A stretch of DNA of 22,852 nt, taken from NCBI GenBank assembly GCA_977017575.1, contig CDRNVI010000208.1:1-22852 (forward strand), given 5' to 3'. The DNA is from Paramoeba atlantica. Taxonomy: Eukaryota; Protista; Discosea. A program made the position numbers and the translations under genes. Below, piece after piece: positions 1-22,852 of the stretch; positions within the stretch are counted from its first letter, which is position 1; every line of letters starts with the position of its first letter. Below the pieces are notes generated by a model. The model did no database searches and was not told where the DNA came from. It saw only the letters and a program-made list of their open reading frames with translations.

Positions 1-188
1 GAAGACAGAAAAAAAGACGGACAACCATAAATTCCCTTTTTTTAGGATTTTTAGGATTTCACAGAATTTATTATTTTGAACTGCAACACATAGGTTTTGC
101 ACCTCAAAAAATCAAAAAAAAAAGAGAAAATGAAAACAGAAAAGAGAGAAAAGAGAGAAAAGAGAGAATTTTTCTTTCAAGAAGTGAT

Positions 189-692
189 ATGAATAGAGGA
201 ATACCTGGAAGAGGGAGAGGAATACCTGGAAGAGGAAGAGCAATGCCAATACCGGTCATGGTTAAACCGGCCAAGAGAGACAATTTTTCTTCAAGAAGAG
301 AGGTGGAGAATATCCAACCTGTTGATATCAGACCAACTCAACCTATCACCCCAATTGTATGTAGACCCTTTACCATTTGTGGAAGTATACCAACAGTCGA
401 ACCTGTCATGGTTAAACCGGCCAAGAAAGAGAAAGAGAAAGAGAAAGAGAAAGAGAAAGAGAAAGAGAAAGAGAAACAAGATGAAAAATTGAATGAAATT
501 GAAATTGAGAATTTCGAGATGGATATCCAACCTTATCTCAGCCCAATCATATGTAGTCGAAAACCTTGTGGAAGTGGAGTACCAAGAGTTGAACCAGTCA
601 TGGTTAAACCGGCCAAGAAAGAGAAAGAGAAAGAGAAAGAGAAAGAAAAACAAAATGAAGAATTTAATGAATTTGAAATTGAGAACTTTTGA
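189..692 (+). CDS. Repetitive low-complexity hypothetical protein (3x PVMVKPAK, KE runs); may be partial or a pseudogene
   Basis: 167-aa ORF. GTCATGGTTAAACCGGCCAAGA occurs at 255, 405 and 597, and (AAAGAG)n tracts encode KEKEKE. No recognisable domain. Confidence 0.4.
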   Translation: MNRGIPGRGRGIPGRGRAMPIPVMVKPAKRDNFSSRREVENIQPVDIRPTQPITPIVCRPFTICGSIPTVEPVMVKPAKKEKEKEKEKEKEKEKEKQDEKLNEIEIENFEMDIQPYLSPIICSRKPCGSGVPRVEPVMVKPAKKEKEKEKEKEKQNEEFNEFEIENF

Positions 693-1807
693 GAAAGGAA
701 TTCTTGAGAATTTTTGAGGTTTTTCTTTCTTTTTTTTTTTTTTTTTTTCTTTTTCTTTTTTTCTTCTTTTCCTTTTATAATATCCATTATGAAGTTGAAC
801 AGCAACTAATTTTTGTATCAGTGTCATCACATTATCCATATAAAAAAGGAAAAATCACACCCCCCCCTCTCAAAAAAATAATGAGCTTCTCTTTCTCCTC
901 TCTCTCTTCCATTTTACGATCGCCAATTCAACCTCCCACAGCCATCCATATGCATCAATTCTTCCAAGACAATCCTGATACAAACCTTGTTTTTGGCATT
1001 GTCTTCTTGTTCAATATTGCCATTCCTCTCCAATTGATCACCACACTTTCTCTTTGTTTTCATTCCCCACTTTTCTGTTGTATTTTTTATCTTTTATCTT
1101 TTATTTTCTTTTTTTATCTTTTCCTTTTGATTTGATTTTGTCTTTGTTTTGACACTCATTTATTTTCCTTTTTGTCTCTGTCATGTCCTCATCTCAACTC
1201 TGTGTTTCACTACCCTCCACATTCTCTCTCTTTTGTTCAAATGTTCTTCTTGTGTGTGTTTGTTTTCTTGAATAAAAACCACATATTTTTTGATTTGATT
1301 TTTTGAATTATTGACTTTTTTGATTTGTTTGTTCTGGAGAGATCTTATTGATGATTGTGTGATAGATCCAAATTGATTAGGCACACCTGGTTTTGTTGCA
1401 AAAGCATGAATTAGAGAGGAAAAAAAAAGAAACAAAAAACAGGAGACAAACAAACAGTACAGAGTGGCGCATCTCTACTACTAATACAAACTTCTAATGA
1501 AGTTAACTCTTTATTCAAACACAAAACTCTCAACAAAAAGCTAACAGTTTTTTTTGAAGCTAATTTTATAGTTTGTCCTGACAATCAAGAAAATAAATAA
1601 TCAGGCACGAAAGTGCTTTTTATGTGCAGAAAGTGCTCAGATTCATTTGATCATCGCATTCTTTGAAGATGCACTGGGACGCGTTTCACCCTTTTCTTTT
1701 TCACGCTTCTTCAGCTTCTTGCTCTCTGCATCTTGTGCTCTTTGCGCTCTTTTCTTTCGCTTTTTTCCTCCTCTCTTCTTCTTTTTTGGTCCTTATCTTT
1801 TGTGAAG

Positions 1808-3208
<1,401 letters not shown>

Positions 3209-3290
3209 GGGGGTTCAAGATACAATTGTCTGAATTTCCTATCTTTTGTTGCAGTGTGTATTCTTGTGGCTGGTTGCCACAGAAAATATT

Positions 3291-5564
3291 ATGGAAACCT
3301 CTTCACCCAGTGTAAAGGAAGGAGAGGGAATTCCTGCCAGAAACGCCTGGTCAGGACGAGCGGATAGTGAATCATTTGCTCAAGTTGTAAAAAAAAGTGA
3401 AAGAAAGAAAAGACCTCTCGAAACCAAGGAAGGCTTTCCAGCCTCTAAAGGTCTCAGCGATGTGTTACACGAAATTGATCGGAACAATGTCAGACTATAC
3501 CAAGGTTTAGTCGTGTGCCTGAACCCAAAAACTGTTGTTGGAGCCAAGTCGAGACCAACAAAGTTAGTGGGATCACTGGATTTTAGACCAAGACTTCCCA
3601 ACTTCAACGAGGTTATCAAAGCGATTGAAAATGTGACTTCTCTTAAAGGGAAGATTTTTGTGAACGTCAAGCAGGGCCATTTTGTGATCTCAGCGCTCGA
3701 GAACATGGATGCTGCCAGTGTAGAAAAAGAGTTTTTGAGCAAAGGTGACGAATTGGCAAAAAAACTCAAGAAATCCTTTGTCTGGAGGAACAACAAGGAC
3801 GCAAAATTGTGGAGGCTCAAAATCAGGGTTCCCTTCGAAGCCGAGGGCGTGGAGTGGATCCAGAATCTTTTTGCTGGCCCAAATTCTCTTCCGAGACATA
3901 ATTTGAAGGAAGTAGTTCAAATTACCCAAAATTGTATTGTTTTGGTTTACAACCAAATTCCCATTAACCTTGTCCGTCTCATCGCCCACACCAAGGGGTG
4001 GTTGGGGATTAGCGATACTCAAGCTCGAGTTTCTGTTTGGACCCCAGCGAGGCCCTTTGATAAAGTGGTGAAATGCCCCACTTGCCAAATTAACCATCCT
4101 GCTTGTTTGGATTGTTTATTTGAAATTTTACAAAAAAAGGATCCAAGTGAAGTTGGCAATATGGCAAGAATGGAAATGTACTTGATCAACACCCGCAACC
4201 CCAAAGGAGTTAAGATAAGAAAACAAGCTGCCAGAGATGGTGTGCAATTTAACTTCGTCTCGCCTGAAGGAGTCCCCTCATCCTGTGCCCCCCTCGGTAA
4301 AACTGGTGAGCCTATGGTGGTGGGTCCTGAGAGAATAGATCAAACTCCCCCCAAGTCACAAGCTTCTAAGCCTGCTGAAGGTCTCTCCCCCATTGGTGTT
4401 AAAAAAGATGGCTCAAATTTACCTGTGCGTAATGCTGGTGGCCAAGGGTTGGTGTCTCGTTCACCTAATGTTATTCCTGCTGAACCTACCCCTCCAAAGG
4501 GCCCCCTTCCTGTGAAGAAGAGCCATGAAGTTGTACCCAATAACTTCAAAGTACCTTCTTCCACAACTAAGGGATCAGCTGTCCAAAGGAGTTCCTCTGT
4601 GGGTCCAGTCAAGCGTGATGCTGCAGCTCTGAGTAAGACGAGTTCGTTTTCTCCCATCAAGACCAAAACCCCGTCAAAAATTAAAACAATAAATGGGAGC
4701 AGCAAACAAGGTAGTGGATTCTCAGTGCCCCCCATATTGCCAGCCCAGCGACCACAAGCGCAACCAAAAAAGAAGAGTACCCGGACATCGGTGAACACAT
4801 GTTCCAACCCAGTAGTCTCTTCCTTTAAGTCTGCTTCTTCACCAAAAGAGACTGTGGGCAAGTCAAGAAATTGCGCTGATTCTGTGATCCAGAAGAAGGA
4901 GAACAGAAGAAGCCAACCTGTTTCTGGCCCTACTCCCATCTTCATCAACGAAGAAGATTTACCGGTCGAAAATGGATTGGTGGAGGAACCTGACAATAGA
5001 AGGGAGGCGAAATCAATGTTAAAGAAATTGAACCTGAACATCGAATGGGCAAGCGCAACCGAGGATTTTGGAAGAGTTTATGAGGGGTTGGAGAATGGCT
5101 CAATTTTCCCAGAGGATAGGAGATTAAGGCGTCAAGCTTTCTATTTGGTTGAGTACCTTATGAAGACAGGATGCACCAAGAGGAAGAAGGGCAGATCAGA
5201 AGAGGTGATTAATGTTAGAGTAGGGTGGGAGAAAGGAAAGAATGAGAGTGAAGAGGAAAAGGGAAAAATATCACAAAAGAAAAGAAAAATCGTACAAGAA
5301 AAGGAAAGCGGGGAAAGAAAGCTGGTGAATTTTCCAAATGAGGAAGGGGTGGGTGTTGTTCATCCACTTATGAAAAAACCCAAGGAAAGAGGCAGTGGTG
5401 TCCAAGACGGTGTCCCCTTTTCCTTTTCGTTTGAAGGGTCAGATATGAGAGTGAAAGGAGAAGAGGAGGAAGAGGGGGATGCTATGGAGATCGAAATGAA
5501 CGAGGAGTTTGCCAGAACAACCCAAGCAAGGAGAGAGAGTGAGGGAGGGAAGTCAGTCATTTAA
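3291..5564 (+). CDS. LINE ORF1 (gag-like nucleic-acid-binding protein)
   Basis: Uninterrupted ORF. The track starts at TTG 3246 and the first ATG is at 3291. It has an N-terminal SFAQVVKK motif typical of LINE ORF1 proteins, a Cys/His cluster CPTCQINHPACLDC (4074-4115), and a long S/P/K-rich disordered region. It lies directly upstream of an APE-RT ORF. Confidence 0.75.
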   Translation: METSSPSVKEGEGIPARNAWSGRADSESFAQVVKKSERKKRPLETKEGFPASKGLSDVLHEIDRNNVRLYQGLVVCLNPKTVVGAKSRPTKLVGSLDFRPRLPNFNEVIKAIENVTSLKGKIFVNVKQGHFVISALENMDAASVEKEFLSKGDELAKKLKKSFVWRNNKDAKLWRLKIRVPFEAEGVEWIQNLFAGPNSLPRHNLKEVVQITQNCIVLVYNQIPINLVRLIAHTKGWLGISDTQARVSVWTPARPFDKVVKCPTCQINHPACLDCLFEILQKKDPSEVGNMARMEMYLINTRNPKGVKIRKQAARDGVQFNFVSPEGVPSSCAPLGKTGEPMVVGPERIDQTPPKSQASKPAEGLSPIGVKKDGSNLPVRNAGGQGLVSRSPNVIPAEPTPPKGPLPVKKSHEVVPNNFKVPSSTTKGSAVQRSSSVGPVKRDAAALSKTSSFSPIKTKTPSKIKTINGSSKQGSGFSVPPILPAQRPQAQPKKKSTRTSVNTCSNPVVSSFKSASSPKETVGKSRNCADSVIQKKENRRSQPVSGPTPIFINEEDLPVENGLVEEPDNRREAKSMLKKLNLNIEWASATEDFGRVYEGLENGSIFPEDRRLRRQAFYLVEYLMKTGCTKRKKGRSEEVINVRVGWEKGKNESEEEKGKISQKKRKIVQEKESGERKLVNFPNEEGVGVVHPLMKKPKERGSGVQDGVPFSFSFEGSDMRVKGEEEEEGDAMEIEMNEEFARTTQARRESEGGKSVI

Positions 5565-5645
5565 AAAAAAAAAAAATACAAAAACACAAAAACACAAAAA
5601 CACAAAAACACAAAAACACAAAAAAAAAAAAAAAACAAACAAACG
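5565..5645 (+). repeat. A/C-only inter-ORF spacer with (AAAACAC)n-like microsatellite
   Basis: 81 nt between the ORF1 TAA and the ORF2 ATG, containing a single T and a single G. Confidence 0.85.
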
Positions 5646-8600
5646 ATGACTAAACTCAGGAAGAAGAAGAATAAGAAGAGAAAGGAAAAGGGATTGGTGG
5701 ATATTAGAAGTAGCTTTGGTGTGGGCCCCCAGGTAGCCCCTCCCCTGACAACAAACTTGCCTAATGTATCCCAGTCAGAGTGCCTCCCATCAGGTCCTCC
5801 GAGTGAGCCAAGAGTTGACCCCCGTGATAGGTCCTCAGCTAATTTAAGTGAAAGTGATGAACGTAGGTTTCCTGATGCACGTGTTATCTCCTGGAACATG
5901 AATGGGATTCAAAATTTCGAAAAATTGAGAACCCTTCGGAAGATGGCTGGGAGTTGTCGGCCTCTTTTCATTTTGATTCAAGAATCTCACTCTGATTTTG
6001 AATGCGACCTCAATCTCATCAGGAACCAATTGAGGAAGTATATCTGGTTGAGAGACAACTCCTCTGGGAAGAGGAGGGGTCTGCTCATTGGAGTTAGGCG
6101 GATGGAGGGGGTGAAAGAGATCTCTCCCTGTTTCTTTGACCAGACCGTGAGTGGATTATTTGGTGTCCATGTGACTATTGGATCGACGAACTATTCTGTC
6201 CTGAATATATACCGTCACCCTGACCTCAAAGTAGCCACCATCTCGCAGGAGGCCGCTCGTTTTTTCGGCCAGAACCTCAGGAGCATAAATATCTTTGGGG
6301 GTGATTTCAATTGGGATGTGAAGGAAAAACAGATGGGGGAAATTGAAAAGTGTTGTGCTTCTCTCTGTATGTCACGCTTGAAATGGGATGAACCCACCCA
6401 TTATAAAGGGAGGTGTATCAACCATATCTTCTTCTCATCCAAGGCTCCATTAAAATGCTTGTTTATCAATGCCATCCCATCCGGCTTTAAAGATCATGCA
6501 CTGCTGATTGGAGGATCCTCGTTTAAGGAATGGGAGATTCGGGCAAATAAGAAATCCATCCCTGAGTATCTGATTAATGACCATGGGTTCATCAACACTC
6601 TTATTGAGAGGATGGGTACCTTCTCCGAGGGTGATGATCCCAATGAGTTTTTGACCAGATTTAAGACCACAGCTTGGGAATTAGTTCCCTACTGGAGAGA
6701 AAGAAACACTGAGGTGGCATTGTTTAGAGAACTGTGGAAGATCCACTCTCTTGTAAGATCCCTTCACAATTCTCGCATTCTTAGGAAATCTACTGTCCAG
6801 AGGCCATACTCTTCCCTTGAAATGGGTCTGTTGGACCAGGCCTCCCTTGGTTGGAAAGGTCCGAAGGAAGGGAAGTCGTGGAGGAGAGGAATAATCCCCA
6901 GAATGATTTCTGCAGTGCTCAAGAAGATTGAATGCATTGAAGGACAGTTGGGGATCTTTATTGACAGTCACCCTGCGAGGCCTAAAGCGAGATCATCCCC
7001 AAGGGTTAAAGGAATTGTTGTGGATGGGGTCATTTCCAGAGATAATGGTGTGGTCCAGAAAGCAATTAAAGAATTTTGGGGGAATCTATTGGGCTCAGTG
7101 AGGCCATACAACAAGGACTCCCTCCAAAAGCTGATTGAAAACCATAAACCTCGGTTTCCTAAGGTGGATTACCATGTTGTTGATGGGGCCAAGGTTGATA
7201 AACTGCTGTGACGGTGCAATAATTCAAGTGCTGGCCCAGATGGTATCCCCTTTGCTCTCTACAGAGTGACAAGCGAACAGCTGTGTGATATGTGGTGTGA
7301 ACTTATCCAGAGAGCTGGGGAATCAATGGATTTCCCTGAGTCGTTTGGGGAGAGTCAGCTTGTGTTACTACCTAAGATTGAGAATATTCCTCGTCCTGAC
7401 CAATTTCGACCAATAAGTATTACCAATTCTGATTATTGGATTGTGATGAGATATTGGGCCAAATGGCTGATGGAGTGTGCCAGAGAGGTGATTTCCCCAG
7501 AACAAAATGCTATATTTGCTGGAAGGTCCATTGATAATGCAGTGGAATCGATACATGATGGGTTTATGGAAGCGGTAGCGGAGGGCAAAGATGTGACCAT
7601 CTTCCAAACTGATTTCTGTAAGGCCTATGACTATGTTAACCGTGAAGCCCTTATGGAGTTGCTGATTGGGTTGAATGCTCCACCCCAAGCCCTTGAAGTT
7701 GTATCTAAAGTTCTGCGAGAGTCAGATACATGGCTCCCAACTGTAGGATCAAATGATAAGACACAGAAGGAAGCCATCAAGAGCCGGACTGGTGTGCGAC
7801 AAGGCTGCCCCATTTCACCTCTTCTGTTCATTATTCTTTTTGATGTTTTATTGGTTAGTTTGAACAATGGGGGTGACCTTGAGAAGCTTGCTGGGTTCAT
7901 GGATGACTTAGCCCTTCTCCTTCACAGGGTTCAGTCCATAAATTCCTTGACCTCAACCTTCCAAGAATATGAACAAGGAACCAGGGCCAAACTCAACTAC
8001 AACAAATGCTTTGTATTGTCAACTGAAAAATTCGCTCCTGTGGGCCCTTGGGTTGAAATGCCTTCAGCTAATTATTTGGGAGAGGAGACTGTATACTTGG
8101 GAGTTACAATTTCTTGAAGAATGAACCCAACTAAAGACTGGGAAGGGGTGATCAAGAAAATGCAGAAGGTTGGAACAGCAATTAAGCAAAGGAAAGGCAG
8201 CTTCAAGGAGAGAGTCCGGATGATCAATACTTACCTTATTCCTTGTATGGGTTATTTGGCAAGATTCAAGCTTATCTCGAAAGCTGTCTCCTCAAAGATG
8301 TGGAAGGCCATTCGTTCAGCCTTAGGCACATATGCAAATCTAAAGTCCTGTGTAATGACCTCCCTTCGTCCCCCCTTCTTTGAAAAACCCCAAGTTAGAC
8401 ACCCTATTCTGTTTAACTGGGCTCTGCTGATATCGAGGAAACCTCTCCAAGATCATTATAGGAATCCATTGTCCATTGGGGCCATGAGGATTGATGCTTT
8501 GGAAGCTAGTGGCACTATCTCAGAACAAGTGAGGATGGGCTCCAAAACCAAGAGATCCTTCTCTCTCCTCTCTCGGAACATTTCTGTGGGAGTGGAGAAT

Positions 8601-9839
8601 TTCTATGTGGGGGATGGGTGCTTGAAATGTGTGATCTATAATTTGTCTCTTCCACAAAGACCCCAGATTAAGCGGAACCTTTTGAAATTCTTTTTGAGGG
8701 GTCTTCCAACTGTGGATAAGATTGCCCATTTTACATCTGTGAGTCCACTTTGTCGGCTGTGTAGGAAAGCCAAAGAGTCAAGGGTGCACCTCCTTGAAGA
8801 ATGTCTGAAAGCTAAGGCAATTTTGAAAACTATTGGGAGGAGATGCTTTGTTTTAAAGATTCCTGGGTGGGAGAGTGCCGACTTTGTGTGTGGATTTATG
8901 AACCAGTATCTAAAGAAGGCTGAAGCATCTGCAGTGAGTGCAGCCCTATTGAGCTTGTGGATCACTGTATGTGCAGAAGGATCGAAGTCCCCAAGCTTTG
9001 CTGTTAAAATTTTTGATGAAATTGCTAAGACAAACAAGATGATCCCCAAACAAACTATAAGAAAGGCTCCCCCCAAAGGTAAAAGAGAAGTGAAACAACC
9101 AAAGTTCAAGTACCCTGCCTTGCAAGTGTTTTATGATGGCTCTGGGCATGTAGACCCCCACATCGGGGGATCTGGGTATGTGATTATTAAGGAAGGTTTG
9201 GAGGTTGGAGGTGGATTTGAAACAATCCCACTAGGCTCAAATAACTTGGGTGAGTTTTCGGGATGCTTAGCTGGTCTACAACAAGTTATTGGCTTTGGGC
9301 AACGTGTAGAGATGGTGGGAGATTGTAAAATTCTGACTGAGGCAGTGCCTAAGACGAAACCGATTGATAACTTTGAGCTCAATGAGATCCTATCTGAGAT
9401 CAGAAATATTGCTGAGAGTAAATTTGCCAAAGTGGAGTACACTCATGTGTATCACGAATTCAACAAGAAATCAGATGCGATTGCAACGGCAGCAAGTCAC
9501 TCTGAAGAGGATGGAATGGAAGCTGTGTTTGATAGGAACTGGGATCCAAGATCGAAACAACTAGCAACAACCAGTGAGGAATGGATTATTGAGAATTCCA
9601 AGCTGTGGAAGTGGGTGATGGAACCGTTGGATTTGGATTGAAGCTTCCTTGTGAAGAAAGTTCAGTTTAAGAGGAGGTTTAAGGACAAGGTGATTACAAC
9701 TAATAATGTTTACTTCCCAGTACAAGCTGCACTGGATGGGGTGATGATTTCTCCTGTGTTCATTTCAGATGATATTGTCAAGTGGTTTCCAGAAAGAGCC
9801 ACCACATTCGATTTTTCAAAAATCGCGCACTTTTTTTGA
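5646..9839 (+). pseudogene. LINE ORF2: AP endonuclease + reverse transcriptase + CCHC zinc finger + C-terminal RNase H, interrupted by 3 in-frame TGA
   Basis: ORFs 5646, 7266, 8121 and 9651 share one frame, with TGA at 7209, 8115 and 9639. APE motifs ISWNMNG, IQESH, GGDFN, DHALL (~5883-6515). RT motifs AGPDGI, FRPISITNSD, DFCKAYD, GVRQGCPISPLLF, FMDD, YLGV (~7230-8110). CRLC-x7-H-x4-C (8751-8803). RNase H motifs FYDGS, NNLGEF, GDC, NKKSDAIA (~9123-9500). Confidence 0.92.
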
Positions 9840-12569
9840 GTCCCTATTTTGGACGGCGTTTGCGTTCTTGTGTTTTCTCGTGTTTTTCTTTTGTGCTTCT
9901 CTTCGCTTCTGCCATCCACTTTTTTGGTCTTTGTTTGAAGTCTTTTCAAGGTTTGTTTTTTGATTTTGATTCATTTTTTGATGTTCTTTGAAATAATGTA
10001 TTTTTAAAGAACCAAAAAAACAACTTTTATGGGAGAAATGTTGAAAAGTGTTAAAAAAGTGTTGGTCAAACTGCCAATATCTCCCCTTGAAAGAGAAGAT
10101 GTCCTTTTCTATTTTGGTTCTACTTTTTTCTCCATATTCTAAAGTCTAAGAATAAATAGATCGGGCAATTTTTTGAAAATGGGCACACCCGAATCTCACA
10201 GAAACACCAAAAAGATTTTTGGAAAGAGATCAAAAAGATTAAAAAAGTCAAAAGGACAAAACAACCTGGTTTAACTTTCTTTTTAAATGACAATTTTTCA
10301 ATTTTTCTTCCGAACAAAAATAGAACAACTTCCAATCATCAACACTTCTGTTATTCATGAAAAACAATGGGAAAGGAGAGCTTTTACATCTCAAATCAAG
10401 AGGAAAACAGAAGAGATTACAAACTTTAAAGTGGTTTATCTCTTCGAAGGTATGAAGGAACACAGATTAAAGAGGATAAACCTTTTGAAACACTGAACTT
10501 GAACTTTTGAAAAGTTCAAGTCCAGCATTTCAAAAAGACTGATTCAAGAACTCGTTCATTGTCTGCCCATTGGGAAGCGAGTTGTGAAGAAAGCGATTCG
10601 AAAAGGTTAATTCATTTTTTTTTTGTGTGTGTTTTGAAGGATTATAATTTCTTAAAATTTAATAAATAGACTTTCAAAACCTCGAGAAATCTGATGATTT
10701 GAAACAAGCACAGTTTGTGAATATGATGATGAATAATATGGGTTACTAAAAAATCCAAATGATGTGATGATATTTCAGTAAGTCTTAGATCCTTTGTCTA
10801 GGGAGCCAATACACTTGAAATCACCAGAGTTTGAAATTCCATTTCCAAAACTTCCTGCTCCAAAGCCGGCGATGGATTTTGGGGAGAAACTGTTGCTGGT
10901 TTGGTTTTAAAATAAGTTCTCAACAACAATAGTGCTTTTTCCTGGTTTCCTTGTTAAAATAATGTGGTTGTCCTAGTTTTGAATAATCCATTGGTTTTGA
11001 GAGTCCATGTGAACCACTTGCTTTCTTTCAACTCATTCTTCCAACAATTTTAGAAACCTGTATTGTGTGGATTCAAAAAAGATATTTTTAAAAATGATAA
11101 GAATAATAAAATAAAAAAAGAAAAGAAAAAAGAGGAAGGAGAAAAAAGGAAAAAAAAAGAGAGAATAAAAAGGAAGAATAAAAAGGAAGAAAAAAAAAGA
11201 AAGAAAAAAAGGGGAGAAAAACGAAAGAAAAAAAAGAAAAAAAAAGAAAAACAAGATGATCAAACGGAAACACAACCTTCTCTTCAAGCACTTTCCAAGA
11301 CACCAAACTCTTATTTGTTTTTACAAGTTCTCATACAGTCGAAAAACAAAAATGATCAAATAATAAAGGTGAAGGAGGAGAGAGAGAGTAGAATAACTAT
11401 CCTTAGATGGCTCTGAAAAACGAACAGGAGGAAACAATAACATCGAGAGAGGAAAAGGGTTTTTTGGTGATAATGTCCATGAAGAAGAAAACAAAGAATC
11501 ATGGGGAATTGGTTGACAGAGCAAGAGTTCCATTTTTAATCTCCTTCTTTTCTTTTTTTGTGATTGAATTCATTTTTTTCTTTTGAGATTGAATCTGGCA
11601 AGCATTTTGAAAAAAGAATCAAAAATTTGAAAGAAAAAAAAGCAAAAAAATTAGCAATTTTCGTCTTGGATTCTTTTCAGATTACTTTTTTTCTTTTTTT
11701 TTATTCGAAAAATACAGCCAAAACGATTTAGTTCAAGTCCTTTGTTTTTTTTTCTTTTTTTTTCTTCTTGTTTTTTGTTTTTCTCTCAAATGTCTAAATA
11801 AACTGCTCACTCTGTTTGGACCTGAACTCCTTCTCGAAGACTCTTTCAACAAAGATTTTTGCTTGATTGAAGAATTTTGGCTCTCAATTGCTTGTGGGAC
11901 AGTTCTTCATCGTGACAAAAAAGATATTGGGCTTTCTCTTCTCTTTTATTTAGGATGGGAAAATACACCAAGTTTTGAGCTAACCAAGTTGGGTTACATT
12001 TGGAAACACAGTTTTTGAAAAATGAAAATGGATTTTGAATTATGGGTGCTGGGTTTGTGTATCTGATATCTGAAAAAAAAACACAAAATTACCACCTTAA
12101 CAACCATCAAAAAGTTGCTTACGACACCTTTAAACACCGAATTGCTACCAAAAAAAATGGGCCCGAACTTTATTTTTAAAATTCGCATTTTCTCAAAAAT
12201 CGGATGCGGTGAGCTGCACCTGGAGAGATGTTAGAAAGTTTTGTTGAAAAAAAAAACCGTAAATGGAGAGAGGAGTATGAGCAAGCAAGAAACTGTTGGT
12301 TGAAGAGTGCAATGAGACCTTCCATTGTAAGGAAGATTATTAGGCCTATTAAGGCTGTTGAGAAGAAAAGAATTTTGAAAGAGATTTGAATGAGAAATAG
12401 AAAGAAACATTAGAGCTTTTGGCCACTAAGTTGGCGCTGAAGTGGGTTGATCCTACTTGATTATAACAATTTAATTTAAGTGTATTCTTGGATGTCCAGA
12501 TTACACTTCATTTCAATAAATGGCATCTCTGATGTCTAAAATTAAAAAAAAAAAAAAAGATATTCTAAC

Positions 12570-13460
12570 TGTGATTACTGAGGGAGTGTCAACTCTCAAT
12601 CTCACTCTGAGCATGACCGCGAACCATACTATCATGACACCGATCGAGGTGACTACCGAGACCACCAAGACTACTGAGACTACTACTCTAAGGATGGGAG
12701 ACTGAGAAGTGATTCAAAAAGGGATAACCACGAGTGGTGCTGCAGAGAAGATTATAGTGGAAGGAGTAGGGATGGTCAGGGTTCTGGCTGGAAGTGACTG
12801 GTAGAAATAGTAGAATGTGAAGGTTTACTGCTGGAAGGTGTCAAGAAAGCAATTATGATGAAATCCTAGAAGAAGAAGTGCTCTGCAACTACACTGCTGT
12901 TACAAGTATTTGGTGCAAAACTGTTGGGAGAGGCTGAAACCTTGATGCAAGAGAGTGATTGGTGTGACCTCATTTGTGAACCCCCCTACCAGAGGAAGGG
13001 TGTTTATCAATGTAAAAACCCCAAGGCGAGCCAAAAACTGGATTGGAAACCAATTGGTATTGTGGGTGAAATCTACATTGATGATGATATGTTTTTGAGA
13101 TGTATTGTTAGAAGAGAGGAAAGTCAACAGTTTAACCCAGAATCTATACTGTCTTACCACTCATCAGAAGTGATTGATAACATGTTCTACTGGTACATCA
13201 AGAATGGCTATGGAGTTCTTTCTGACAAAGTACCTAATACAGGATTATACATGAAGATGAAACTCAATGGGTCAAAACTACAAATTATCAGTGACCATTC
13301 AAATGTGAACAAAGCTGATGAGATCAGACCAAGATCATTCAAGCTCTTCTCTCCTGAGGATATGAAGTGTATCATGAGAAAAATTGTGGACCTTTGGTTC
13401 TTTTCGTTCGATATATCTAATTTTTTCCACTCCTTTGTTATCTCCAAACTGATGAGAGTG
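12570..13460 (+). mobile_element. Decayed DIRS-like (or other LTR-type) retroelement fragment: R/D/Y-rich region plus N-terminal RT motifs
   Basis: One frame, with TGA/TAG stops upstream of 12924. GLYMKMKLNGSKLQIISDHSNVN...FKLFSPEDM...WFFSFDISNFFHSF fits the pattern F.v.K..G.k.R.I.D.r.lN...FK...w..s.D..aF.h of DIRS-type RTs. Truncated before the YxDD motif where it meets the copia remnant. Confidence 0.55.
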
Positions 13461-13671
13461 TTATTGTTTTGTTTTCGCCTTCCACATAATATCTTGGCAA
13501 TCTTCCCAGGGCACTTCTCTTCTTCAATTCAGGGATCCCAAAAGCATATTCATCAAATAAAATGCTCAAGCTTTGGAAAGTTTTCTGTTGGATCGGGTCA
13601 AATAGCAAAAATCCATGCATATTGTCAGCAGGTCCCAAATTGATTCCAGCTCTTGAAACAGGGTCAGTTTT

Positions 13672-14069
13672 AAATTCAACTATGTCCAACCCTGGGGGGG
13701 CGAGTTCAAATTCCAGTTTTTCAATATTACAGAAAATTTTTCTGGTGCTGTTGAGTGATTTGATTGGAGTGAGGAACTCTTGAAGAAGTGTGAAAATCGG
13801 AACAGATTACATCTCAGCCCTGTCTACTAAAAAGTTGAGGATAAATTCCCTTGGAAGGAGCTTTGGATTATTCTCCCTTCTGATGTGCATCCTCCAGCCT
13901 GAACTTGCAAAAGTTCTAAAGTTCAGCATAAAGACCGACTGAACTAAGCTGAAGTTTAAAAACTTCACCTCTTGTTAGAGGTTAAAAACAAACATAATTT
14001 AATGTAATTCAAATGGCTTAGATTAAGAACTACTAATTGAATAAAGTCTGCCTCAAAAAAAAAAAAAAA
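13672..14069 (+). mobile_element. 5'-truncated retroposed insert with AATAAA, poly(A) tail and 16-bp target-site duplication
   Basis: AAACAGGGTCAGTTTT occurs at both 13656-13671 and 14070-14085. AATAAA at 14040-14045 and an A18 run at 14055-14072. Removing the insert restores the copia frame (RSKTDPVSRAG). Confidence 0.9.
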
Positions 14070-14298
14070 AAACAGGGTCAGTTTTGGAGCGCATTTCTCA
14101 AGGAATATGAGCAAAAGCATGGCAGCCAAAGGTTCTAATTAAATCCATAGAGGGTTTTCTCTCATACAATTTTTCAAGAGGAGTAATCTTCTCACTTTCT
14201 TTCACAGTCATAGAGATTAATTTTGCAGCCATTCTTTCAGCAAATTCCCAAAAATTAGCAGGTAATCCAGCAGCCAGACGAATCGCTTAGGCAGTACT

Positions 14299-15414
14299 TC
14301 ATCGGGTATAATTTCCTCTTTCAGCAATACCATTTTCTTGAAAGCAGCAAAGGCTGGAACAGTGGATTTCTATTCCTTTCTTGCGACAGTATATACTGAG
14401 AGAGGTTTCTTGTCCAATAAATTCAGAGGCTCCATCACATTGTAAAATCTTCACTTTCACACCAGCTTGTCTCTCCAATTTTCGAATTACATCAATTATC
14501 TTATTGCCAGCATCTGATTTTCTTTTAATAAATTGAGATAAATCACAGCCAGAGTAATCTTCAATAATCGAAATCAAGTATTTGTTGTTATGGTAAGAGA
14601 GAGTAGACTTCTCATGCAAATCAATGTGTAACATCTCACCACGGCATCGAAAAGTGCAGCAACCACTATGATGAGGTCTCATCTTGTTCTTCGCAAAAAT
14701 ACAGGCATCACAAACTTGGTCAGGATCAGCAATCAGGTCTTTGTAGTTGGGAGGCAGCCCATGAATGGCTTTCGCACCAATTGTTCTACACAAACCGGAA
14801 AGATGACCATGTCTTTGATGCCATAACTTCAATTCTTTTTCATGTTCAGAATTCAAGGTTTGATGAACTCTCTTCTTTGGTCCAGTTTCATCAAGAGCAA
14901 TGTATTCATCTGCATCAGCTTCTTCGATTACTTTTTGAGTACAATAAACATGGTTCATATTAGGGAGTGGCAAGTGATAAAGTCCATTTCTTTGGCTTCC
15001 AGATAAAATCGTTTCAGCTTCAGAAAGTGGAATTTTCTTTCTTGTCACTTTGACACCATCCTTGTTGAAAATAATCGAGGTGTTCCAAGTCTCACACATT
15101 TGAGATACAGAGAGCAAGTTCAGGGTATAATCTGGCACAACAGAAATATTCTCAAGAAGTTTCATATCTTTTGCTAAATTTAAATCACCTTGAAGGACAA
15201 CTTGGATCAAATCACCATTGGCTTGCGAGATTTCGAGAATTTCATCAGGTTTACAGGCATTCACAAGGTATTCTCTTGATTTCAGAATAGAAGTTGTGCA
15301 TTCAGAATCAATAATCGCTTCATTATCTGAGAAGAGTTGAAGTCTTTTTGTTTCATAGGCAGAGAAAGATTTTAAAACAGACAAAAAGCATACAGGAAAC
15401 CCTTTATTGGTCAT
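14299..15414 (-). pseudogene. Copia pol segment: protease, GAG-pre-integrase HHCC and rve-type integrase core
   Basis: 371-aa ORF from the track with the motifs listed for the copia remnant. The protease DSG motif reads DSE. Confidence 0.88.
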
Positions 15415-15603
15415 CTTAACTTTCCATTCTTCAAACTGTTATTGGAATTCAAGGAACTCATGAAAAGCAATTTCACCAGCTGGTGCCTTAGAAAGAAAGC
15501 ATTTTCGTGCTGTATAGCGTCCAAAACCACAATTAAAACATTTATATGGTCTCTTTGGCAGTTCTTCCCAATCAGGTTGAGTTCAAAGAGCAGAGTACGG
15601 ATC

Positions 15604-15604
<1 letters not shown>

Positions 15605-15643
<39 letters not shown>

Positions 15644-15868
15644 AGGGGTTCAAGATACAATTGTCTGAATTTCCTATCTTTTGTTGTAGTGTGTATTCTT
15701 GTGGCTGGTTGCCACAGAAAATATTATGGAAACCTCTTCACCCAGTGTAAAGGAAGGAGAAGAAATTCCTGCCAGAAACGCCTGGTCAGGACAAGCGGAT
15801 AGTGAATCATTTGCTCAAATTGTAAAAAAAAGTGAAAGAAAGAAAAGACCTCTTGAAACCAAGGAAGG
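15605..15868 (+). mobile_element. Second copy of the LINE 5' end (A37 + 5' UTR + first ~50 codons of ORF1), 3'-truncated
   Basis: 15642-15868 aligns by eye with 3207-3443 with few substitutions. Preceded by an A-run at 15605-15641. Confidence 0.93.
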
Positions 15869-15999
15869 CTTTCCAGCCCTATACATTGCAAAAAACTAAC
15901 GAATTTTTTCGAAAGATTTACGAATCGAATCGATTAAGGTGACGATTCTATCCGAAAGAGACGAAAAACATCGAAGCATAAGGTGTGCTAAAAAAGAAA

Positions 16000-17484
16000 C
16001 CTTTTGTTTTTCTTTGATTTTCTCAATTCTTTCTTTTGATTGTGTGTGGAAAAGTGAAATGATTGATCCGGTGGTGTTGTTTTTAATAGTTTGTGAATAA
16101 AGAAAAAAAAAAAGAATAACAAACTAAAACATTCACTTGAAATATGGAATAAAAAAGTTCATTGGTAAATCAAACAATCTATCATGTATCTTTCCAAACC
16201 TTTCAACTCTTCTTTTCTTTCAATTTCTTTCTTTTCTTTTTCTGTTTTTCTGTTTTTTTCTCACCCGCCGCTTTCTTTTCCGAAAAAGAAAAAAAAAATC
16301 CAATTCCCAATCAAATGTTGCCACATCATCCATTTTCTTTTTCTTTTTTTGGTTTTTTTTTTTGGTTTTTTGTTTCGAACAGTTTTTTTTTTCTTTTTTG
16401 TTTGTGAGAAAGAAAGAAAAAAAGAAAAAGAAAGAGAAAGAGAAAGATTCAACAAAAAAGAGAAAAAAACAAAAAAAAACAAAGAAAAAGGATTGTATGA
16501 CCAAAATTGATTGAAAAAATCCAAATGCAAACCAAAAATAAGATTAAAGAAGAAAAAAAGAAAAAGAATTGAATTTGTATTGGTCCTATCTTGATGGAAG
16601 CTTGAACAACTAAGAAAAAACAAGAACATTTGAATTCTTTTTCACCTCCTTGCCAAATTTCAAGAAAAAAAATCGCACCCAAAATAAAAATCGGTTTTTC
16701 GGCAAAAAAGTTTTTCTTTTTTGTTTTTTGTTTTTGTTTGATTTTTGTGTTTGGTTTTTGTTTTTTGAAAGATGAGAAAAATAGACTTTTAGAAATCAAG
16801 AGATTTTTGGTTTTTTCAATGTATCACTTTTATATTAAGAAAGAGAAATGAAAAACCAATCTATTTTTCTCAAAGTGAGAAAGATAAGAGAATTCACAAG
16901 GTTTATCCGGTGATTCAATTCTTTGAGGTTTTCTTTCTTTTCTTTTTTCCTCTTCTTTTTCTTGTTTCTTTTTTTCTTTTTCTCTTTTTTTTTTTCGTTT
17001 CTTTTTTCTTCTTTTTCCTTCATCTCTTTTTCTTTTTTACTTTTTTTCACACAAAATTGTTTTTTTTTTTTCTTTTGGTTTTTTTCTTTTGGTTTTTTTC
17101 TTTTTCTCTTTTTTCTTTTTCTCTTTTTCTTTTTCTTTTTTGAAAAGATTTAGAAAAATGAAAAACTAATTCTTTTTATTCTCAGAATGAACAAAATAAA
17201 AAAAATCAAAAGGGATTCATTTTCTTTTGTGTTGAGTGGGAACAGGATTTCTTTTTTTTCAATGGTTTTTTGATTTCTTTTTTGATTTCTTTTTTTCTTT
17301 TTCTCTCATTTTCTTCTTTTTTTTTTCTTTTTGTTTTTTTTTATTTCTTTTTTATTTCAGGGTTTTGAAAGCTTAAAAATATGAAAGTTTGTTTTTTGTT
17401 GTTTCTTTTGAGTTTTAATCTTTTTGTTGATATTCGGAATTTTTTTTGTTTTATTTTTTTTTATTTTAATTGTTTTTTTTTTTT
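16000..17484. repeat. Low-complexity A-rich/T-rich DNA
   Basis: Alternating poly-A and poly-T/pyrimidine tracts. The ORFs called here are poly-F or poly-K artefacts. Confidence 0.8.
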
Positions 17485-18983
17485 AGAAACTGTTCTTTAT
17501 CATTGAAAATAACATCGTCTTATTCCCTGTGATTTACTGTATCCAAAGAATCCTATTTTTCTCTTAGATAAAGCACAATGTGATGTGATGTGATGGGTTA
17601 GAGGTTCAGTTTCTTTTTTCCAACATTTTTTTAAACAATATTTAAATAATTAAAGTTTTAATGTTTTTTCCTTCAGAAACTGTTCTTTATCATTGAAAAT
17701 TATATCGTCTTATTCCTTGTGATTTACTGTATCCAAAGAAGCCTATTTTTCTCTCAGATAAAGCACAATGATGTGATATGAGGGGTTCAGTTTCTTTTTT
17801 CGGGTATTTTTTTAAACAATAACTAATTACTTTTTTTATTGTTTTTTCCTTCAGAAACTATTCTTTATTATTGAAAATAATATCGTCTTATTCCTTGTGA
17901 TTTACTGTATCCAAAGAAGCCTATTTTTCTCAGATAAAGCACAATGATGTGATATGAGGGGTTTAGTTTCTTTTTTTCGATATTTTTTTAAACAATAACT
18001 AATTACTTTTTTTTATTGTTTTTTCCTTCAGAAACTGTTCTTTATTATTGAAAATCACATCATCTTATTCCTTGTGATTTACTCTCTCCAAAGAAGCCTA
18101 TTTTTCTCAAATAAGCACCTGATGTGATGTGAGAGGTTCAGTTTCTTTTTTTCGGTATTTTTTTAAAGAGTAACTAATTACTTTTTTTTATTGTTTTTTT
18201 CTTCAGAGAGTGTTTTTTATCATTGAAAATCATATCATCTTATTCCTTGTGATTTACTGTATCCAAAGAAGCCTATTTTTCTCAGATAAAGCACTTGATG
18301 TGATATGAGGGGTTCAGTTTCTTTTTTTCGATATTTTTTTAAACAATAACTAATTACTTTTTTTTATTGTTTTTTCCTTCAGAAACTGTTCTTTATCATT
18401 GAAAATCACATCGTCTTATTCCCTGTGATTTACTCTCTCCAAAGAAGCCTATTTTTCTCAGATAAAGCACTTGATGTGATGTGAGGGGTTCAGTTTCTTT
18501 TTTTCAATATTTTTTTAAACAATAACTAATTACTTTTTTTTATTGTTTTTTCCTTCAGAGAATGTTCTTTATCATTGAAAATTACATCGTCTTATTCCTT
18601 GTGATTTACTCTCTCCAAAGAAGTCTATTTTTCTCAGATAAAACACAATGTGATGTGATGGGTTAGAGGTTCAGTTTCTTTTTTCTAGTATTTTTTTAAA
18701 CAGTAATTAATTACTTTTTTTTATTGTTTTTTTCTTCAGAGAGTGTTTTTTATCATTGAAAATTACATCGTCTTATTCCTTGTGATTTACTTGTATTTAA
18801 AGAATCCTATTTTTCTCTCAGATAAAGCACAATGTGATGTGATGGGTTAGGGATTTAGTTTCTTTTTTCTGATATTTTTTTAAATAATATTTAAATAACT
18901 TTTTGTTTTAATGTTTTTTCTTTCAGAGAATGTTCTTTATCCATTGAAAAATTGTATCGTCTTATTCCTTTTGTGATTTACTC
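17485..18983. repeat. Subtelomeric tandem satellite, ~175-190 bp unit, 8 full units plus a partial ninth
   Basis: Unit starts (AGAAACTGTTCTTTATC-like) at about 17485, 17675, 17853, 18030, 18205, 18381, 18557, 18738 and 18925. Confidence 0.95.
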
Positions 18984-19191
18984 TTGCTTTGAAACCACCA
19001 AGAAATAAGAGCACTCTTATTTTTTAATGGACTGAGATTTTTTTGTGCTTTGGTTTTCTTTCTTTTTTTTCTTTTTTTCTTTTTTTTCTTTTATTTTTTC
19101 TCTTCTTTTTCTTTTTTTTTCTCTCTTTTATTCTTTTTTGTTTCTTGCTCCTCCAATCCTTTTTTTTTTTCTCTTCTCCCTCTTTCTTCCT

Positions 19192-19246
<55 letters not shown>

Positions 19247-20423
19247 TCTTTTTTCTTTTTGCTAATTTTCCTCTTTTGCCTCTTTCTCTCTTACCAAAGT
19301 ATTGTTGGGGGTTTAGGGGTGATATTGTGGACCACATCTAATTAGGTTTACAAGCTTCTCTCCCTCTCCTTTCATTGCTCCTCCTTTTTTCCTTCCCTTC
19401 CTCCTTCTCTCTGTGTTCAATTTGCTTTCCTTTCTTTTGTTTCATCTTTGACACGTCCTGTCCGTGTGCAGCCAAAATCTACTCTCCTCTTTTCTGATTT
19501 ATTTTTTTTCTTTTACTTTCTCTTTTGTTTTTTGGAGTTCAAAATAATAAAAAAGAAAGGTTAAAGGTTTGTTTTGTTTTTTTGAAAAATCAAAAAAATA
19601 TTAATAAAAAAATTAATTTTTGATTTGTTTTATTTTTTGGTTTTTTTGAAAAAAAATGAAAAACACAAACACACAACACAATGATCGCAAATGAAAAACA
19701 AACTAATATCACCTTAACAACAAAGAAAAAAACCATTAACCCTTCCTTTTATCAACACCAACTATATTGCACAAGTCTCCGGACTTATGGAGAGTTGGCC
19801 TCCTCCCTTCAGCAGTGGTGGGTGTGGTGCCCCTCCGTCTGTGTAAAGATGGCAAGAAGATGAAAAATCTGGAAATTGAAACACTAGGGTTTAGGGTTGT
19901 TATTTATGGTTGTTGTTGGTTGTGTTGTTGCCTCTTTATGCTTGGTGAATCAGCAAACACTTTTATTTTTTCTTGGAATAGGGTTTAGACTTCAATTTTC
20001 AGTGTGCCAGTAAGTTGCTTCTTAAATCTTTTTTTTTTGTTTTAAGAACTCTGCCAACATAGCGGTAGAGTTCTCTTTTGTTTTCTTTCTTCTCTAAACC
20101 CACAAATATTCTAACAAAAAAAAAAACAAAAAAATTCTCAAAAATTCTCAAAAAAATTCTCAAAAAATTCTCAAAAAAAAACAAAAAAAATTCTCACAAA
20201 AAAAAAAAATAAAAAAAAGCAGAGTTCCTACCCCCTCCCATTTTTCAGGCACAAAAATCCCTTTTTTGCAGACACTTTTTTTTGAGAATTTTTTGAGAAT
20301 TTTTTGTTTTTTTTTTTGTTTTTTTTTTTATTTTTTTTTTATTTTTTTTTTATTTTTTTTTTTTTTTTTGAATTCTCCACACAAGAGAAATATTGAACAC
20401 ATTTTTTGTGTTAGTTTCTTTCC

Positions 20424-21645
20424 ATGTCCCATAAAGTCCTTTTTCCCTCTCTTCGTCAAAAAGACCGCCGAACATACTGGTGTTTACAAAAAAGAGAAGA
20501 AAGAGAAGCAAAAAAGCGAAAAGTGCAAGCGATGAATGAGGACAATTTTTACTTAACAGCATTTCAATGCAACCCCCCTTCCTCTTCTTCTTTACTACCT
20601 TTGAGAAAGGAGGAGGAGAAGTTTACGATATTACCACCTTTTTCAGTTTCTATTCCAGAGCCTTTCAAAAATTATTATCTTTCCTCCTCCGTTCTCAGCA
20701 GCAGCAGCAGAAGCAGCCTTTTAAACCCTCTCAACAAACCTGGAAAAGAACACAAAATTCTTCCCTTTTTTTCACTTCACGAATATCATATCTTTACGAA
20801 CACAAACCTTCCTCAACCACTTCTAACATTTCCACCAGTTCTTTCCCAATATTTGAGCATCTTCTTTTTCTTTTTGAAGAATTCTTGTCGTTTTTCACAA
20901 AAACAAACTTCAAAAAATTTTGATCTTAAAGGAACAATTATGATTGGGTATACTGTTAATGCAATTGGGGCAACAGGTTTTTTCTTTAATTTTTTTTTCT
21001 TTAATTTTTTATCTCTTTTTTCTTTGTTTTTTTCGTTTATCTTTTTTCTCTAACCTTATTTTTGTTTCTTTTTCGTCTGTTCGTCTTACACCCTAACCCA
21101 CCCACCCCCTTTAATTGTTTTCCCCTAATTTTGGATTAGGTTTTGAAAAACCCCACAATTTTGTCCGCCATTTTGGAGTTGCTAATAATCCACTCGAACG
21201 AAAAATTCCCCAATGGAAAAAACAATTATGGCTTCAAGGGAAATACCTATGTTCTCTTCTCGATGATCGCTTCGCTTCTGGGGAATTTGTAATCTATGTT
21301 TCTTTAATGACATCGAATGACCAATCAGTCAAATGGCACTCTGATGAACGCGATATTACATTTCAAATTGTTATTTTTTTAGGAACGTTTGTCGGTGAGA
21401 GTTTTTTTGAATTTGAAGACCCAACAGGAGCATATACAATTCGAATTCCAATTATTCCAGGAACAATAATTGTTTTTGACGGACGTTTGCGACATCGAAA
21501 AATTGCAATGGAAAGTTTTCGTGGGGAACAATACACTGTTATTTTTTTTAAAAATTATGACCAGCAATTCTCTTCCCCGGATAATATTATGTGGCCTCCT
21601 CACTCTTATCATATTTCTTATAATAAAAATATTCTTTTTTTTTAA
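20424..21645 (+). CDS. Spliced 2OG-Fe(II) dioxygenase, TET/JBP-like candidate (exon 20424-20976, intron 20977-21139, exon 21140-21645; ~352 aa)
   Basis: A phase-1 GT...AG intron with CCCTAAT branch-like site (~21122-21128) joins ORF 20424 in frame to ORF 21115 (...NAIGATG-FEKPHN...). Motifs WHSDERD (HxD, 21337-21345), LGTFVG, PGTIIVFDGRLRH (distal His 21493) and GEQYTVIFFK. The start codon and any upstream exons are uncertain. Confidence 0.7.
20977..21139 (+). other. 163-nt spliceosomal intron (predicted)
   Basis: ACAG|GTTTTT donor, T-rich body, CTAAC/CTAAT branch candidates, TAG acceptor, and frame restoration across the junction. Confidence 0.75.
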
Positions 21646-21896
21646 ATTCAAAAAAATTCAAAGATCTTTAATTGTTATTTTTATGGTGGGTAGTTTCAGG
21701 GTTTAAGGTTTTGGAAGAAAAAGAATCAAAAGAAGAAGAAAATCAACAAACATCAAACACCAATCCACCAATTTTCTCTTCTTTTGATTTCGATTCAAAT
21801 ATTAATTCTTTGAAAAAAAAAAGAATTGACACAAAAAAACAACAATGAAAAGATGTCTTTTTATTTGGGACACCGATTTTTTTTTTCGTTTTTTTT

Positions 21897-22852
21897 TTTA
21901 GGGTTTAGGGTTTAGGGTTTAGGGTTTAGGGTTTAGGGTTTAGGGTTTAGGGTTTAGGGTTTAGGGTTTAGGGTTTAGGGTTTAGGGTTTAGGGTTTAGG
22001 GTTTAGGGTTTAGGGTTTAGGGTTTAGGGTTTAGGGTTTAGGGTTTAGGGTTTAGGGTTTAGGGTTTAGGGTTTAGGGTTTAGGGTTTAGGGTTTAGGGT
22101 TTAGGGTTTAGGGTTTAGGGTTTAGGGTTTAGGGTTTAGGGTTTAGGGTTTAGGGTTTAGGGTTTAGGGTTTAGGGTTTAGGGTTTAGGGTTTAGGGTTT
22201 AGGGTTTAGGGTTTAGGGTTTAGGGTTTAGGGTTTAGGGTTAGGGTTTAGGGTTTAGGGTTTAGGGTTTAGGGTTTAGGGTTTAGGGTTTAGGGTTTAGG
22301 GTTTAGGGTTTAGGGTTTAGGGTTTAGGGTTTAGGGTTTAGGGTTTAGGGTTTAGGGTTTAGGGTTTAGGGTTTAGGGTTTAGGGTTTAGGGTTTAGGGT
22401 TTAGGGTTTAGGGTTTAGGGTTTAGGGTTTAGGGTTTAGGGTTTAGGGTTTAGGGTTTAGGGTTTAGGGTTTAGGGTTTAGGGTTTAGGGTTTAGGGTTT
22501 AGGGTTTAGGGTTTAGGGTTTAGGGTTTAGGGTTTAGGGTTTAGGGTTTAGGGTTTAGGGTTTAGGGTTTAGGGTTTAGGGTTTAGGGTTTAGGGTTTAG
22601 GGTTTAGGGTTTAGGGTTTAGGGTTTAGGGTTTAGGGTTTAGGGTTTAGGGTTTAGGGTTTAGGGTTTAGGGTTTAGGGTTTAGGGTTTAGGGTTTAGGG
22701 TTTAGGGTTTAGGGTTTAGGGTTTAGGGTTTAGGGTTTAGGGTTTAGGGTTTAGGGTTTAGGGTTTAGGGTTTAGGGTTTAGGGTTTAGGGTTTAGGGTT
22801 TAGGGTTTAGGGTTAGGTTTAGGGTTTAGGGTTTAGGGTTTAGGGTTTAGGG
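21897..22852 (+). repeat. Telomeric array (TTTAGGG)n, G-strand running toward the chromosome end
   Basis: About 136 near-perfect heptamers reaching the window end, with rare variants (e.g. TTAGGG near 22240, TTAGG near 22813). Confidence 0.99.

Follow-up and report, generated by a model that had tools for sequence, protein, structure and literature searches.

The last gene before a chromosome end of Paramoeba atlantica is a two-exon gene, formed by two open reading frames that a GT-AG intron fuses in frame, and its product is a double-stranded beta-helix 2OG/Fe(II) dioxygenase. It lies in a contig of 22,852 nucleotides (the window). On balance, the evidence favours reading it as an intact gene for a TET-like base oxidase whose co-substrate site has been altered and whose position beside the telomere is incidental. 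The support for this reading comes from the gene's structure, its catalytic residues and its wide family of relatives, from a diverged second gene in the amoeba, and from the repeated block of DNA that carries it.

Gene structure

The gene is laid out as follows.

20424-20976, + strand: exon 1, from the open reading frame listing; ATG at 20424, last base opening a split Gly codon
20511-20522, + strand: KKRK basic patch, residues 30-33, read off the translation
20977-21139, + strand: intron, 163 nt, GT...AG, T-rich, phase 1
21140-21645, + strand: exon 2, the dioxygenase catalytic core; stop codon TAA at 21643-21645

In the spliced product of about 352 residues, a compact 2OG/Fe(II) dioxygenase domain with a double-stranded beta-helix fold comes after a low-complexity N-terminus. 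Exon 1 encodes 130 low-complexity residues and the opening part of the domain (its N-terminal helix and first strands), and it aligns with exon 1 of the diverged paralogue, L002. The KKRK patch within it looks like a nuclear localisation signal.

The joining of the two reading frames across 20976/21140, proposed in an earlier note on this DNA, is backed by three comparisons. In particular, against a profile built from 58 non-amoeba homologues only, which exon 2 matches with an E-value of 5e-48, the last 24 residues of exon 1 (160-183) align to profile positions 32-55 and the first residue of exon 2 aligns to position 58; the intervening positions 56-57 are filled exactly by Thr184 and the Gly of the split codon (g/gt). 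Moreover, the intron-less homologue P0007 runs uninterrupted through the junction (...NALGATGFTTPHNF), and the intron of L002, 88 nt long, interrupts the same codon in the same phase as that of the window gene. Translations of the intron gave no match to the family profile, and both donor and acceptor are kept in all aligned copies. The predicted gene model for the window copy is an intact one with two exons.

Catalytic residues

Four sites in exon 2 make up the predicted active centre; residues are numbered from the start of that exon.

21337-21354, + strand: HxDxxD motif (HSDERD), His66, Asp68 and Asp71; His66 and Asp68 are predicted iron ligands
21484-21501, + strand: R115-L-R-H118-R-K120, in the FDGRLRH region; conserved Arg115, distal iron-binding His118 (codon at 21493-21495) and Lys120
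21529-21531, + strand: Gln130 (CAA), within GEQYTVIFF; aligned to Arg289 of Naegleria gruberi Tet1 (NgTet1) and Arg1896 of TET2
21547-21549, + strand: Phe136, the aromatic residue six positions past 130; aligned to the base-stacking Phe295 of NgTet1

HSDERD, the distal His of FDGRLRH and the Gln of GEQYTVIFF all lie where the earlier note had put them, and its assignment of a 2OG-Fe(II) double-stranded beta-helix is upheld by both the iron triad and the fold matches of a homologue. The HxD...H triad (His66, Asp68 and His118) is present in the window protein and near-invariant across 110 relatives. Within HxDxxD, the H is conserved in 107 of the 110 family sequences and the two D positions in 106 and 104; the second of these, that of Asp71, is N in 5 of the 110 and aligns to NgTet1 Asp234. 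Arg115 is kept in 102 sequences of the same alignment and His118 in 105. In NgTet1, Asp234 and the base-stacking Phe295 are the residues that hold the base (PMC7854593). At the position of Phe136, 103 of 105 sequences have either Tyr or Phe. The prolyl hydroxylase PHD2 has the similar pattern HxDxxN, so the base-holding feature is only weakly specific to TET/JBP enzymes.

A family in protists and eukaryotic viruses

Pfam searches with each exon separately, up to an E-value of 10, gave no match; the family has no Pfam model of its own, and a search of NCBIfam was also empty. The domain has 162 relatives in a representative library at E ≤ 1e-3, of which 62 also pass E ≤ 1e-10. They come from protists and eukaryotic viruses, and the members include sequences from Cymbomonas (a prasinophyte alga) and Epithemia (a diatom), short eukaryote-like contigs and many marine eukaryote transcripts. 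Giant-virus and virophage-type clusters are the closest to the family both by shape and by sequence features, and one member (P0009) adjoins a viral-type D5 primase-helicase gene. A tblastn search of P0009 against GenBank phages matched nothing, a scan of viral contigs with a 10-sequence alignment gave no confirmed locus, and a word search with the family alignment retrieved unannotated members only, with no bridge to any named family. A PHROGs match of exon 2 to phrog_274, 'DNA endonuclease V' (E = 1.5e-5), was discarded; such a label looks unreliable on a beta-helix domain, and no function was drawn from it.

Three relatives (P0054, P0082 and P0023) carry the dioxygenase domain in fusion with P-loop nucleotide kinase domains, and such partners suggest that the substrate is a nucleic acid. 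Phage thymine dioxygenases are likewise linked to P-loop kinases (bioRxiv 10.1101/2025.08.14.668559). Further, the shape neighbours of the family include clusters with a TET-associated glycosyltransferase domain and clusters with a pseudouridine synthase domain; another neighbour in the Atlas is a PKHD-type hydroxylase cluster.

Kinship with TET/JBP enzymes

The family is likely, rather than proven, to be kin to the TET/JBP enzymes. When its profile was searched against 177,635 PDB sequences, NgTet1 (PDB 4LT5, 5CG8) was the sole 2OG oxygenase matched, with an E-value of 0.003 for a profile of 60 sequences and 9e-5 for one of 110. The alignment spans HxDxxD, the distal His, the Arg of the family's G-x-R and the base-stacking aromatic six residues past it. 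No PDB chain of a prolyl hydroxylase, PiuC or AlkB was matched by the family profile even at an E-value of 10. A phmmer search of exon 2 itself against the PDB returned chance matches only, such as a peroxiredoxin. Among the 30 Atlas clusters nearest to exon 2, 14 carry the Tet_JBP domain.

The remaining comparisons keep the kinship at likely, because the fold searches tie and the weak Pfam matches lean toward 2OG-FeII_Oxy_3. Tet_JBP (PF12851) is touched by 4 of 110 members, with E-values of 0.027-1 and all under its gathering score of 34.9 bits; 2OG-FeII_Oxy_3 (PF13640) is touched by 16 of 110 at E ≤ 1, with a best value of 6.2e-6. P0143 and P0119 also match 2OG-FeII_Oxy_3, for which the two members scored reach 21 bits against a gathering score of 27 bits. 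The AlkB profile 2OG-FeII_Oxy_2 (PF13532) is matched by a single relative of the 110 (E = 0.089). The earlier note had proposed a comparison of Tet_JBP, AlkB and P4H profiles: the exons match none of them, and the family members weakly favour 2OG-FeII_Oxy_3.

It had also proposed a structure prediction. A single-sequence AlphaFold model of exon 2 was unusable (pLDDT 42.7), and the fold searches used a model of the homologue P0009 (pLDDT 96.7). Every one of the model's best matches is a 2OG/Fe(II) oxygenase, with Z-scores of 10-11.5: prolyl hydroxylases at 11.3-11.5, PiuC at 11.0-11.3, AlkB at about 11.0, FTO at 10.9 and NgTet1 at 10.7-10.8. These matches count as tied, since the differences are below 1; the fold is that of a 2OG oxygenase, but it does not separate TET from prolyl hydroxylase or AlkB. 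Identities over the structural alignments are 17% for NgTet1 (Z = 10.8 over 163 residues), 10-14% for prolyl hydroxylases and AlkB, and 16-19% for PiuC-type proteins. Like the family's domain, NgTet1 is a compact, single-domain double-stranded beta-helix. The two differ in that Arg289 of NgTet1 corresponds to Gln in the window protein, and in that the family conserves no equivalent of NgTet1 Arg224, which contacts the C1 carboxylate of 2OG, or of His297, which contacts N3 of 5mC.

The same data bear on the possibility that the protein is a prolyl-hydroxylase or PKHD (PiuC)-type hydroxylase of proteins or small molecules, sharing only a minimal fold with NgTet1. Prolyl hydroxylases (PHD2, Pseudomonas P4H) and PiuC have a minimal core of the same size and score Z = 11.0-11.5, the prolyl hydroxylases giving the highest values and PiuC reaching 18-19% identity; no Pfam model is weakly matched more often than 2OG-FeII_Oxy_3, and the PKHD-type cluster lies among the shape neighbours. 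We nevertheless hold this reading to be unlikely. The Z-scores amount to a tie, no such chain was found by the profile that finds NgTet1, and the family's fusion partners are nucleotide kinases, not protein-modification domains; with the TET-associated glycosyltransferase neighbours, they point to nucleic acids. The earlier note's preference for a TET/JBP enzyme over a prolyl hydroxylase is supported by the PDB profile search, but draws no help from the Tet_JBP profile itself, from the leaning of the Pfam matches or from the fold scores.

A co-substrate site without its arginine

Of 104 relatives, 97 have Arg at the position that anchors 2OG, where the window protein has Gln130 and L002 has Met. 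This Arg (NgTet1 Arg289, TET2 Arg1896) binds the C5 carboxylate of 2OG and is its characteristic binder (PMC7854593). The earlier note had recognised Gln (CAA) where the Arg is expected, and this is borne out by the family alignment; it had further remarked that CAA is one CpG transition away from CGA, but a recent hit of that kind in this copy is not supported. All near-identical copies that cover the site have Gln (the five compared at the DNA level read CAA), so a fresh transition in the window copy was rejected, and a search of the paralogues for the Arg yields Gln in the near-identical copies and Met in the old one.

A second change accompanies the first. Position 120, two residues past the distal His, is Val in 81 sequences of the 110-sequence alignment and Lys in only two, which are the window protein and L002. 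From strand geometry, Lys120 is expected to point into the 2OG pocket. The pair Gln130/Lys120 therefore looks, in the alignments, like a rebuilt co-substrate site rather than recent decay.

L002 is an old, diverged paralogue, 58% identical to the window gene in exon 2, and sits in an ordinary gene context, adjoining an alpha-amylase-family gene. Both amoeba paralogues retain the three iron ligands and the remaining near-invariant residues, except that position 115 is His in L002, where the family's Arg115 has been lost. Between the two exons 2, pN is 0.264 and pS is 0.775, with synonymous sites saturated. Judged from these substitutions, the window gene and L002 have evolved under purifying selection, and the protein most likely still works because both paralogues bear its mark.

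The protein could instead be a dead pseudo-enzyme that is unable to bind 2-oxoglutarate, either retained for a binding or regulatory role (such as reading modified bases) or decaying towards a pseudogene. The replacement of an Arg found in 97 of 104 relatives, the further loss of Arg115 in L002 and the C-to-T decay of sister copies would fit such a fate. We consider it quite unlikely, as the iron ligands are intact in both paralogues, the catalytic core is under strong purifying selection, and Lys120 was acquired in precisely the two amoeba sequences that lack the Arg. A functional precedent also exists in Chlamydomonas CMD1, a TET homologue that uses vitamin C; its Arg points away from the site, which is occupied by a Trp (PMC7854593). 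CMD1 remains an active enzyme without a working basic anchor for the C5 carboxylate because it uses an alternative co-substrate (PMC7854593). The two cases differ in that the Arg is still present in CMD1, whereas in the amoeba protein it is replaced and a Lys stands two residues past the His; none of the searches picked up any similarity to CMD1.

A repeated block capped by a telomere

The gene lies in a repeated block, whose features in the window are listed below.

15876-21899, + strand: portion of the repeated block within the window; the block is at least 12 kb overall
17464-18982, + strand: 176-bp satellite within the block, 8.4 copies
21646-21896, + strand: 3′ flank common to other copies, ending in a T-run
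21897-22852, + strand: telomere array (TTTAGGG)137, added at the block truncation

The block has at least 11 copies. From 15886 onward, the block portion in the window matches contig ctg3978l (L008) with no mismatch and one indel (20161-20201 left out); the window copy is thus not the only intact one, and its intactness is uninformative about selection on it, since it matches another copy without mismatch. Seven other fetched copies run past 21899 into shared non-telomeric sequence, and the junction was read in L001, L003, L004, L005 and L008. An internal copy, identical in sequence apart from one indel, continues beyond the point where the window copy is cut off, to a 2140-residue ORF that is called helicase-like from weak matches under thresholds. 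The left boundary of the block is sharp and common to the copies (CTATACATTGCAAAAAAC) and abuts at least four different flanks; the other ends lie at varied points, with telomere repeats or telomere remnants, and short internal telomere-repeat remnants are found at block junctions. Several sister copies of the dioxygenase gene are pseudogenes, and their C-to-T decay is CpG-biased.

The window copy arose by very recent duplication; it broke 251 bp past the stop codon, and a telomere was added to heal the break. The distance of about 250 bp given in the earlier note is accurate, as the array begins 251 bp past the stop codon, but the link that it had drawn to telomeres and base J falls away: a dispersed repeat block was truncated and capped there, so the gene's position is incidental. 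In this respect it differs from kinetoplastid JBP1/JBP2 and base J, and no sequence match was obtained to JBP1/JBP2 or to the dinoflagellate TJ1 thymine hydroxylases.

Yeast Y′ elements and fungal telomere-linked RecQ-like helicase genes are multi-copy blocks at chromosome ends with a large helicase-like ORF. The amoeba block resembles them in its large helicase-like ORF and in the telomere-repeat remnants at its junctions, and differs from them in also holding a dioxygenase gene and a satellite. That the gene is instead the cargo of a DNA transposon, serving the element against silencing and not the host, is improbable: the many copies, the sharp left boundary against different flanks and the silenced copies with CpG-biased C-to-T decay would suit it, but the block's ORFs, in those examined, have no transposase domain (unlike the fungal KDZ-type transposons with TET/JBP cargo), the left terminus, the end that the test covered, has no inverted copy in the fetched loci, and the old paralogue L002 sits among ordinary genes. 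A block with terminal inverted repeats was accordingly rejected for these loci. Recombination and healing at chromosome ends are favoured over transposition because the copies end variably, with telomere repeats or remnants.

Proposed mechanism and implications

In the favoured reading, that of a TET-like base oxidase, the family would stand beside the TET/JBP base oxidases, as a sister group or an outlier. Its target would be a pyrimidine in DNA, or possibly in RNA, which the enzyme would flip out and oxidise at the 5-methyl group, with Fe presumably bound by His66, Asp68 and His118 and the base held by Asp71 and Phe136, as by Asp234 and Phe295 in Naegleria Tet1. The amoeba branch would have lost the carboxylate-anchoring Arg and acquired a Lys two residues past the distal His; this relocated Lys may serve as the 2OG anchor, or an alternative co-substrate may be used, as in the algal TET homologue CMD1. 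The telomere would have been added on the T-run after a break in the block copy. A bolder extension, to which we give very little weight, is that the amoeba enzyme uses a co-substrate other than 2OG, like CMD1, and writes an undescribed DNA or RNA base mark, maybe acting at chromosome ends. If true, a giant helicase gene and the gene for a base mark would be carried by one chromosome-end element spread by recombination.

The locus cleanly illustrates how a chromosome broken within a repeated block was healed when a telomere was added. More broadly, a sizeable unnamed 2OG/Fe(II) branch in protists and eukaryotic viruses, missed by standard annotation, is now defined, and its nucleotide kinase fusions suggest eukaryotic base hypermodification pathways that resemble those of phages. 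Within this family, the amoeba genes are a natural experiment, in which the canonical 2-oxoglutarate anchor is gone and the protein appears still to be under selection; the sole characterised precedent for such a loss is CMD1, which led to a new DNA modification.

Splice structure and motifs of the dioxygenase gene

The window gene is real, and the earlier note described it accurately. In particular, its proposal that the two + strand ORFs listed at 20424-21053 and 21115-21645 join in frame across a canonical intron is backed by several comparisons. A possible intron runs from a GT at 20977-20978 to an AG at 21138-21139 (163 nt, T-rich); it splits a Gly codon between base 20976 (g) and bases 21140-21141 (gt), and the frame stays open. 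With the exons used as separate queries, exon 1 residues 160-183 align to positions 32-55 of a profile built from 58 non-amoeba homologues only, and exon 2 residue 1 aligns to position 58; the two-position gap between them is just filled by Thr184 and the Gly of the split codon. None of the three translations of the window intron matched this profile. The intron-less homologue P0007 reads NALGATGFTTPHNF at the place where the spliced window product would read NAIGAT-G-FEKPHNF. Further, L002, a diverged paralogue locus in the same organism (identity to the window 41% for exon 1 and 58% for exon 2), is interrupted by an 88 nt GT-AG intron in the same codon and the same phase, and the splice donor and acceptor are kept in all aligned copies. 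Overall, comparative evidence for the predicted splice model is strong. Every motif listed in the earlier note is present, including the GEQYTVIFF strand of the exon 2 product and the following features, read from the translation:

21337-21354, + strand, HSDERD motif
21493-21495, + strand, distal His
21529-21531, + strand, CAA codon (Gln)

At L002 713-1715 and 2830-4863, the paralogue keeps intact exons in an ordinary gene context, with a gene of the alpha-amylase family (GH13) next to it; because the paralogue's basic N-terminal region is read in a different frame, there may be a further intron. The DNA just upstream of the window gene (about 20110-20310) is a long palindrome, though an imperfect one, with AAAAATTCTC-type repeats in one arm and the reverse complement of these, GAGAATTTTT, in the other.

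A dioxygenase family missed by annotation

Neither exon 1 nor exon 2 matched Pfam, even at E 10, and a word search returned close copies only, all from one ENA assembly. In an exhaustive profile search, 162 relatives passed E<=1e-3, and 62 of them passed E<=1e-10. The members with names belong to the prasinophyte Cymbomonas and to the diatom Epithemia; of the remaining relatives, the majority lie on contigs of 1-2 kb that derive from environmental eukaryote data. A second word search found a Pfam dioxygenase domain in none of the family members that it returned; the family is invisible to annotation pipelines. One homologue, P0009, adjoins a gene for a D5-type primase-helicase, a viral hallmark, and the nearest Atlas clusters by shape and features are giant-virus, virophage-type and chlorophyte. 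The AlphaFold model of P0009, from a 110-sequence alignment, is a compact double-stranded beta-helix (pLDDT 96.7). In exon 2 numbering, the near-invariant positions are H66, D68, D71, Q75, G81, D113, R115, H118, G128 and R130. P-loop nucleotide kinase domains (AAA_33, Ploopntkinase3 and AAA_16) are fused before or after the dioxygenase domain in the homologues P0054, P0082 and P0023.

Possible kinship with TET/JBP enzymes

When the family profile was compared with all PDB sequences, Naegleria Tet1 (NgTet1) alone matched (E 0.003 for the 60-sequence profile, 9e-5 for the 110-sequence one), and no prolyl hydroxylase, AlkB, FTO or JmjC chain appeared, even at E 10. In the profile alignment, NgTet1 H229/D231/D234 pair with the family's H-x-D-x-x-D, H279 with its distal His, R289 with its G-x-R, and F295 with an aromatic residue six positions past the Arg. 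In NgTet1, R289 (TET2 R1896) binds the co-substrate by its C5 carboxylate, while D234 and F295 engage the flipped base, the former by a contact at N4 and the latter by stacking (PMC7854593). Further, Tet_JBP clusters make up 14 of the 30 nearest to exon 2 by language-model features, and the Atlas shape neighbours include one cluster with a TET-associated glycosyltransferase domain and another with a pseudouridine synthase domain. P-loop kinases are also linked to phage thymine dioxygenases (bioRxiv 10.1101/2025.08.14.668559).

By the earlier note's own terms, best matches to protein hydroxylases would refute its TET/JBP reading, and such hydroxylases lead only within noise. At E<=1, Pfam 2OG-FeII_Oxy_3 matched 16 of 110 relatives (best 6e-6) and Tet_JBP four (best 0.027); fold-search Z scores were tied among prolyl hydroxylases (11.3-11.5), PiuC (11.0-11.3), AlkB (11.0), FTO (10.9) and NgTet1 (10.7-10.8). 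We counted the profile match, residue pairing, feature clusters, kinase fusions, shape neighbours and phage parallel for a TET/JBP kinship, and the weak Pfam lean to 2OG-FeII_Oxy_3 and the tied fold scores against it. On this weighing, we call the family TET-like, at roughly even odds, and do not file it under Pfam Tet_JBP. We regard TET/JBP as the best reading at present, and the weak Pfam matches and tied folds leave it unproven.

A repeat block healed at the telomere

The telomere array starts at 21897, 251 bp past the stop codon, in agreement with the earlier estimate of about 250 bp, and its 137 TTTAGGG copies fill the rest of the window. The link to the telomere drawn in that note is nevertheless incidental: other copies continue past the window's healed break. 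Six loci of the ENA assembly (L001, L003, L004, L005, L006 and L007) repeat window positions ~15876-21899 at 93-98% identity, and a seventh, L008 (contig ctg3978l, 131,952 bp), does so with zero mismatches and a single indel; three more copies of the block are known through protein clusters. All seven fetched copies run past 21899 into common non-telomeric sequence. In L008, the identical dioxygenase copy is followed, after about 2 kb, by a 2140-residue ORF (12311-18733) with weak, collinear similarity to SF2/RecQ-type helicases (the RecQ motif I region, RecQ5 and the DEAD-box C-terminal domain), all below thresholds; L006 and L003 have broken versions.

In the window copy, AGGGTTT repeats directly follow a T-run, the pattern expected where telomerase has healed a break. 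Three block end points are each followed by telomere sequence (window 21880-21900, L001 11795-11815 and L004 11145-11170): the full array in the window, and AGGGTTTAGG followed by further common sequence in L001 and L004, whose ends look like older healing scars. Together, the three suggest a series of breaks at chromosome ends, each healed in turn. The left boundary, CTATACATTGCAAAAAAC, is sharp and common to four unrelated flanks (window 15876-15896, L001 4342, L004 4573 and L007 4089). No transposase or inverted terminus was found in the block ORFs and fetched loci.

At the left-boundary point in L008, the first 2.2 kb of the block is tandemly duplicated. Inside the block, all fetched copies carry a 176-bp satellite (window 17464-18982; 8.4 copies, 88% matches). 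Upstream of the block, the window holds a non-LTR retrotransposon (5646-9641, + strand; 65-67% DNA identity to an RVT_1/RVT_3 gene in L005) and a Copia-like integrase ORF (14299-15414, - strand), recognised from its translation alone.

Decayed and intact copies

The dioxygenase gene is intact in the window and L008. The frames of L006 are open, but its conserved Gly114 and Arg115 are changed. Stop codons or frameshifts disrupt the gene in L001, L003, L004 and L005, which also show changes such as Asp68 to Asn. Across the gene region matching window 20210-21899, their differences from the window are mostly C-to-T or G-to-A, at a rate of 0.27 per CpG site per copy, compared with 0.04-0.06 in other contexts; this CpG excess is five- to seven-fold, with 30 of 40 changes at CpG in L005. 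Such a pattern fits methylation-driven decay of silenced copies.

A possibly rebuilt co-substrate site

At position 130, where 97 of 104 family sequences have Arg, the window has Gln, bearing out at family level the earlier caveat that Gln stands where the 2OG-binding Arg is expected. Gln130 is not a recent change of this copy: every near-identical copy covering the site has Gln (codon CAA in the five aligned as DNA), and the old paralogue L002 has Met. L002 has also lost Arg115, with His at that position. At position 120, two residues past the distal His, 81 relatives have Val, and only the window and L002 have Lys. Strand alternation predicts that residue 120 points into the interior that His118 also faces, and a relocated co-substrate anchor is therefore plausible, with Lys120 as the candidate. 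Chlamydomonas CMD1 is a TET homologue that lacks a working anchor and can employ a different co-substrate (PMC7854593). Between the window and L002, 26% of non-synonymous sites in exon 2 differ, compared with a saturated 78% of synonymous sites, and the protein has therefore been under purifying selection. The interest of the gene is an apparently functional TET-like enzyme, in a family that annotation has missed, whose co-substrate site looks rebuilt.
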